Source of the DNA: a virus
Length of the DNA stretch: 52,599 nt
Direction: 5' to 3' (one strand)
IMG/VR virus record: IMGVR_UViG_3300045988_037879
Location: 1 to 52,599 of that record
A program made the translations under genes and the position numbers. The notes below the pieces were generated by a model. The model was not told where the DNA came from. It saw only the letters and a list, made by a program, of their open reading frames with translations, and made no database searches. Shown here in pieces: positions 1 to 52,599 of this stretch (the stretch's first letter is position 1; each line of letters opens with the position of its first letter).

Positions 1-99
1 TATCCGATGTCACATTTTAGTATAAATATAAATAAATAAGCGAGTTGGAATTTAACGACATTGCAGAGTTTCAGGCGTTAGGCTCTCGTTCTCTCCGCA
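1..99. repeat. Left copy of exact 99-bp terminal direct repeat (circularisation overlap)
   Basis: Bases 1-99 (TATCCGATGTCACATTTTAG...CTCTCCGCA) read identical to 52501-52599. Confidence 0.95.
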
Positions 100-132
100 A
101 TTTCGCTTGATTTTCAAGCAATTACGAAAAAC

Positions 133-152
133 GTACACGAAACAGTACACGA
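133..152 (+). promoter_or_regulatory. Two direct GTACACGA repeats, candidate integrase arm-type sites (attP P' arm)
   Basis: GTACACGA at 133-140 and 145-152 (12-bp period). They have the same orientation as three copies at 52449-52481, just past int across the circular junction. Confidence 0.45.
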
Positions 153-155
153 AAA

Positions 156-189
156 GACCCCGAAAGTCACATCTCCGGGGTCTTTTTTT
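156..189 (+). terminator. Rho-independent terminator candidate downstream of the int operon (across the junction)
   Basis: Stem GACCCCG (156-162) pairs with CGGGGTC (176-182). The loop is 13 nt and is followed by a T7 run at 183-189. Confidence 0.55.
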
Positions 190-210
190 GCGTGTGAGTA
201 AGCACTCACA

Positions 211-243
211 TAAAAAGAAAATCGCCCGACAAGCTGCCGGGCG
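211..243 (-). terminator. Rho-independent terminator candidate ending the minus-strand late/lysis operon
   Basis: Stem CGCCCG (223-228) pairs with CGGGCG (238-243), with a 9-nt loop. On the minus strand it is followed by ATTTTCTTTTTA (222-211). It lies 64 nt past the stop of the last late gene (307). Confidence 0.55.
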
Positions 244-306
244 AATTATCATTGTTCCCCTTTCGGGGCTTTCGCAACAATGATGTTGCAAAGTTACGAA
301 TTTTTT

Positions 307-924
307 TCAAAAGATGCGGCGCAACCCTGATAAAATTCGTTTTATCCAATTTATAATCGGAACACGTTTCAGGTAAAGAAGCACCACAACGCCGACGGCG
401 GCAAGATAGAAGTAATATCGCCACCGCTTGGGGTCGGGCGCGGGTTGTTCGACACGTTGGTTGTTTTCTTCGGCGACCGATACATTTGCATTGCATTTGG
501 ATTCCTCTTGCTTTTCGGATTCCTTGCTTTCGCCTTTGGTTTCATTGTCGGATTCAAAAACGGTTTGCCGAATAGACTTGATGTTGCCGGACACCTGACC
601 GAAGCCGGGAATGTTAACGGTTGCGGCGGGTGTTTGTGTCGTGGCGGGCTTATCCGATGCCGACGTGTCGGGCGATGCCCTTGCGTCCGGCTTGTCAGTC
701 GCCGGGCTTGGGGCGGGCGCGGTGTCAAAGATGATTTCCGTTATCACGACTTTGCCGTGTTCCGTCCGGGTCGTGTCAACGACCTTTTCTGATTCATGCC
801 TTGCCGTTTCCTTGACGCTTATTGAATCGACCAAAACGGATGCGGTCGTTTCCTGAATCTTGCGGGTCGATGCGCACGACGCAAGCATCAGGGCAACGAC
901 AATGAAGAAGAACACACGTTTCAT
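307..924 (-). CDS. Spanin-like lipoprotein with C-terminal TM anchor (unimolecular-spanin topology)
   Basis: Signal plus lipobox [17 protein letters not shown], a low-complexity P/T/A/S/D/E middle, and a C-terminal [20 protein letters not shown]. The start overlaps the endolysin stop (ATGA at 921-924). It is the last gene of the lysis cassette. Confidence 0.55.
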
Positions 925-1505
925 GGGCGGAATTGTTTAATCGCTTCAAGGCGGTTCAACCATCCCTTGATGAAGCGTTTGTTGGTGTGCTTCTTCAATT
1001 CGGCTTCCGTCGCCTTTCGACCGATTTTGCGTTCATACCTTGCGATGGATTGGTTGGTGATGTCGTGCAAGAACTTCTTGCGGGCTTCAAAGATAGCGTC
1101 GAAAAGCTGCCGGGGGTCGGCGGCATTGACGGCGGCAAGGGTCTTTTCGCCCACGATGCCATCCGGCACGACACCCAAAAGGCGTTGCGGAATGACAATG
1201 CCGTGCTTGCCTGACCCCCACACCCAATCGACAAGGATGTTTGCGACACCTTGCGACTTGATGCGGTCGCCTTTCCACCTATCCCAATAATGCGGTTTTA
1301 ACACGCGATTGCGCACGTCGGCATCGGTCAGTAACTTCAAATCGTCAACGTCAATGTCGCCGTCGCCGTCTTTGTCATAACCGACTTGTCGCCATGTTGC
1401 GATTGTCACGCCTTTATTTGTCGCGCCCCCGGCATCGGCGGGGTCGTTGACAAAACCACCCTCAAATTTGAGGATGTAAGGCAATAAGGAATCAACATTT
1501 GCCAT
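921..1505 (-). CDS. Endolysin, GH108-type lysozyme with C-terminal peptidoglycan-binding region
   Basis: N-terminal [27 protein letters not shown] is the GH108 signature. The gene is adjacent to the holin. Confidence 0.85.
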
Positions 1506-1523
1506 GTGGTTAAATGATTGGGG

Positions 1524-2042
1524 TTAATTACTTGACACCGGGCGGGTGTCGTTTTCTTTGTTTCTTTCGGGGTGCTTCAATTCGTGCAAGTCGATGTCAA
1601 AATGCCTTTCGGTCTTGTCAACCATGATTCGTTGTGCGACTTCCGCCCAACGCGCATCGTTGCAAGATGATTCGTTTTCAAGCATTGACCATATTTGCCA
1701 AAAACACACCGTTCCGGCAACGATGTTGGGCAACATCATCGCTATTTCGGGGAAAATGATTGTGTCAATCATAAAAGCAAGCACGGTCACGGCATAGACT
1801 TTCACAAGGGTAACAAATACCCGTCCGGCATAATGGCTTTTGAACTTGCCATCGTTAGCACCGGGAAACTTCTTCTTGACGCGGCGCGACAATGCCCATG
1901 CCGTGTAACAATCAAGCAACACGGCGATGGTGCAAACGATGATGAACGGGAAAGTCGGGCGCAAGAATCCAATCAACGCGCCGATTGCTCCCATCAGGTA
2001 TTTGCCGACCGCTGAAAAAATCGGATGGAGTTCGTTTGTCAT
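1524..2042 (-). CDS. Holin (multi-TM phage holin family)
   Basis: Start taken at MTNELHPIF (ATG at 2042), 3 nt after the upstream stop. It has three or four hydrophobic helices and a WSMLENESS motif, and lies immediately upstream of the endolysin. Confidence 0.75.
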   Translation of the reverse strand: MTNELHPIFSAVGKYLMGAIGALIGFLRPTFPFIIVCTIAVLLDCYTAWALSRRVKKKFPGANDGKFKSHYAGRVFVTLVKVYAVTVLAFMIDTIIFPEIAMMLPNIVAGTVCFWQIWSMLENESSCNDARWAEVAQRIMVDKTERHFDIDLHELKHPERNKENDTRPVSSN

Positions 2043-2044
2043 GT

Positions 2045-2458
2045 TTAGGTGAAGTTGAAACACTTGCCGACCTTGACAATGGTTGTGTCTATCGGATAAA
2101 GTTCAATGGGCGGTTCATTCACGGCGCGTTTGCCGTTCATTTCCTGAACCTTTGCTTCTGCATCTTGGATTCCTTGAATAAGTATGTCCGACCCGGTGAA
2201 GCAACATCGCCTTTCGCCGTCGGGTGTGCCGTCAGGCTTCTTCACAAAGAAGTCGCCGTTTGCGTCGGCACAATCGTTGAACGTCGCAAGAACGACTTGC
2301 ATTTGCAGTCGCATTCCCGAATTGTTCTTGCCCGTGAACTTTGACTTTGAAATCTTTGTTTTCTCAATCAAGATGCGCTTGCCGAACAATTCTTCAATCT
2401 CGATTCCTTTTCCGATGATTGCCCCGGATTCAATTCCGAGGTCGCCAAACCTTGCCAT
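2045..2458 (-). CDS. Hypothetical protein (137 aa) between the DGR and the holin
   Basis: Long ORF tightly packed in the operon. I recognise no motif in it. Confidence 0.5.
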   Translation of the reverse strand: MARFGDLGIESGAIIGKGIEIEELFGKRILIEKTKISKSKFTGKNNSGMRLQMQVVLATFNDCADANGDFFVKKPDGTPDGERRCCFTGSDILIQGIQDAEAKVQEMNGKRAVNEPPIELYPIDTTIVKVGKCFNFT

Positions 2459-2481
2459 TGTTAGTAAGTGTTAGTTAGAAG

Positions 2482-2889
2482 TTAGTTGTTCAGGACTTCG
2501 ACCAATGCCGCGTCGATTTCTTCGGTCAGGGTTAAGAAGTCCTTATATTTCTGCACGGCGGTTTCATCGACCTTGATTCCCAACGTGTGCTTGTTGTAGG
2601 AGTTTACAAGGTCAAATTCGGCGGTTTCGTCCACGATGGAACGGATGATTGCCTTTTTCAAGTTCGCTTTGGTCGGGGCTGCAAATGTCCTGACTTCATA
2701 GCAAGACCACCCGGTTTGCACTTCCTCCGCGTCGGCGGACTGATTGGCGATGTCACCGCCGGGAATGCCCATTTCGGGCGCGACGTTAAGACGCACGATG
2801 CAAGAACCGTCGTTGTCCTTTTCAAGCATCTTCGGTTTTCCGTGCGTCATGTCGTAATGCGCATTTGGCGCGATTGAAACTAATTTCAT
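2482..2889 (-). CDS. Hypothetical acidic protein (115-135 aa) immediately downstream of the DGR RT
   Basis: The ORF overlaps the RT 3' end by 68 nt if it starts at 2889. Alternative ATGs lie at 2850 and 2829. It is not an obvious four-helix Avd. Confidence 0.5.
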   Translation of the reverse strand: MKLVSIAPNAHYDMTHGKPKMLEKDNDGSCIVRLNVAPEMGIPGGDIANQSADAEEVQTGWSCYEVRTFAAPTKANLKKAIIRSIVDETAEFDLVNSYNKHTLGIKVDETAVQKYKDFLTLTEEIDAALVEVLNN

Positions 2890-3982
2890 ACGGCATTGAT
2901 GTTTTTAGTTTGTTAAAAAGATTTCGTGAATTGCAGTATTTACACCAGCCCCACCAACTGCAAATTTGTTGGCGATACGCTTCTTTGGGCAAAGGCTTCT
3001 TCCGTTTGTTAAGACGTGCCACCCGGCGGCACAACCTTTGCTTGATTGACTTGCGCAATCGCGTGTGGGTGTGATAAAAGACATAACCCAAGAAGTCAAT
3101 TCCCCGCGCATCGACGGGGAACACCTGATAATTCCTTTTGACCGTCAGTTTCAACCCGGCAAGATAAGCCCGGATTTCGTGCAATAGTTCGTGCAAGGAA
3201 TCCTTGTCACCCGCAAGAATGACAATATCATCGGCATATCGGAAATAATATTTCACACGCTTTTTCTCTTTCAACCAATGGTCGAAGTAAGCCAACATCA
3301 GGTTTGCGAAATATTGCGAAAGGTAATTGCCAATCGGCACACCGTTTCCATCAATCGCAACAACCTTTCCGTTGACCTGAACGAAATTGCGGATGCTCAA
3401 ACCGGGATTGTCGGTTGAATCAATGATTTCATCAAGAAGTGCAAGCAATCGTGCGTCCTTGATTTTGCGACGCACTATGCCTTTCAACACTTCATGGTTA
3501 ATTGACGGATAGAACTTGCGGATGTCTATTTTCAGGCAATACCGTGTGCCGTCCTTATCCTCTTTCAATGCCCGGCGCACGTTCTTTGCGCAAGCATGAA
3601 TCCCGCGATTCTTGATGCAAGAATAAGTGTCCTTTGTGAACACCGACACCCAAATGGGTTCAAGCACGTTCATAATCGCATGGTGCAAGATTCGGTCGGG
3701 GAAATACGGCAAGCGGTATATTAGACGCTCTTTGGGTTCATATATAGTGAAAACATGATAAGGGGATGTCTTGAAAGTTCCGTTCTTTAATTGCTCGTGC
3801 AACGCAAGGATGTTCGCTTCACGGTTTTTGTCGTGCATCTGAACACCATAAGTCCGCGACTTTCCGCGCCTTGCCTTTTCATCGGCAAGACGTAAATTGT
3901 CAAGGCTTATGACCTTTTCAAAAAGATTGTTCAAACGCTTCATCCTTGCTTGAATAATTGGCTTCTTCGGTTTCCCTACCAA
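2822..3982 (-). CDS. DGR-type reverse transcriptase
   Basis: RT motifs include PIGNYLSQYFANL (the DGR-specific motif-4 signature, I/LGxxxSQ) and the catalytic box RYADDIVIL. The gene lies directly downstream of a template repeat. An alternative start is M14 (3943). Confidence 0.9.
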   Translation of the reverse strand: MVGKPKKPIIQARMKRLNNLFEKVISLDNLRLADEKARRGKSRTYGVQMHDKNREANILALHEQLKNGTFKTSPYHVFTIYEPKERLIYRLPYFPDRILHHAIMNVLEPIWVSVFTKDTYSCIKNRGIHACAKNVRRALKEDKDGTRYCLKIDIRKFYPSINHEVLKGIVRRKIKDARLLALLDEIIDSTDNPGLSIRNFVQVNGKVVAIDGNGVPIGNYLSQYFANLMLAYFDHWLKEKKRVKYYFRYADDIVILAGDKDSLHELLHEIRAYLAGLKLTVKRNYQVFPVDARGIDFLGYVFYHTHTRLRKSIKQRLCRRVARLNKRKKPLPKEAYRQQICSWWGWCKYCNSRNLFNKLKTSMPYEISFNRAKCALRHDARKTEDA

Positions 3983-4085
3983 AGCCGTTCAACGTGGTTT
4001 ATTTTTTGCCGTGGGTCGCCCCACTCATACACCCCCGGAACGGGATGTTTTTGTGGCAAGGTTTCAGGTGATGCAATATTTTTAC
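3983..4085 (-). other. TR-RT spacer, expected to be part of the DGR template RNA (Sp-like region)
   Basis: 103-nt non-coding gap between the TR 3' end and the RT start. Its role is inferred by analogy with the BPP-1 DGR RNA. Confidence 0.35.
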
Positions 4086-4201
4086 AAGCATTGCTGAGAA
4101 CCGATATTCGCATTCGTATTCGACGGCGCATTATTCGTATTCGCATACACGAAGCCTGCATTCGCACCATTATTCGCATTACCGCTGAACAAAACGCCGC
4201 G
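4086..4201 (-). repeat. DGR template repeat (TR), including the IMH*-like 3' end at 4086-4102
   Basis: 116 nt, non-coding. It is homologous to 4294-4409 and 43601-43677 and retains A (T on the + strand) at every mismatched position. In the target frame it carries 10 AAT codons. Confidence 0.92.
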
Positions 4202-4268
4202 ACACCTGACAACCCATTTTCTTTCATTTCAAGATTCCGTTAAAATGCTTTCGGGTAACGATTTCCGC

Positions 4269-5582
4269 TTACGCGGCGGTGTCGATTGGGTAAAAGCAAA
4301 GCCGAGAACCGAAATACGCACTCGCATACGACGGCGCATCATTCGTATACGCATACACGAAGCCCGCAAACGCACCATTACCCGCAGCACCGCCGAACAA
4401 AACGCCGCGTGTGGCTGAACCACTTGCCGGAATGTTCGTATAAAAGTAGTCGCAAAAATACGACGTTGTGCCACCACCGACCGCAAGGGGCATGATTTCG
4501 CCGTGTTCGCCGAGAATCAGGGCTTTAACATACCCCTCTTTACGGGGCAAGTTGCCGCGTAACTGATAGCCCGACCCGATGGTGCTTGCAAATTCGGCGG
4601 GATTGTCGCACACGAAAAATTCCGATAATCCCCCGGCGGCATCGGACTGAATGTTGCAAAGGCAACCATCCGTCCATTTCCATATATGACCGAAAGGATT
4701 TGTCACGCCGCGATAAGACGGAACGGCGACGGTCAGGGTTGCGCCGTACCCGGCGGGCAACGCATAATCGACAACCCCGGTGTGATTGCCCAACGAAAGG
4801 GTGTGACCGCAAGGGATGAACGGATTATAACCGCACCATGTGTTCCACTTGCCGCCGTCAAGGGTCGTGACACCCGCGCCAAGTCCGCCTTGACGGAATC
4901 CGTCGGCGGTCAATGCGGCGTTGTAAGCTGCTTGCGAATTGAAATTGCAATATTCAATCGCAAAGAACCACCACAACTTGCGGTGTGTCTGATATAGGTT
5001 GCAGTTCCACGACACCGACCCACGGGCGCGGGCGTATGCGCGGAAATTGGTCAGGCTGATAGACGTTGCCGGGCGACCTAACAAAGTGTGGTCGGTCGAA
5101 TCATACGACGCATTGTTGTTGCCGCCGCGATAGTCTGCATCGGTGTTGACCACCGCGCAAAGTTTGTTTGTTGACCGCTGAACACACGCTTCATCGGCGG
5201 AAACATAGTCTTTGCGCCATTTGATGAAACCCGGCAACGGTCGGTCGGACATCAGGGCGCGGCACTTGTTGCCGTCCATTTCAAAGCGCATATATGCGTC
5301 GGGCAACTCGACCATGAATTGACCGTCCGCCCCGGTCAGGTTTGCCGCCGCCCCGTTGTCGCGTTTTGAAGAATCGTTTGCGTGTAAGTAGTAATTGACC
5401 GTTCCATTGTCGCGTAAAACGCAACGGCGCATAAGTGACTGAACGGGCAAGGACTGATGAAGTTCGTTCTTGCCGATACGGGTTGGAATGGGATTTGAAA
5501 CGGTCTTATCCCATTCGATGCCGTAATAATAGTCATAAGCGAATGCGGGCTTTGTGTTGCCCGTGCCGATTAAAAGACCCAT
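4269..5582 (-). CDS. DGR target protein 1: tail-module receptor-binding protein with C-terminal variable region
   Basis: 437-aa ORF at the distal end of the tail genes. Its C-terminus ...GGAAGNGAFAGFVYAYTNDAPSYASAYFGSRLCF is encoded by VR1. A CLec/FGE-like fold is inferred. Confidence 0.85.
   Translation of the reverse strand: MGLLIGTGNTKPAFAYDYYYGIEWDKTVSNPIPTRIGKNELHQSLPVQSLMRRCVLRDNGTVNYYLHANDSSKRDNGAAANLTGADGQFMVELPDAYMRFEMDGNKCRALMSDRPLPGFIKWRKDYVSADEACVQRSTNKLCAVVNTDADYRGGNNNASYDSTDHTLLGRPATSISLTNFRAYARARGSVSWNCNLYQTHRKLWWFFAIEYCNFNSQAAYNAALTADGFRQGGLGAGVTTLDGGKWNTWCGYNPFIPCGHTLSLGNHTGVVDYALPAGYGATLTVAVPSYRGVTNPFGHIWKWTDGCLCNIQSDAAGGLSEFFVCDNPAEFASTIGSGYQLRGNLPRKEGYVKALILGEHGEIMPLAVGGGTTSYFCDYFYTNIPASGSATRGVLFGGAAGNGAFAGFVYAYTNDAPSYASAYFGSRLCFYPIDTAA
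4294..4409 (-). repeat. DGR variable repeat 1 (VR1), with IMH-like end at 4294-4310
   Basis: Gap-free alignment to the TR (offset 208). There are 15 mismatches over the 106-nt core, all at TR adenines. Confidence 0.92.
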
Positions 5583-5583
5583 A

Positions 5584-5856
5584 TTAGAAGCCCCATTTTA
5601 AGTTAGTATTCGCCAACGACGTTGGCATTATCTTTTTCACGATTTCGGGATTCCACCCGCAATCAAATTGCGTTGTGACGGAATCGCCGTCAGGCATCCC
5701 GGCAAGCTGCACCGATAGAGTGACCGGGGCGTTGCCGTCGTTCTTGATGTTGAAGCACTGACCGTCCGGCAAGGAAAAGCCGGAATCCGTCAGGGCAACA
5801 ACACCCATTTTGCCGATTTGGGCGGAAACTTGTTCGCCCGACCTTGTTGTGTCCAT
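5584..5856 (-). CDS. Hypothetical tail-module protein (90 aa)
   Basis: The ORF abuts DGR target 1 (stop at 5584, next start at 5582). Confidence 0.5.
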   Translation of the reverse strand: MDTTRSGEQVSAQIGKMGVVALTDSGFSLPDGQCFNIKNDGNAPVTLSVQLAGMPDGDSVTTQFDCGWNPEIVKKIMPTSLANTNLKWGF

Positions 5857-5895
5857 GTCGTAATTCGATTTGATGTTTGCAAAATTACTTCAATA

Positions 5896-5913
5896 TGTCT
5901 TACTATAAAACAC
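5896..5913. promoter_or_regulatory. Dispersed intergenic palindrome, copy 1
   Basis: TGTCTTACTATAAAACAC, lying between two minus-strand genes. Confidence 0.5.
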
Positions 5914-5936
5914 GGTTGAATAAATAAAGCATAACT

Positions 5937-6332
5937 TCACGCGATAAGGGCTTCAAGGCGGTTGATTTCATCGCGGATTGATTGCCTTTCCCGGTGCAAT
6001 TCCGCGATGTCATAAGGCAATGAATCACCGACCAAAGATGCTTCATAACACTTTGTTACCTTGTAGTCCGAATCTGCAAGTCCGGCTTTTAGTTCGTCGA
6101 TGCGGGCTTGTGTCGCCACGGGGTCAACCTTGATTTCCCACGACTGCACGACACATCCATCAACGACGGCGAATGAATCAACCGCGACAAACCCGGTTTC
6201 CGTTTGCGGTTGTTCGGTCGGCACAAAATTGAGAAACCCGGCATCCCGAAGTTGTGCCATTCTTTCGCCAAGCGACGGCGGACAAAAGCGAATGTCCGCC
6301 GTGCCATCAGGCAATATTTTTGCTAATTCCAT
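5937..6332 (-). CDS. Hypothetical tail-module protein (131 aa)
   Basis: ORF directly downstream of the large tail protein. Confidence 0.5.
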   Translation of the reverse strand: MELAKILPDGTADIRFCPPSLGERMAQLRDAGFLNFVPTEQPQTETGFVAVDSFAVVDGCVVQSWEIKVDPVATQARIDELKAGLADSDYKVTKCYEASLVGDSLPYDIAELHRERQSIRDEINRLEALIA

Positions 6333-6337
6333 GATTG

Positions 6338-9300
6338 TTAATTATATCGGTTAATGATTGTCCACCGTCCGGCATAGTAACGGAACATGATTGAATCACC
6401 CTTTGCCATGTCGATTGTCGAAACCGTTTCGCCATTCTGATTATACATTTGCCCCCCGGTTTGCGAAGTAAGAACAACGGTATTTGACATGAACGGGTCA
6501 CACACGATTTCCAAGTCAAATTGAATTGCGGCATTATCGGTCATTCGGTCAACCGTTGTTTTTGTCGGTAACTTCACACTCATTCGTCGTGACGTGCAAG
6601 ATGTGAAATAATATTTGTGAGTTTGACCAATCCATAATTCGATAATGTCAGTATAAACGCTACCAATGTAACCTTTTTCAAACATTGCGACCTTACCGAC
6701 ATTGAATTGATTTCCGAACACCGAAAGTGACTTCGGGCGATACCAATATTCATTTTGTTCATCGGCGGTCGTTTTGTGTTTGTGGTGAACTTCAAGTGCC
6801 GTTCCCATGTCACCCGTCAGTTCAAACAATCCGCAATAAGGATAGCCAAGTGAACCAAGGCAACCGACAAGAACCCTTTGGTCGCCGTTATAGAATCGAA
6901 TGAAATCACGCAACAATGCCAATCCGTGCGTCGTGTCTTGCTCCGACGATGAACCATAACCGATTCGCCCGGTTGAAATATTGAACCCGCCGATTGAGCC
7001 GGAAAGGGCATTTATAACACCCTCGACCGTTGCTTTGGTCATTACCACCGACCCGTCTTGCATTACTCGATAAGGCGCGGTTGCTCGGTTTTCAAAGGAT
7101 GCGCCCGCCCAAAAGCGGATTGATGATGCCGTCGTGCCTTGCCCGGTGATGCCCGCAAGGATGCTTTGATTGTCGCCCGCAACCTGAATTGTGCCGGACG
7201 TAACAATGCCGCCGTCAATGGTTGTTTTGGTGTTGTCGTAATATACGGCAACGACCCAATCGTTGGCATTGTAGGATTGCCCGGCGGCTTTCGCGGTGAT
7301 ACAACGGCGCAACTCTTTCCCGTCAACCCATAAGTCGCCGATGTCATAAGGGGGATAAGGGGTTGAAACAAAGACTTGACGTTTGCCGTCGGCGGTGTCT
7401 TGCGCCTTTGACGCTGCTTCATAAGCGGCAATGGCTTTTGCATCCTGAACAAGCGTCCACCCGTAGATTGGTGTTCTTACCCCGGTTTGTGGATGTGTGA
7501 AGTATGCGACAACACCGTAATACTTCAATTCGTGCGCCGTCGGCTTATACCACATATCGCCGGAATGTCGTTCTTTCAGTGCGGCGGTTGTCCACAATGT
7601 CGCCGGGTCGGATTCCTGAAACCATGTTTCAATCTTGCCGTCAATCTGATTTGTAAGATTGTTGATGGTATCATTATAATTGCCGTTGATAAAGTTATTC
7701 AACGCGGAATCATCGGTGTATTTTGAAGCCTTTTCCCAATCGCTTGAAGAAAATGCGCCGGATGCGCGGGCGGTCTTGCATCGGTAAATGTCGCCGCTTG
7801 CGCCCTGAACCCAAAGGTCGCCGACCGAATAAGGGGGATAAGGCGTTGACACGAAAATGCGGGCTTTGGAGTTCGCCGCGTCAAGGGCATCTTGCGCCAA
7901 TGACAAGGCTTGCGCCAATTCCGTATCTTCCAATTCTTTCCAATAGTAATAATCAGTCATTGACAACGCCGCGCCCGGACGCGGGCGCACTTTGCCTTTG
8001 ACATATCGCCAAACTTTGCCCGATTCGGTGTTATAAAACAAGTCGCCCAAGTGCTTTTCCCGTTCAGTGACACCACCGCTTGCGGCATCAGCTTCAACCC
8101 ATCCTTTTGCGGGTTCATTCGCCGTCGCGGTCGGGGCGGTGCTGTCCGGGGTCGGGTCAACCTCATAGAACCATTGTTCAATCACACCATCAAGTTGCGA
8201 TTGAAGCCCCGAAAGAAGCCCCGGCAAGGTGTTGTTGATGAAATCCTTGCTTTCAAGGGCTTCTTGCCCCAATTCTTCAAGGGTCTTTTCTTCTCCGTTG
8301 GAGTTGAACACGATGCGACCGCCGATTTCGGAATTGTCCAAATCGAAGTATGTTTCACCGTCGGCGGATTCGATGCGCCCGGTCTTGATGAACCGCCCGT
8401 TTATCATGGTGAATCCATAAGTCAGGGCGACGGAACGTGCCTTGATGTCAGGGTCAACGGAATTGATAACACCTATCCAAAACCAATAATAATTGGCATC
8501 CTCGTTGACCTTGTGTTGTGCGGTCGTGATTTGAATTGTGCCGTCTTGTCCGGCTTTGTTGCACCGGGCATAAATATAAAATGCTTGGGTGTCGGGGGTA
8601 AGGGTGATTTGACCGTCTGCAAGCACCCACGACACCGCCGATTCCTCGTTGATGGTGTAATGGGTCAGCACACCGCCTTTCCACCTGAAAATGCGCGGAT
8701 TTCCGTTATAATTCGGCTCAAACACCGTGTTTGTCAACCCGAATTGCATTGATTTCGCGCCGACGGATAATGCAAGCGTATCAATCGAATTGGGCTTGAT
8801 TTTGTCGGTGTAATAATCACCCTCCGGGTCGAAAACCATGTCAAGGACTTCACGACTTGACCGCCAATTTGCGCGGGCGCGGGCGGGGTCTTTAAGATTG
8901 TTGATTTCCAAAATCTTGTCAATGTCGATGATGTCGGAAATCACCCGGTTGGTGATGGTCGTTGTCACCGTGTCCGATATGGTCAAGTTATATTCGTAAG
9001 GGTCAAGGATGTTGCGCGTGATTGCCTTGATGCGAATTGCCTTGTCCACGTCAATGTCAGGGTCTTTAATAGGCACATAATCCCCCGGCACAAAGACGTT
9101 GACAATCCCGGCTTCCGTCGCAAAGTTCTTTTCGATGTAAGCCTTTGTGACGCTGACCGAATATTGCACTTTGGGTTGCGCGTTTTGGTCGTAATACTTT
9201 GTTCCGGCTTCCAAAAGTTCGGCTTCCGCCGCGCTTATCAGCTCCGGCGGCAAAGTGATGTCCACAATCTTATATTCATTTCCCGTGGCAAACTGAAACG

Positions 9301-10417
9301 CCGCCGACGTTTCGGACGGGAACACGTCGCCCCGGTCGTCGGTGAACTTGCGCAAGGTGATTTTGTGCGTCGCGTGGTCATACTTGGCAATTTCAAATTC
9401 ATATCCGGCAAGATTGCCCGTGTTGAAGTGAACCTTTGCGGCGACCCCATCAAGCAAATATTTGGTCGTTACCCCGTCGGCTTCCTTTGCGTTTAGGTCA
9501 AACGAAATGGTCGGGTCGATAAATTCAAGGACGGAATCGCCGACCGACTGAACGTGACCCGTAAATGTCGGCTTGATGTTGTCGAAGTGCTTGCGACCCT
9601 CAAAGATGCCATATTTCGCCACCGCTTCGGGCTTCTCAATGTAAGATTGCCCCTTTGTCTTGCCCGGCAAGCAAAGGCGGTCGGCGCGATATTTAGACGT
9701 GATATTGGACGCGCTGCCATAGACTTTAAGACGGGTCACGATGTTTGCAGATGAAACATTGTCGCGGCTCATCATGTAAAGCCCTTTGTTTTTGCCAAAT
9801 TCAAGTGTGAACGGCAAAGTCTGACTTGCCGAAAGGATGTTCAGGACGTAAACCGACCCGTCAACGGCAATATCGAAGAAAAGGGATTCGCCGAATTTGC
9901 CCATCAGGGATTGAAGCACCGAAAGGCAATTATCGGATTCGCCGAAAGTCAATGTGACATCGCTTGCGGTTTCAGGGCAAGAACCCAAACGCCATTTGCC
10001 GGGGAACACACGGTTTGCATTGGCAATAAGCACCGTCAGGAATCGGTGTAAATCGCCCGTCAGGGAATCGCCTTGAACGTCTTGCAAGTTGTTGTTGGTC
10101 GTGTCGATGGTCACGTCATAGGTTGCCCGCAAAAGGTCATATTGCACACCCTCGAATTGCAATGTATATTGAAATTCGTGCATCCCGGTTTTCTTCGGCT
10201 TTGACAAGCGGTTAAGGGTGTAATCACGCCCGAAAACGCTTATCTTGTCGCCGATGTCGTAGGTCTGCGGGAACGGTGATTCAACGGTGATGTCAACGGT
10301 ATCATCGCCGTTCAATGCCCAATTCTGCCGGGCGGACGTGACGGCGGTTGCCGTGCGCCGCGATTGAAGCGGCACACGGTTTCCGTTCCGTTTTGTAATG
10401 ATTAAATTTTCTCCCAT
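6338..10417 (-). CDS. Large tail tip / host-specificity protein (Tal-like, 1359 aa)
   Basis: Its size and its position after the TMP and Dit-like genes support the call. It contains an internal tandem module with FVSTPYPPY..GDLWV twice. Confidence 0.7.
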   Translation of the reverse strand: MGENLIITKRNGNRVPLQSRRTATAVTSARQNWALNGDDTVDITVESPFPQTYDIGDKISVFGRDYTLNRLSKPKKTGMHEFQYTLQFEGVQYDLLRATYDVTIDTTNNNLQDVQGDSLTGDLHRFLTVLIANANRVFPGKWRLGSCPETASDVTLTFGESDNCLSVLQSLMGKFGESLFFDIAVDGSVYVLNILSASQTLPFTLEFGKNKGLYMMSRDNVSSANIVTRLKVYGSASNITSKYRADRLCLPGKTKGQSYIEKPEAVAKYGIFEGRKHFDNIKPTFTGHVQSVGDSVLEFIDPTISFDLNAKEADGVTTKYLLDGVAAKVHFNTGNLAGYEFEIAKYDHATHKITLRKFTDDRGDVFPSETSAAFQFATGNEYKIVDITLPPELISAAEAELLEAGTKYYDQNAQPKVQYSVSVTKAYIEKNFATEAGIVNVFVPGDYVPIKDPDIDVDKAIRIKAITRNILDPYEYNLTISDTVTTTITNRVISDIIDIDKILEINNLKDPARARANWRSSREVLDMVFDPEGDYYTDKIKPNSIDTLALSVGAKSMQFGLTNTVFEPNYNGNPRIFRWKGGVLTHYTINEESAVSWVLADGQITLTPDTQAFYIYARCNKAGQDGTIQITTAQHKVNEDANYYWFWIGVINSVDPDIKARSVALTYGFTMINGRFIKTGRIESADGETYFDLDNSEIGGRIVFNSNGEEKTLEELGQEALESKDFINNTLPGLLSGLQSQLDGVIEQWFYEVDPTPDSTAPTATANEPAKGWVEADAASGGVTEREKHLGDLFYNTESGKVWRYVKGKVRPRPGAALSMTDYYYWKELEDTELAQALSLAQDALDAANSKARIFVSTPYPPYSVGDLWVQGASGDIYRCKTARASGAFSSSDWEKASKYTDDSALNNFINGNYNDTINNLTNQIDGKIETWFQESDPATLWTTAALKERHSGDMWYKPTAHELKYYGVVAYFTHPQTGVRTPIYGWTLVQDAKAIAAYEAASKAQDTADGKRQVFVSTPYPPYDIGDLWVDGKELRRCITAKAAGQSYNANDWVVAVYYDNTKTTIDGGIVTSGTIQVAGDNQSILAGITGQGTTASSIRFWAGASFENRATAPYRVMQDGSVVMTKATVEGVINALSGSIGGFNISTGRIGYGSSSEQDTTHGLALLRDFIRFYNGDQRVLVGCLGSLGYPYCGLFELTGDMGTALEVHHKHKTTADEQNEYWYRPKSLSVFGNQFNVGKVAMFEKGYIGSVYTDIIELWIGQTHKYYFTSCTSRRMSVKLPTKTTVDRMTDNAAIQFDLEIVCDPFMSNTVVLTSQTGGQMYNQNGETVSTIDMAKGDSIMFRYYAGRWTIINRYN

Positions 10418-11607
10418 ACGACAATCGCGTTGGTTTCAAATTTTGTGATTTCGTCGATGCAACCCGTCACCACGGGGAAATAATCGCCGTTGGCGACGTA
10501 ATCATGTGTTATCACTTTGTCAGTGCCGGACACGTCATAATCAACCGTGCCGTCGCCCCAATAGATGTTCACATATTTGCGGGTAGTGATGGTGATTGTG
10601 CAAGTCTTGGTTGATTCGCCGACGCGGATGTGCTTCAACACACGCTTGACGGGTTCGGGTTCAATCAACTTCAACTTGAATGTGCCGACCATAAGTTGGT
10701 CGTTCCATTCTTTGGTGATTTCGATTGCATCCTTGCAATAAACCTCGTAGATAAGGGGTTTGACCGGGTGAACGTCGATGACAAGACGTTGTGTGCCTTG
10801 CTTGTCGAATTGGCGTTCAAAGGCGGAAAGTTCTGTGATGAAGTCGATTTTTGAAGCTGCCTTTTTGAAGCAAGACAAGGTGATTTCGCGGGGTTCATAG
10901 AACTTGTGCATCAGGTCAACCGCTTCACCGTGGTAATTATCCCATGAAACGGATGCCGGGGTTTTGAGTTTCGGGCGATTCAAGATACCATCCGACCCCG
11001 ACACAAACACGTTGAATGTCTTGAAGTCGATGCCATCAACAAGATATGCAATAACTTTGACGCTTGCGACTTCATCCATCAGGTCGGTTTGCGAAAGGGC
11101 GACATTGAAAATCTTGACATCATCAAGAAGTCCGAATCCGTAGTCACCCGAATAGCAATCTTGGTTCAGGGAAATGCCCGTGGGTGTTCCGGCTTTGCTT
11201 ACGGACTTGATGCGTGTTGAGTTCACATAGAAGTCGTAAACAGTGCCGTGCTTGACAAGGGCGACGGAAAACCACGACCCCGGCTTTGCTTCAAACGAAA
11301 ATTCGATGAAGTTTTCAAGCCCGGCAAAGTTGATAAGCCATATCAGGTTCGACGGCGACCCGGCTTCACGCTTTCCGGGCTGAACCCATGCAAGAATTGT
11401 GAAGTCCACCCCCAAATTAGGTAAAATGGATTTCGACACCTCGCAAGTATCATCCCCGGCAAAGGAAATTGCATTGCCGTTCTTTCCGGCGACAAAGTGC
11501 GCCCCATCCACCACGCCGTCGGCGCGGTTTGGTGAATAGTCGTAAGCGGTTGTCGCTCCGTCCGATTCATCAAAGGGCATTTGAAAGATGCTGTTTTCGG
11601 TGTTCAT
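10402..11607 (-). CDS. Distal tail protein-like with N-terminal LamG/concanavalin-like domain
   Basis: Its position follows the TMP. The N-terminus has a pattern typical of LamG jelly-roll domains (...GKNGNAISFAGDD...FTILAWVQP...). Confidence 0.55.
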   Translation of the reverse strand: MNTENSIFQMPFDESDGATTAYDYSPNRADGVVDGAHFVAGKNGNAISFAGDDTCEVSKSILPNLGVDFTILAWVQPGKREAGSPSNLIWLINFAGLENFIEFSFEAKPGSWFSVALVKHGTVYDFYVNSTRIKSVSKAGTPTGISLNQDCYSGDYGFGLLDDVKIFNVALSQTDLMDEVASVKVIAYLVDGIDFKTFNVFVSGSDGILNRPKLKTPASVSWDNYHGEAVDLMHKFYEPREITLSCFKKAASKIDFITELSAFERQFDKQGTQRLVIDVHPVKPLIYEVYCKDAIEITKEWNDQLMVGTFKLKLIEPEPVKRVLKHIRVGESTKTCTITITTRKYVNIYWGDGTVDYDVSGTDKVITHDYVANGDYFPVVTGCIDEITKFETNAIVVWEKI

Positions 11608-11609
11608 TC

Positions 11610-12134
11610 TTAATATGTTTTTGAGTTTTTAACCCGGATTTTCACTTGTGCTTCGGCGGATTCTTCAACGATGTTGACCCGTCCGCCGTCGCCATATTTG
11701 TTCACACACACTTTTGCCCGGTCGTGCGCGTGGATGTTGACAACTGCATCGTCGAAAACATCAATCATCACAAAGGCATTGTCGGCGGCAAGCACGTTCA
11801 ATTCCGATTGATGTTTGGCGAATATTTCCGACACGTTGAATGTGTCGGTCTTGATGATGCCGAAAGTTGCCCCAAGACACACGCATTTGGGGCTATTTTC
11901 GACGCTGATTTCACAATCGACGAACACACCCATTTGTGGGGCGATGTCGCCGAAATGCGCTTTTATGAAGTCGTTTGCCGGATAATCGTTTTTCAAGCAA
12001 AAGTCGATGCCGCGCAAATACATTTCGACCATCGCTTTTCGGTCGTTCAACGACTTCAAGGCGGTGTGCCATTCCTTGCAAATGCCTTTTCGCTTTGCTT
12101 CTTTGGCAAGCGTTTTTGAAAGTCCTTTTTCCAT
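11610..12134 (-). CDS. Hypothetical protein (174 aa) between the TMP and the distal tail protein
   Basis: ORF packed tightly in the tail operon. Confidence 0.5.
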   Translation of the reverse strand: MEKGLSKTLAKEAKRKGICKEWHTALKSLNDRKAMVEMYLRGIDFCLKNDYPANDFIKAHFGDIAPQMGVFVDCEISVENSPKCVCLGATFGIIKTDTFNVSEIFAKHQSELNVLAADNAFVMIDVFDDAVVNIHAHDRAKVCVNKYGDGGRVNIVEESAEAQVKIRVKNSKTY

Positions 12135-12154
12135 TTCTTTTTAAGGCTTTTATT

Positions 12155-15100
12155 TTATGCCACCAACCCTTGCGACCTCAAAGAATCGCCGCCGTTGGCT
12201 TCAAGTATTGTGATGATTTGGTCGATTTTCGCAAGATGCTTGTTGAATGCGGTATTGGCGGCAATCGTGTTGAGGACAAGAAGTTGTTGACGCAAAATGT
12301 CCTTGCATTCAAGTTGATTGATGCGCACGGCATTCATTTGCCCGGCGACAAGTGACGCGGTTTCCTCGGAAACACCTTTGACCGCCCCAGTCAAAGACGT
12401 GTCGGCATCTTCTTCATCGGTAAGGTCTTTGAACAAGTCCGAATAAATGCCTAACGCCTGATTGAAGTTATTGGCGGCGGCTTGAACCTTTTGTTTGAAT
12501 GCGGCAATCTCCGCATCGGTCAGTCCGTCGAAAACGAAATCATCGCCGTTCCAATAACCCATCGAATTGGTCAGGTTGTCAAGTGCGCCTTGAAGCTGCT
12601 GTTCAAGAAACTTTTTCTTCAACTGATTCACGATGGCATTCTTCAAAACCTCGTTGACGGTATCTTCAAAGGCTTTCGCGGCGGATTCGCCTTTTTCAAA
12701 AGCCCCGACAAGATTTTCAGCAAGTGAAGAAGAAAAGTCCTTTGCGTTGGTCTGCACAAGGTCATTGGCGATTTCATCAAGCATATCTTGGATGGAACGG
12801 GAAAGTTCGGCAATCTGCTCTTGATATTCCCGGATTTTGCCATCATCGGTGTGCTTCTTGCTCCGTTCATCGTTAATCATGCCGTAAAGATGTGCTTGTT
12901 GCTGCTGCATATTACGGATGGCGGCTTTCTGATTTTTGTAAACTTCACCGCCCAAAGCCTTGTTGATTTGCCATTCAAGTTGTTTGTAAGCGTTGGCAAG
13001 GATGTCGATTTGTTCCTTGTGCTTCTTGATTGACTTTTCGGCTTTGCGGTCACGGGAATTGAACAAGTCGAATGCCGACGATAAAAGGGAAATCGACCCT
13101 TGAATCACGGCAAGGGGGTTGCCGGACGCAATGCCCTCGGCGGCTTGTGACGCTCCCGAAAGAATGCCGCCGATGTCGCCAAGAATCGCGGACGTTTCTT
13201 CATCCATCGCAATGCCCATCTTTTCCATGCCCTGAACGACCGAATCGAATGTACCGGAAACAAGGCTCAAAGTTGAGCCGACATTAGAAAACACATCTTT
13301 CAACGCATCTTTCATCATGTCGCCCGCCGACTTGCCGGATTCTACCTTGCGAATAAGTGCGTCGATAACTTGCATCGAATTGCCGACTTCAACGCCCATG
13401 TCGATTTTGCCTTGCAATTCACGCTTCTTGCCTTTCAGGTAGTCAAGATATGTGCCGCCCTGCGAAAGAAGCCCAGCAAAGGCATCTTGCGACCCTTGCA
13501 CAAGGTCTTTATTGCCAGACTGAATCCACCTTTGATAAAGTTTATATTCATCTTCTTTGGCTTTGAGTTCCGCCAAGAACGGGTCATTGTCATTCGACAA
13601 TAACTTGTTGTCGGACATTTGACGGCGCAATTCCGAAAAGGCGTTGGAAAGTGCCTTGAACGGGTTGCGCTTCTCGATTTCGCCACGCGCTTTTTCAAGT
13701 TGCTCATTGATGGCTTGCAAGTCGGCGGGGTTGAAGTCGCCGGAAAACTGAATCTTTTGTTCCTCGATGTTCTTAATAAGACGCTCGATTGTGGATGTGG
13801 TCAAGCCCTCTAAATTGCCGAAAAGAAGTTGCCAATCGGCGGATTGGGTCAATATCTCATTCGACAACTTGGAAAGTTCTTCTTGCTCTGCATTTGCGAT
13901 GCGGGCAAGCATCTCTTGGTCGCCATGTTCACGGGCAAGGCGGCGTTCTTCATCATACTTTTTGGCGATGTCGGCGCGTTTCTGCTCATACCCTGTGTAT
14001 TGTTCAACCAATCTATCATAATCGGCATCGCCCGTTCCCTCGGTGTCCTTTGTGTATTGACGGCGACGGTTGGCAATAGCGGCATCAATGCTTGCGCGGT
14101 CTGCATCCGTTGTGGCGGCATTGCGGGCGCGTGTAAGCATTTCAATGTCCTTGTTGAATTGTTCTTCAATCGCCCGGCGTTTGTCGGTGTAAGACGCATA
14201 TTCTTCAAGTAATGCTTCGGTCTGCTCCTTTGCCTGCTTGCGGGCATCCTTTTCGGCATCATCCAAGATTTCCTTTTTGCCCGTGTCAAGTTCCGTGCCG
14301 TCGTTGGCAAGTTCTTGGCGGCGACGCTCGATGATATTCAACATTTCAATCACCGATTTGGCATTGGTCAGTTGCTCGGACAATTCTTGATTGAATTGTT
14401 CAAGGACGGTGCGTTTCGTTTCTTCGGCGATTTGGTCGTTCAGGGTGCGCAACTGCTTGTTCTGCTCCTTTGTGCGGGCGGCAACATCGACTTCCAAGAT
14501 TTGGTCGCGCTGCTTCTTCAAATAGTCGATATAGGTTGCGCCTTGCGCAAGCAATCCGGCAAATTCCTGATTGGCGGATGCGATAAGGACTTCATCGCCG
14601 GAATTTACCCACTTCAAAAAGCGTTGATACTCAGTTTTGCGCTTCTGCAACTTCTCCAAGAACGGGTCGGTCTTGGCGGCTGAACCACCGCCGCCCCCGC
14701 CGCCGGAAACCTTGAATTGGTTGGTCTTGTTCCCGGTGATTTTGTTGGCTTGCTCTTGAAGTTCGGCAAGTTCGGCAAGTGCGTTTTTATATGCCGTGTT
14801 GTCGGTCAGGTTCTTCAAGGCGGCTTGCTTCAATGAAATCGCTTGTTCAATCGCGCCCAAAGACCCCTCGGCATACTGCTGGGTGCTTTCAATGCTTGCT
14901 TCTTGAAGTGTGTTGAACCCTGCTTGCTCGTGGCTGCGGGCTTGTGCAAAAAGGCTGTCAGATTCCGCCAATAATGCTTTATATTCTTCGTTTTTTTCTT
15001 TCCACGGGGAATACCAACCTTTTAAGCCCAACTTGGTAACGGTTTGACTTTCCCGGTCACGCTCGGCAAGTTTAAGCATCGCTTCTTTTTGCTTTTCCAT

Positions 15101-16612
15101 TGCCATTTGCACATAAACCATCGCTTTTGCCTTTTCGATTTGCGCGGTAATGAAAGCATCCTTGTTAGCGACAAGCAAGTTTTCGGCATCGGTCACACCG
15201 TTAATCGACACGCCAAGTTCATCAAACTTTTGGCGGTTTTCTTCGATGAACTTCTTTTTGGTTTCCAAATTGTCACCTAATTCAACCCACCGCGCCGACA
15301 AATCTTTGATTGTGCCGATGGGCTTGTAACAATTTTCAACCATTGATTTTGAAAATTCTTCTTGTGCCTTTTTCGCTTCGGATGCCTTGCTTGAAAAGTG
15401 AGAATATAAACCAATAAGGGCGGATATTCCGGCAAGAATCCACCCGAACACGGGAATTGACTTAATCGCCGCGCCGACCATACGGAATGCCCCGGCAAGA
15501 CCGATGTTCGCCACTGTTCCGGCTTTCGCGGCGACAGCTTGCGCCCCGGTCGCGGCGGTGTTCGCCGCCTGAACCCCGGTGTTCGCGGTTGTCGCGGCGG
15601 TCGCTTTACCACGGGCGGCGGCATTCGCCTGATTTGCTGCCGCGCTCGCTTCTTCGGCAAGGGTGTTCGCCCCGGTCGCCGCTGCGTTTTCAGCTTGGGC
15701 GGCGGTGTTTGCCTGAATCGTGGTGGTTTCGGCGGCTTCGGCATTGCGCCCGACTTCCAAAAGACCGTTCCACCATTCTTTTAGACGGCCGACCGTGCCA
15801 AGCATGAATGCCGAATCCTTGTTGAGTGCTTGCGACACTTGCATCAAACCATTTGTCACCGCCATAATCGACTGCGTTTTCAACATGATTTGTTGTAGAT
15901 TCTCGCTTTCGCTTCCGAATAGTCCGACCATGCCCGCAACGGCGGAAAAACCGCCTGTCAATCCCGTTAGACCCGACATGACACCCGCGAATCCGGCATC
16001 ATCGTTGGCAAGGATATTGGCTTGCGCTTGTGCATCGCCCCACGCATCAGTCAACCGGGCGACTTCGGCTTGCACTTCTCGATAACGTGCGGTTTGTCGT
16101 TGTCCGGCGGCTTCAAGTTCCACCAATTCCATTTTAAGTTCACGCAACCGGGTGCGCAAAGACACTTGGGATTTGGCGTTTTCGTTTGTTGCCTTTTGTT
16201 CGGCAAGCATAGCATCACGGGCGGAATCAAGTTCGTTTGACTGATTCCGCAATTCACTCAAAAGTTGCTTGCGCACGGTGATTTCGCCTTGTATTGCCTT
16301 TTGCTTGTCTTTTAAGGCTTTATATTCGGCTGAAAAACCGTTTTTCTCCCATTCTTGGGATGCAAGTTGTTTCAGGGATTCAAATTCATCTTCAAGTTTC
16401 CAAATCGCCGTTTCCTGCTTTTCGCATTCCGCGCCGATTTTCCCCAACATCGTGCCAATGTCGGCAACGGTCTTGTCCACGGTATCACCGACACCAACAA
16501 AGCCGTCGGACATACCTTGAACACGCCGCAATGTTTCCTGAATCGCTGATTCAAGTTGGGAATTGTCCATGTCGGACACAAAGGACAATCCGCCGCCGTC
16601 AATATCTGCCAT
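12155..16612 (-). CDS. Tape measure protein (1485 aa)
   Basis: Very long coiled-coil, Ala/Gln/Glu-rich ORF after the G/T chaperone pair. It has hydrophobic glycine-rich segments and an internal ~60-aa duplication. Confidence 0.9.
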   Translation of the reverse strand: MADIDGGGLSFVSDMDNSQLESAIQETLRRVQGMSDGFVGVGDTVDKTVADIGTMLGKIGAECEKQETAIWKLEDEFESLKQLASQEWEKNGFSAEYKALKDKQKAIQGEITVRKQLLSELRNQSNELDSARDAMLAEQKATNENAKSQVSLRTRLRELKMELVELEAAGQRQTARYREVQAEVARLTDAWGDAQAQANILANDDAGFAGVMSGLTGLTGGFSAVAGMVGLFGSESENLQQIMLKTQSIMAVTNGLMQVSQALNKDSAFMLGTVGRLKEWWNGLLEVGRNAEAAETTTIQANTAAQAENAAATGANTLAEEASAAANQANAAARGKATAATTANTGVQAANTAATGAQAVAAKAGTVANIGLAGAFRMVGAAIKSIPVFGWILAGISALIGLYSHFSSKASEAKKAQEEFSKSMVENCYKPIGTIKDLSARWVELGDNLETKKKFIEENRQKFDELGVSINGVTDAENLLVANKDAFITAQIEKAKAMVYVQMAMEKQKEAMLKLAERDRESQTVTKLGLKGWYSPWKEKNEEYKALLAESDSLFAQARSHEQAGFNTLQEASIESTQQYAEGSLGAIEQAISLKQAALKNLTDNTAYKNALAELAELQEQANKITGNKTNQFKVSGGGGGGGSAAKTDPFLEKLQKRKTEYQRFLKWVNSGDEVLIASANQEFAGLLAQGATYIDYLKKQRDQILEVDVAARTKEQNKQLRTLNDQIAEETKRTVLEQFNQELSEQLTNAKSVIEMLNIIERRRQELANDGTELDTGKKEILDDAEKDARKQAKEQTEALLEEYASYTDKRRAIEEQFNKDIEMLTRARNAATTDADRASIDAAIANRRRQYTKDTEGTGDADYDRLVEQYTGYEQKRADIAKKYDEERRLAREHGDQEMLARIANAEQEELSKLSNEILTQSADWQLLFGNLEGLTTSTIERLIKNIEEQKIQFSGDFNPADLQAINEQLEKARGEIEKRNPFKALSNAFSELRRQMSDNKLLSNDNDPFLAELKAKEDEYKLYQRWIQSGNKDLVQGSQDAFAGLLSQGGTYLDYLKGKKRELQGKIDMGVEVGNSMQVIDALIRKVESGKSAGDMMKDALKDVFSNVGSTLSLVSGTFDSVVQGMEKMGIAMDEETSAILGDIGGILSGASQAAEGIASGNPLAVIQGSISLLSSAFDLFNSRDRKAEKSIKKHKEQIDILANAYKQLEWQINKALGGEVYKNQKAAIRNMQQQQAHLYGMINDERSKKHTDDGKIREYQEQIAELSRSIQDMLDEIANDLVQTNAKDFSSSLAENLVGAFEKGESAAKAFEDTVNEVLKNAIVNQLKKKFLEQQLQGALDNLTNSMGYWNGDDFVFDGLTDAEIAAFKQKVQAAANNFNQALGIYSDLFKDLTDEEDADTSLTGAVKGVSEETASLVAGQMNAVRINQLECKDILRQQLLVLNTIAANTAFNKHLAKIDQIITILEANGGDSLRSQGLVA

Positions 16613-16613
16613 G

Positions 16614-16846
16614 TTACATCAGTGAGTTAACATAATTCAATACTTGTTCTTGGTTGCTCTCGGTAAGGGTGATTTGCTGAACATTCGGGTCGGAATCGGT
16701 GTCATAACTCGGTGCATCAATCATCATCCTTTCGACAAGCCCCCATGCAACGCCGTTAACCAAGTAGTCGTAAGTCCACCCGAAGTGCGCACACAACGCA
16801 CCCCGGCGACCGTGCGGGCTATTTAGACCACGTTGTTTTCCTCTAT
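16614..16846 (-). CDS. gpT-like extension, reached by a putative -1 frameshift from the chaperone ORF
   Basis: ORF 16614-17045 overlaps the 3' end of the chaperone in the -1 frame and ends 2 nt before the TMP start. The candidate slip region is GGAAAAC at about 16836-16842. Confidence 0.4.
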
Positions 16847-17401
16847 CCGAATCGGCGTTGTTGTTCGGTCGGTTGACATCAATCGAATAGAGTTCATAAA
16901 ATCCCCTAAATTGGACATTGAATTGACCAACACGGCAAGTTGATGAAGCCTTGACGGTTTGATTTGCCGGGCGAAAAGGTCGGTCAGGGTGTTCAACTTC
17001 TCGGTGTCCTCGACCCAATGGGGATAACCGCTTTTGCTCTCGCATTTCAGGCGGTCAACGCCAAGAACGGCGATTGCAACAATGCGGGCGCAACGGATTG
17101 AATGCTTGTGCGCCATCGTGCGGGCGACAACCATTGCATCTTCGGACTTCATCGCCTTTTCGTCGATGTCAAGTTCTATCCATTCGGCGGAAAGGCGGTC
17201 AAGGGTTGAAAGTGTCGGTTCAACGATAGTGAACTTGCGCGTCACCTCGACAAGCCGACGGCGGCGGACAAGACCGAAAAAACGCTTTTCGGTTTCCACC
17301 TGAACGTCCTTGACCTCAAATGACACACCCTTGCGGATAAGGGCATTCAATTCGGCTTTTTCTTTTTCAAGGGATGTTTTATTTGCTTCTTCCATTGTCA
17401 T
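16823..17401 (-). CDS. Tail assembly chaperone (gpG-like)
   Basis: The ORF lies between the major tail protein and the TMP. The start is taken at MTMEEANK (17401); the ORF opens at 17428. Confidence 0.6.
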   Translation of the reverse strand: MTMEEANKTSLEKEKAELNALIRKGVSFEVKDVQVETEKRFFGLVRRRRLVEVTRKFTIVEPTLSTLDRLSAEWIELDIDEKAMKSEDAMVVARTMAHKHSIRCARIVAIAVLGVDRLKCESKSGYPHWVEDTEKLNTLTDLFARQIKPSRLHQLAVLVNSMSNLGDFMNSIRLMSTDRTTTPIRIEENNVV

Positions 17402-17481
17402 GTGCTGATTTAGGGAAAACGCCCCCAAAGGGTGTCAGGCACTCTCCGGGGGCGCATGGGTGATTGACTGCGATTCCCCCG

Positions 17482-18006
17482 TTAGCCTGCGTGGGGAATG
17501 CCGCGTAAAGCCTTGCCGGATGAAACCGCCATCGGCGTAACGGTGAAGTCAACAAGGAAAATTCCGGCGGCGGTAAGGTCGGCATTGATAACCGCTTCGA
17601 TGTCGCCGTTGGGAATCTCAAAGTCAAGACCCTGTTCGGTAAGAACCTTGATTGCCTTGTTTGCGACAACCTCGTTGCCGTCATAGCCCCATTTGGGGGC
17701 GGCATCCGTTCCGACATTTTCACCGCCGACGTAATCAATCAGGTCTTGAATTGATGCGTCCATGATGGAGAATGTCAGCACGGGAATTTTACGCGCCTTG
17801 CGGCGTACTTCGGGGGCGGCTTTGCCTTCCTCGAAATGCTCGGTCACGTCGGATGAATCCTGAGCGATTTTGGCGGTGTCCTTGTAGGTCTTGCCAATCT
17901 TTGCAAGGGTGGTGGGCATGGTTCCCGACGGGGACGCTTCGCCAACCTGAATTTCGCAAAGACCCAACGTGATAAGGTTGGTTTTATTTGTCGTGGTGGT
18001 TGACAT
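17482..18006 (-). CDS. Major tail protein
   Basis: 174-aa ORF immediately upstream of the chaperone pair, called by siphovirus synteny. Confidence 0.65.
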   Translation of the reverse strand: MSTTTTNKTNLITLGLCEIQVGEASPSGTMPTTLAKIGKTYKDTAKIAQDSSDVTEHFEEGKAAPEVRRKARKIPVLTFSIMDASIQDLIDYVGGENVGTDAAPKWGYDGNEVVANKAIKVLTEQGLDFEIPNGDIEAVINADLTAAGIFLVDFTVTPMAVSSGKALRGIPHAG

Positions 18007-18018
18007 AAACTTTTGAAA

Positions 18019-18435
18019 TTAAGTCGTTTGAATATTCCAATCAATCCGAATGTTCATAAAGTGCTGCTTGGTTGTCGGCTCATACATGATGGTTGCCGAT
18101 TTCGGGGTTGCTTTCATCCCCGGCAAGACGGTTTCACGAACAATTTTCAAGACTTCTTGGGTTAACTGATTAAGCCGTATGCGGTTTGCCGACACTTGCA
18201 TTTTGCCGTTGATATTCTTCGACGTGTCGGACACATAGACGTTGATGTTGGACGTGCCGATTTGGGGCAATGCGTCCGCTTCAAGGTCGATTGTGTTAAC
18301 GACAATATCTTCATCGGTCGAATCTTCGGGGCGGGCATCGCCGACGTAAACACCGCCGTTGATGGTCGTTTTCCCGTTGAGCAACTGAAACAAGATGCCG
18401 TCGGTATCGAAAGGGGTTTTCAAGTTGTCTTTCAT
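18019..18435 (-). CDS. Neck / tail terminator-like protein
   Basis: Called by synteny between the head-completion genes and the major tail protein. Confidence 0.45.
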   Translation of the reverse strand: MKDNLKTPFDTDGILFQLLNGKTTINGGVYVGDARPEDSTDEDIVVNTIDLEADALPQIGTSNINVYVSDTSKNINGKMQVSANRIRLNQLTQEVLKIVRETVLPGMKATPKSATIMYEPTTKQHFMNIRIDWNIQTT

Positions 18436-18899
18436 TCCGCTGCTGCTTTAATGTTGCTGATAAGTTTTTCTAACATCCGGGGCAATTCCCGTTGTGCAAG
18501 ATGTTCGGCACTCGATAGCACGTTATATCCTTTCGCTTCGACGTATGCCGCATAATTCATTCCGGCGACCACCACAAGGGCAACGCCCTTTGTGTTCTTG
18601 CCGACCTTTTCCGCAAGGGCTTGACCCGCTTTGATGCCGTTTTGCGCCGCGTTGGATTCCGCGCCGCTTGCCGCGTCAAATTGCGAATGAAGCGCAACGC
18701 CATCAACGAATATCATGTAACCCGTTGAGGACAACAACGCCCCGGTCTGCATCATGTAGCCCTTATTGTTTCGGGCTTCAATCAGGCACATTTCACCCAA
18801 CCGTTGCATTCGCTCGATTTGCTTCTTCTTGACCATCGCCAAGAATGCGTCAAGTCGTTTTTGTACGTCGGCGCGGGTGAATTTGGGTTTTATAGCCAT
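18432..18899 (-). CDS. Head-tail joining protein (HK97 gp10-like position)
   Basis: Start taken at MAIKPKFTRAD (18899). There are 4-nt and 10-nt overlaps with the neighbouring genes. Confidence 0.45.
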   Translation of the reverse strand: MAIKPKFTRADVQKRLDAFLAMVKKKQIERMQRLGEMCLIEARNNKGYMMQTGALLSSTGYMIFVDGVALHSQFDAASGAESNAAQNGIKAGQALAEKVGKNTKGVALVVVAGMNYAAYVEAKGYNVLSSAEHLAQRELPRMLEKLISNIKAAAE

Positions 18900-19225
18900 A
18901 ACCGACAATGAAGTTGTGCGGGGTCGAAGTTCAGGCAAACGCCCTCGATGCGGATGCTTGAACACTCCCGGTCGTTTGCAACTACAACCTTTGCGCCTTT
19001 GGTTACTTCCGGGCAAGACTTCGGGCATTGAATCAGGGATGTGGCTTTGTGATATTCACCGCCCGCAACCTGAAATTCAGACCCGCGCCCGTCAGCTTCT
19101 TCACGGCACATCGAAATGAATTTGCGCGACACTTTCGCTTCCGTCCAATTACCTTTGCCGTCCTGAACCGACGGTTCGGCGACTTCGGCAAATAGATAAT
19201 GCGGATATTGCTTCACCCTTGCCAT
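18890..19225 (-). CDS. Head closure / adaptor protein
   Basis: Start taken at MARVKQYPHY (19225), 1 nt after the upstream stop. Called by synteny. Confidence 0.45.
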   Translation of the reverse strand: MARVKQYPHYLFAEVAEPSVQDGKGNWTEAKVSRKFISMCREEADGRGSEFQVAGGEYHKATSLIQCPKSCPEVTKGAKVVVANDRECSSIRIEGVCLNFDPAQLHCRLWL

Positions 19226-19226
19226 A

Positions 19227-19550
19227 TCACCAAAAGTTTGAACGGTTGCGGATTTTCGGTTTCGCTTCCAACACGTTTTCTTTGCCAAGTTCACGGCAAA
19301 TGGCGTTATACCACAATTTGACCGCTTCGATGTTCCAAGAAATCGAATATCCGCCCTCGGAAACATTCTGCGTCATTGCCGCAAGGACAACCGAAAATCG
19401 GTTGTATGCCGCAAGGTCACATCCGGCGATGTCGGCGGGTGCGTCCGCATCCATCCCGGCTTTAAGTAGAATCACGTCAATGTCATCTTCGGACACGTTC
19501 AGGTTGCCCAAAGCCTTTGACAAATATTCCTTGTTGGTGATTGTTGCCAT
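19227..19550 (-). CDS. Head-tail connector protein
   Basis: 107-aa ORF directly downstream of the capsid gene, called by synteny. Confidence 0.45.
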   Translation of the reverse strand: MATITNKEYLSKALGNLNVSEDDIDVILLKAGMDADAPADIAGCDLAAYNRFSVVLAAMTQNVSEGGYSISWNIEAVKLWYNAICRELGKENVLEAKPKIRNRSNFW

Positions 19551-19611
19551 GTCGAAAATCTTGTGAAAACCGCCGGGGAATCATCCGGGGAATCATCCCC
19601 GACGGTCGATG

Positions 19612-20724
19612 TTAGTTTTTAGTCCACGATGTGGCGTTTGTCTGCATCAGCACGGAACGACCCGAAAGTTTCCATGCGGGGAATGCGTTTGCAATGCCCT
19701 CGGTAACTTCCTTGACGGGTGTTGCATCGTCGGAATACTTCTGCACAAGGGTGTGACCGTGCATGACCTTTTCGGCGACGCTGCCCGGACGCTTCTTTGC
19801 TTCGATGGGCTTCTTCCAAAAGGTTGTGCCAAGCACCTTGCTTTCGGAAAAAAGAATCACATCATCTTCAAAGGGGTTGCCCGTGATGCGTGAACCGTCG
19901 GCAAGTTCAATCGTGATGTCTTGGTCAATCACGATAATCTGCAAGCCTCGGAATGTTTCGGTCTTTTTGGCAAGATAAGCGTTCACCGACTGCAAACTGG
20001 GTGCGTCGTTGGTGTCGGTCAGGTTCTGCACAAGGGTTGCGCAACGCTTGTAAACCTCCTCTTGCGATGCAAGTTTTTCAAAGGTTTCCACGTTCATAAA
20101 CGCAAACTTGTACTTCGCGCCGTAGAGAGTGCGACCAAGTTTCAGGGCTTTGGGGAAATCCTTTGTTAAGGGCTTGCCCGAAGTGCCGGACGCATAGGAC
20201 GTTGTTACGCCGATTTTCTGCTCGGCGGGAATCAGGTAGTCGCAATCATATTCGGTCACGACCGTGGCATTGTTGGAATTGGTGATTTTCAGCTTGCCAC
20301 CGCACGAAATTTGCTTGAGCGCAATCCATTCAAGGCGCGCGGCGACACCATCCCAACAAAACTTGGTGTCCTCTGCCCAAAACTCGACAAGGGCGATAAG
20401 GTCGGCATTGCCGGATGCCATCGCAACCATGATGTCATATTCGGTGAGTTCATCTTCAAGTTTTTCACGCGAAATCGTGATTTTGGGAATATCGCCCTGA
20501 ATACGCGCAATGGCATCACGGGTTTTCTTGGGGATGCTTGAACCCCTTGCCGTCAGGTCGGCGGCAATCTTTAAGCCCGTTTGCGCTTCAAGCACTTTCC
20601 ACGTTAAAGAATTGGTTTCTTTAAGCGGAAACAATGTGGGGTAATAATACTCTTTCAGGTCATAGGTGCGGATTTCCGCTTCCATGTCCTTTTCGGTAAG
20701 CCCCACCATCAGTGTTTTCTGCAT
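19612..20724 (-). CDS. Major capsid protein (gpE-like class)
   Basis: 370-aa ORF following the scaffold and decoration-like genes. The N-terminal pattern resembles the lambda-E-type capsid family, judged from memory and not searched. Confidence 0.7.
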   Translation of the reverse strand: MQKTLMVGLTEKDMEAEIRTYDLKEYYYPTLFPLKETNSLTWKVLEAQTGLKIAADLTARGSSIPKKTRDAIARIQGDIPKITISREKLEDELTEYDIMVAMASGNADLIALVEFWAEDTKFCWDGVAARLEWIALKQISCGGKLKITNSNNATVVTEYDCDYLIPAEQKIGVTTSYASGTSGKPLTKDFPKALKLGRTLYGAKYKFAFMNVETFEKLASQEEVYKRCATLVQNLTDTNDAPSLQSVNAYLAKKTETFRGLQIIVIDQDITIELADGSRITGNPFEDDVILFSESKVLGTTFWKKPIEAKKRPGSVAEKVMHGHTLVQKYSDDATPVKEVTEGIANAFPAWKLSGRSVLMQTNATSWTKN

Positions 20725-20744
20725 ATTGTTGGTGCGTTAAAGGG

Positions 20745-21314
20745 TTAGAAATAAACGATTCCTTTCAGGGCTGTTTTGATTGCGTCGGTGACGGCGGGCG
20801 CGTTTGCTTCACGCACCGTGCCGATAAGCCACGCATCAGTCCAAAGGTTGTCGCCGTCGGGGTCAACGTCATAGTTCGACCCGGCGACGGTCAGGGGGGC
20901 GACTTTAAGGGTGGTGTTCGCTCCGGCGGATTCAAAGGCGACATCACCGACTTTGATTGCCTTGCCAAGCGTCGTGGAAACGGTGATGGTGTCCTTTGCA
21001 GCATCGCTCTTGTCGATGCTTGCAATCACCTGACCATTCGCGCCCTCCGCTGAAAAGCGGTCGCCGACCTTAAAGTGATGCCCTTTGGCGACTTCATAGG
21101 TTGTCGCATCGGCGGCGGCGGCGGTGAGTATCTGCGCGGTCTTAACGACGTTGTAGATGCCATTTGCGCCCTTGCCAAGCGGCGTTCCCTCAAAAAGTGC
21201 CTTGCCGCCAAGTGATGCGGTTTCGACCGTGACACCGCCGGGAATGTCGGCGACACGGGCAACAACACACTTCACCACGCGGTTGTCCTTTTTGCGTTTT
21301 ACCTGCATTGTCAT
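20745..21314 (-). CDS. Capsid decoration / head-associated protein
   Basis: 189-aa Gly/Ala/Val-rich ORF between the scaffold and capsid genes. Confidence 0.4.
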   Translation of the reverse strand: MTMQVKRKKDNRVVKCVVARVADIPGGVTVETASLGGKALFEGTPLGKGANGIYNVVKTAQILTAAAADATTYEVAKGHHFKVGDRFSAEGANGQVIASIDKSDAAKDTITVSTTLGKAIKVGDVAFESAGANTTLKVAPLTVAGSNYDVDPDGDNLWTDAWLIGTVREANAPAVTDAIKTALKGIVYF

Positions 21315-21340
21315 GCTTAAAAGGATTTAGGGGTTTGACA

Positions 21341-22036
21341 TTAGAGTTCTTTGCCCGCAAACTGCTTGTTGGCGGGGTTCTTTGCCGCTACATAGTCGGC
21401 GACGGCTTGGGAAACGCCGGATTCTGCCTTGTTGGAGAATAAGGGCGACCCGCCGGAACGACCCATGTTGGTGTCGGCAAACGATTGATTTGCGGCGGCG
21501 ATGTCGGCGGTCTTGTCGGTCAAGTATTCATCGAAAGAAGAATCATCGTCAAACTTCATTCGGGCAAAGTCTTTAAGGGTTTGAGCCTTGAAAGTTTCGT
21601 CCTTGCAGCTTGCTAATGCTTCGTTCAGACGTTGAAGCCTTGCTTTGTTGACGTTATCGGATTCCATGCTTGCGATTCGGTCGGCATAAGGCTTGACCGC
21701 CGCGTCAACCGCGTTTTTCACGATTTCGGCGATGTTGTCAGCACCACCACCGCCGGGTTCGGTGATGGTTGCCCCGGTCTTTTCCTTGAAGTCGTACTTC
21801 TTGCGCAAATTGGCTTCCGATGTTCTCACACCGTCGGACACTTCCTTGTCCACATCTGCACGGTAGTTCTTAATAAATTCGCTGACTTGCGCATCGGTCA
21901 GTTTCTCAATAAGGGCTTCCGCGTCCTCTTTTGATGCACATTGTAACGCGATTGAGCGTGCCAACTGCATCAATCCATCTTTTCGCGCGCCTGAAAATTT
22001 AGCGGTCAGTAACGCAAGTAATTCTTGGATGTTCAT
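21341..22036 (-). CDS. Scaffolding protein
   Basis: Start taken at MNIQELLALL (22036). It is a helical, charged 231-aa protein upstream of the capsid gene. Confidence 0.6.
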   Translation of the reverse strand: MNIQELLALLTAKFSGARKDGLMQLARSIALQCASKEDAEALIEKLTDAQVSEFIKNYRADVDKEVSDGVRTSEANLRKKYDFKEKTGATITEPGGGGADNIAEIVKNAVDAAVKPYADRIASMESDNVNKARLQRLNEALASCKDETFKAQTLKDFARMKFDDDSSFDEYLTDKTADIAAANQSFADTNMGRSGGSPLFSNKAESGVSQAVADYVAAKNPANKQFAGKEL

Positions 22037-22076
22037 TCGTTGTGATGTTATTGGTTTACAAATCACCGCAAATTTA

Positions 22077-22100
22077 GTGTGTTTTATAGTAATACACACA
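22077..22100. promoter_or_regulatory. Dispersed intergenic palindrome, copy 2
   Basis: GTGTGTTTTATAGTAATACACACA, about 40 nt upstream of the scaffold ATG. Confidence 0.5.
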
Positions 22101-22193
22101 CGGGCGCGGGTTAAGTTACTCCCGACTTATTCACATTTTGCATTGCATCAGCATTAAAATTGCACTGCAAATGCAAAATTTTTCCTTGAAAAG

Positions 22194-22224
22194 TTTGTTA
22201 TTTCCAAAATAACAACTAACTTTG
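22194..22224 (+). promoter_or_regulatory. Bacteroidota-type promoter for the plus-strand accessory block
   Basis: TTTG (22194-22197), a 19-nt spacer, then TAACTTTG (22217-22224). This matches the TTTG-N19-21-TAnnTTTG consensus. Confidence 0.55.
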
Positions 22225-22226
22225 CG

Positions 22227-22245
22227 GTGTCTTACTATAAGACGC
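22227..22245. promoter_or_regulatory. Dispersed intergenic palindrome, copy 3
   Basis: GTGTCTTACTATAAGACGC, just downstream of the TAACTTTG -7 box. Confidence 0.5.
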
Positions 22246-22284
22246 TATGTTTAACCGGGGGCAACCCCACAATCTTTCGCAACA

Positions 22285-22479
22285 ATGAACAATGCCCGTC
22301 GCAAACAAATCGAAAAGTTGACCGCGCAAATCGAAGAAATCAAGGAAACCATCGAATCCTTGCGCGATGAAGAACAAGAAGCATTCGACAATCTGCCCGA
22401 ATCACTGCAAGGCGGTGAAAGGGGCGAAAAGATGGAATCGGCGATTGATGCCCTTGATTATGCCGCCGATGATTTGTAA
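22285..22479 (+). CDS. Small coiled-coil acidic protein (64 aa)
   Basis: ORF with the conserved leader CTTTCGCAACA-ATG. The sequence ...EEQEAFDNLPESLQGGERGEKME... recalls a widespread small phage protein of unknown function. Confidence 0.6.
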   Translation: MNNARRKQIEKLTAQIEEIKETIESLRDEEQEAFDNLPESLQGGERGEKMESAIDALDYAADDL

Positions 22480-22556
22480 GAATGCCTTGACCATCTTTCC
22501 GACGCAACCGAATAAGTCAACCGGGGCGGCACAAGTCGCCCCAATTAAATAACCCC

Positions 22557-22578
22557 GTGTGTCTTATAGTGATACACA
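22557..22578. promoter_or_regulatory. Dispersed intergenic palindrome, copy 4
   Basis: GTGTGTCTTATAGTGATACACA, upstream of 22594. Confidence 0.5.
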
Positions 22579-22593
22579 TAAACTTTCGCAACA

Positions 22594-22953
22594 ATGGAAT
22601 ATTCACTTCGCATCTACAAAAACGAATACGGTGTTCGCCACCTGAACTTCATCCGCAAGAAGTTTGAAGTTTCAGGGGAAACCGAAAAGACCCTTGAAGT
22701 TGTCGGCAAGGAACAAGACCTTGAAATGCTGATGTCGGCAATGTTCTTGACCGATGAACAATTCAAAGCATTGTTCCCCGACTACCAAACCGAAAAGGAA
22801 CGTCAGGAATGGACACGCAAGGAACTTGCCGACCTCAAAGACACCATCGCAAGAACCCTTTGCCGCATCATCAACGACGGCGACATGAACAACCCCTTGT
22901 TCGACAAGTTCCGTTCTTTCTACCTGAACGAATTGACAACTTCTGACAAATAA
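22594..22953 (+). CDS. Hypothetical protein (119 aa)
   Basis: ORF with the same CTTTCGCAACA-ATG leader, preceded by a palindrome copy. Confidence 0.55.
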   Translation: MEYSLRIYKNEYGVRHLNFIRKKFEVSGETEKTLEVVGKEQDLEMLMSAMFLTDEQFKALFPDYQTEKERQEWTRKELADLKDTIARTLCRIINDGDMNNPLFDKFRSFYLNELTTSDK

Positions 22954-22972
22954 TGTCTTACTATAATACACA
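22954..22972. promoter_or_regulatory. Dispersed intergenic palindrome, copy 5
   Basis: TGTCTTACTATAATACACA, 5 nt upstream of the ATG at 22978. Confidence 0.5.
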
Positions 22973-22977
22973 AAACC

Positions 22978-23880
22978 ATGAATAATCGCCTTGCGCGTCT
23001 TGAAGAAGAAGCAATCACATTCATTCGGAATGCCGAAAATCTTGCTTTGCGTATGGATGAACGGGGCTTTCATGTCGCCTTTTCCGGCGGCAAGGATTCA
23101 CAAGTAATGCTTGCGCTTGTCGAAATGGCGGGTGTTAAACACCATGCCGAAATGCAAGTCACAAGCGTTGACCCGCCAAACCTGATGCGCTTTGTCCGCA
23201 AGTATTATCCGCAAGTCAAGTTGAACTTGCCAAAACTGAATATGCGCCAACTTATCATCAAAAAGAAAATATTGCCGACACGGATTGCCCGGTTTTGTTG
23301 CGCGGAACTGAAAGAACACGCCGGGGCGGGTTGCGTTACTTGAATCGGCATCCGTGCGGCGGAATCGACCAAACGCGCCAAACGCCATGCAATCGAAGTT
23401 CAGGGGCAACGCATCGGTTTCGACATCATCAACGACAAGTTGGTTGAATCGACACCGGGCGGGGAACAACTCTTTGACATGGATTCCGAAACAAAGGTCT
23501 ATTGCGTCAACGGCAAAGACAAAGTGACGCTTGCACCGATATTCCATTGGACGGATGCCGACGTTTGGGATTTCATCAAGGAACACAATTTGCCTTATTG
23601 CGACTTATACGACAAGGGATTTCACCGCATTGGCTGTATGTTTTGCCCGATGTCACAACCCGCTACAAAACGCCGCGAAATGGCAATGTTCCCGCTTGTC
23701 GCCGAAAGGGTTTATATTAAGGCAATCCGGGAACTTATGGCAATGGGCAAATATGACCGATTCGATTCCGCCGAACAAGTCTTTGAATGGTGGATTTCGG
23801 GCGAAAGTGTAAACGATTGGTTTGCGGCGCAAGCCCGGAACAACAATCAACCAAATCTTTTTGACCATGCAAGATTATAA
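22978..23880 (+). pseudogene. PAPS reductase-family (PP-loop ATPase) gene interrupted by one in-frame TGA at 23341-23343
   Basis: SGGKDS PP-loop in the 5' part. The frame continues after the TGA as IGIRAAESTKRAKR (GxRxxES motif) into ORF 23440-23880. 22978 and 23440 are in the same frame. Confidence 0.75.
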
Positions 23881-24061
23881 ATTATGTTCTTGTCACACCG
23901 CCACGGGAAATTGTAGCAAGGACGCGCACACCGGGAAAGGCGGCAAGATTGTTGGCATGACACGTTGCCGACTTCACGACAAGACCGCAAAAAATTGTCC
24001 TTACTACATTGAAAGTGACTATTTGCGCGAATATTACACGAAACACCCATCTTGGGATTAA
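23867..24061 (+). CDS. Small Cys/His-rich protein (64 aa)
   Basis: Start taken at MQDYKLCSCH (23867). Confidence 0.4.
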   Translation: MQDYKLCSCHTATGNCSKDAHTGKGGKIVGMTRCRLHDKTAKNCPYYIESDYLREYYTKHPSWD

Positions 24062-24073
24062 ACATAATCAGCA

Positions 24074-24265
24074 ATGAAGAAATCAGACATCGCAACAATC
24101 ATCCTTGTGTGGCTGACCGTGCTTTTGGTCGCCCTGAAACTGACGGTTTGCCCCGGCTTGAATTGGGGTTGGGTCTTTGCGCCGATATGGATTCCGTGCG
24201 CCGTCGGCATTATCGCGTTTTTCGCGGTCGTTACGTTCTTTTCAATCCTTAAACGCAAGAAGTGA
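24074..24265 (+). CDS. Small two-TM membrane protein (63 aa)
   Basis: Two hydrophobic helices and a C-terminal KRKK. Confidence 0.55.
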   Translation: MKKSDIATIILVWLTVLLVALKLTVCPGLNWGWVFAPIWIPCAVGIIAFFAVVTFFSILKRKK

Positions 24266-24603
24266 TGGGAATTGAATTTTCTGCATACATTTCCAACGAA
24301 CATCCGCGTGTTTTAGAATGCGCGATTGGTGGTTTTGTCGCCGAAACCATCAAGGTTGACTTCTCAAACATCAAATGCCCGATATGTGGTGAAACAATGC
24401 GACTTTCGCAACTCGACGATAGCGATTATCGCAATGATGTCGAAGAACGATTGATTGCCCGGCAATACAGTTGCAACGTCTTTTCCGTTCAACGGAAACA
24501 TACATATCGCATTGGTGTTGAATGTCCGCAATGTAGGTCAAAACTTATCGTTGAAGCAACCGACATCGTGGAGTATGGAAAACGAATAAAACAAACAACA
24601 TGA
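24262..24603 (+). CDS. Zinc-ribbon protein (113 aa)
   Basis: CPICG ... CPQC pairs. ATGA-type overlaps on both sides. Confidence 0.5.
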   Translation: MMGIEFSAYISNEHPRVLECAIGGFVAETIKVDFSNIKCPICGETMRLSQLDDSDYRNDVEERLIARQYSCNVFSVQRKHTYRIGVECPQCRSKLIVEATDIVEYGKRIKQTT

Positions 24604-24995
24604 ATGAATTAGCACTTACAATCCCGCAAATGGACGCATTAAAGCGCACGGGGATAGACACGACGGACGCATCAATGCGGTGGGGTCATGTCGCAACAAC
24701 GATTGACAAAACCATCTTCACAATCATTCCGACCGTTGCCGTGTCGGATGAAGTGATGTCGCACACGTCGCCCGCTTACACTTTGGGCGACATCCTGAAC
24801 AAGCTGCCGACAATCATTCCTGAACCCAATCCAATGCCGTTGACCCTGAAACACGGTTTGTCCGGCAAATGGAATGCTTACTACGGGCAAGCATCGCCAT
24901 GTTGCGTCGGCGAAAGCCCGCTTGAAGCGGCGTTTGCGATGCTTTGCTTCGTCGCACAATATTACCCCACCACAATCAAGCAAATCAACAAATAA
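24600..24995 (+). CDS. Hypothetical protein (131 aa)
   Basis: ORF with a coupled start. Confidence 0.5.
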   Translation: MNELALTIPQMDALKRTGIDTTDASMRWGHVATTIDKTIFTIIPTVAVSDEVMSHTSPAYTLGDILNKLPTIIPEPNPMPLTLKHGLSGKWNAYYGQASPCCVGESPLEAAFAMLCFVAQYYPTTIKQINK

Positions 24996-25007
24996 CCCCT
25001 TTTCAAA

Positions 25008-25565
25008 ATGGAATCAACAATCAAAAGCCTTTCGGAACGATTCAACCTTTCGGTTGAGTTCCTGACCGAATTACACGAAAAAATCGTGGACAAAGAAAAC
25101 TTCACCCGTGCCGTGCGGATGTTCATGGACGGGTTGATGCCTTACGACATCGCAACCGGGAAAGAACCCATCAATGTTGCGGAATTGCGCCACAAGGTCG
25201 CCGCCGACATCGTGGCATTCCGCAAGGACAAGACGGCGAAAATCCGTGCCGCCCTTGAACAACAAAGACGCATCCAAGAATATTATTCCGGGTGCAAGTC
25301 TATAAGATACCCCAAGAAGCCCAAAGGCGGCGTTTCTGACGTTGCTTTCATCAAGGATGGACACTTGGTTGCCCTCGCACATTTTGAGCCGTCAGCGGGC
25401 GGAATTTACGCCGCCGACAATGAAGTGATGCCGGGGTGGAATTGGCGACCCCATGAATATCTTGCCCGACTTCGTAAGCTGAACAAAGCCTTTTACCGGG
25501 AAATCAAAAAAGCGGCTGTCAATTCACCCCGCGAATGGTTCAACTTCAACGCCACGACAAAATGA
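25008..25565 (+). CDS. Hypothetical protein (185 aa)
   Basis: Long ORF in the block. Confidence 0.5.
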   Translation: MESTIKSLSERFNLSVEFLTELHEKIVDKENFTRAVRMFMDGLMPYDIATGKEPINVAELRHKVAADIVAFRKDKTAKIRAALEQQRRIQEYYSGCKSIRYPKKPKGGVSDVAFIKDGHLVALAHFEPSAGGIYAADNEVMPGWNWRPHEYLARLRKLNKAFYREIKKAAVNSPREWFNFNATTK

Positions 25566-25819
25566 CAAAAGAAGAATATCTTTCAAAGGTTGCAAGCGTA
25601 AGGCGTGAAATGTGCGAACAAATCATTGCCATCACGTCCGAATACATCAGGGAAAGCCCCGGAAAGGTCGATGAACTTGATGCCGACGGAATCCGCTTGA
25701 TGCGCAAAGATTCATACGTCAATCATAGCAAATGGAACTTTGTCAAACCTATCAAGGGCGGTAAAGAATTGACCTTGTTTTTCTCCGCGATTCTTGAAGC
25801 GACGTTCCCCAATGCTTGA
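25562..25819 (+). CDS. Hypothetical protein (85 aa)
   Basis: Start taken at MTKEEYLSKV, with an ATGA overlap at 25562-25565. Confidence 0.45.
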   Translation: MTKEEYLSKVASVRREMCEQIIAITSEYIRESPGKVDELDADGIRLMRKDSYVNHSKWNFVKPIKGGKELTLFFSAILEATFPNA

Positions 25820-26399
25820 ATCTATGAAAAAATCATGTGATTGCAAATGGCATTCTTCCATCTGTGATTGCGGACGACCCGGAACAAACCAAGTTTGCTT
25901 GCTTGATTATGGATGCCCGTGCGCTGATTTCACACTTGAAGTTCCGACCATCGGTGTTTATTCAGGATTCGATGGAAAAGAAGTTAAGCGATACAGCAAA
26001 CGCATTGCAATGATGCTTGAAAAGCTGAAATCATCCACCGACTTGACCAATAAAATCATTGAAAAGGCTTGGAATGATACGCTTGAATACCTAAAAAGCG
26101 ATGAATTTGCGGCAAGAATTAACTATCTTTGCGTAATCAACCACATCAGGCGAATAAACAACATTCAAATTGAAAGTGACATGAAGAATGAACAAGTCGT
26201 TCACGTCTGCTTGGGCGATGATAGACACTATTATTTCGGGTCAGTCGCCGCCATCTTCGACCGCTTCACGCCTGATGAATTGGGTGTGTCGCTGACAACC
26301 TTGTGGAATTACGGGCTTGCGCCTGACCGACCTTATAAGAATAACCGTTGCGCCATCTACCGGGGCAACATAGACCGAAAGAAGCATGGCAAACAATGA
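25812..26399 (+). CDS. Hypothetical Cys-rich N-terminus protein (about 195 aa)
   Basis: Start at 25812 or 25824. The N-terminus contains CDCKWHSSICDCG. Confidence 0.5.
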   Translation: MLESMKKSCDCKWHSSICDCGRPGTNQVCLLDYGCPCADFTLEVPTIGVYSGFDGKEVKRYSKRIAMMLEKLKSSTDLTNKIIEKAWNDTLEYLKSDEFAARINYLCVINHIRRINNIQIESDMKNEQVVHVCLGDDRHYYFGSVAAIFDRFTPDELGVSLTTLWNYGLAPDRPYKNNRCAIYRGNIDRKKHGKQ

Positions 26400-26604
26400 A
26401 TTTATTTTCTACAAAGAAAATGACACTGATTCAATTTGGTGGATTCAACAACCGGGCGTAATCGGCGAAAGATTATTCACATTTGACAAGAAGCAAATAT
26501 TTAACCTTTTCGCCGATTATCCCCACAAGTTGAGCAAGAAGCAAAAAGCAATCTTTGACAAAGAAAACCCGTATTGGGCGGACTTCTTCAAAGATAGAAA
26601 ATGA
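26386..26604 (+). CDS. Hypothetical protein (72 aa)
   Basis: Last ORF of the plus-strand block. Its stop lies 3 nt from the convergent MuF stop. Confidence 0.45.
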   Translation: MANNEFIFYKENDTDSIWWIQQPGVIGERLFTFDKKQIFNLFADYPHKLSKKQKAIFDKENPYWADFFKDRK

Positions 26605-26607
26605 CAA

Positions 26608-29181
26608 TTATTTTGTCGTTCCCTTGCTTCCTTTCTTTTGTTCTGATTCTGCGGTGTTGATATAACCCATAATCTTCTTAAATCCTGAATTGCCTTTGAA
26701 AAGGCTTAATTCGATAAGACAATCTTGCATCGAAAGGGTGAAACCACCACGGGTGCAAGATTTTTTTGCGCCAAAACGACACTTCAAAACGGTATCATTA
26801 AGGGGCTTCCAACCATTACTTGTCGCGGACTGCAATTCAAGAAATTCAAGCCCGGTTGCGGTTCTCCTGACAACTGCGGCGTGTTGTCCGCAAGTGAAAT
26901 AGTATTCTTTGCCAATTTCAACCATTTTAAGCAACTTATGGGCAACGGTGAAGTTGTTTTTGCTTTCCTCGACAACGCCGCCAAGTTTCCTTGCGATTTC
27001 GGCAATGTTTCCCGTCCGGCTGAAAAATCTGCGACTTTCGCCATCACGAAAATCAAGAACATCAAGCCCGATGCGATTTGCGCAATATGTGAATGCAAGA
27101 GATGAACAAGACCCTTTCGTTAAGTCACCACCGCCGACACGCCCAATGATTTCGGTTTCGGTAAGTGTTTTGGGCAACTCGGAAACGGCATTATAATTGA
27201 CCTTAAAGGATTTTGAAAGGTGTTCTTCCATTTTGGAAAAATCTTCATCCTTTGGCTTGTTCTTCTTTGCTTCTTCAACCTTTGCTTGCAAATTGGTGAA
27301 TGCCGCATCTCTATCACGTTTGAAATTCGCCCACGAATAAGCCCGGTCGCCCCCACGCAAATAAAAGACTTGCTTTCGCAATTCCGTGCTGTCAACACCC
27401 AATGCGTCGGCTTCTTTTATCAAGACTTCGGCATCAGTAATGAATTTGTCTGCCTTTTTAGTTGCGGAATATACGCGACCATCCAAGCGATACATTTCAT
27501 CTTGCATCTTATCAAATATCGTATCATTATCAATATCAGCAAGGAAAGAATCAAGCAAATTGCGTAAGGTGGTTGTTTTGACACCCCATTCATCTGCGGT
27601 CTTAATCGAATCACGGACTTGCGCGACAACCCCTTTTTTGTAAACGCTTAATCTTGCTTCCGGCGATGCCTTATATTGACGCAACTTGTCCTTTGCCTTT
27701 TCAAGTTCCGATTTATAGAATAAAGACCCGTCCGCCCACATCGACTTGTCCGCAGAAAGATTGGTCATGTATTGTGTGAGTTCGGCGACAACATCCGGCA
27801 ACACACCGACCCCGGCGGCGTTGATGTCTTTAATCAGTTGGGCGGCATCCTTAAAGAATGCCGACAATTCGGTGGTGTACTTCGTACCCTCGGACGTGAT
27901 CAGCGAAATGAATTTGTTGATGTCCTTGACATCCTTTGCCGCCACCGCCGCGTCAAGACCTTTCAACCGAAGTTCAAGCCCCCATTCTTCGGCAATCTTT
28001 CGTGCTGCTTCGACCGACGGCATCAGTGCGTCAAGTTGTGCTTGCACGGGGTCAACTTCGGGTTCAGGCAATGCGATTTTCAACCCCTTTGCCAAGTCGC
28101 CGTCAACAAAGTTGTCTTTTATGAAATACGGGGTCGATGCCCAGCCCGCCGACGCTTCCATATTTTCGGCGACCCATTCTTTGAACCCGTCCGGCACATC
28201 GGCAACAAGATTCTTTGCTTGCTTCTTCTTGTACTCCGTGCCGCGCAAAGCTGCTTTGAGGTCGCCCAATTCATTTTCATCAAAGGTTTCTTCATCCATA
28301 AGGATTGGCACGGCGTAACACATACATTGCGGATGCCACCCTTTGAACTTGAACGTCTTGGGATAGCGACCTTGCAAGCGGTCACACATCTTGCATTTGC
28401 AAAGGGGTTCATGGTTGCTTCGGTGAATCTCAAAGCCGACAACGAAATCAAGTTGTTGCCACCGCAAAAAGTCGCTTTCCCGGTAAGCCATATTGATTTC
28501 GGAACGTGTCAGGCGTTGGGCATTCTTCACGCTCGACCGATAGACACCTTGCCCCGGATGAAATGCCCGCGCCGCTTTCGACAACACAAGGTTGCCCCGC
28601 TTGTCGCGCACACGGCGAAACAAGCGGTCAGGGTCGCGCAAGTTCTTCTTGACATCGCGGGCAAGTTCTTGTGCGCTGCGCCCCTCTCCAAGTCCGACAT
28701 CAAGGGCGGTTTCTAATTGGTCACGGTATTGCCCGACATAACGCCACACACGTTGCGACAAGTCCATGCCGCCGACCTTGCGCCCCTGAAAGGTGCTTAA
28801 AGCGTCCAAATTGCGGTCTTGCATCTTCTTCAACCGCGCCTTTGACAACTTCGACGTGTCCATGATTGACGCAATGAACCCGTCGTTCTTGTCGCAAGCG
28901 AACAACCATTGATTCTTCGACCCTGATTCAATCGTGGTTTGAAGCTGCGATGCAAGTTGCCCAACAATCTTTTTCAATTCGGCTTTCACTTCGGGGTAAT
29001 CATCGAAAGAAAAGGGCTTGTCGGGGTCAATCTTGCGCCGGGCGGCTGATTTTGCCATCGCAAGGGTCGCACGGTCAAACAAGGCTTGCACCGCCGCCGC
29101 ATATTGCTCGGTGGTGCGATAATGGTTCAAGTCGAATCCCTGAATCGAAAGCCGGGTTGTTTTTTGACGCTTCTTTGCCAT
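26608..29181 (-). CDS. Minor head / head-morphogenesis protein (SPP1 gp7 / Mu F-like N-terminus) with a long C-terminal extension ending in a Cys-His domain
   Basis: Its position follows the portal. The N-terminal ~330 aa carry RSEINMAYRESDF and the Cys cluster CKCKMCDRL...HPQCMCY. The C-terminus has GSCSSLAF and CGQHAAVV. Confidence 0.7.
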   Translation of the reverse strand: MAKKRQKTTRLSIQGFDLNHYRTTEQYAAAVQALFDRATLAMAKSAARRKIDPDKPFSFDDYPEVKAELKKIVGQLASQLQTTIESGSKNQWLFACDKNDGFIASIMDTSKLSKARLKKMQDRNLDALSTFQGRKVGGMDLSQRVWRYVGQYRDQLETALDVGLGEGRSAQELARDVKKNLRDPDRLFRRVRDKRGNLVLSKAARAFHPGQGVYRSSVKNAQRLTRSEINMAYRESDFLRWQQLDFVVGFEIHRSNHEPLCKCKMCDRLQGRYPKTFKFKGWHPQCMCYAVPILMDEETFDENELGDLKAALRGTEYKKKQAKNLVADVPDGFKEWVAENMEASAGWASTPYFIKDNFVDGDLAKGLKIALPEPEVDPVQAQLDALMPSVEAARKIAEEWGLELRLKGLDAAVAAKDVKDINKFISLITSEGTKYTTELSAFFKDAAQLIKDINAAGVGVLPDVVAELTQYMTNLSADKSMWADGSLFYKSELEKAKDKLRQYKASPEARLSVYKKGVVAQVRDSIKTADEWGVKTTTLRNLLDSFLADIDNDTIFDKMQDEMYRLDGRVYSATKKADKFITDAEVLIKEADALGVDSTELRKQVFYLRGGDRAYSWANFKRDRDAAFTNLQAKVEEAKKNKPKDEDFSKMEEHLSKSFKVNYNAVSELPKTLTETEIIGRVGGGDLTKGSCSSLAFTYCANRIGLDVLDFRDGESRRFFSRTGNIAEIARKLGGVVEESKNNFTVAHKLLKMVEIGKEYYFTCGQHAAVVRRTATGLEFLELQSATSNGWKPLNDTVLKCRFGAKKSCTRGGFTLSMQDCLIELSLFKGNSGFKKIMGYINTAESEQKKGSKGTTK

Positions 29182-29333
29182 TAGTCGTTATTGTTCTTTG
29201 TCCGGGGTTTGACGGTGATAAAATCAAGACTTGCGCGGCTATATATCTGCGCAATATCGACGCGACCATAAATGCCGCGTGATATTCTTTTGACTTCAAT
29301 TATTTCACCCGTTGTTTTTACTCTTGCTTTCAT
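29181..29333 (-). CDS. Small protein (50 aa), below the ORF-track cutoff
   Basis: MKARVKTTGEIIEVKRISRGIYGRVDIAQIYSRASLDFITVKPRTKNNND. Its stop overlaps the MuF start (TAATG). Confidence 0.4.
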   Translation of the reverse strand: MKARVKTTGEIIEVKRISRGIYGRVDIAQIYSRASLDFITVKPRTKNNND

Positions 29334-29336
29334 TGA

Positions 29337-29513
29337 TTATCGTTTTTTGAAGTGTTCGCAATAGTCATATTTCAGGAACTTGCACCATTTTTGGAACTTG
29401 CAGTTGCAAAAGATGGGTTGCCCGTCCGCCCCGATGTTGTGCCAATTCTCGGAATGCGCACAATCCTTGCAAGTATATTCCGGGCGGTCGGGTTTAGTCG
29501 CTTTCTTTGCCAT
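29337..29513 (-). CDS. Small Cys-rich zinc-finger-like protein (58 aa), below the ORF-track cutoff
   Basis: MAKKATKPDRPEYTCKDCAHSENWHNIGADGQPIFCNCKFQKWCKFLKYDYCEHFKKR. It fills an otherwise empty gap. Confidence 0.45.
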   Translation of the reverse strand: MAKKATKPDRPEYTCKDCAHSENWHNIGADGQPIFCNCKFQKWCKFLKYDYCEHFKKR

Positions 29514-29787
29514 ATCTCAATCGGATTGTTTCACCCTTGACGGCGGATTCAAAGGTGGGTTTGTCAACGTGAACGGGGCGCACGGCGGTTGAATCCGCGA
29601 CATATAGAATCCACATTTCGGGAATTGTGCGGATGCGCGTTGTCTGCGTCACGGCATCGCGGGTGGTGCAATGCCGGACGGGGATGTGCTTCTTTCCGAC
29701 TACATAGCCGGACACGGTGTTGCCATCGCCGCATGATGCCACAATCAGCATCAGGGCGACGGCAAGAATTGATAAAAGCCTTTTCAT
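29494..29787 (-). CDS. Small lipoprotein (97 aa)
   Basis: Signal plus lipobox MKRLLSILAVALMLIVASC. Confidence 0.6.
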   Translation of the reverse strand: MKRLLSILAVALMLIVASCGDGNTVSGYVVGKKHIPVRHCTTRDAVTQTTRIRTIPEMWILYVADSTAVRPVHVDKPTFESAVKGETIRLRYGKESD

Positions 29788-29810
29788 TGTCGATTCGGTT
29801 TTTGAAAATG

Positions 29811-31271
29811 TTATGCGTCAATGATTGGTTCGCCGACCATGAACGAATTTTCGGCGGTGGTTTGCTCCTTGATTTTCTGCATGGTCGCCACGGGGTCGCC
29901 TGACAATCCCGCCTTTTCCACGGATTCTTCTTGCGAAATGACCGCTTTTCCGCCGTTGGCGGTAAGCCAATAATTCAAATCGTCGATTTCGCTTGTCAGG
30001 ATGTAAGGCGTTATTTCGGGTTCAACGTCCATTTCATCGCAAGCATCGGCAAGGGCGGTGTTGAATTGTCCGATGTATGCAAGAAGCACGTTGGCGCGGC
30101 GTTGTAGGTAATCATCGAATATTTCGCGTTTGTCCTGAACTTTCAAGTGCGCGTCCATGAATAGCAATTTCAGGGCAAGCCCGGAAATCGCGCCCAGCCC
30201 CTTGACCGAATCAAAGGAAATGTCGGGGGTCTGCGTAATGGTGTATATCAGGCGCAAAAGGGTTTCGATTTCCAACTTGACCGCTTCGGGTGCGTTTGCC
30301 CACGACACATATTGCATCGTTGCGCCCGGTTCGCCCTCGATAACCGCGCCGGATTCGCCCTTTTTCGCCCATCCGTTGATTGTTCCCGTGACAAAGATTT
30401 TCGGGCTTGCGTGATAGTCGTTGGTGTCGGCAAAGTTCGACAAAAGGGTTTCCAAGCGGTCAATCAGCTTGTCCACGTCCTCGGTTTCAAACTTATCCTG
30501 ATACCCGTAAACGATGGGAATTTTGCCGATGGCAACGGGCTTCGGGAATCCCTCGACAAGTTCCGCCCCGATGCCGCCGTTGGTGCGCCAAAGCCAATGT
30601 TCTTCATCGGTGAATGTTTCAAAGTAATCAGTTGAAACACCCTTGTTGTCCTTGTGGCTGTAAGCACGGGAAAACGCCACCATATCGCCGGAATCGTCGA
30701 AGTAAGGGTAAAGCGTATCACCAAAGGCGGGCGACAAGATGGTGCAACGCAATTTGAACTTGCTTTTGAACCCATATTTGCCGTGTTCCTTTGGTACGGA
30801 ATACCAATATTCGGCACATTCCTTGAAGCCGAAAATGGCACGACCGATTTTGCGGTTCATTGAATTGCTCTTAACATCTTTCAAGATGCGTTTCAGGGCG
30901 AAAAGGACCGCTTTTTCTTGGTCGTTGGCGGGGGTTGCGTTATACTCGACCGGGTTGCCGAAACAAAACGACACGGCGCGTTTGATAATCAGCTTTTGAA
31001 GCGCAACGGCGATGCGGGCGACCTTTTCCGTGCGTGTGGCGACCGCTTCACCGTCGGCGGTGATAACTTTCTTTGCTGAATCACTTTCGGCATCTACATC
31101 GACGCGCACTTGCTTGTCCTTGCGCTTGATGGGGTCGTTGATGTCGTGCAACTTCGGGTCAAGTGCCTTTTTCGCTTGTTCGGCATCCGGGATGGGATGA
31201 TTGCGCCCCGACTGCAAAAGGCTGATTTGGTCGGTCGGGTTGTCCGAAATGATGATGTCTTTTAACTTCAT
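29811..31271 (-). CDS. Portal protein
   Basis: 486-aa ORF immediately downstream of TerL, called on size and synteny. Confidence 0.8.
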   Translation of the reverse strand: MKLKDIIISDNPTDQISLLQSGRNHPIPDAEQAKKALDPKLHDINDPIKRKDKQVRVDVDAESDSAKKVITADGEAVATRTEKVARIAVALQKLIIKRAVSFCFGNPVEYNATPANDQEKAVLFALKRILKDVKSNSMNRKIGRAIFGFKECAEYWYSVPKEHGKYGFKSKFKLRCTILSPAFGDTLYPYFDDSGDMVAFSRAYSHKDNKGVSTDYFETFTDEEHWLWRTNGGIGAELVEGFPKPVAIGKIPIVYGYQDKFETEDVDKLIDRLETLLSNFADTNDYHASPKIFVTGTINGWAKKGESGAVIEGEPGATMQYVSWANAPEAVKLEIETLLRLIYTITQTPDISFDSVKGLGAISGLALKLLFMDAHLKVQDKREIFDDYLQRRANVLLAYIGQFNTALADACDEMDVEPEITPYILTSEIDDLNYWLTANGGKAVISQEESVEKAGLSGDPVATMQKIKEQTTAENSFMVGEPIIDA

Positions 31272-31280
31272 TTGTTCACT

Positions 31281-31301
31281 TGTGTTTTATAGTGATACAC
31301 A
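31281..31301. promoter_or_regulatory. Dispersed intergenic palindrome, copy 6
   Basis: TGTGTTTTATAGTGATACACA. It fills the TerL-portal gap. Confidence 0.5.
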
Positions 31302-32768
31302 TTAGCGACCAAAAAGGGATGCAACCCCCGATTTGGCGCGTTTTCTTCTTTTCTCGATTGTTCCCGTCAATGCGTCGGGCGCATCGTCGTGTTCGTTTTG
31401 TCCGGCTTTCAAGTAACCACAAATCGCCTTTGCAAATTCAGGGAATCGGCGTTTCCACCCAAAGGGCATGAATGTGAGGTTCTGAACCATCGCCGAATGC
31501 TCATAAATGCGGATGTCCTTGTTCTCGGTTTGATGAAAGGCGATGAAGCGTGTTTTGGCATTACCCATCAATCGACATTGCTTTTCAACATTGTTCTTGA
31601 AAAGGCGACCGCCGTTGTTGGCTTCAATCACACATTCGACAACCCCGTGTTTGGTCAGCATCTTTGCAAGGGCGGGTTCGGTATATTCGACCGGGCGGGT
31701 GGTGTAAAGCACATCGACAACATAATTGCCGTGTTCGGTTTCATCATAGATGATGCCGCACAAGAAGTCCTTGCCCGTGTCCGCCACGTCAACATAAGCC
31801 TTGCGGATGCAATATTGCGTCGCCGGGCGAATCTCATATTCCACGAATCCGGCTTCATACATAAGACCCTCGCGGGGTTGCGGGTTCTGCTGATAGAGTG
31901 AATCGAACACTTGCGGATTGCGCTTGCGTGTGGCAAGCAACTTTTCACGCGAATGCCGTTCTTCCCAAAGGGCTTCACCCTCTTGCCGGGGGTCATATTC
32001 GGTCGGTGCGCCCTCTTTGATTGCCTGATAAACGACCACCACCCAACCGTCGGGATTCTCCACGGGGTCATAAACCCCTTGTTCCCTCAATAACTTGCCC
32101 GCCAAATCATCTTCATGCCAACGGGTAAAGACAATCAGTTGTTGGGAATCGTTATGAAGTCGGGTTTCCGCCACGGTGTCATACCAATCGGACACGGATT
32201 CACGCACAATCGGCGACCATGCCGTTTTCGCGTCCTTGTAAATATCATCCATAATCAGGATGTCAACGGGTTCACCCGTCAATGCGCCGCCGACACCAAC
32301 AGTCTTGAAGCCCCCGCGATGCCCGACAATTTCGCATTCATCGGCATTGCGTAACCACGACCCTGCAATGGTCGTGACGTTGGATGCGTTCAAGCACGTT
32401 TCGGGGAAAATTGCGTGATATTCCGGGGAATCAATGATGCGTTGAATCTCTCGGTTGAATTTACGGGCTTTCGGCGCATTGTAGGAAACAATCGCCAATC
32501 GGTGTTCAGGACACAAGCCCAAAAGGAACGACGGCAAACGGCGGGTTGAACCCTCGGACTTGCCGTGCTGCGGGGGCATAAAGACCATAAGTTTCTTGAT
32601 TTCCCCGTGTGCAAAGGATGTCAGCACCGAATAATAACGGCGGTGAAAGTCCGCCGGGCGAAAGGTCGGCATCGTGGCAAGGGTGAAACGCAACAAATCG
32701 GAACGACTTTCACGCAAAAGCCGTTCTTGCATTGCCTTGATATATTGCACCATGTCCGACCGCTTCAT
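31302..32768 (-). CDS. terL: Terminase large subunit
   Basis: Walker A-like MPPQHGKSEGST, Walker B ILIMDDIY, and a C-terminal nuclease region. It follows TerS with a 1-nt overlap. Confidence 0.9.
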   Translation of the reverse strand: MKRSDMVQYIKAMQERLLRESRSDLLRFTLATMPTFRPADFHRRYYSVLTSFAHGEIKKLMVFMPPQHGKSEGSTRRLPSFLLGLCPEHRLAIVSYNAPKARKFNREIQRIIDSPEYHAIFPETCLNASNVTTIAGSWLRNADECEIVGHRGGFKTVGVGGALTGEPVDILIMDDIYKDAKTAWSPIVRESVSDWYDTVAETRLHNDSQQLIVFTRWHEDDLAGKLLREQGVYDPVENPDGWVVVVYQAIKEGAPTEYDPRQEGEALWEERHSREKLLATRKRNPQVFDSLYQQNPQPREGLMYEAGFVEYEIRPATQYCIRKAYVDVADTGKDFLCGIIYDETEHGNYVVDVLYTTRPVEYTEPALAKMLTKHGVVECVIEANNGGRLFKNNVEKQCRLMGNAKTRFIAFHQTENKDIRIYEHSAMVQNLTFMPFGWKRRFPEFAKAICGYLKAGQNEHDDAPDALTGTIEKRRKRAKSGVASLFGR

Positions 32769-33277
32769 CAGGAATCCAATTTGCGGTGTAAATCCTCAAT
32801 CATCGCCGCCAATTCTTCATCGGTCTTTTTGGCGAATAGGTCTTGTCCGTCTTTGCCCGTCACTTCGGTTGACTGACGGTTGCGCCAATGCTCCGGGTCG
32901 CCGTTAGTAAGCATGAAAATAATCGCGGCGGTGTCCGGCTGAATGTGCTTCTTGATGGTCGTTTGCTCCTTGATGCGCGGCTTTTCTTTGCCGTCTTGGG
33001 TCTTTTGATTGCTCGGAACGGTCACAACCTTTGTTTCCGTCACGTCGTAACCCTGAATCTTTTTTCGCAATGACTTCTTGGCTTCAATGACCATTGATTG
33101 CATCAGTTCTTCGCGGGCTTCCTCGACGGCAAGGGCAAAATCTTCACGGGTGTTGACCCATTCGTGATAAGTTTGCGTTGAAATCCCGACTTGACGGCAA
33201 ATTTCGGCAATGGTATAGGTGTCCGACTTCAAAAGCCCGACAATCTTTGCAACCATCTTTTTGCTATACTTTGCCAT
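32768..33277 (-). CDS. terS: Terminase small subunit (HTH)
   Basis: N-terminal HTH TIAEICRQVGISTQTYHEWV. The gene is directly upstream of TerL. Confidence 0.75.
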   Translation of the reverse strand: MAKYSKKMVAKIVGLLKSDTYTIAEICRQVGISTQTYHEWVNTREDFALAVEEAREELMQSMVIEAKKSLRKKIQGYDVTETKVVTVPSNQKTQDGKEKPRIKEQTTIKKHIQPDTAAIIFMLTNGDPEHWRNRQSTEVTGKDGQDLFAKKTDEELAAMIEDLHRKLDS

Positions 33278-33320
33278 TTTGATTCTTTTTTAGTTGGAAA
33301 AAGTAAGATTCATCAGGTTT

Positions 33321-33869
33321 TCACTCTTTCAACTCGCATTCAAAGCCCCGGTCTTGCAGTTCCGAAAACAACATTGACAACTTGGTTACGTCCTTGCATT
33401 CGACAATCAGGCGGGTGGAAATCTCCTTTTTTTCGGGTTCTTCTCCCTCTCCCTCGGCATCATCATCTATGGACACACCCCAATCCGCCGGGTCAAAGTC
33501 ATAGGCGGCGGCAGCTTCCGCGATTGCTTCTTCATCCCATTCAAGGTTTGCTTTCGATGTCGCATTGTCGGCAAGGGCAAGTTCGCGTCCGGCTCTTGAA
33601 TCCAAATCAATATCGGTGCGCTTAACGGCGACAAGTGTTTTGCCGTCGGTTTCCACAATCAAGACATCTTCAAAACCCAATTCCCCGGCTTTCTCGGTTG
33701 TCTTGTTTCCGGCGATGATGCGGTTGTTGCGGTCAACAAGGATTGAGCGACCCAACCCGAATTGACGCAAGGATTCATCCATCAGGTGGTCGCCATATTG
33801 CGTTCCCTTGTTGAAGTTGTGATTGTCACCCACAAGGTCGGTGATTCTCGCTTTCGATGTCTTTGCCAT
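33321..33869 (-). CDS. ParB-like nuclease domain protein
   Basis: ParB N-terminal-type pattern ...LGRSILVDRNNRIIAGNKTTEKA... with an acidic C-terminus. Confidence 0.65.
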   Translation of the reverse strand: MAKTSKARITDLVGDNHNFNKGTQYGDHLMDESLRQFGLGRSILVDRNNRIIAGNKTTEKAGELGFEDVLIVETDGKTLVAVKRTDIDLDSRAGRELALADNATSKANLEWDEEAIAEAAAAYDFDPADWGVSIDDDAEGEGEEPEKKEISTRLIVECKDVTKLSMLFSELQDRGFECELKE

Positions 33870-33870
33870 G

Positions 33871-34425
33871 TCACCACACGATTGAATGAAGCACGAATGC
33901 CGGAATCAGGGCGACAACCGCGCCAAATGAAGTAAACACAAAGTCCATAAGTTCGACCGTGCCGTGACCTTTTGAATCCCACCATTCCTTGATTGCCCCG
34001 GCGACACATCCGGCGAACAACCCAAGAAGCGGCAATAAAAAGCCGACAACAAGTGAAATGATGAACCCGCAAGCGAAATGAATGCGCTTGTCACGCTCTT
34101 TGGCGGCTTCTCTGACCTCTTTTGCGATGTCTTTGGTGTTATCCCATACATCTTCAAGCCAAAGGCGCACACGGGCGAAAAATGGGGGAATAACAAAGGG
34201 CGTTTCCCCGGTCAGGTAAACGGGCGGTTGCGAATATCCGGCGTTGACACCCAACCACACCTTGCCCGCGAACAAGATGCGGACACGTTCTTTGAAAGTC
34301 GGTCGCCAGCACGACACACATTGTTTGCCGTCACTCCAAACGGGTAAGGGCTTGCAATCCGCGTCGAACATATTTTCCGGCTTTTGCAGTACCTTTGTGG
34401 ACTGCGGAAAGTCAATCGGTTTCAT
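33871..34425 (-). CDS. Hypothetical membrane protein
   Basis: Start taken at MKPIDFPQ (34425). The C-terminal half is strongly hydrophobic. Confidence 0.5.
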   Translation of the reverse strand: MKPIDFPQSTKVLQKPENMFDADCKPLPVWSDGKQCVSCWRPTFKERVRILFAGKVWLGVNAGYSQPPVYLTGETPFVIPPFFARVRLWLEDVWDNTKDIAKEVREAAKERDKRIHFACGFIISLVVGFLLPLLGLFAGCVAGAIKEWWDSKGHGTVELMDFVFTSFGAVVALIPAFVLHSIVW

Positions 34426-34467
34426 ATCTGCGATTTTGATTGGTGAAAAATTATGTGCAAAAATAAA

Positions 34468-34490
34468 GCGTGTATCACTATGAAACACGC
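34468..34490. promoter_or_regulatory. Dispersed intergenic palindrome, copy 7 (variant)
   Basis: GCGTGTATCACTATGAAACACGC, about 43 nt upstream of the ATG at 34425. Confidence 0.45.
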
Positions 34491-34519
34491 TTTATCAAAA
34501 AAAGAAGTAAAAAAGTTAT

Positions 34520-35041
34520 TCAACCCTTGCGGGGATTCAGGCGAATGGGAAAGTCGGCGAATGCCCACGCAAGCAAGGCGGCATCGCGCATTTCCTGATT
34601 GGTGCGGGTCTTATCGACCGGGCAAAACTGCGTCAATTCTTCGTGGGTAATCTTGCGGTCTTTACCTGACCAACACTTGCGCAAGGGGATATGCTCGACA
34701 ACGGGGATGCCGTGAACCTTACACATTTCGACAATCAGCATTCCGACTTGATGATTGCGCCCCACGTCGTAACCCTTTGCGGCGGCACGATTGCGGCGGT
34801 CAAACTTGTTGACGTGCCAATTCGCCTGAATCATCCAAGACGCTTCGACAACGACAACCATTGACACATCAAGATTCCGGGCGCGGTCGGCAAGGGCGGT
34901 CAAGTATGCTTGAAGCTGAAAGAAGTTCAACGCATCAAGGGTCGTGACCTTGCGTTCATCACATTTCAAGACGGCGTAACCGCTTTTGTCAACGTCCGGG
35001 TCGATGCCCACGATGATGTCAACTTTCGGGTGCATCAGCAT
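34520..35041 (-). CDS. RuvC-like Holliday junction resolvase
   Basis: VGIDPDVDKSGYAV, VVVVEASW and a C-terminal RDAALLA acidic motif arrangement. Confidence 0.7.
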   Translation of the reverse strand: MLMHPKVDIIVGIDPDVDKSGYAVLKCDERKVTTLDALNFFQLQAYLTALADRARNLDVSMVVVVEASWMIQANWHVNKFDRRNRAAAKGYDVGRNHQVGMLIVEMCKVHGIPVVEHIPLRKCWSGKDRKITHEELTQFCPVDKTRTNQEMRDAALLAWAFADFPIRLNPRKG

Positions 35042-35409
35042 GGGGGATTATACCCGCCCGGCTGACCGCCGAATGGGTCGTTATAGCCCGTCGGGGCGGT
35101 GTTCTCGGATTTCAGCCCGCAAAGCTGAATTTCGGATGCCGACACGTTGATGCCGACACACCATTGCCCGTTCTTGTCCTGATACTGCTTGACTGATAGG
35201 TTGCCACGGACAAACACTTTCGCGCCCCTTTTAAGATACTGCGTAAGGTTGCCCCCGTTGCCGTTCATCAGGACGGAAACCCATGTTGTGTACTCCGTGC
35301 CGTTTCGCTTCTCGGAACTTGCGACGTTAAACGCCACACATTCGTTCCCGTTGATGTTCTTGACTTCGGCATCGTTGCCGATGTTGCCGATAACTTCGAT
35401 TTTTAACAT
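35035..35409 (-). CDS. ssb: Single-stranded DNA-binding protein
   Basis: OB-fold SSB pattern (IGNIGNDAEV...TTWVSV...LKRGAKVFVRGNL) with a Gly/Pro-rich tail. Confidence 0.8.
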   Translation of the reverse strand: MLKIEVIGNIGNDAEVKNINGNECVAFNVASSEKRNGTEYTTWVSVLMNGNGGNLTQYLKRGAKVFVRGNLSVKQYQDKNGQWCVGINVSASEIQLCGLKSENTAPTGYNDPFGGQPGGYNPPC

Positions 35410-35429
35410 GATTATTGATTGTTTAGGGG

Positions 35430-35621
35430 TTAAAGATGGTCATCTTCGATGTCTTGCCACGTTTCACCGTCGAAAGTGACAAGATGTTGCGTTTGGTCAA
35501 TCACAACCATTCCGACTTCGGGGTTGAAGTGATTTTCGGCTTGAAACCAATCGGTGTAAAAAGCCGACTTTTCGCCCGTCACCGGGTCGGTTATGATAAC
35601 AAGATATTTCATTCGTGCCAT
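35430..35621 (-). CDS. Small hypothetical protein (about 63 aa)
   Basis: Start taken at MARMKYLVII to avoid overlap with the MazG-like gene. Confidence 0.45.
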   Translation of the reverse strand: MARMKYLVIITDPVTGEKSAFYTDWFQAENHFNPEVGMVVIDQTQHLVTFDGETWQDIEDDHL

Positions 35622-35665
35622 GTCCTTTTGTATTGCATTTGCATTGCTTTTGCTTAACACTTGCA

Positions 35666-36247
35666 TCAATACTTTTTGCCGTGCTTGTAAGGACGGGTGA
35701 CATTGTAACGCATCTTTGCGCGGACGTGCCAATCAAGGTTGACACCCTGACTTTCCGCCCACAACGTCATGTAATGGATGCCGAATTGGATGCGCTTGAA
35801 AATGTTGATGCTTTCGCGGCACAACCCTTTGGTCAGGGCAAAGGCATTTTCGGTGAAACTGAATCGGTCGAATGCGCGGTGGTACTTGTTGGGGGTCAGC
35901 TTGTCGAAGTCAAGCCCGAATGCCCCGGCAAGGTCAAGAAGCCGAATCACGACATCCGCCATTTCATCCTCGACGGTGTTTTTCACCATTTCATCGAATG
36001 CCGCGATGAAGTCGGGGGCGGAATCGACATCATCAATCAAGCGGCATTTTTGCGCGGCGGCAAGATTGCGTTGCTTGCGGATGTGGTTAATGACCGCGAC
36101 GTTGCCTTTTCGGTCGGCTTCGACCATTTCCGCAATCTCGGTAACAACAAGCATCAGGCAATGTTCGGTGCTTGGCTTGTTTTCCCACCATCCATGCTTC
36201 AAGGCATTGGCGTGGACGGCTTCGGTCAGTGAATTAAGATTTTTCAT
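35666..36247 (-). CDS. MazG-like NTP pyrophosphohydrolase
   Basis: All-alpha NTP-PPase pattern with EIAEMVEA and EDEMADVVIRLLD acidic motifs. Confidence 0.6.
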   Translation of the reverse strand: MKNLNSLTEAVHANALKHGWWENKPSTEHCLMLVVTEIAEMVEADRKGNVAVINHIRKQRNLAAAQKCRLIDDVDSAPDFIAAFDEMVKNTVEDEMADVVIRLLDLAGAFGLDFDKLTPNKYHRAFDRFSFTENAFALTKGLCRESINIFKRIQFGIHYMTLWAESQGVNLDWHVRAKMRYNVTRPYKHGKKY

Positions 36248-36901
36248 TTAGAAAAGTTTTAATTGTTGTTGGTGATACAAAAGACGCTGTTTCGCGGCTT
36301 GATAATACCCGGCATCAAGTTCGATTCCCAGCATTTCAAAGTTCAGGTCATGCGCTGCAAGGCATATCGACCCCGACCCCAAATGTGTGTCAAGAATCTT
36401 ATCGCCCGGCTTTGCGTAATTGTTGAGCAACCACCCGTAAAGCGATTTTGGCTTTTCGGTCGGGTGGATGGTGTTTTGTCTTGCAAGTTCACATCGGTTG
36501 ATTGTGACAAGGCGGGTCGGGCAATCGAATGATGAATAAGCCAATTCACAATCCGACATTGTAAGTCCGGTTTGACCCTTGAACCACACAATCCAACCTT
36601 TTGTGCCTTTGTCAAGCATCGGAACAAAGTAATTTGCGCCCCAAATGATTTGGTTTTTGCTAACACGTTGTAATTCAGCAAAATAAATTTGGGGGGGTAA
36701 TTTGTCCCAACCCTTTGTTTCGTGATGCTTTCGGTTGTGCTTCGGATTCTTGCAAATGCAAGCCTTTTGCCCGTCAATACCGATTCCATAAGGCGGGTCA
36801 ACGATTGCAAGGTCAAAGGCGTTGTCCGGCAACGTCGCCATGACTTCAAGGCAATCAGCATTGACAAGGCTTATTGTTCCGAATGTTTCAATCTCGTTCA
36901 T
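36248..36901 (-). CDS. DNA methyltransferase, N6-adenine/N4-cytosine class (DPPY)
   Basis: Catalytic motif IVDPPYGIG and AdoMet motif ILDTHLGSGS. Confidence 0.85.
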   Translation of the reverse strand: MNEIETFGTISLVNADCLEVMATLPDNAFDLAIVDPPYGIGIDGQKACICKNPKHNRKHHETKGWDKLPPQIYFAELQRVSKNQIIWGANYFVPMLDKGTKGWIVWFKGQTGLTMSDCELAYSSFDCPTRLVTINRCELARQNTIHPTEKPKSLYGWLLNNYAKPGDKILDTHLGSGSICLAAHDLNFEMLGIELDAGYYQAAKQRLLYHQQQLKLF

Positions 36902-37170
36902 CGGTGATTCGCGTTCTTGTTGGTTCGTGCGACCGCTTCGATAAGAAGTTCATCGGCGATGTCAAGGGCGATTTTCGCAAAGGAATATCGGCGCACTTGG
37001 CTTCCATCATCCATTTTAATGACATCCGGGGTGTCACACCACCGGGCATAAACGGCGGGCAACACGGCGGTTGCAATCCTGATGCGTTCCGCAAGCACCG
37101 CATGGTCTTGTTCTCGCAATTCGTGGTTCAGGATGTTGCAAATTGCGTTATATGCTTCGTTGTCCATCAT
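36898..37170 (-). CDS. Hypothetical protein (90 aa)
   Basis: ORF with 4-nt overlaps on both sides. Confidence 0.5.
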   Translation of the reverse strand: MMDNEAYNAICNILNHELREQDHAVLAERIRIATAVLPAVYARWCDTPDVIKMDDGSQVRRYSFAKIALDIADELLIEAVARTNKNANHR

Positions 37171-37754
37171 GCCCCGCGAATTATGAATTTAGACATGATG
37201 AAGTCGAACACCGTCTTTGTCACATAGATGTCAAAGGACGCATCGTGAAGTTTTCCGGCGGTCGTGTCGATGCCCAAGAAGTCGGCGACGGTCGCAAGTT
37301 TGAAGTTGGGCAATTCTGCGCGGCGGTCTGCAAGGAATGTCGATGCAAGCACAAGCACGTCGATGGAATCCGCCCAAAACCACGACCCAAAGTAATTGTC
37401 GCCGTTCTGCAAGAAGAATCCGCGAAAAAAGTTATCATCGAATCCCCGGTTGTTGTAGCCGACAAGGTGGAATTTGTCGGTCTTGTCATACTTGTTCACA
37501 TACTTTGCAAACATGGTGACAAGTTGCGTGTAAACCTGACCCATCGGGGGATAAGCCATGATTTGTTCACGGGTCACGCCGCCGACGGCAAGGGCGGCAT
37601 CTTCGATTTGTGCCTTTGGGTTGGGCTGAACTTTGAAATCGAATGTTTCAACGCTCTTGCCGTCAATCACGATTTCACCGCTGATTTGGTGAATGCCGTG
37701 GCGACCGGGGTTTGTTCCCGTCGTTTCAAGGTCGTAAAAGAATAATTTGGACAT
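37167..37754 (-). CDS. DnaQ-like 3'-5' exonuclease
   Basis: ExoI FFYDLETTG, ExoII YNNRGFDDNF, ExoIII HDASFDIYVT. Confidence 0.8.
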   Translation of the reverse strand: MSKLFFYDLETTGTNPGRHGIHQISGEIVIDGKSVETFDFKVQPNPKAQIEDAALAVGGVTREQIMAYPPMGQVYTQLVTMFAKYVNKYDKTDKFHLVGYNNRGFDDNFFRGFFLQNGDNYFGSWFWADSIDVLVLASTFLADRRAELPNFKLATVADFLGIDTTAGKLHDASFDIYVTKTVFDFIMSKFIIRGA

Positions 37755-37769
37755 TGTTATTTAGTTTTA

Positions 37770-37786
37770 TGTCTTATAGTAAGACA
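37770..37786. promoter_or_regulatory. Dispersed intergenic palindrome, copy 8
   Basis: TGTCTTATAGTAAGACA. On the minus strand it is preceded by TAACTTTG (37792-37785). Confidence 0.5.
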
Positions 37787-37793
37787 AAGTTAG

Positions 37794-39392
37794 TTAAATT
37801 GCTACTTTTGTGACGCACAATGGGGTCAAAGATTTATAAAGCGATTCGCACAAGACACGCGCCATGTTGACTTCAACGGCATTGCCGATGAACTTCTTTT
37901 GCTCGGTCTGATTCCCCACAAGAACGTAATCTTCCGGGAATCCCATAATCAACTTTAATTCGGGGATTTTCAACATTCGCATCTTTATGTCAATGATGCC
38001 GAATAACACCATGAATTGCTTTATTTTCACGGTCATTGGCGAATCATCCGGCAAGATAGGAATTGCGAAATGCCCAAATTCGGGATTCATCAGGTAATGG
38101 AATTTATGATTTGCCGTTATGACCGGGCAAGGCTCGTTCACGTCGCTTCCAATATTGTTGAAGTTGGTGTTCATCACCCACGGGCGTTGAACCGTGACAA
38201 GTTTGTGTTTTGGGTTTGCCGTTAGAGTTCCGGCGGCGGTTTCGACTGATGCCGGTGTGCCGTTCCCGTATTGCATATCAAGGAAAACACTATTGACAAC
38301 CGCCAATTTTTCCTTTGTTGTCAGGGTCGGGGCGGGTGCGTCGATTGAACGGTTGTTCCCGTTTCCGTAAAACGCCGTGACAAAGGCGTGATGGTCAACA
38401 CAAGTGATTGTTCCGGCGGGTTCATCGGTCGAACAATTCTTGCTTTCAGGATGCCCGCCGAATTGCTTTGACAAGAACGACACTTGCGCGACTGCAAGGC
38501 GGTTTTGTGTCGCAACGACCGGGCAAGGTTCATCGACCGACGGGGCTTGATACCGCCCAGCCTGATTCATGGAATTATACTTGACCATGAATTTATCCTT
38601 GCCCCCGGCAACGAATTTGACCAATCCGGCGAATATGCGTTCAAGGGTCTTTTCGGACAAGGGCTTTTCCCGCCCGAATATAGACCGCCCCTCGTCGGAA
38701 AAGTCCAACACGTCTTTGACGGGCTTCCACCTTTGCAAGCTGCCGAACAATCCCGGTTCGGGATTCTTTGCGTGTGTCGGTTCGGGAAAGGTTATTGGCA
38801 AGCCTTTCTTTGCGAATATGCCGAAGAACCGCTTGCGGCTCGTGTATGCCCCGAAATCGGCGGCATTCAAGATGCGGTGGGCGAAATCGTAACCGTATTT
38901 TTTAACATTGCGAATCCAACGGCAATATGCTTTGCCCTTGTCCATCGAAATCGGCTTCCCGTTTTCATCTACATCACCCCACGACATAAATTCTTCGACG
39001 TTTTCAATTTGGATATAATCGGGGTCGATTGCTTCGATATAACGGAACAAGTGTTCGGCAAGGGTGCGGGAATCCGCGTCGCGGGGCTGACCGCCTTTCG
39101 CCTTGCTGAAATTTGTGCATTCAAGGGATGCCCACAACACCACAAAGGCATCCGGGTTCATTGTCCGGCACTTTTTCAGGTGTTCGACAAGGGGTGTCAA
39201 CTCCAACGTGCGGATGTCCTCGGTGAAGTGCATTGCGTCGGGGTGATTGCTTGCGTGTGATGCAATCGCCTTTGCGTCATGGTTGACGCAAGCGATAACA
39301 CGGGCGCATTCCTGACCGTTGACCCGCGCAAGGTTGACACCCGTTGAAGTGCCGCCCGCGCCACAAAATAAGTCGATATATAATAATTTCAT
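37794..39392 (-). CDS. DNA (cytosine-5)-methyltransferase (532 aa)
   Basis: Motif I DLFCGAGG, IQIENVEEF, SRKRFFGIF, and C-terminal GFPEDY...IGNAVEV. There is a long variable region between motifs VIII and IX. Confidence 0.85.
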   Translation of the reverse strand: MKLLYIDLFCGAGGTSTGVNLARVNGQECARVIACVNHDAKAIASHASNHPDAMHFTEDIRTLELTPLVEHLKKCRTMNPDAFVVLWASLECTNFSKAKGGQPRDADSRTLAEHLFRYIEAIDPDYIQIENVEEFMSWGDVDENGKPISMDKGKAYCRWIRNVKKYGYDFAHRILNAADFGAYTSRKRFFGIFAKKGLPITFPEPTHAKNPEPGLFGSLQRWKPVKDVLDFSDEGRSIFGREKPLSEKTLERIFAGLVKFVAGGKDKFMVKYNSMNQAGRYQAPSVDEPCPVVATQNRLAVAQVSFLSKQFGGHPESKNCSTDEPAGTITCVDHHAFVTAFYGNGNNRSIDAPAPTLTTKEKLAVVNSVFLDMQYGNGTPASVETAAGTLTANPKHKLVTVQRPWVMNTNFNNIGSDVNEPCPVITANHKFHYLMNPEFGHFAIPILPDDSPMTVKIKQFMVLFGIIDIKMRMLKIPELKLIMGFPEDYVLVGNQTEQKKFIGNAVEVNMARVLCESLYKSLTPLCVTKVAI

Positions 39393-39973
39393 ACGTTCAG
39401 CAATTTATTTACCTTTTCGGCAAGTTCACGGAATTGCGGATTGTAGTTGAAATCATCATCATATTTCCGCAAGAAGTGAAGCATTGAAGAATGGTCGCGG
39501 CGGACGTGCTTTGCAATCTGCGTCAAGGTCATTTTCAGGCGGCGGCAATGATACACGAAAAGCATCCGTGCATAAAAGTGGTCACGCTTCCGGCATTTGG
39601 TCGTGTACTGATTGAAGCGCAAGCCCGTGACCTCATGGATTGCGTTTTGAATGCGCAAAACCGCCTGATTTTCCCGGCGAATATTCGATTCAAACCACAC
39701 GTCCATATTCAGGCGGTTGGCGATGTCATATTCAATCGACGCGCCCTTGCTATCCATCCACCCGTCCATCATAAAGATTGCATCACAATCAAGAAGCAAG
39801 CAAATGTCGGCGACCATGTGTTCTTTCCACATCGCTGATGATTCAAGCCCGTTATTCAGGGGATTCACCGGGTCAAAGCCTATTTCGGCAAGGAACACGG
39901 CGGCATCTTCAAACCGTTGTCGGGCTTCGGACAACGGCAACCCCGTTATTTTTCCGCTGATATAGATTTTCAT
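39389..39973 (-). CDS. Fusion protein: DUF4406 / nucleoside deoxyribosyltransferase-like N-domain plus DnaA domain-IV-like HTH
   Basis: N-terminus MKIYISGKITG...DAIFMMDGWMDSKGASIEYDIA. C-terminus RKRDHFYARMLFVYHCRRLKMTLTQIAKHVRRDHSSMLHFLRKY, which follows the DnaA C-terminal pattern R..AR...Y......IA...RDHS.V.H. Confidence 0.5.
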   Translation of the reverse strand: MKIYISGKITGLPLSEARQRFEDAAVFLAEIGFDPVNPLNNGLESSAMWKEHMVADICLLLDCDAIFMMDGWMDSKGASIEYDIANRLNMDVWFESNIRRENQAVLRIQNAIHEVTGLRFNQYTTKCRKRDHFYARMLFVYHCRRLKMTLTQIAKHVRRDHSSMLHFLRKYDDDFNYNPQFRELAEKVNKLLNV

Positions 39974-40749
39974 GGATGTTGGGATTTATAGACAAGTTTG
40001 TTGATGAAGTATTGTTGACCCTTGATTGTGACAAGGGTTGTCCGGGTTTGGATTGGTTCGCCCGTGTGCGGATGATAGCGTGTTCCCGTCCTGACCTCAA
40101 ACAAGCCCATTTCAAGGGCGCGTTGGGTCGGGTCGTTGTATTCCGACCCGCATTTGTGCAAGAATCCGTTGTCGCGCATCCACTGATAAAGCCGGATTTC
40201 CCCGGTGTCAACCCCGTTTTGGCGCATCAGTTTTGCAAGTTGACCGATAAGGATTGATTCACCCGCGATTTCAAGGGCTTTTGCGAAATTCACTTTCGGG
40301 GCTTGTTCGGCAAGCTGCTTTTGTTGGGCTTCGATGGTTTCGGCTTGTTCGGCGGCAAGGCGCAATGCTTGGGCGAATGTTTGAGGAATCGCCGGGGCAA
40401 TTTCTTTCAAGGCTTGTTCCATCATGTCGAATTGCTGAATGAAGCCGACTTTGAATTGCAAGGCGCGTTCCCCGGTCAGGCTCATAGCAAGCAAGGAAAA
40501 CCCGTCGCGGTTCATCAGGAACATGGGTTGCGTCTTGCCTTGCGCGTCAATGTAGGTGACTTGATGAAACCATGTCTTGTGCGCTAAATTTTGAGCCGAC
40601 CACAAGATGTTGCGAATCGACTTCAAGACGTTCTTGTGCATCTTGCCGAACACTTCGGCGACCTTGACGGAATCGGTCACGGGCGTTCCCTTTTCGGTCT
40701 TATAGACCACTTGTTGAAGTGCCGTCGTTGTTGTTAGTTCTTTTTCCAT
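39970..40749 (-). CDS. Rha-family regulator with KilAC-type antirepressor C-domain
   Basis: Start taken at MEKELTTTT (40749). The Rha N-terminal pattern is VTDSVKVAEVFGKMHKNVLKSI. A C-terminal antirepressor-like region follows. Confidence 0.65.
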   Translation of the reverse strand: MEKELTTTTALQQVVYKTEKGTPVTDSVKVAEVFGKMHKNVLKSIRNILWSAQNLAHKTWFHQVTYIDAQGKTQPMFLMNRDGFSLLAMSLTGERALQFKVGFIQQFDMMEQALKEIAPAIPQTFAQALRLAAEQAETIEAQQKQLAEQAPKVNFAKALEIAGESILIGQLAKLMRQNGVDTGEIRLYQWMRDNGFLHKCGSEYNDPTQRALEMGLFEVRTGTRYHPHTGEPIQTRTTLVTIKGQQYFINKLVYKSQHP

Positions 40750-40768
40750 TGTTAGGTAATTTTGATTG

Positions 40769-41521
40769 TTAGAGTTTCCGACGGTCTTTGCCCTTAATGA
40801 CAAGGTTGTTGCACATTTGACGCAAGCGGGATGCCACACGGTCGCCGTAACGCGACACAAGACGGTCGCTTGCCATCGGCAAATTCGATGTTATCAAGGT
40901 TAATTCGTTGGTCAGGTCGCCCCGGTACTCGATAAGTTGCCGGACGGCATCAACTCGGTTGCCCATGTAAAGGGATTCTTCTTGCTCTTGTCCGAAGTCC
41001 TGAATGGCAAGAATCGGCGTTTTTTTTAGTTCCGAAATGTTACCATCTTCGGCAAACTTCTCGCAAATTTCATCGGCGCGGACAATCCGCCACCACAATG
41101 TCCGGGAATCGTCCTTGTCATAGGTCACGGGGATTGTGATTTTGAAGCCAAGTGCCGACGCATAAGCCCGCATGATTTCAAGACACCACGATTTGCCCGA
41201 CCCCGTTGTGCCGCCGATGTAGATTCCGGCGTATAAGTCGCCCGGCACGATTTCCCCGGTGTCGGGGTGAATCTGCTTCATGGTCGTGTCGCAATGACAC
41301 CATTTGATGAAGTTTTCGTAAGTGAAGCGGTTTTCGGCATCAATCACGAATTTGCGGTCACGGCTCTTGCCGATTGCTTCCACAATCTTCAAGGCGTTTT
41401 CGATGTCGTAGTTTTCCCCGGTGTATTTATAGCGGGTCATTCGGGCGAAAGTGCCACGTTCTTCGATTGCCCGTAAGATTTTATCAAGACCGGGGATGTC
41501 GTTTTTGTTGTTCATTTCCAT
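40769..41521 (-). CDS. DnaC/IstB-like AAA+ helicase loader
   Basis: Walker A GGTTGSGKS and Walker B-like ILAIQDFG. It lies downstream of the replication organiser. Confidence 0.75.
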   Translation of the reverse strand: MEMNNKNDIPGLDKILRAIEERGTFARMTRYKYTGENYDIENALKIVEAIGKSRDRKFVIDAENRFTYENFIKWCHCDTTMKQIHPDTGEIVPGDLYAGIYIGGTTGSGKSWCLEIMRAYASALGFKITIPVTYDKDDSRTLWWRIVRADEICEKFAEDGNISELKKTPILAIQDFGQEQEESLYMGNRVDAVRQLIEYRGDLTNELTLITSNLPMASDRLVSRYGDRVASRLRQMCNNLVIKGKDRRKL

Positions 41522-42225
41522 TCATCATTTACGTTTCGTGATGCACTTGTTTTCGTTTTCCGGGATGCCGGGCGGCGCGGATTCTCTCTTTCGCGCTTTT
41601 CCCATGTGACAAGGGCGGCTTTCCAATCTTTCATCTTGTTTTTGCCGACATACCAATTTTTTGACTGATAAAAGGCAATGAAACTTTCGGCATCGACTGA
41701 ATAACCCTTTTCAAGAATATGCGCTTGCACTTCTTCAAGTGTCGGTGGAATAAACCGCTTTTGCGGTTTTTCCCTATCTTCTTCGATAGAAGAAGTATTA
41801 TTATTTTCTTTTCTTTTCTTTTCTTTTGCATCAATTTGCATTGCATTTGCATCGGTGGTGCTTTGCTTTTGTTGGTTGGCGCTTGATTGCCAACGGGTTA
41901 ATGCGGCGCGTTTGCGCCTTTCGCTGATTTGCTGACGCTTGCCAAGACGCTTGTTGACCGAATTTGACCAAAAGGTTTCGCCGTTGTTTTCAAACAACCC
42001 AAAGTCATTGACAACACTTTCAACCATTTTGCATTCCTGATGCAATGCAAATGCAATGCTTTTGCAAGATTTCAAAGGCAATTCCCCGCCTTGCTCATAA
42101 AGCTGCTCGACAATGCACCAAAACACGCCAAGACCCGCCGCGCCATGCTCAATAAGAACATCTTGCAACTTGGGGTCGTTCCGGGCGTTGTAGTCGTGCG
42201 GGAAATAATATGTTTTATCTTTCAT
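41512..42225 (-). CDS. Replisome organiser / replication initiator-like protein
   Basis: N-terminus YYFPHDYNARNDPKL (Bacteroidota phage replication-protein N-domain pattern), a Lys-rich linker, and a C-terminal DnaD-like IAFYQSKNWYVGKNKMKDWKAAL. Confidence 0.65.
   Translation of the reverse strand: MKDKTYYFPHDYNARNDPKLQDVLIEHGAAGLGVFWCIVEQLYEQGGELPLKSCKSIAFALHQECKMVESVVNDFGLFENNGETFWSNSVNKRLGKRQQISERRKRAALTRWQSSANQQKQSTTDANAMQIDAKEKKRKENNNTSSIEEDREKPQKRFIPPTLEEVQAHILEKGYSVDAESFIAFYQSKNWYVGKNKMKDWKAALVTWEKRERENPRRPASRKTKTSASRNVNDEWK
41790..41853 (-). repeat. ATGCAAATGCAAT motif plus purine tract inside the replication gene (putative origin element); inverted copy of 50728-50792
   Basis: Minus-strand sequence GATGCAAATGCAATGCAAATTGATGCAAAAGAAAAGAAAAGAAAAGAAAATAATAATAC. 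Compare 50728-50792. Confidence 0.55.
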
Positions 42226-42285
42226 TGCTTTTTCGTTTACCGCCGGGGCGGATTCCCCGGCGGGTTGGTTGGTGATTGTGTTGGC

Positions 42286-43029
42286 TTACACTTCGATGAT
42301 GGCGATTTCCGGCGCGACTTCCTGAATCTTGATAAGTTCATCATCAAGAACTTTATCGCGTAAATCTTCAAGGGTTGCTTGTGCGCCCGGCGACATCAGA
42401 ATGAAGTGAACGTCGCGCCCGTCGATTTGGGCGAATGTTTCGACTTCAAGGGTTTCAGGCTGCAAGCCCTTGAAAATCGGGATGCACAACGTGAATGATT
42501 CCGGCAAGTTGGAATTGACCACTTGCGCGAAATTGTCGGTGCGGCTTCCGTTCATCTTGATGTCGCGGTCGATGGTCGCTTGCACCGTGCCGTTGAAGTT
42601 CATCAGGCGCGACACAAGTTCCATGTTGTCCTTGCGGTCAGGAAAGAATGTGCGGTTCATCTTGAAGAACAATCCGAGTTCGGCGGGTGTCCATACCTTG
42701 TTAGGGTCATTGATGCCGAATTTCACGAATTGCGGGTTGAATTGCAGTTTCGACACGACCGTTCCGCGTGTATATGCGTCCCTTTCGTTGATTGTAAGGG
42801 TCATTTTGACGCTTTCGCGGTCAACGGTGATGAAACTTTCGGTTTGCTTGAATTGCCCGGCGTTGACACGCTTTTTCAGGTATTCAAGGATTGTGCCGAT
42901 TGTGCCGACAATATCGGTCTTGACCGGGGCTTTTGGGTCAAGTTGCTTTGTCGCTTCACCCTCGCGGATGATGATTTCGGCGGTCGATTGACCGGGCGCG
43001 AAATTGATTTGCATTTTTTCGGTTTCCAT
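42286..43029 (-). CDS. Hypothetical protein (247 aa)
   Basis: Long ORF in the early operon. Confidence 0.5.
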   Translation of the reverse strand: METEKMQINFAPGQSTAEIIIREGEATKQLDPKAPVKTDIVGTIGTILEYLKKRVNAGQFKQTESFITVDRESVKMTLTINERDAYTRGTVVSKLQFNPQFVKFGINDPNKVWTPAELGLFFKMNRTFFPDRKDNMELVSRLMNFNGTVQATIDRDIKMNGSRTDNFAQVVNSNLPESFTLCIPIFKGLQPETLEVETFAQIDGRDVHFILMSPGAQATLEDLRDKVLDDELIKIQEVAPEIAIIEV

Positions 43030-43043
43030 GCTGATTGATGGGT

Positions 43044-43493
43044 TTAGTCATTTGTTCCCGTTAACGGCGGAACATTCCCGGTGCGCAACGCGCCAAAAAT
43101 GGTCGGTTGAAGTTCATCGGCGGTCGCCGGGCGTGATTCAATCAACAACCCGTCGGCGTTGTAGAATCCCGTCATTTTCGCTTCTTGGTCGGTGAAGCGA
43201 TAACACGGTTCGGTCACATATTCGGCTTTTGCCTTGATGTTGGAAACCATGCCCGTCCGCTGCTCTTTCAAGGGCTTCAACCGCCCCTTATATTCGGCGG
43301 TCACTTGCTTCATTTCGCTTTCGATTTCGGCGATTTCGATTGATACGTTGGCAAGGTTCTCTTTGTGTCCTTGCAATTCTTCCGGGGAATAGGGCTTCAT
43401 GTAACCCTTATCCACGACGGCATCGCAGTTGTCCGCAAGAAATTGTCGGCGGGCAATGGGGTTGTCGATGTCGCTCCCAAGTGTTCGTTCCAT
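43044..43493 (-). CDS. Hypothetical coiled-coil protein (149 aa)
   Basis: ORF preceded by a palindrome copy about 10 nt upstream of the ATG. Confidence 0.5.
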   Translation of the reverse strand: MERTLGSDIDNPIARRQFLADNCDAVVDKGYMKPYSPEELQGHKENLANVSIEIAEIESEMKQVTAEYKGRLKPLKEQRTGMVSNIKAKAEYVTEPCYRFTDQEAKMTGFYNADGLLIESRPATADELQPTIFGALRTGNVPPLTGTND

Positions 43494-43502
43494 ACTTGTT
43501 TC

Positions 43503-43519
43503 GTTTTATAGTAAGACAC
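43503..43519. promoter_or_regulatory. Dispersed intergenic palindrome, copy 9
   Basis: GTTTTATAGTAAGACAC, between the DGR target 2 stop and the next ATG. Confidence 0.5.
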
Positions 43520-43527
43520 TTTGCGAT

Positions 43528-44151
43528 TTAGAACAAAAGAACTTTGTTCCAAAGGTCGATGAACTGATTTCCGAATTGACGGGCGCGATTTGCGGTTTTG
43601 AAGCAAAGCCGAGAACCGAAATACGCAGACGTATACGACGGCGCATTATACGTATCCGCACACACGAAGCCCGCACGGTTTTTGTCATAGACAAACCACG
43701 GAAACCACTTGTCTTGACGGCTGTTTGAGAAGTCCGGCACGAAATCATCCGCCTTGTTCCACGCTTCCGCGATGGTGAACAATTCGTTCAGGGCGGTAAG
43801 TGCCTTGACGTGCGACGGGTTCAGGGCATCGACAAGACGGGTGACATCTTCAAGACCCGGCACGGTGTTGGTGGCGGCAATTTTTTTGCTGACCGTAAAT
43901 TGCTTGTTCGCCTTGCCGCCAAGATATTCACGGGCGGTGATGTAGTCGGTGATGGTTTCGTTGGGTTCTTCCTTGACTTCGACTTCTTCAAGGCTGAAAT
44001 CAAAGGGGGTCAACCATTCATCGTCGGTCGGGTCAAGACCATCGTTTGCGTCGCTGATGTAGTTGCCCATCGCGTCGGCGGCATCCTGACGGGTAGCAAA
44101 GCAACCCACGGTTTCGCCGTTTTCGGTGTTTGAAAGTTTATACTTTATCAT
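43528..44151 (-). CDS. DGR target protein 2 (207 aa) encoded in the early/recombination operon
   Basis: The segment NRAGFVCADTYNAPSYTSAYFGSRLCF is encoded by VR2. 23 codons follow the VR. Confidence 0.8.
   Translation of the reverse strand: MIKYKLSNTENGETVGCFATRQDAADAMGNYISDANDGLDPTDDEWLTPFDFSLEEVEVKEEPNETITDYITAREYLGGKANKQFTVSKKIAATNTVPGLEDVTRLVDALNPSHVKALTALNELFTIAEAWNKADDFVPDFSNSRQDKWFPWFVYDKNRAGFVCADTYNAPSYTSAYFGSRLCFKTANRARQFGNQFIDLWNKVLLF
43601..43677 (-). repeat. DGR variable repeat 2 (VR2, truncated), with IMH-like end at 43601-43617
   Basis: Gap-free alignment of 43611-43677 to TR 4096-4162. There are 11 mismatches, all at TR adenines. The 17-nt 3' end is identical to that of VR1. 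Confidence 0.88.
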
Positions 44152-44162
44152 TTTTGAATTGA

Positions 44163-44933
44163 TTAAAATGGTGATTTACTGAAATTTTTAATTATTAGTC
44201 CGGGGGTGGCAACCGTGATTGTCTTGCCCGTTGCGGCTTCAATGTCGGCTTGAAATTCGGCGGCATTGGCGTTGGCATCCGAAAGGTGAATCAACACAAT
44301 GTTGTTGACCCCGGAAAGGTCTTGCGCAAGAATTGTCGCCCGGCATTCGGCAAAACTGCAATGGCTTTTCTTGGTTCGGTTCGCAAGGGCTTTCGGCAAG
44401 CGTCCGGCGGCAAGGTTGCTTTCCAAGATGTCGTGCCGATAATTGCATTCAATCAAGATGTTGTTCACGCCGGGAAACTTGATGATGTTGTCTATGCCGA
44501 AAGGGGCATAACGCAAATAACGGGTGTCGGTGGCAAACAACGTCGTTCCCATTGCCGGGTGATGAATCAGGAATCCGAAAGGTTCGGCGGCATCATGCTC
44601 GACCCTGAAAGGCATTACACGGAATTTGCCGATTGAAACCATCTCGTGGTCGGCGACCTGATGCACAAGATTGTGTTTGTCGATGCCCAAAGCCTTTGCA
44701 GTACCCCGCGACGTGTAAACGGGAATGAAATAATCAAGGAACTTGCCGACGGCGGCGGAATGGTCGCCGTGTTCGTGCGATATAACCGCCCCGACAATAT
44801 GCCGGGTCTTGAAGTCCATTGCCCGGCGCAAGCGGCTGAAAGGGATGCCACATTCAACGGCAAGGGCTTCATCGCCATTGTCGAAAATGTAGCAATTACC
44901 CTTTGAGCTGCTGCCGATAATCTTCAAGTCCAT
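44163..44933 (-). CDS. Metallo-beta-lactamase-fold hydrolase / nuclease
   Basis: HxHxDH motif in VISHEHGDHSAAV. Confidence 0.75.
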   Translation of the reverse strand: MDLKIIGSSSKGNCYIFDNGDEALAVECGIPFSRLRRAMDFKTRHIVGAVISHEHGDHSAAVGKFLDYFIPVYTSRGTAKALGIDKHNLVHQVADHEMVSIGKFRVMPFRVEHDAAEPFGFLIHHPAMGTTLFATDTRYLRYAPFGIDNIIKFPGVNNILIECNYRHDILESNLAAGRLPKALANRTKKSHCSFAECRATILAQDLSGVNNIVLIHLSDANANAAEFQADIEAATGKTITVATPGLIIKNFSKSPF

Positions 44934-45895
44934 CAGAATCCGGGATTATCGGTTGTTGATTCAGGCGCGGCGGGCGCGGGTTCTGCCTTTGCTTCCGGGG
45001 CGGCGGCTTCCTGATTGGCGGGTTCAGGGGATGCCGGGGCGGGGTCGGACGCGGGCTTTGCATCGTCCATGCTGATTGTCGATGCGGTGTTGTTCGCGGT
45101 CGCGGCGGGCGGGGTCGGGATTTCCTCAAACTCGACATCCACGATGTCTTGTTGTTCCTCGATTGTGCGCATACCCATCGAAAGTTCGGGGGCATAAGCG
45201 TTTGTCCACATCGACGCGGCGCGATACATCAGCATTTGGCGGGGCATTGTGCGCCACTTCGACCCGTCCTTTGTGAACCATCGTTCTTCGATGGCAAGAT
45301 GAATTGACACCGGGGCGGATTCAAGAACATCTTTCGACCCTTTCTTGGTGGTGTAAGCCACGCATTCAAGGTTGCGAATGTTCGTGCCGTCAAGGGTCTT
45401 TGTGACCGCTTCTTTGCGGCGTGTGTGGTCGTTCCACACATAGTCGGTGTATTCGACTTTGCCGATGTTGCCTTTGTCGGTGAAGCGGAATTGCAGGGGT
45501 TCAAACCGACCGCACGAATTGACCGTTGCAATCAGAAACTTTGATGACCATGACGGGCGACCGTAAATAACCGCCATATTCTGCATGACCATCAGGGGCG
45601 ACGCGCCGATGCGCATTGACACTTCAACGGCAATCATGCAATTTGCAACCGCCTTGTCCATTGCCGCCTTGTTTTCCGCCTGAATAGCGGCGACCATTTC
45701 AGGATTCGCGCCGCCGGGAATCGGCTTCACTTTCGGTTTGTAGGTGTCCGGCACAAGGTCGGATGATGCGAACATCTTGCACACCCGTTGCATGGTTTCA
45801 AACTGCACCGGGTCGAAGAAGTTGAACCCGACCGTCGCGGGGGCGGTGGTTGTCACCACCCCGACGGGATTTGATTTTTGAATTTCGTTGCTCAT
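44933..45895 (-). CDS. recT: RecT-family single-strand annealing protein with Pro/Ala-rich tail
   Basis: Core pattern ...IAVEVSMRIGASPLMVMQNMAVIYGRPSWSSKF... and its position between the ATPase and the MBL-fold gene. Confidence 0.65.
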   Translation of the reverse strand: MSNEIQKSNPVGVVTTTAPATVGFNFFDPVQFETMQRVCKMFASSDLVPDTYKPKVKPIPGGANPEMVAAIQAENKAAMDKAVANCMIAVEVSMRIGASPLMVMQNMAVIYGRPSWSSKFLIATVNSCGRFEPLQFRFTDKGNIGKVEYTDYVWNDHTRRKEAVTKTLDGTNIRNLECVAYTTKKGSKDVLESAPVSIHLAIEERWFTKDGSKWRTMPRQMLMYRAASMWTNAYAPELSMGMRTIEEQQDIVDVEFEEIPTPPAATANNTASTISMDDAKPASDPAPASPEPANQEAAAPEAKAEPAPAAPESTTDNPGF

Positions 45896-47853
45896 TCGAT
45901 TGTTAATTTGTTGTCGGTTGTCACGACAAGGTTAATGATTTGGCTTTCGGTATGAATCAGGGTGTTCACCGATTCGCGGTTGTCAATGAATATCGGGGCG
46001 CTAATGCCGTAGAAGCGGCAAAGCGTGTTGATGATGTCAAGACCCGCATTGACTTGTCCGGCGGTGTTTGCCGCGCCAAACGGCACACCATCGACAAGGG
46101 GGATGCACGTTTCATAAGTGTTGCCCTCATAGGTCTTGTCAAATAGACGGAATGTGACGTTGTGGAATAGACCGTTGATGCGGCTTTCGCATTCACGAAT
46201 CTTGGTGCGTGTAAACTCCTGAATCGTGTATTCCTCTTTTTCAAGGTCGGCGATTTGTTGCGCAAGGGTCTTGCCCCTTTCGTTAAGTTCGGCAATCTCC
46301 TTTTCCGCACGGGCGATTTCATCACGGGCGAAAAGACGCTTTTTCAGGGCATCGCGGCGGTCGGTCAGTTCCTTTTTCTTTGCCTGATGTTCGGAATCAT
46401 CCGGGGCGGCGGTCGTGGTCGCAACGGCGGCTTGTGCTTCATCGATTTGCTTTGTCAATTCGGCATATCCGGCGACTTCTTCCGGCACGACGGTTGCGGC
46501 GGTGCTTTCGGGCATAGCTGCAAGGGTGGCTTCCTTGTCCTTGATTTCAGTTTCGACGGCGGCGATGGCATCGTTTTGGTCGGCAATCTCCTTTTCGGTG
46601 TCCTGATGCGACTTTTTGAGGTCGGCAAGCCGGGCGGCAAGTTTTTTGCCCTCTGCCTGAATTGCATCCTTTTTCGCCTTTTGGGTCGCCAAGAAGTCCG
46701 CCAAATTCTTGTCGCGCATTTCCTTTGGCAAGACTTGTCCGCAATGGTGGCAAATATCATCGCCGGAATAAGCCTTTGCATTCTCCTTGTACCACTCATT
46801 GCGCTTGTCGTTGATGGTCGTTTCAAGGTTCGCAATGTCGGCGGCGTAACGGTCGCGGGTGTCGGTCAGGGTGCGCAATGTGCGCTTCATGGCTGACAAT
46901 TCACGCTTCTTTGATTCGATGGTCGATGTTAGTTCACGGCGGGTCGCATTGGCTTCAAATGCGGCATTTTGGGCGGCTTGTTCGGCATCCCTGACAAGGT
47001 TGTTGCGCTTGGTGATAAGGTCATTCACTTTGCGTTGCTTTTCTTGTTCCGCCTTATATTCGGCACGGACACGGGCGGCGTTATCCGACAAAATTTTGTC
47101 AATGTCGGCAATCTCCTTGTCCACTTGCGCGATTTCGGTTTCAAGGGCGGCGAAATCCTCGCTTTCCGGCTTCATCTTGTGGGTTTGGTCGATGCGCGGT
47201 TGAATGTTATCCAATTCTCCTTGCAAGCGGCTTTTCTTTGCCGCCAATTCCTTTTTGAAGTCGGCAAGTGATTTCCCGGTCAGCTTGTCAAGAAGAAGTT
47301 GAAATTCGGGCTTTTGGGCGGCAATTTCGGCATCCGTGATTGTTCCGGCGAGTTGAAAAAGTTGTGTGCGCTGCAACTTCCAATCCATGCTTGCAAAGAA
47401 CATCGGGTTCGTTATCATCTTGAACAACGATGCTTCAAGGATGGCGGCGACACGGGAATCAAACTCTTTCACCTTGACCGGGGTTTCGTTCCACCAACAT
47501 TCGTTGTGTGTACCTTTCAACACGCGGTCAACCTGACCACGGGGTTTCACCCATTCTTCGACCGATTCACGTTTTAATGTGAGTTCCTGACCGTCGATGT
47601 CAAGAACACCCGTCACGCTGCATTCAACTTCATGGAGCAACGACCCGTCGGCGTTGTGGGTGCGCACTTCGTAGTCCTTGCGGTCTTGAACGTCCTTGCC
47701 GAATAAAAGCCACATGAATGCGTCAAAGTGTCTTGATTTGCCAAGACCATTGCCGCCGGATATGCGGGTAACATCGGCGTTGAAGTGCGTTGTTCTTGCT
47801 TGTTCACCCTTGAAGTTGCAAAGGGTAAGCGATTTCAAGATAACTTTCTTCAT
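45892..47853 (-). CDS. SMC/Rad50/SbcC-like coiled-coil ATPase
   Basis: N-terminal P-loop GGNGLGKS, a ~400-aa coiled coil, and a C-terminal signature/Walker B region. Confidence 0.7.
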   Translation of the reverse strand: MKKVILKSLTLCNFKGEQARTTHFNADVTRISGGNGLGKSRHFDAFMWLLFGKDVQDRKDYEVRTHNADGSLLHEVECSVTGVLDIDGQELTLKRESVEEWVKPRGQVDRVLKGTHNECWWNETPVKVKEFDSRVAAILEASLFKMITNPMFFASMDWKLQRTQLFQLAGTITDAEIAAQKPEFQLLLDKLTGKSLADFKKELAAKKSRLQGELDNIQPRIDQTHKMKPESEDFAALETEIAQVDKEIADIDKILSDNAARVRAEYKAEQEKQRKVNDLITKRNNLVRDAEQAAQNAAFEANATRRELTSTIESKKRELSAMKRTLRTLTDTRDRYAADIANLETTINDKRNEWYKENAKAYSGDDICHHCGQVLPKEMRDKNLADFLATQKAKKDAIQAEGKKLAARLADLKKSHQDTEKEIADQNDAIAAVETEIKDKEATLAAMPESTAATVVPEEVAGYAELTKQIDEAQAAVATTTAAPDDSEHQAKKKELTDRRDALKKRLFARDEIARAEKEIAELNERGKTLAQQIADLEKEEYTIQEFTRTKIRECESRINGLFHNVTFRLFDKTYEGNTYETCIPLVDGVPFGAANTAGQVNAGLDIINTLCRFYGISAPIFIDNRESVNTLIHTESQIINLVVTTDNKLTIE

Positions 47854-47862
47854 GTTAGTATA

Positions 47863-48066
47863 TTATTTATTAGTTATTTCCATTTTTGCATCGACCTCAA
47901 AGATTGCACGGTGTTGACCGTCCACCCAATTAAGACTTGATGCGAATATTTCTGCAATATATTTGCCGACTTCTTCTTTATCTTGCGCAACAACTTTATA
48001 TTCATTGTTTTCAATCGAAAGAATATATCCGTTGGCGGCTTTTTCGACTATAATTTTATTTGCCAT
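47863..48066 (-). CDS. Hypothetical protein (67 aa)
   Basis: ORF in the early operon. Confidence 0.45.
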   Translation of the reverse strand: MANKIIVEKAANGYILSIENNEYKVVAQDKEEVGKYIAEIFASSLNWVDGQHRAIFEVDAKMEITNK

Positions 48067-48334
48067 CGTTGAATAATTCTATTGCTTTATCCGCGTCAAT
48101 GACTATCAACCGACCACGTTGTGAAATTGCCTTGTCTATCTTTCCGCTTGCCTTGATGCGGTTGGCGGTGCTGATACTGCAATTAAAGATGCGGGCAATT
48201 CCGGCGATGCCATATTCAAGGCGGCGTTCTTTCGGTGCGTCTTGCGTCGGTTTTCCTGATGCCGATTCAATCAGTTCAAGAAGTTGCCCAACCGTCAAGT
48301 CAATCAACCTTGTGTTCGGGTCAATATCAATCAT
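48056..48334 (-). CDS. Excisionase-like / DUF3853-like HTH protein (92 aa)
   Basis: HTH IAGIARIFNCSISTANRI followed by ...RGRLIVIDADKAIELF. Confidence 0.5.
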   Translation of the reverse strand: MIDIDPNTRLIDLTVGQLLELIESASGKPTQDAPKERRLEYGIAGIARIFNCSISTANRIKASGKIDKAISQRGRLIVIDADKAIELFNDGK

Positions 48335-48549
48335 AATTCGGCGGAATCATCTTCGGGAATCGGAACTTCTTTGATGTAGTGTGAAGCCAATGCGAATGAA
48401 GCGACCATCAGGGCGCAAAGCCAAAGGCATTCGGCGAATATCACGGCGAAAGTCAAGGACAATGCCCACCACATGAAAATCGCACGTTGGCGCGGGGTTA
48501 GGTCTTGACCGCCCGCAATCTCTTTAAGGTAATGTTTTATCTTGTTCAT
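48331..48549 (-). CDS. Small two-TM membrane protein (72 aa)
   Basis: Hydrophobic helices, with the leader AAATTTCGCAACG-ATG. Confidence 0.5.
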   Translation of the reverse strand: MNKIKHYLKEIAGGQDLTPRQRAIFMWWALSLTFAVIFAECLWLCALMVASFALASHYIKEVPIPEDDSAEL

Positions 48550-48560
48550 CGTTGCGAAAT

Positions 48561-48950
48561 TTAGAAGTAAATGAAATCAACATCGGATTCGTTGCGCGAC
48601 CGACGGGCGCGGATGGTTCTTGTCGTGCGGGTACTTGTGCGCATTGTCCGGCAATAGTCTTGATGTTCGATTGCGAACACTTGCGGAGTAAGAAGCATCA
48701 GGAACACCCCGGCGATAATCTTGCGTTTAAGCGGCGACAAGTCAAAGGAAATGTGAAAGGTTGTGCAAAACCACCACGCGCACAATTCATTGATTTTCTG
48801 ACACCCGATTTTTGCATATATGTTCCGGGCGTGATTTTCAACGGTACGTTCCGAAATGAAAAGGCGGTTGGCAACATCTTTCTTGCTTGCGCCCCAAGCG
48901 AACAATTCCGCAATTTCGGATTCGCGTTTGGTTAATTCTGCAACTTTCAT
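48561..48950 (-). CDS. LuxR-type HTH regulator with C-terminal TM segment
   Basis: LTKRESEIAELFAWGASKKDVANRLFISERTVENHARNIYAKIG. The start is taken at MKVAEL (48950). Confidence 0.65.
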   Translation of the reverse strand: MKVAELTKRESEIAELFAWGASKKDVANRLFISERTVENHARNIYAKIGCQKINELCAWWFCTTFHISFDLSPLKRKIIAGVFLMLLTPQVFAIEHQDYCRTMRTSTRTTRTIRARRSRNESDVDFIYF

Positions 48951-49171
48951 CATTCCGCCCCCCACACTTCTTTGATGCCGTATTCGGCGAAAACACTTTC
49001 AACGGCGCGGGCTTCGGAAATCTTCGGTTCGACATCTCCTTTCAGGCGTTTGCCCCAAGCGGCGCGGGTGGTGATGTTTAGTGCCGCCATCAGCTTGTCG
49101 CGGCATTCGGCAAGGTCGCCATTCTTGACTTGCGACCATCCTTTCAGGAATGAAAAGTTTTCTTTGCTCAT
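48950..49171 (-). CDS. Hypothetical early protein (73 aa)
   Basis: Start taken at MSKENFSFLKGW (49171). Confidence 0.45.
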   Translation of the reverse strand: MSKENFSFLKGWSQVKNGDLAECRDKLMAALNITTRAAWGKRLKGDVEPKISEARAVESVFAEYGIKEVWGAE

Positions 49172-49215
49172 ATTTAGGTGATTAAGCGGGGCGGCATTCA
49201 CCGCCCCGGCGGTTA

Positions 49216-49482
49216 TTACATACATTTGGGAAATTCGGATGATTTAAGGCGATGCCCGGCAAGAATCAAAAGGGCGACTTCCATTTTGAATGACCGGGCG
49301 ACTTCACACGGGCATCCGTGGTCGGCGGTCGGCGACCATACCGTGAAGCATACCCCCGACCCGTCGGAATAAAATTCGATTGACCGACCCTTGCCATTGT
49401 CAAGTGCGGCGATGGTATCAAGTACCCTTGCACGGGTGCTTAGGTCAAGACTATCAATTTTTTCTTTAATATCTGCATTCAT
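49216..49482 (-). CDS. First gene of the leftward early operon, hypothetical (88 aa)
   Basis: ORF with the leader AAATTTCGCAACA-ATG. It faces the switch region. Confidence 0.5.
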   Translation of the reverse strand: MNADIKEKIDSLDLSTRARVLDTIAALDNGKGRSIEFYSDGSGVCFTVWSPTADHGCPCEVARSFKMEVALLILAGHRLKSSEFPKCM

Positions 49483-49562
49483 TGTTGCGAAATTTTTGGT
49501 GTCGTTTTGAAATTTTGTGGCTTCGGTTGCGGGGGTTTCGCTAAAATGACGTAACTTTGCTA

Positions 49563-49593
49563 TTTGTAAGCGTTCATTTTCGCTTTAACTTTG
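49563..49593 (+). promoter_or_regulatory. Bacteroidota-type promoter for the XRE repressor gene
   Basis: TTTG (49563-49566), a 19-nt spacer, then TAACTTTG (49586-49593). Confidence 0.5.
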
Positions 49594-49615
49594 CAACGTG
49601 TTCCGTTTACGCTTG

Positions 49616-49646
49616 CAAAGATACACAATATTTGGTGTTTGTCAAT
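49616..49646 (-). promoter_or_regulatory. Candidate leftward early promoter
   Basis: On the minus strand: ATTG (49646-49643), a 19-nt spacer, then TATCTTTG (49623-49616). The spacer contains operator-like palindrome O1. Confidence 0.4.
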
Positions 49647-49663
49647 AGGTAACACCCAATATT
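49623..49663. promoter_or_regulatory. Operator-like repeats O1 (palindrome ACACAATATTTGGTGTT) and O2 (AACACCCAATATT)
   Basis: AACACC[C/A]AATATT occurs on the minus strand at 49639-49627 and on the plus strand at 49651-49663. Confidence 0.5.
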
Positions 49664-49703
49664 TTGCAGGAATGGCGCGTTAAAAAATGTTACATAATTA
49701 AAG

Positions 49704-50123
49704 ATGAACAATTTAGACATTAAGAAAATTCGCACAATGTTGGGTTTTACGCAAAAGCAACTTGCGGAAACGGTCGGCGTGTCGGTAAATACAATTCAAA
49801 ATTGGGAATCGGGCGGCAAAATCCCGAAGTCAAAACACCCAATATTGCAATCGCTGATAGCAAAGCCCCATATTGTTTACGGCGGGCAACACGTTCAAAA
49901 CGGCGACGCAATCAACGGCGACAAGATTGTTCAGGAAGTTGCCGACGTGAAAGAATGCGTTGATGAAGTTGTCCAAGAAGAAGTCAACATCAAAAAGGTT
50001 GTTGCGTGTGAAGCCGACCGCCTTGTGTCGCTCCTTGAAGCAAAGCAACGGTCGCTTGATACGCTTATCGAGCAACAAGCCAGATTCCTGACCATTATTG
50101 AAAACCTATCAAAAACCAAATAA
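49704..50123 (+). CDS. XRE-family HTH repressor (CI-like role)
   Basis: IRTMLGFTQKQLAETVGVSVNTIQNWESG. It is divergent from the early operon. Confidence 0.8.
   Translation: MNNLDIKKIRTMLGFTQKQLAETVGVSVNTIQNWESGGKIPKSKHPILQSLIAKPHIVYGGQHVQNGDAINGDKIVQEVADVKECVDEVVQEEVNIKKVVACEADRLVSLLEAKQRSLDTLIEQQARFLTIIENLSKTK
49834..49846 (+). promoter_or_regulatory. Third copy (O3) of AACACCCAATATT, inside the repressor coding region
   Basis: Exact 13-nt repeat of 49651-49663. Confidence 0.4.
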
Positions 50124-50125
50124 CG

Positions 50126-50305
50126 ATGATTGAAATTGAAGTCAATAAATATTATGGCGTTCCGGCTTATTACTCCGTTATGCCTGAACAAATTTTTGAT
50201 GCTCTTGAATTGGCATCCCTTAAAGGTGAAGAAACCGCAATGGTCAGTAAGTCACAATTTGATAAGATGATTGCCGATTATGAAATCAAGATGCGCAATA
50301 AATAA
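50126..50305 (+). CDS. Small protein (59 aa), below the ORF-track cutoff
   Basis: MIEIEVNKYYGVPAYYSVMPEQIFDALELASLKGEETAMVSKSQFDKMIADYEIKMRNK. It starts 3 nt after the repressor stop. Confidence 0.45.
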   Translation: MIEIEVNKYYGVPAYYSVMPEQIFDALELASLKGEETAMVSKSQFDKMIADYEIKMRNK

Positions 50306-50729
50306 AATCGCCGGGGGATTGGTCATGCTGCTTGTCTGCTTGTGTGGTGGGGCTTGTTCATCCACAACGGATGATTCAGGCGATGAACCCGCCGTGGCTC
50401 TTTCAACCATTGCCGGGCGATGGAACGTAACGGCATATCAGGACGGCACACACTTCACCCCGGCGACCAACCCGGAATATTACGATTTTACGCCGGACGG
50501 GGGCTTCACCCATGTTTATGAACACACCGCCGATTTGACAGACACAACCACCGGGCGTTACACCTACAACCCGGAAAAGCAATCAATCCACGTCGATGAA
50601 CCACGGGGATGGAATCTTGACATTGCTGTTAAATTCCTATCGGACACCGACGGCGGTTATAAAGCCGTGTTCAACGTAAAAGGGCGCACCCCCGCGCAAT
50701 CAAAGGTTGTTAGGGTTAAACGTCAATGA
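50280..50729 (+). CDS. Secreted / lipoprotein moron with lipocalin-like beta-rich body
   Basis: MKSRCAINKIAGGLVMLLVCLCGGAC signal-like N-terminus. The start is taken at 50280. Confidence 0.55.
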   Translation: MKSRCAINKIAGGLVMLLVCLCGGACSSTTDDSGDEPAVALSTIAGRWNVTAYQDGTHFTPATNPEYYDFTPDGGFTHVYEHTADLTDTTTGRYTYNPEKQSIHVDEPRGWNLDIAVKFLSDTDGGYKAVFNVKGRTPAQSKVVRVKRQ

Positions 50730-50792
50730 TGCAAATGCAATCCAACTGCAATGCAAATTTGTGCAAAAGAAAAGAAAATAAAAGAAAAGAAA
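50728..50792 (+). repeat. Intergenic copy of the ATGCAAATGCAAT + purine-tract element (inverted relative to 41790-41853)
   Basis: GATGCAAATGCAATCCAACTGCAATGCAAATTTGTGCAAAAGAAAAGAAAATAAAAGAAAAGAAAT. Confidence 0.55.
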
Positions 50793-50862
50793 TATATCTT
50801 CGATATAATATAAAATAGGGCAAAACAAGTTTTGCTTTTCTTTATAAGGCAATGAAATCAAA

Positions 50863-51156
50863 ATGAAAAAATCAGTCAACCCCCAAGCGATTGAAATAAC
50901 CCGCCGATTCTTTCAAGCCCTGAATCTCGCTATCGAGTTGGGCAAGGTCGATGGCATCAAAGGATTTTGCGAGGCGCACCACTTGAACCGGGTAAAATAT
51001 GCGACCTTGAAAATGACCATCGACAAGCCCGTTGATGAAATGACTTACAAGTGCATTGACGTGGACGCATTGGCGGGCATCTGCAATGACTTCGGGGTGT
51101 CGGCTGAATGGTTGCTTCTCGGACGGGGCAAAATGCTTAAAACGGACGCAAAATGA
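50863..51156 (+). CDS. CI-repressor-type HTH protein (97 aa)
   Basis: C-terminal ICNDFGVSAEWLLLGRGKM, typical of phage CI-type HTH domains. An ATGA overlap couples it to int. Confidence 0.6.
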   Translation: MKKSVNPQAIEITRRFFQALNLAIELGKVDGIKGFCEAHHLNRVKYATLKMTIDKPVDEMTYKCIDVDALAGICNDFGVSAEWLLLGRGKMLKTDAK

Positions 51157-52424
51157 AAATAAATTGGTCAGTCAAATTCTTGCCGCACAAACGCGGCAAA
51201 GATGTTTGTCCAATCCGAATGCGCGTGACGCTCCGGGGGCAAATACCCCTTGATTTTCCTTTGGGGCAATCCGTGAATCTTGATTCGTGGGATGCCGACA
51301 CGCAAAGGGTCAAGCCGGACAACCCAGATGCAACGACAATCAACCGCATCATGGATGAATGGCGGTCGGCAATCGGTGAAGTAATAGCACGTTATGAATT
51401 GCTTGAAAAGCGGATTCCCGACCCCGGCGAAGTCAAGGAATTGTTCAATGATTTGGTCGGACGCAACACCGCCGTTAAAGAAGTAATCCAAGACCCGGTT
51501 TCATTGTCCTTTTTCCAAGTTTATGACAAATTCACGTCAACCGTCGGCAATGAAAATCAATGGACGGATGCGACCTTTCAAAAGTTCAAGGCATTAAAGA
51601 AGCGATTGCAGACATTCGACCGCCTTTTGTCGTTTCACACCCTGACCGATGCGAAATTGCAAGAATTTGTCGCCGACTTGATGAAAAAGGGCTTGAAGAA
51701 TACAACCATTGCTAAGAACCTTGCCTTTGTCCGTTGGTTTGTCAGGTGGGCGGCGGCACATGGTTATTATTCCGGCAATGTGCATGAAACATTCCGCCCC
51801 AAACTCAAAGGCACTGACGGCAACGCAAAGGAAATTATTTATTTGACACAAGAAGAAGTCCGAGCAATTTCCGACCTGACATTTACCGCCGACGAACAAC
51901 ACTTGGAACATACCCGCGACGTGTTCTTGTTCTGCTGTTATACGGGGTTGCGCTTCTCCGATGTCGCCAAGTTGAAGCGGTGTGATGTCAAAGACACTTA
52001 CATTGACGTGGTAACGCAAAAGACCGTTGACGGGCTGAAAATAGAGTTGAACAAACATTCCCGCGCAATCCTTGACAAATACAAGGACGTGAAGTTTCGG
52101 AACGACCTTGCATTGCCCGTTCCGTGCAATGTGCGTATGAATCTTTATTTGAAAGACATCGCAAAGGCGGCGGGCATCGACACCCCGACCCGCATTGTGT
52201 ATTTCAACGGCAACCAACGGCATGAAGAAGTATTTCCGAAATGGGCATTGATAACAACCCATGTCGCTCGGCGCACGTTTGTTGTCACCGCCTTGCAGCT
52301 TGGAATTGCCGCCGAAGTGATAATGCGATGGACGGGGCATTCAAAGTTTGAAGCGATGAAGCCTTACATTGCCATTGTAGATGAATTGAAGAAAGAATCA
52401 ATGACCAAATTTAATAAAATATGA
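51153..52424 (+). CDS. int: Tyrosine integrase (Bacteroides-type, with N-terminal arm-binding and SAM-like domains)
   Basis: YTGLRFSDV (Arg), THVARRTF (HxxR) and WTGHSKFEAMKPY (His...Tyr). Confidence 0.92.
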   Translation: MKINWSVKFLPHKRGKDVCPIRMRVTLRGQIPLDFPLGQSVNLDSWDADTQRVKPDNPDATTINRIMDEWRSAIGEVIARYELLEKRIPDPGEVKELFNDLVGRNTAVKEVIQDPVSLSFFQVYDKFTSTVGNENQWTDATFQKFKALKKRLQTFDRLLSFHTLTDAKLQEFVADLMKKGLKNTTIAKNLAFVRWFVRWAAAHGYYSGNVHETFRPKLKGTDGNAKEIIYLTQEEVRAISDLTFTADEQHLEHTRDVFLFCCYTGLRFSDVAKLKRCDVKDTYIDVVTQKTVDGLKIELNKHSRAILDKYKDVKFRNDLALPVPCNVRMNLYLKDIAKAAGIDTPTRIVYFNGNQRHEEVFPKWALITTHVARRTFVVTALQLGIAAEVIMRWTGHSKFEAMKPYIAIVDELKKESMTKFNKI

Positions 52425-52448
52425 TGGCGCACGTTATCAAAATGGGTG

Positions 52449-52481
52449 GTACACGATTCGGTACACGAATTTTGGACACGA
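52449..52481 (+). promoter_or_regulatory. Three direct (G)TACACGA repeats, candidate integrase arm-type sites (attP P arm)
   Basis: GTACACGA at 52449-52456 and 52461-52468, and GGACACGA at 52474-52481. They begin 25 nt after the int stop. Confidence 0.45.
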
Positions 52482-52500
52482 ATTTGAAACCCAATGACAT

Positions 52501-52599
52501 TATCCGATGTCACATTTTAGTATAAATATAAATAAATAAGCGAGTTGGAATTTAACGACATTGCAGAGTTTCAGGCGTTAGGCTCTCGTTCTCTCCGCA
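52501..52599. repeat. Right copy of exact 99-bp terminal direct repeat
   Basis: Identical to 1-99. Confidence 0.95.

Follow-up and report, generated by a model that had tools for sequence, protein, structure and literature searches.

The prototype diversity-generating retroelement (DGR) is that of Bordetella phage BPP-1, with the order mtd-avd-TR-brt. Its Sp segment primes cDNA synthesis and pairs with the 3' end of the TR (PMC6182149). According to Wu et al. (2018, PMC5758913), Architecture A is a TR-RT core without an accessory gene, 'Lineage 3 notably lacks avd', and a further target, located in the same prophage and within 50 kb, is frequent among DGRs of phages. The Quimbyvirus ('Quimbyviridae') DGR of Bacteroides and Prevotella phages has two VRs, with adenine-specific variation seen from near-identical genomes (Benler et al. 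2021, PMC8008677). The phage-collection RTs closest to the one analysed here, at 55-59% identity, belong to DGR cassettes of crAss-like phages, for example uncultured phage cr55_1 (MT774376), and of Bacteroides phage Versailles (ON453897). Published phage DGRs already include some with two targets, one of them non-structural, and others that lack Avd, and the present element is of a kind already described.

The element lies in a 52,599-nt stretch of viral DNA that was analysed whole and is called the window here; its parts are collected in Table 1. Several features recall the BPP-1 DGR: the RT is homologous, TR and VR differ at adenines only, and the VR is 3'-terminal in a tail gene. TR and VR also show a fixed difference at their 3' ends, in the putative manner of IMH* and IMH, a small candidate hairpin follows the VR, and ~140 nt of non-coding spacer separate TR from RT. 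The pairing of Sp with the TR has its likeness here in TGCTTG, which pairs with CAAGCA. In contrast to BPP-1, where avd is essential, no avd is found between target and TR or elsewhere in the genome, there are two targets instead of one, and the target has no detectable sequence similarity to Mtd or C-type lectins. The 3' block is not a G/C-only IMH, and the sequence and structure of the spacer RNA are lineage-specific.

Like Quimbyvirus, the carrier is a gut Bacteroidales phage with one VR downstream of tail-fibre genes and a distal VR outside the structural module, in a presumed non-structural gene, and in both cases near-identical genomes were compared to reveal the adenine-specific variation. 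In Quimbyvirus, three overlapping frames make up the RT, and the second target is encoded on the opposite strand, within a methyltransferase/nuclease 'defence' island (PMC8008677). The present element has its RT in a single ORF, and its second target shares the strand of the first and is surrounded by recombination and replication genes. Phages cr55_1 and Versailles share with this locus a homologous target (33-45% identity), the order target then RT and the lack of an annotated Avd, and Versailles encodes a second protein resembling the C-terminal half of the VR2 protein. The phage backbones, however, differ widely (Crassvirales of about 100 kb against the 52.5-kb temperate phage with an integrase found here), and cr55_1 has no match to our spacer-RNA model, R1. 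The TR-RT core without an accessory gene also resembles Architecture A in its layout. Positions 2400-6400 had no DNA match among INPHARED phages (megablast), so the element has no named close relative in that collection.

Table 1. Coordinates of the element and its two targets within the window.
Feature	Position	Strand	Remarks
Candidate target-recognition element 3' of VR1	4259..4287	-	CAATCG 4288..4283; hairpin 4276..4265; AAATCG 4264..4259
DGR RT	2822..3943	-	373 aa from ATG 3943, the most likely start; mechanical ORF starts at TTG 3982
TR-RT spacer, 139 nt	3944..4082	-	conserved structured RNA
TR	4083..4201	-	26 adenines within first 106 nt; untranslated in window (no in-frame start codon)
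VR1	4291..4409	-	mutagenised core 4394..4313; 3' block 4310..4291 (GGTTCTCGGCTTTGCTTTTA) in putative IMH role
Target gene 1 (437 aa)	4269..5582	-	tail-module protein; last ~45 codons hold VR1
Target gene 2 (207 aa)	43528..44151	-	phrog_11581 (unknown function), E 1.7e-18
VR2	43598..43677	-	matches TR positions ~39-118 only (TR 4162..4083)

Reverse transcriptase and accessory genes

The target ORF (5582..4269) and the RT ORF (3982..2822) are present on the minus strand where the preliminary description of this DNA had placed them, and the RT contains the motif PIGNYLSQYFANL and the YADD box reported there. In alignment to the solved RT 8ub7 it reads IGNYLSQ, the DGR IGxxxSQ signature of motif 4. 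The start is most likely ATG 3943 (M14 of the listed ORF), because residue 15 is the first that aligns with the solved RT, and the upstream sequence is conserved at the RNA level and has indels whose lengths are not divisible by three. The protein matches Pfam RVT_1 (E 2.3e-19) and phrog_1423 (E 9.5e-134). Its best solved relative is 8ub7_A (E 1.5e-50, 176 bits), a 328-aa RT that we take to be Bordetella phage bRT; group II and other RTs score at most 85 bits.

An RT from another retroelement or a defence system (group II intron, retron or Abi/DRT), lying beside repeats by coincidence, would be in keeping with the NCBIfam ranking, where the group II intron RT/maturase TIGR04416 comes first (127.9 bits) and Drt3a next (77.5 bits), and with the 'retron-type' annotation of one crAss-like relative. 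These scores are, however, far under the curated cut-offs of 300 and 200 bits, as are those for retron St85 (51.8 against 235) and Drt2 (51.4 against 390), whereas 8ub7 is the best solved relative by a wide margin and the DGR signature is present. Rfam found no group II intron, retron msr/msd or other RNA, either across the whole window at the gathering threshold or within 3850-4450 at E <= 1, and in relatives the RT is always accompanied by a TR and a VR-bearing target. On scores and motifs the RT does not group with retron, group II or Abi RTs, and we regard such an origin as very improbable.

Avd, HRDC, MSL and CH1 are the accessory proteins known from DGRs. No Avd-family or relevant Pfam match was found in the flanking ORFs or among the ~70 ORFs of the window (E <= 1e-3). 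Since about 29% of 372 curated DGRs have no accessory gene (PMC5758913), this absence is not disqualifying. Two small ORFs were considered as hidden accessory genes and rejected: a 135-aa ORF (2889..2482), which has no Avd similarity and persists in two relatives without RT/TR (L009 and L012), and a 90-aa ORF (5856..5584), likewise without Avd similarity and persisting in L009. A whole-genome Pfam scan on a concatenated pseudo-protein gave spurious 'Serglycin' matches from the GS linkers, which were ignored.

Adenine-specific variation in the tail-module target

The pairing of TR with VR1, originally aligned by hand, was realigned independently. Over 106 ungapped nucleotides of the minus strand (TR 4201..4096, VR1 4409..4304) there are 15 mismatches and all 15 are at TR adenines; 15 of the 26 A and 0 of the 80 non-A sites are changed, and the non-adenine mismatches that would have spoken against a DGR did not appear. 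Given a TR composition of A26 G31 T28 C21 over these 106 nt, the probability of 15 random mismatches all falling on A is 1.2e-11 (hypergeometric). The translations of TR and VR1 and the 10 AAT codons were reproduced, and the theoretical repertoire, earlier put at about 6e14, was recalculated as 15^10 x 4^5 = 5.9e14. A repeat finder recovered the same TR/VR1 pair unprompted (family D1, spacing 208). The homology extends further, to 4083/4291 (119 nt), and the extension adds three more A-site differences and one terminal G>T.

The asymmetry recurs in relatives, where 75 TR/VR pairs hold 1150 mismatches at TR adenines and 45 elsewhere, with adenine replaced by T (415), G (386) or C (349). Ordinary segmental duplication or gene conversion, with 119-nt repeats diverging by normal mutation and no reverse transcription, has in its favour that direct repeats of this size arise in phage genomes and that other weak repeat families are listed in this one. 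It is effectively refuted by the base-specific asymmetry, both in the 15 differences of TR and VR1 and in the relatives' pairs, where T, G and C replace A in about equal numbers. The TR is also invariant while the two other copies vary, and a DGR-type RT adjoins the repeats; we assign duplication a negligible probability.

Mutagenesis is not even across the template adenines. TR A15, in the AGC codon, is G in 65 of 65 VRs, which brings the usable VR1 repertoire nearer to 1.5e14. At TR A44, every VR2 and 50 of 52 VR1s have G although the change is synonymous, a bias that goes beyond simple random mutagenesis and is not explained by it.

VR1 occupies codons 392-430 of the 437 in target 1, including the 10 AAT codons. 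The preliminary description called this gene a tail-module receptor-binding gene. Its place in the tail module holds, since the protein matches phrog_5302 'tail protein' (E 1.6e-121) and is encoded directly downstream of tail proteins of 1359 and 401 aa; a receptor-binding role we infer from that position and from its relatives. There are 4818 homologues, and the C-terminal 200 aa recur as the C-terminal module of proteins that are 150-1280 aa long and form 1477 clusters at 50% identity, some of which also contain fn3, collagen, Fibritin_C or T4 gp9/10_N. Pfam and NCBIfam gave no family match for target 1, target 2 or the flanking small ORFs. When each member of alignments A1, A2 and A5 was scanned against Pfam, only noise or N-terminal fibre-type domains were returned, and neither A2 nor A5, used as a profile, had a match in PDB. 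DGR VRs are displayed on a C-type lectin or Ig-like fold, and the preliminary description expected a C-type lectin/FGE-like one for target 1; these Pfam and PDB searches returned no such domain for either VR region. AF2 models of both targets (30-37-row alignments) had pLDDT values of 47 and about 60 and were disordered over the VR. With such low-confidence models as queries, the Foldseek outcome against PDB (nothing below E 0.1) is meaningless and nothing is drawn from it.

Close relatives show the contrast between template and target, and they stand in here for variation within a population. The TR of the closest relatives is identical apart from one base, and phages with 95% amino acid identity have the TR in common and a different VR1, differing at A sites only. 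Every one of 20 target 1 proteins that are at least 94% identical has a different VR, and the positions with six or more residue types in these proteins are exactly the 10 AAT codons (399, 401, 402, 405, 412, 414, 415, 419, 421 and 423). Pairwise differences average 10.9 in the 39-aa VR versus 8.25 in the other 391 aa. In distant relatives, non-A changes of the TR are mirrored in both VRs. Relatives in which the TR/RT region is deleted (L012) or truncated (L009) have VR-equivalents that drifted at non-A positions, and the VR2 of the L009 contig (L099) has drifted too.

These comparisons bear on whether the element is a relic, its VRs diversified in the past, the copy in the window no longer working and the differences frozen. 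An identical VR1 in four samples (L003-L006) and an identical VR2 in three (L081-L083) would fit a relic, as would the lack of an Avd; the identical VRs indicate that turnover is not fast enough for every sample to differ. Against this, the RT ORF is intact with all catalytic motifs, so are the TR, the spacer RNA and the 3' block of each VR, all of which agree with their counterparts in relatives, and VR1 has no non-A difference over 106 nt, whereas the RT-less relatives have drifted at such positions. Phages that are at least 94-95% identical elsewhere all have different VRs, so turnover has been recent on the scale of genome divergence. A frozen relic is improbable.

The hallmarks of a DGR are present: a DGR-type RT, an adenine-only TR/VR pair, a VR at the 3' end of a tail-module gene and an invariant TR with a hypervariable VR. 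RT type, TR/VR asymmetry, VR position and TR invariance among relatives all agree, and the original interpretation as a DGR is upheld. We are highly confident that the element is intact and active now or very recently, with the layout target-TR-spacer-RT and without an Avd-type accessory gene. The data directly support its anatomy, the adenine-only pattern, the contrast of invariant TR with hypervariable VR, the co-evolution of the TR with both VRs, the type of RT and the covariation of the spacer RNA.

The distant target gene and VR2

VR2 was absent from the preliminary description. It occupies codons ~159-184 of the 207 in target 2, differs from the TR at adenines only over ~75 nt, and lies about 39 kb from the element on the map, or about 13 kb round the circle. 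Target 2, an early-region protein, is encoded in a replication/recombination module, with a metallo-beta-lactamase-fold gene on one side and a 149-aa ORF on the other (neighbours by Pfam), and is probably non-structural. It has 3802 homologues. Homology between the two target proteins is confined to the 38 VR-encoded columns (hhalign 97%).

It could be argued that VR1 is the sole true target and that VR2 is a decayed or chance copy, no longer rewritten. The match of VR2 to the TR is limited to the 3' ~80 nt, with no homology upstream; it is distant from the RT and in a non-structural module; and it is not at the extreme C-terminus, 28 residues following it. VR2 nevertheless varies among close relatives at TR-A sites only. 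In seven contigs with both loci, the TR and VR2 of the same contig mismatch at 13-15 A sites; non-A mismatches are confined to the two edges, with none internally, and the non-A changes of the TR in these contigs (GGC>GGG and GCGCCGTCG>ACGGCTACG) are copied into VR2. The hypervariable residues of target 2 (166, 168, 169, 173, 175 and 177) map to AAT codons. VR2 keeps the fixed 3' block, CGGCTTTGCTT, as VR1 does, followed by AAATCG at 43591..43586. Decay of VR2 is accordingly hard to credit, and VR2 is a second live target.

That the tips of two proteins of a gut Bacteroidales phage are rewritten by one DGR is well supported. Large surveys explicitly miss non-adjacent targets (PMC8144416), so second targets of this sort are probably under-counted.

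Spacer RNA, directionality and a proposed mechanism

The spacer folds into a series of helices, in which TGCTTG (4090..4085) pairs with CAAGCA (3952..3947), 4047..4042 with 4035..4030, 4024..4020 with 4015..4011, 4010..4008 with 3985..3983, and 3976..3975 with 3970..3969. In an alignment of 30 relatives (A3), 94% of cells are paired and 11 pairs have compensatory changes; none of 500 shuffles was as good, and slid controls gave 30-50%. In 41 of 58 sources a covariance model, R1, located the spacer a short way downstream of the target homologue, and the R1-based alignment has 95% of cells paired and compensatory change in 19 of 23 pairs. A long-range helix proposed by RNAalifold (columns 47-54 with 136-143) was not adopted: it clashes with a covarying GNRA hairpin and, being invariant, is uninformative. 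By analogy, the spacer is presumably the counterpart of the BPP-1 'Sp' priming/processivity segment.

The 3' blocks of TR (CAGCAATGCTTG) and VR (CGGCTTTGCTTT) differ in a way that is fixed in all relatives and is not mutagenesis. The fixed TR>VR differences, A106>G, A110>T and G116>T/C, occur in all relatives and in both VRs. The directionality signals of a DGR are an IMH at the VR 3' end, unlike the IMH* of the TR, and a hairpin or cruciform beyond the VR. Here the TR block is a putative IMH*-like variant and the VR block its putative IMH counterpart. Within 45 nt downstream, AAATCG is found in 34 of 34 distinct VR1 flanks and 28 of 29 VR2 flanks versus 0 of 28 TR flanks, where the background expectation is 0.035 per 45 nt. 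The hairpin after VR1, CCGC-GTAA-GCGG, contains the target 1 stop codon TAA in its loop; it has a 4-bp stem only and is not universal, and relatives have differing GC stems with short loops at the same place. Folding energies downstream of the VRs are not clearly below those of shuffles (mean z -0.6 and -1.1), so the case rests on the AAATCG count and not on folding energy. CAATCG, the hairpin and AAATCG together form a candidate target-recognition element, by analogy with BPP-1.

We propose that a transcript of the TR and the structured 139-nt spacer would be copied to cDNA by the RT, which would insert near-random bases opposite template adenines, and that the cDNA would then replace the homologous stretch in both target genes, VR1 beside the element and VR2 at a distance. 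Directionality, in which the TR is never overwritten, would most likely be set by the fixed 3' difference between the TR block and those of the VRs, and most likely also by the downstream AAATCG motif with its GC hairpin, confined to the VRs. The yield could reach about 1e14 variants of the tail-protein tip, presumably tracking changing host surfaces, and about 3e9-4e10 variants of target 2. The cDNA intermediate, priming by the spacer, the part played by AAATCG and the hairpin, and the roles of both targets are modelled on the BPP-1 paradigm (PMC6182149, PMC5758913).

A more tentative thought, which we would not favour, is that this widespread Bacteroidales prophage lineage constitutes an Avd-independent DGR branch, in which the spacer RNA would replace the Avd-RNA scaffold, AAATCG, with or without the GC hairpin, would specify the targets, and target 2 would be an intracellular, hypervariable non-virion binder. 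If so, target 2 would be expressed with the recombination/replication genes, and could be, for example, a diversifying anti-defence or superinfection-exclusion factor and not a receptor-binding protein.

This is a textbook DGR, and its value is that of a clean, data-rich example, with thousands of public relatives, natural RT-deletion variants, two very different target contexts, no Avd, a strongly covarying spacer RNA and a simple motif marking both targets. In a cultivable host range, it makes testable how Avd-less DGRs prime and stay processive, how a DGR recognizes a distant target, and what a phage gains by diversifying a non-structural early protein. No tRNA genes were found in the window. 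The carrier is a temperate phage with a Bacteroidales host, most likely of the Muribaculaceae. Relatives occur in Bacteroides pyogenes DSM 20611, Prevotella sp. S7-1-8 and Muribaculaceae isolates.

Adenine-confined variation in the tail-module gene

Apart from the accessory gene, an optional part in this family, the element appears at the level of sequence to have every feature of a diversity-generating retroelement (DGR), and the preliminary description was right to call it one. An independent, ungapped comparison of the template repeat (TR, 4201..4096) with the variable repeat of the first target (VR1, 4409..4304) found 15 mismatches in 106 nt, all 15 at the 26 adenines of the TR and none at its 80 other bases, exactly as previously counted. 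With random placement of 15 mismatches, the probability that all fall on adenine is 1.2e-11. The earlier translations of TR and VR1, the tally of 10 AAT codons and the repertoire estimate (15^10 x 4^5 = 5.9e14) were likewise reproduced. Homology between the repeats extends to 4083 and 4291, with three further adenine-site differences and one G>T. The differences at the 3' end (TR CAGCAATGCTTG, VR CGGCTTTGCTTT) are identical in every relative and in both variable repeats; they are fixed rather than produced by mutagenesis, and in this they resemble the asymmetry between IMH and IMH* in the prototype DGR.

Features of the element and of the surrounding phage genome
Feature	Position	Strand	Remark
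Target 1 ORF	5582..4269	minus	437 aa
VR1	4409..4291	minus	119-nt repeat copy at 3' end of target 1
Hairpin after VR1	4276..4265	minus	CCGC-GTAA-GCGG
TR	4201..4083	minus	second repeat copy, 208 nt downstream of VR1
Spacer helix	4090..4085 with 3952..3947	minus	TGCTTG (TR 3' end) with CAAGCA (just before RT start)
RT ORF, as listed	3982..2822	minus	
135-aa ORF	2482-2889	minus	phrog_11557; shares last 68 nt of RT gene
Target 2 ORF	44151..43528	minus	207 aa; phrog_11581, no assigned function
DNA methyltransferases, N6/N4 type and C5-cytosine type	36248-36901, 37794-39392	minus	early region
Tyrosine integrase	51153-52424	plus	Bacteroidetes-type Arm-DNA-binding domain; adjoins HTH repressor-like genes

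The same pattern is found throughout the relatives of target 1, of which IMG/VR holds 243 (80 were fetched) and the protein collection 4818. In 75 TR/VR pairs, from 73 loci and the window, 1150 mismatches lie at TR adenines (415 to T, 386 to G, 349 to C) versus 45 at other bases. The seven nearest loci (94-95% amino acid identity) have the same TR except for one base, and among their VR1s differences are confined to positions where the TR has adenine. Every VR is different among the 20 proteins at least 94% identical to target 1, and the ten AAT codons, with no others, are the positions at which at least six kinds of residue occur; the TAT, ACG and ATC codons show up to 3-4 residue types, matching the prediction from codon logic. 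TR A15 (in AGC; window 4186) is represented by G in 65 of 65 VR1s, owing to which the usable VR1 repertoire is approximately four-fold smaller. At TR A44 (window 4157), 50 of 52 VR1s have G, as does every copy of VR2, the repeat of the second target; for this synonymous bias (GCA>GCG), random adenine mutagenesis and protein-level selection are insufficient as an explanation.

One relative (L075, IMGVR_UViG_3300000304_000103, 7326-7866) has an additional 210-bp unit between VR1 and TR, a 56-aa orphan ORF with the TR 5' flank, an adenine-mutated repeat and the VR 3' flank (GSRLCFYPQIEAA). It may be a product of recombination between VR and TR, of homing to the wrong site or of mis-assembly.

In target 1 the last 200 aa form a C-terminal module shared with proteins of 150-1280 aa, which fall into 1477 clusters at 50% identity; some of these also carry fn3, collagen, Fibritin_C or T4 gp9/10_N. 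This distribution fits a fibre or baseplate tip, and the receptor-binding role given to the gene in the preliminary description would be a putative one. The AF2 models of both targets are poor (pLDDT 60.5 and 47); searches for the expected C-type lectin fold in either target gave no meaningful Foldseek match with these models and no hit in Pfam or the PDB, by sequence or by profile.

A second target in the early region

A repeat search found a third copy at 43716..43598, in which the true homology spans ~43677..43598, equivalent to TR positions ~39-118. All of its differences from the TR fall on TR adenines up to the final two bases. The target 2 gene that contains it has as neighbours a metallo-beta-lactamase-fold gene, a RecT-sized gene, an SMC/AAA_15 ATPase and replication-associated genes, which places it in the early/recombination module rather than with the virion genes. 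Among 64 relatives, VR2 varies only at TR-adenine positions in the closest group. In the seven contigs with both loci, VR2 agrees with the TR of its own contig, down to lineage-specific changes at other bases (GGC>GGG, GCGCCGTCG>ACGGCTACG), with 13-15 adenine-site mismatches and with non-adenine mismatches only at the two edges. Residues 166, 168, 169, 173, 175 and 177 of the 207-aa family are hypervariable. Adenine-only variation, agreement with the TR of the same contig and these hypervariable residues all point to VR2 as a live second DGR target. Its theoretical repertoire is 15^6 x 4^4 = 2.9e9; transfer of the AAT at TR position 39 as well would raise this to 4.4e10. Profile comparison indicates that the two target families have only the 38 VR-encoded columns in common. 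The N-terminal ~60 aa of target 2 are modeled with confidence (pLDDT 83-91) as beta-beta-alpha-beta, for which no structural match was found.

Reverse transcriptase and cis-acting sequences

The reverse transcriptase (RT) matches Pfam RVT_1, and its best solved match by far, at 176 bits (E 1.5e-50), is a "Reverse transcriptase" of 328 aa represented by 8ub7 and eight more entries, which we take from its length and sequence to be the Bordetella phage bRT. Other solved RTs, including those of group II introns, reach at most 85 bits. The IGNYLSQ of the RT aligns with IGSLTSQ of 8ub7, and YADD with YMDD; IGxxxSQ is a signature of DGR RTs. As a group II RT/maturase the protein scores 128 bits in NCBIfam against a cut-off of 300, as a retron RT 52 against 235, and as a DRT defence RT 77 against 200, and no intron or retron RNA was found by Rfam. 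The 8ub7 match, the scores far below cut-off and the Rfam result therefore separate it from group II, retron and Abi RTs. Its nearest phage homologs are in crAss-like phages (55-59% identity). The RT ORF is present as first described; its start is most likely ATG 3943, because the alignment to the solved RT begins at residue 15 of the listed ORF, and because 3982..3944 is conserved as RNA in relatives, with loop indels whose lengths are not divisible by three.

No gene resembling Avd, the accessory protein of the prototype BPP-1 DGR, was found in the flanking ORFs or among the ~70 predicted ORFs of the window, and in the homologous crAss-like cassette the target is directly followed by the RT. 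In this respect the element resembles "Architecture A" without an accessory gene, which accounts for 29% of curated DGRs, and the avd-less RT lineage described with it (PMC5758913).

The 139-nt spacer from TR to RT start is highly conserved. When 30 relatives are aligned, five helices have 94% of cells paired and 11 pairs with compensatory changes, a pairing matched by 0 of 500 shuffles and reduced to 30-50% with partners slid. R1, a covariance model built from this alignment, finds the element in 41 of 58 independent sources, on the same strand and shortly after the target homologue, including genomes with target identity of only 43-58%; a search of crAss-like phage cr55_1 found no spacer element. 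The R1-derived alignment has 95% of cells paired and compensatory changes in 19 of 23 pairs, figures that are somewhat favourable because the alignment is model-fitted. The element appears to work like the DGR of BPP-1, whose spacer folds back onto the 3' end of the TR and serves to prime the synthesis of cDNA (PMC6182149); given the TGCTTG/CAAGCA pairing, we infer an equivalent role for the spacer here.

The hexamer AAATCG lies in the 45 nt that follow the repeat for all 34 distinct VR1 flanks and 28 of 29 VR2 flanks but for none of 28 TR flanks, the background rate being 0.035 per 45 nt. Downstream of VR1 it is frequently found bracketing a small GC hairpin whose loop is GNRA-like. Its retention in VR2 relatives despite an 8-nt shift and an altered encoded peptide argues for selection on this putative element at the DNA level, although the sequences compared are related.

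Quimbyvirus has a two-target phage DGR with a distal target that is presumably non-structural (PMC8008677), and curated DGRs often have a non-adjacent target in the same prophage (PMC5758913); the element therefore belongs to a known kind. Large metagenomic surveys are blind to non-adjacent targets (PMC8144416). What the analysis adds is useful yet incremental: a second target, an architecture without Avd, a covarying spacer RNA that Rfam lacks, and the AAATCG mark.

Loss variants, phage genome and hosts

Two relatives are natural DGR-loss variants and serve as controls. In L012 (IMGVR_UViG_3300045988_066172, 7300-7725) the TR and RT are wholly absent, and the target directly precedes the homologue of the 135-aa ORF (2889..2482). 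L009 (IMGVR_UViG_3300045988_012044, 7300-7700) lacks the TR and RT residues 1-268 and retains only residues 269-373 of the RT. The VR-equivalents of both relatives have diverged at non-adenine positions, and the repeat is gone. The start of the 135-aa ORF, MKLVSIAPNAHYDMTHG, is conserved in L012, so the C-terminal tail of the RT runs into a pre-existing neighbour gene, which points to insertion or deletion of the TR-RT unit as one block.

An exact 99-nt direct repeat at the window ends (1-99 and 52501-52599) is most simply an overlap left by assembling a genome that is circular or circularly permuted, and the window is thus a complete, circularly closed genome of 52.5 kb. It encodes terminase, portal, capsid, tape-measure-sized and tail proteins, endolysin, SSB, Rha/antirepressor and two DNA methyltransferases, which presumably serve anti-restriction. 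A Bacteroidetes-type tyrosine integrase beside repressor-like genes indicates a temperate phage. Relatives lie within contigs of Muribaculaceae (95% identity), Prevotella, Bacteroides pyogenes DSM 20611, Alistipes and others, and the family is one of temperate phages of gut Bacteroidales. Two whole-phage-sized contigs with targets 85-87% identical, L147 (CAMWQM010000012.1, 52,844 bp) in a "Helicobacteraceae" MAG and L181 (JAMPAE010000001.1, 52,833 bp) in a "Ruminococcus" MAG, are almost certainly mis-binned free phage genomes, and call for caution when hosts are assigned. An AT-rich repeat made of TTGCA/TGCAA words (CATTTTGCATTGCAT...GCAAATGCAAAATTT) is present in three copies, 63-71% alike (22134-22181, 35624-35671 and 42025-42072), at least the first of which is intergenic; these may be operator or promoter-like sites.

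Follow-up and report, generated by a model that had tools for sequence, protein, structure and literature searches.

A shortened second variable repeat, very probably a DGR target, in a putative early-operon gene of a temperate Bacteroidales phage

The variable repeat VR2 in a 207-aa gene is very probably the second target of the DGR encoded in the window, by which is meant the whole stretch of DNA analysed here (52,599 nt; IMG/VR record IMGVR_UViG_3300045988_037879). Population and comparative data from assembled sequences indicate that VR2 is actively diversified, independently of VR1, the full-length variable repeat in the tail protein next to the reverse transcriptase (RT).

Functional understanding of phage DGRs rests nearly entirely on receptor-binding tail proteins. 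An active second target in the early module would imply that in these phages a binding surface employed within the cell is randomised as well. Many gut Bacteroidales phages show the arrangement, and carrying a DGR correlates strongly with a broad host range and with high gut-virome prevalence (PMC12636319). The window provides a compact example, a 207-aa protein with ten variable codons for which a confidently predicted structure and natural variants in the hundreds are available, and the finding leaves the understanding of how DGRs work unchanged.

Genome and DGR core

The first 99 nt of the window are identical to its last 99 nt, indicating a circular assembly and a genome of 52,500 bp, so that the template repeat (TR) and VR2, which are 39.4 kb apart on the map, are separated by 12.9 kb around the circle, in agreement with the distances of 39.4 kb and about 12.9 kb given in a preliminary description of this DNA. 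The circular 52.5-kb genome belongs to a temperate Bacteroidales phage of siphovirus-like type, which encodes an integrase and a repressor-like gene and has its nearest prophage copies in Muribaculaceae. No tRNA genes were detected within the window and no near-identical DNA was found among GenBank phages, in which tblastn returned weak matches only, to MT836526 and phage Versailles and, with a more distant query, to LoVEphage, BI-TP1 and PV4-TP1.

The features of the DGR core are the following.

2822..3943, minus strand: DGR reverse transcriptase, 373 aa from the ATG at 3943 (Pfam RVT_1, 2e-19; phrog_1423 reverse transcriptase, 3e-132)
3944..4085, minus strand: spacer between TR and RT, presumed from its position to be part of the DGR RNA
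4086..4201, minus strand: template repeat TR, 116 nt, aligning gap-free to VR1 (offset +208) and VR2 (offset +39515) with mismatches at TR adenines only
4086-4102, minus strand: IMH* of TR, coding strand GGTTCTCAGCAATGCTT
4294..4409, minus strand: full-length VR1, C-terminal in the tail protein (18 mismatches to TR in 116 nt, 18/18 at TR adenines)
4269..5582, minus strand: VR1 target gene, encoding a 437-aa tail protein at the end of the tail module (phrog_5302 tail protein, 1.6e-121)

The RT carries IGNYLSQ at residue 204 and YADD at residue 236, corresponding to the (I/L)GxxxSQ and YxDD motifs by which DGR reverse transcriptases are recognised. These motifs, together with the A-only differences between TR and the VRs, the distinction of IMH from IMH* and the ongoing diversification, identify the RT/TR/VR set as a DGR. 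The TR-encoded peptide weakly resembles the VR of Mtd from Bordetella phage BPP-1 (1yu4, E 0.089). Small ORFs near RT, TR or VR1 gave no match to Avd in Pfam, NCBIfam or PHROGs; Avd is not universal among DGRs.

Folding of the 83 nt counted from IMH* was marginally more stable than that of shuffled sequence (z = -1.4, not significant), and the DNA folds of the 83 nt from each VR IMH are no better than shuffled (z = +0.3). No inverted repeat or GC-rich hairpin was found 3' of either VR, VR1 being followed by a 4-bp CCGC/GCGG stem and nothing longer, so that the details of homing may not be those of the BPP-1 model.

Extent and repertoire of VR2

Searches of both strands of the window recovered three TR-like copies only, namely TR, VR1 and VR2, and no third VR was found. 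The second target comprises the following features.

43528..44151, minus strand: VR2 target gene, 207 aa, with 3,802 homologs, starting 11 nt after the stop codon of the MBL gene
43601..43675, minus strand: VR2, 75 nt, equal to the 3' two-thirds of TR (gap-free against TR 4086-4160) and encoding residues 160-184 of the 207-aa protein
43601..43617, minus strand: IMH of VR2, 17 nt, AAGCAAAGCCGAGAACC, coding strand GGTTCTCGGCTTTGCTT, identical to VR1 4294-4310
43663..43675, minus strand: A-poor block, coding strand TGCGGGCTTCGTG, the last TR-matching stretch and the 5' edge of TR homology

Over these 75 nt VR2 departs from TR at 12 positions, every one of which is a template adenine (12 of 20 A sites, 0 of 55 others), a pattern expected by chance with P = 4.8e-9 under a random-position model; a 77-nt version of the repeat, with 14/14 mismatches at A, gives P = 3.8e-10. 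The shorter alignment originally reported, of 43611-43677 with TR 4096-4162, was reproduced with 11 mismatches, located at 11 of 19 adenines (T on the plus strand) and at 0 of 48 other positions, and realignment of 43601-43675 to search for non-adenine differences returned 0/55.

The 17-nt end of VR2 (43601-43617) had been described as identical to that of VR1, which was confirmed by comparison with 4294-4310. This IMH is invariant across 45 homolog genes and differs in both VRs from the IMH* of TR (4086-4102) at three positions, all of them A sites. VR1 and VR2 are read in the same codon frame, and the nine sites at which they differ from each other are all TR adenines, which upholds the earlier proposal that the two repeats have diversified independently. 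The A-only mismatches, the common IMH and the common codon frame also bear out the assignment of VR2 to the same DGR as VR1.

The preliminary description correctly presented VR2 as truncated, the repeat corresponding to the 3' 75 nt of the 116-nt TR, but placed the end of homology at TR 4162 where it probably lies at TR 4160. Past this point similarity falls to the random level, 28 of 41 positions being mismatches. Codon 159, which is AAT in TR and CGT in this phage, is not hypervariable and is fixed per lineage as CGT, GCT, ACT or GTT, so that VR2 is best placed at 43601-43675, and the "adenine mismatches" at TR 4161-4162 probably represent the end of homology and not mutagenesis. The A-poor block TGCGGGCTTCGTG is conserved in TR and VR2 of relatives and is presumed to be the 5' anchor for cDNA integration.

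Ten codons of VR2 are randomisable, comprising six AAT, one TAT, two ACG and one ATC. Because six and not seven AAT codons are present, the repertoire amounts to about 2.9e9 peptides and not 4.4e10, and the figure of about 4e10 variants first proposed was some 15-fold too high.

Following the DGR paradigm, the RT (2822-3943) would copy the TR RNA (4086-4201) into cDNA, misreading adenines, and this cDNA would replace VR1 in the adjacent tail protein as well as VR2, 12.9 kb away around the circle. As the IMH of both VRs is observed to differ from IMH* at three positions, transfer should be one-way. The 5' junction at VR2 would have to be resolved in the A-poor block TGCGGGCTTCGTG, and since TR homology there ends after 75 nt, only the 3' two-thirds of the template information would be writable, with ten randomised codons and about 3e9 possible peptides as the outcome. 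The shortened VR2 indicates that partial TR homology suffices for homing.

Diversification among relatives

Variation in relatives of the gene is concentrated at the positions expected of a DGR target. Among seven distinct close relatives, 16 of the 17 A sites outside the IMH are polymorphic, compared with 0 of the 55 non-A sites of the VR and 34 of the 546 sites outside it. In a set of 120 homologs the variable positions cluster at the TR-adenine codons, which in 45 homolog genes take the form NNT with invariant non-A bases. Most of the listed members of two 90%-identity clusters differ from their representative only, or almost only, in residues 161-178, and proteins from separate samples that otherwise agree completely or almost completely show differences at 5-8 VR positions.

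Six IMG/VR contigs from diverged phages contain both the RT/TR and a homolog of the 207-aa gene. In each of them VR2 fits its own TR, with A-only mismatches inside the repeat, and follows the non-A changes of that TR, for example GCGCCGTCG to ACGGCTACG.

The 207-aa protein and its family

The 207-aa protein is composed of an N-terminal beta-beta-alpha-beta domain (1-58) and a conserved C-terminal domain (~100-207), which carries the VR. It belongs to a family of 3,802 members (1,497 representatives of 50%-identity clusters) that is widespread in prophages of Bacteroidales genomes. The protein has no match in Pfam, NCBIfam, PADLOC or PDB, Pfam searches across 74 family members gave spurious single matches only, and PDB sequence searches with the family profile and with the VR1 protein returned nothing. 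About 60% of the family representatives that have the core motif are without the exact GSRLC motif encoded by the IMH, suggesting that the scaffold also works without this DGR.

An apparent fusion to a methyltransferase, seen as a single PADLOC match (most likely P0146), was rejected as a real functional fusion and is regarded as a chimera or a shared N-terminal module; over its first 71 residues P0146 shares 80% identity with the N-terminal part of a neighbouring-type methyltransferase. The possibility that the VR2 protein is a diverged paralog of the VR domain of the tail protein was likewise rejected, because BLASTP and hhalign align the VR only: the likeness is confined to 22-36 VR residues and the scaffolds are unrelated.

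AlphaFold modelling with 74 diverse sequences gave pLDDT 91 and pTM 0.80, replacing an unusable earlier model from a shallow alignment (pLDDT 62), and places the randomised codons on the second strand of a beta-hairpin and in the loop after it. Foldseek found no match to this model in PDB (best E 0.49, TM-score <=0.17 in whole-model comparison), leaving unconfirmed the minimal CLec fold that had been suggested for the protein, and in BFVD retrieved uncharacterised phage proteins only, many of which match just the ~55-residue N-terminal domain. Ig-like domains are absent from the model and gave no Pfam match. The protein contains no hydrophobic segment (maximum Kyte-Doolittle value over 15 residues, 0.87), which agrees with the earlier statement that it has no signal peptide and makes its export unlikely.

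Genomic setting and possible function

The VR2 gene is preceded by SbcC-like, RecT and MBL hydrolase genes and followed by phrog_12688, DUF2303, the replication initiator, a DnaC-like loader, Ant, a nucleoside deoxyribosyltransferase and a DNA methyltransferase (4 kb downstream of the VR2 gene), after which come the terminase and structural genes. This order substantiates the previously noted position of the gene beside an MBL-fold gene and outside the virion module, in what on its gene content appears to be an early recombination/replication operon. It is kept in about 45 of 64 related loci, down to ~55% identity, phrog_12688 and DUF2303 being missing in the closest relatives, and no obligate partner gene is conserved beside the VR2 gene in these 64 loci. 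In unrelated phage backbones the homolog adjoins recombination genes (exonuclease, RecE-like, SSB, NinB) or DnaB and methyltransferases. Promoter and terminator counts around the VR2 gene were at chance level in a scan with the sigma-70 consensus, which is inappropriate for Bacteroidetes.

Gene order and the lack of a hydrophobic segment suggest that the 207-aa protein is non-structural, early and cytoplasmic. Tentatively, and somewhat short of probable, it may be an early-expressed cytoplasmic binder outside the virion, presenting a variable surface to a variable molecule of the host or of a competitor, most plausibly a defence component. A more specific form of this proposal, itself rather doubtful, is that the unnamed family of ~1,500 clusters consists of small cytoplasmic proteins encoded by many unrelated Bacteroidales phages within early modules for recombination, replication and DNA modification, with a fold that is neither a recognisable C-type lectin nor Ig. 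The randomised hairpin and loop would then inhibit variable host defence proteins, or serve as decoys for them, in an adaptable manner. If true, this would constitute a phage-side "adaptive" counter-defence inside the cell, the demonstration of which, and possibly the fold, would be new; a counter-defence role for distal targets is an idea found earlier in Benler et al. 2021 (PMC8008677) and in a 2025 Nature paper (PMC12629997).

The 207-aa protein is unlikely to be a virion component encoded outside the structural module, for example an internal protein that is ejected, or a decoration or further receptor-binding protein, with VR2 serving adsorption or entry as VR1 does. Its VR2 is of the same Mtd-like type as the VR of the tail protein, and phrog_5302 ("tail protein") matches its VR segment, but this likeness is limited to the 22-36 VR residues noted above, on unrelated scaffolds. 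The two targets of tentaclin phage DGRs are argued to be virion proteins (PMC10743442), whereas the present gene lies 11 nt after the MBL hydrolase gene in the recombination/replication operon, a placement that recurs in unrelated backbones, and its product has neither a signal peptide nor a recognisable virion-anchoring domain.

It has also to be considered that the protein could be a prophage sensor or exclusion factor directed against competing phages, a hypervariable "antigen receptor" that would protect the lysogen and would not act as anti-defence for the phage's own infection. The temperate character of the phage, with its integrase and repressor-like gene, the wide distribution of the family in Bacteroidales prophages and the DGR-diversified putative antigen sensors known from bacterial conflict systems (PMC10907252) are compatible with such a role, which is made quite improbable by the location of the gene well inside the leftward early lytic operon, at 11 nt from the gene before it, by the lack of a promoter signal of its own above chance (in the sigma-70 consensus scan, weak for Bacteroidetes) and by the lack of an effector domain fused to it or conserved alongside.

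That VR2 is a fossil which the DGR has ceased to write, whether it was once a target or arose through recombination with VR1, might be read from its truncation, the missing 3' hairpin and the resemblance of codon 159 to a frozen former AAT codon, but is largely refuted and most improbable, given the polymorphism confined to A sites, the differences between otherwise (near-)identical proteins, the co-variation of VR2 with its own TR in six diverged phages and the intact, invariant IMH, and because variants whose differences from VR1, and likewise from TR, are confined to A sites would not arise by gene conversion from VR1.

Comparison with known DGR systems

The DGR of BPP-1 (Mtd, brt, avd, TR, IMH) and the present one share adenine-specific transfer from TR to VR, a VR whose 3' end carries an IMH where TR has the divergent IMH*, the (I/L)GxxxSQ motif of the RT, and a TR-encoded peptide that aligns gap-free on the VR of Mtd (LFGGNWNSTSNSGSRAANWNSGPSNSPANIGAR). 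They differ in that the present DGR has two targets in place of one, that no Avd and no cruciform or hairpin after the IMH were found here, and that the second target is probably not a tail fibre and has a fold unmatched to the C-type lectin fold of Mtd.

In tentaclin DGRs (Baykov et al. 2023, PMC10743442), as in this phage, two unrelated proteins are diversified that have only the VR-bearing element in common. The DGR cassette of tentaclin phages includes both targets, for each of which a place in the virion is argued, and tentaclins consist of a C-lectin domain at the N-terminus followed by Ig-like domains, with a conserved C-terminal Ig anchor to capsid or tail (PMC10743442), whereas the second target in the window is a 207-aa protein encoded 12.9 kb away in the putative early operon, with its VR near the C-terminus and no Ig domains.

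The preliminary description considered the diversification of such a protein alongside the tail fibre unusual, which was overstated, since distal second VRs (PMC8008677, PMC12629997) and non-adjacent prophage targets (PMC5758913) have been published. Wu et al. 2018 (PMC5758913) reported that non-adjacent targets within 50 kb are common in phage-associated DGRs, many of them inside prophages; in these, as in the multi-target cellular DGRs of Treponema and Legionella, RT and TR act in trans on VRs kilobases away, as they would here, although the distal phage targets and their genomic module were not characterised in that survey.

The full arrangement, in which one DGR has a tail target and a distal early-module target, is already published for other gut phages. 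Quimbyvirus (Benler et al. 2021, PMC8008677) has a second VR far from the RT, near methyltransferase and anti-restriction genes, and both of its targets are reported to contain C-type lectin domains (PMC8008677). Four cultured Bacteroides prophage species, LoVEphage, Saffi, Shia and Wilby, have a distal second VR near methyltransferases (Nature 2025, PMC12629997), and the table rows of that paper covered here give Avd as "NA" for all DGR-bearing phages, these four two-VR species included (PMC12629997).

The distal LoVEphage target, AUSP0021_00025, is encoded beside a Lar-like gene, four methyltransferases, PAPS reductase and tRNA ligase, and a direct check identified its C-terminus as a VR with A-only mismatches to the LoVEphage TR. 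The alignment of the 207-aa family matches this protein in hhalign with 99.4% probability (E 5e-21, 121 columns), which places the 207-aa protein, on sequence comparison, in the same family as the distal DGR target of LoVEphage and Quimbyvirus. Identity between the LoVEphage protein and one homolog of the family (L040) is only ~28%. The window resembles these phages in having one TR and two VRs, one in a tail-module target by the RT and the other in a remote small protein, in the location of the distal gene amid replication, recombination, methyltransferase and anti-restriction genes, in its Bacteroidales host and in the lack of an annotated Avd.

Differences from Quimbyvirus and LoVEphage concern the backbone, which is 52.5 kb with an integrase here and 71-75 kb, plasmid-like or tRNA-integrating, in those phages, and the RT, which is a single ORF here and is split over three overlapping frames there. 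The neighbours of the VR2 gene are SbcC, RecT and MBL in place of the methyltransferase and tRNA-ligase island of LoVEphage. VR2 spans only 75 of the 116 nt of TR because the 207-aa protein is without a 25-residue segment (..LVLWGGTANNGAYCG..) that in the LoVEphage protein includes the 5' third of the VR. What the present results add is the large size of the family (~1,500 clusters at 50% identity), its lack of a Pfam or PDB match and the shortened VR of this lineage, and the homolog in the cultured LoVEphage makes the binding partner of the 207-aa protein experimentally approachable.

Two variable repeats served by one template

The DGR of this temperate Bacteroidales phage has one reverse transcriptase (RT) and one template repeat (TR), which serve two variable repeats (VR1 and VR2). 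Both repeats end in a common IMH (the 17-nt 3' end of a VR), differ from the TR at adenines only and are still being diversified at the population level. All DGR genes in the window lie on the minus strand:

2822-3943, minus strand: RT (RVT_1, IGNYLSQ motif, YADD), a single ORF
4086-4201 (plus coordinates), minus strand: TR
TR shifted by +208, minus strand: VR1, at the C-terminus of a 437-aa tail protein
43601-43675 (TR shifted by +39515), minus strand: VR2
43528-44151, minus strand: VR2 gene, encoding a 207-aa protein

The second repeat reported in the preliminary description is real and its analysis accurate. The counts for TR 4096-4162 were reproduced exactly (11 mismatches, affecting 11 of 19 adenines and none of 48 other positions), as were the identity of 43601-43617 to the end of VR1, a 17-nt stretch with three adenines changed relative to the TR, and the nine differences between VR1 and VR2, all at adenine positions. 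Realignment gave no non-adenine difference between TR and VR2, which had been named as a sign against the finding. VR1 and VR2 share a codon frame, and all 12 VR2 mismatches fall on the 20 adenines of its 75 nt, with a chance probability of 4.8e-9 under a random-position model. Beyond TR 4160 similarity drops to the random level, with mismatches at 28 of 41 positions, and scanning both strands with adenine-degenerate TR windows recovered the TR, VR1 and VR2 only.

The 5' edge of VR2, formerly placed at 43677, is moved to 43675 because codon 159 (43675-43677; AAT in the TR, CGT in VR2) is fixed per lineage rather than hypervariable. This codon is NNT in nearly all of 45 homolog genes (CGT, CCT, GCT, GTT or ACT) and GTA or GTC in three of them, a pattern suggestive of a one-time VR position that no longer falls within the rewritten region. 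Counting six AAT codons instead of seven lowers the estimated repertoire from 4.4e10 to about 2.9e9 peptides. The first 99 nt (1-99) are identical to the last 99 (52501-52599), showing that the window is a circularly closed 52,500-bp assembly and not a linear fragment; the distance of about 12.9 kb between VR2 and TR around the circle is therefore right.

No Avd-like accessory gene (accessory variability determinant) was found near the RT, TR and VR1 (2045-6332), and no hairpin downstream of VR1 or VR2. Entries in Table S3 of a 2025 Nature study of induced gut prophages (PMC12629997) give Avd as 'NA' for DGR-bearing Bacteroides phages, including four two-VR species, and this DGR lineage may lack Avd or use an unrecognised accessory protein. 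An Arg/Ile/Met-rich 83-aa ORF (3976-4227, minus strand) overlaps the TR on its coding strand; it resembles an out-of-frame reading of the repeat and is probably not a gene.

Diversification of VR2 among relatives

Database searching yielded 3,802 homologs of the 207-aa protein, and almost all have about that length. Variability among 120 aligned homologs is focused on the TR-adenine codons (residues 164, 166-169, 173-175, 177 and 178), and in the DNA of 45 homolog genes every AAT position is NNT, with the other repeat bases and the IMH invariant. Among seven distinct close relatives (protein identity of at least 90%), 16 of 17 adenine sites outside the IMH are polymorphic, compared with 0/3 adenine sites inside it, 0/55 non-adenine VR sites and 34/546 sites outside the VR. 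Most listed members of two 90%-identity clusters differ from their representative only, or almost only, in residues 161-178. In all six IMG/VR contigs carrying both RT/TR and a homolog, VR2 differs from its own TR only at adenines inside the repeat and tracks lineage-specific non-adenine TR changes (e.g. GCGCCGTCG to ACGGCTACG), which requires continued transfer from TR to VR2. These sequence comparisons indicate that VR2 is an active DGR target. Following the paradigm of Bordetella phage BPP-1, adenine-mutagenised cDNA would be integrated at the IMH end, and the 5' junction of VR2 would have to fall within TGCGGGCTTCGTG (43663-43675), the adenine-poor block where homology to the TR ends.

Protein family and predicted structure

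Searching 1.84 billion cluster representatives with a profile recovered 1,497 relatives (E <=0.001), most of 110-220 aa, with a conserved core corresponding to residues ~105-207 (consensus ..ALxALxKLxTIAEAWNKxDGFVPDFSxxxQxKxFPWF..[VR]..GSRLCFKTxxRAxQFGKQFxDLWN). The VR-bearing C-terminal domain occurs in two tandem copies in family members P0212, P0218, P0233, P0248, P0253 and P0269 (235-305 aa). About 60% of core-motif-bearing representatives lack the exact IMH-encoded motif, indicating that the scaffold also occurs independently of this DGR. The 207-aa protein has no match in Pfam, NCBIfam or PADLOC, and shares with the VR1 tail protein the VR alone (22 residues by BLASTP, 36 columns by profile-profile comparison of the two families), so that the sequences of the two scaffolds are unrelated. 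The 207-aa protein lacks any hydrophobic segment and hence any membrane helix or, as already noted, signal peptide.

The AlphaFold model, built from a diverse alignment, is confident (pLDDT 91, pTM 0.80). It comprises an N-terminal beta-beta-alpha-beta domain (residues 1-58) and a C-terminal domain with helices 100-109 and 112-134, a beta-hairpin (149-156 and 161-169), a loop of lower confidence (170-183) and two terminal helices; the VR spans hairpin strand 161-169 and the loop. Foldseek found no match for the model in the PDB (best E 0.49, TM-score <=0.17) and only uncharacterised phage proteins in BFVD, and PDB sequence searches were empty. Among solved DGR proteins, only Mtd of Bordetella phage showed any connection, and a weak one: the TR-encoded peptide aligns to its VR without gaps (1yu4; E 0.089).

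The N-terminal domain (residues 1-59; window 43972-44151, minus strand) is a separate mobile module. Its counterpart in the L040 homolog is 56% identical to a stretch of IAS virus (KJ003983.1 / NC_049978.1, 97058-97240), and the domain matches many stand-alone 50-80-aa phage proteins in BFVD (e.g. A0A8S5Q9L3, TM-score 0.91).

Genomic placement and possible function

By PHROG annotation, the genome is organised as in temperate, siphovirus-like phages:

Right end, plus strand: integrase and repressor-like gene
Leftward operon, upstream of the VR2 gene: SbcC-like protein, RecT, MBL-fold hydrolase
Leftward operon, after the VR2 gene: phrog_12688, DUF2303, replication initiator, DnaC-like loader, Ant
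Leftward operon, last genes: nucleoside deoxyribosyltransferase, DNA methyltransferase
Beyond the operon: terminase, portal, head, tape-measure and tail genes, VR1 tail protein, TR, RT, endolysin

An 857-aa product in this genome (26608-29181, minus strand) matches head-morphogenesis/minor-head (SPP1 gp7-like) PHROGs and the Bxa-type ADP-ribosyltransferase phrog_16625 (1.8e-85).

As first described, the VR2 gene adjoins the MBL-fold gene and lies outside the virion module. It starts 11 nt past the stop codon of the MBL-fold gene, within the leftward recombination/replication operon. This early-module position is kept in about 45 of 64 related viral loci, down to ~55% identity. In larger backbones the homolog adjoins recombination genes (exonuclease, RecE-like, SSB, NinB) or DnaB and methyltransferases, and copies are also present in prophages of Muribaculaceae (closest, 91%), Prevotella, Bacteroides pyogenes, Parabacteroides and Alistipes. 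The closest relatives (loci L001-L004, L007 and L008; 90% VR2-protein identity) carry ~0.9 kb of other sequence in place of phrog_12688 and DUF2303 (window 42286-43493), indicating that gene content varies just downstream of the VR2 gene.

From this context, the favoured but tentative reading is that the 207-aa protein could act early in the cytoplasm as a non-virion binding protein, its variable surface probably directed against a variable host defence component. That it is instead a virion or adsorption protein encoded away from the structural module is unlikely, and a role as a lysogen-protecting sensor against other phages, in keeping with the temperate layout, seems slightly less likely still. 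The suggestion that VR2 is a fossil VR is essentially refuted by the population data and is very improbable.

Comparison with published distal targets

Non-adjacent DGR targets are numerous within prophages (Wu et al. 2018, PMC5758913). The two VRs of Quimbyvirus lie in the structural module and in a distal gene suggested to be non-structural (Benler et al. 2021, PMC8008677). In four Bacteroides phage species an additional VR is located near counter-defence genes, at a long distance from the RT cassette (Nature 2025, PMC12629997); the two-VR species among the Table S3 entries are Saffi, LoVEphage, Shia and Wilby. A literature search found no paper characterising the function of the 207-aa protein. 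Present results add the family's size and conservation, the absence of any fold or domain match, its repeated placement in recombination/replication modules, and the active maintenance of a VR that matches just two-thirds of its template.

LoVEphage (OY731444.1, locus L180) encodes a distant homolog of the 207-aa protein, AUSP0021_00025 (hhalign against the family alignment: 99.4% probability, E 5e-21, 121 columns), whose neighbours are a Lar-like gene, four methyltransferases, a PAPS reductase and a tRNA ligase, and whose C-terminus differs from the LoVEphage TR at adenines only. It carries a 25-residue insertion (..LVLWGGTANNGAYCG..) precisely where the VR2-TR homology of the window ends, so that the 'truncated' VR is a shorter form within one family. 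Annotation divides the LoVEphage RT (L180 8231-9774; OY731444.1 30230-31773) into three short ORFs in a row, unlike the RT of the window and in agreement with the Quimbyvirus RT split over three frames (PMC8008677). The two-target DGR described here belongs to a kind already published and shares the target family of the published examples.
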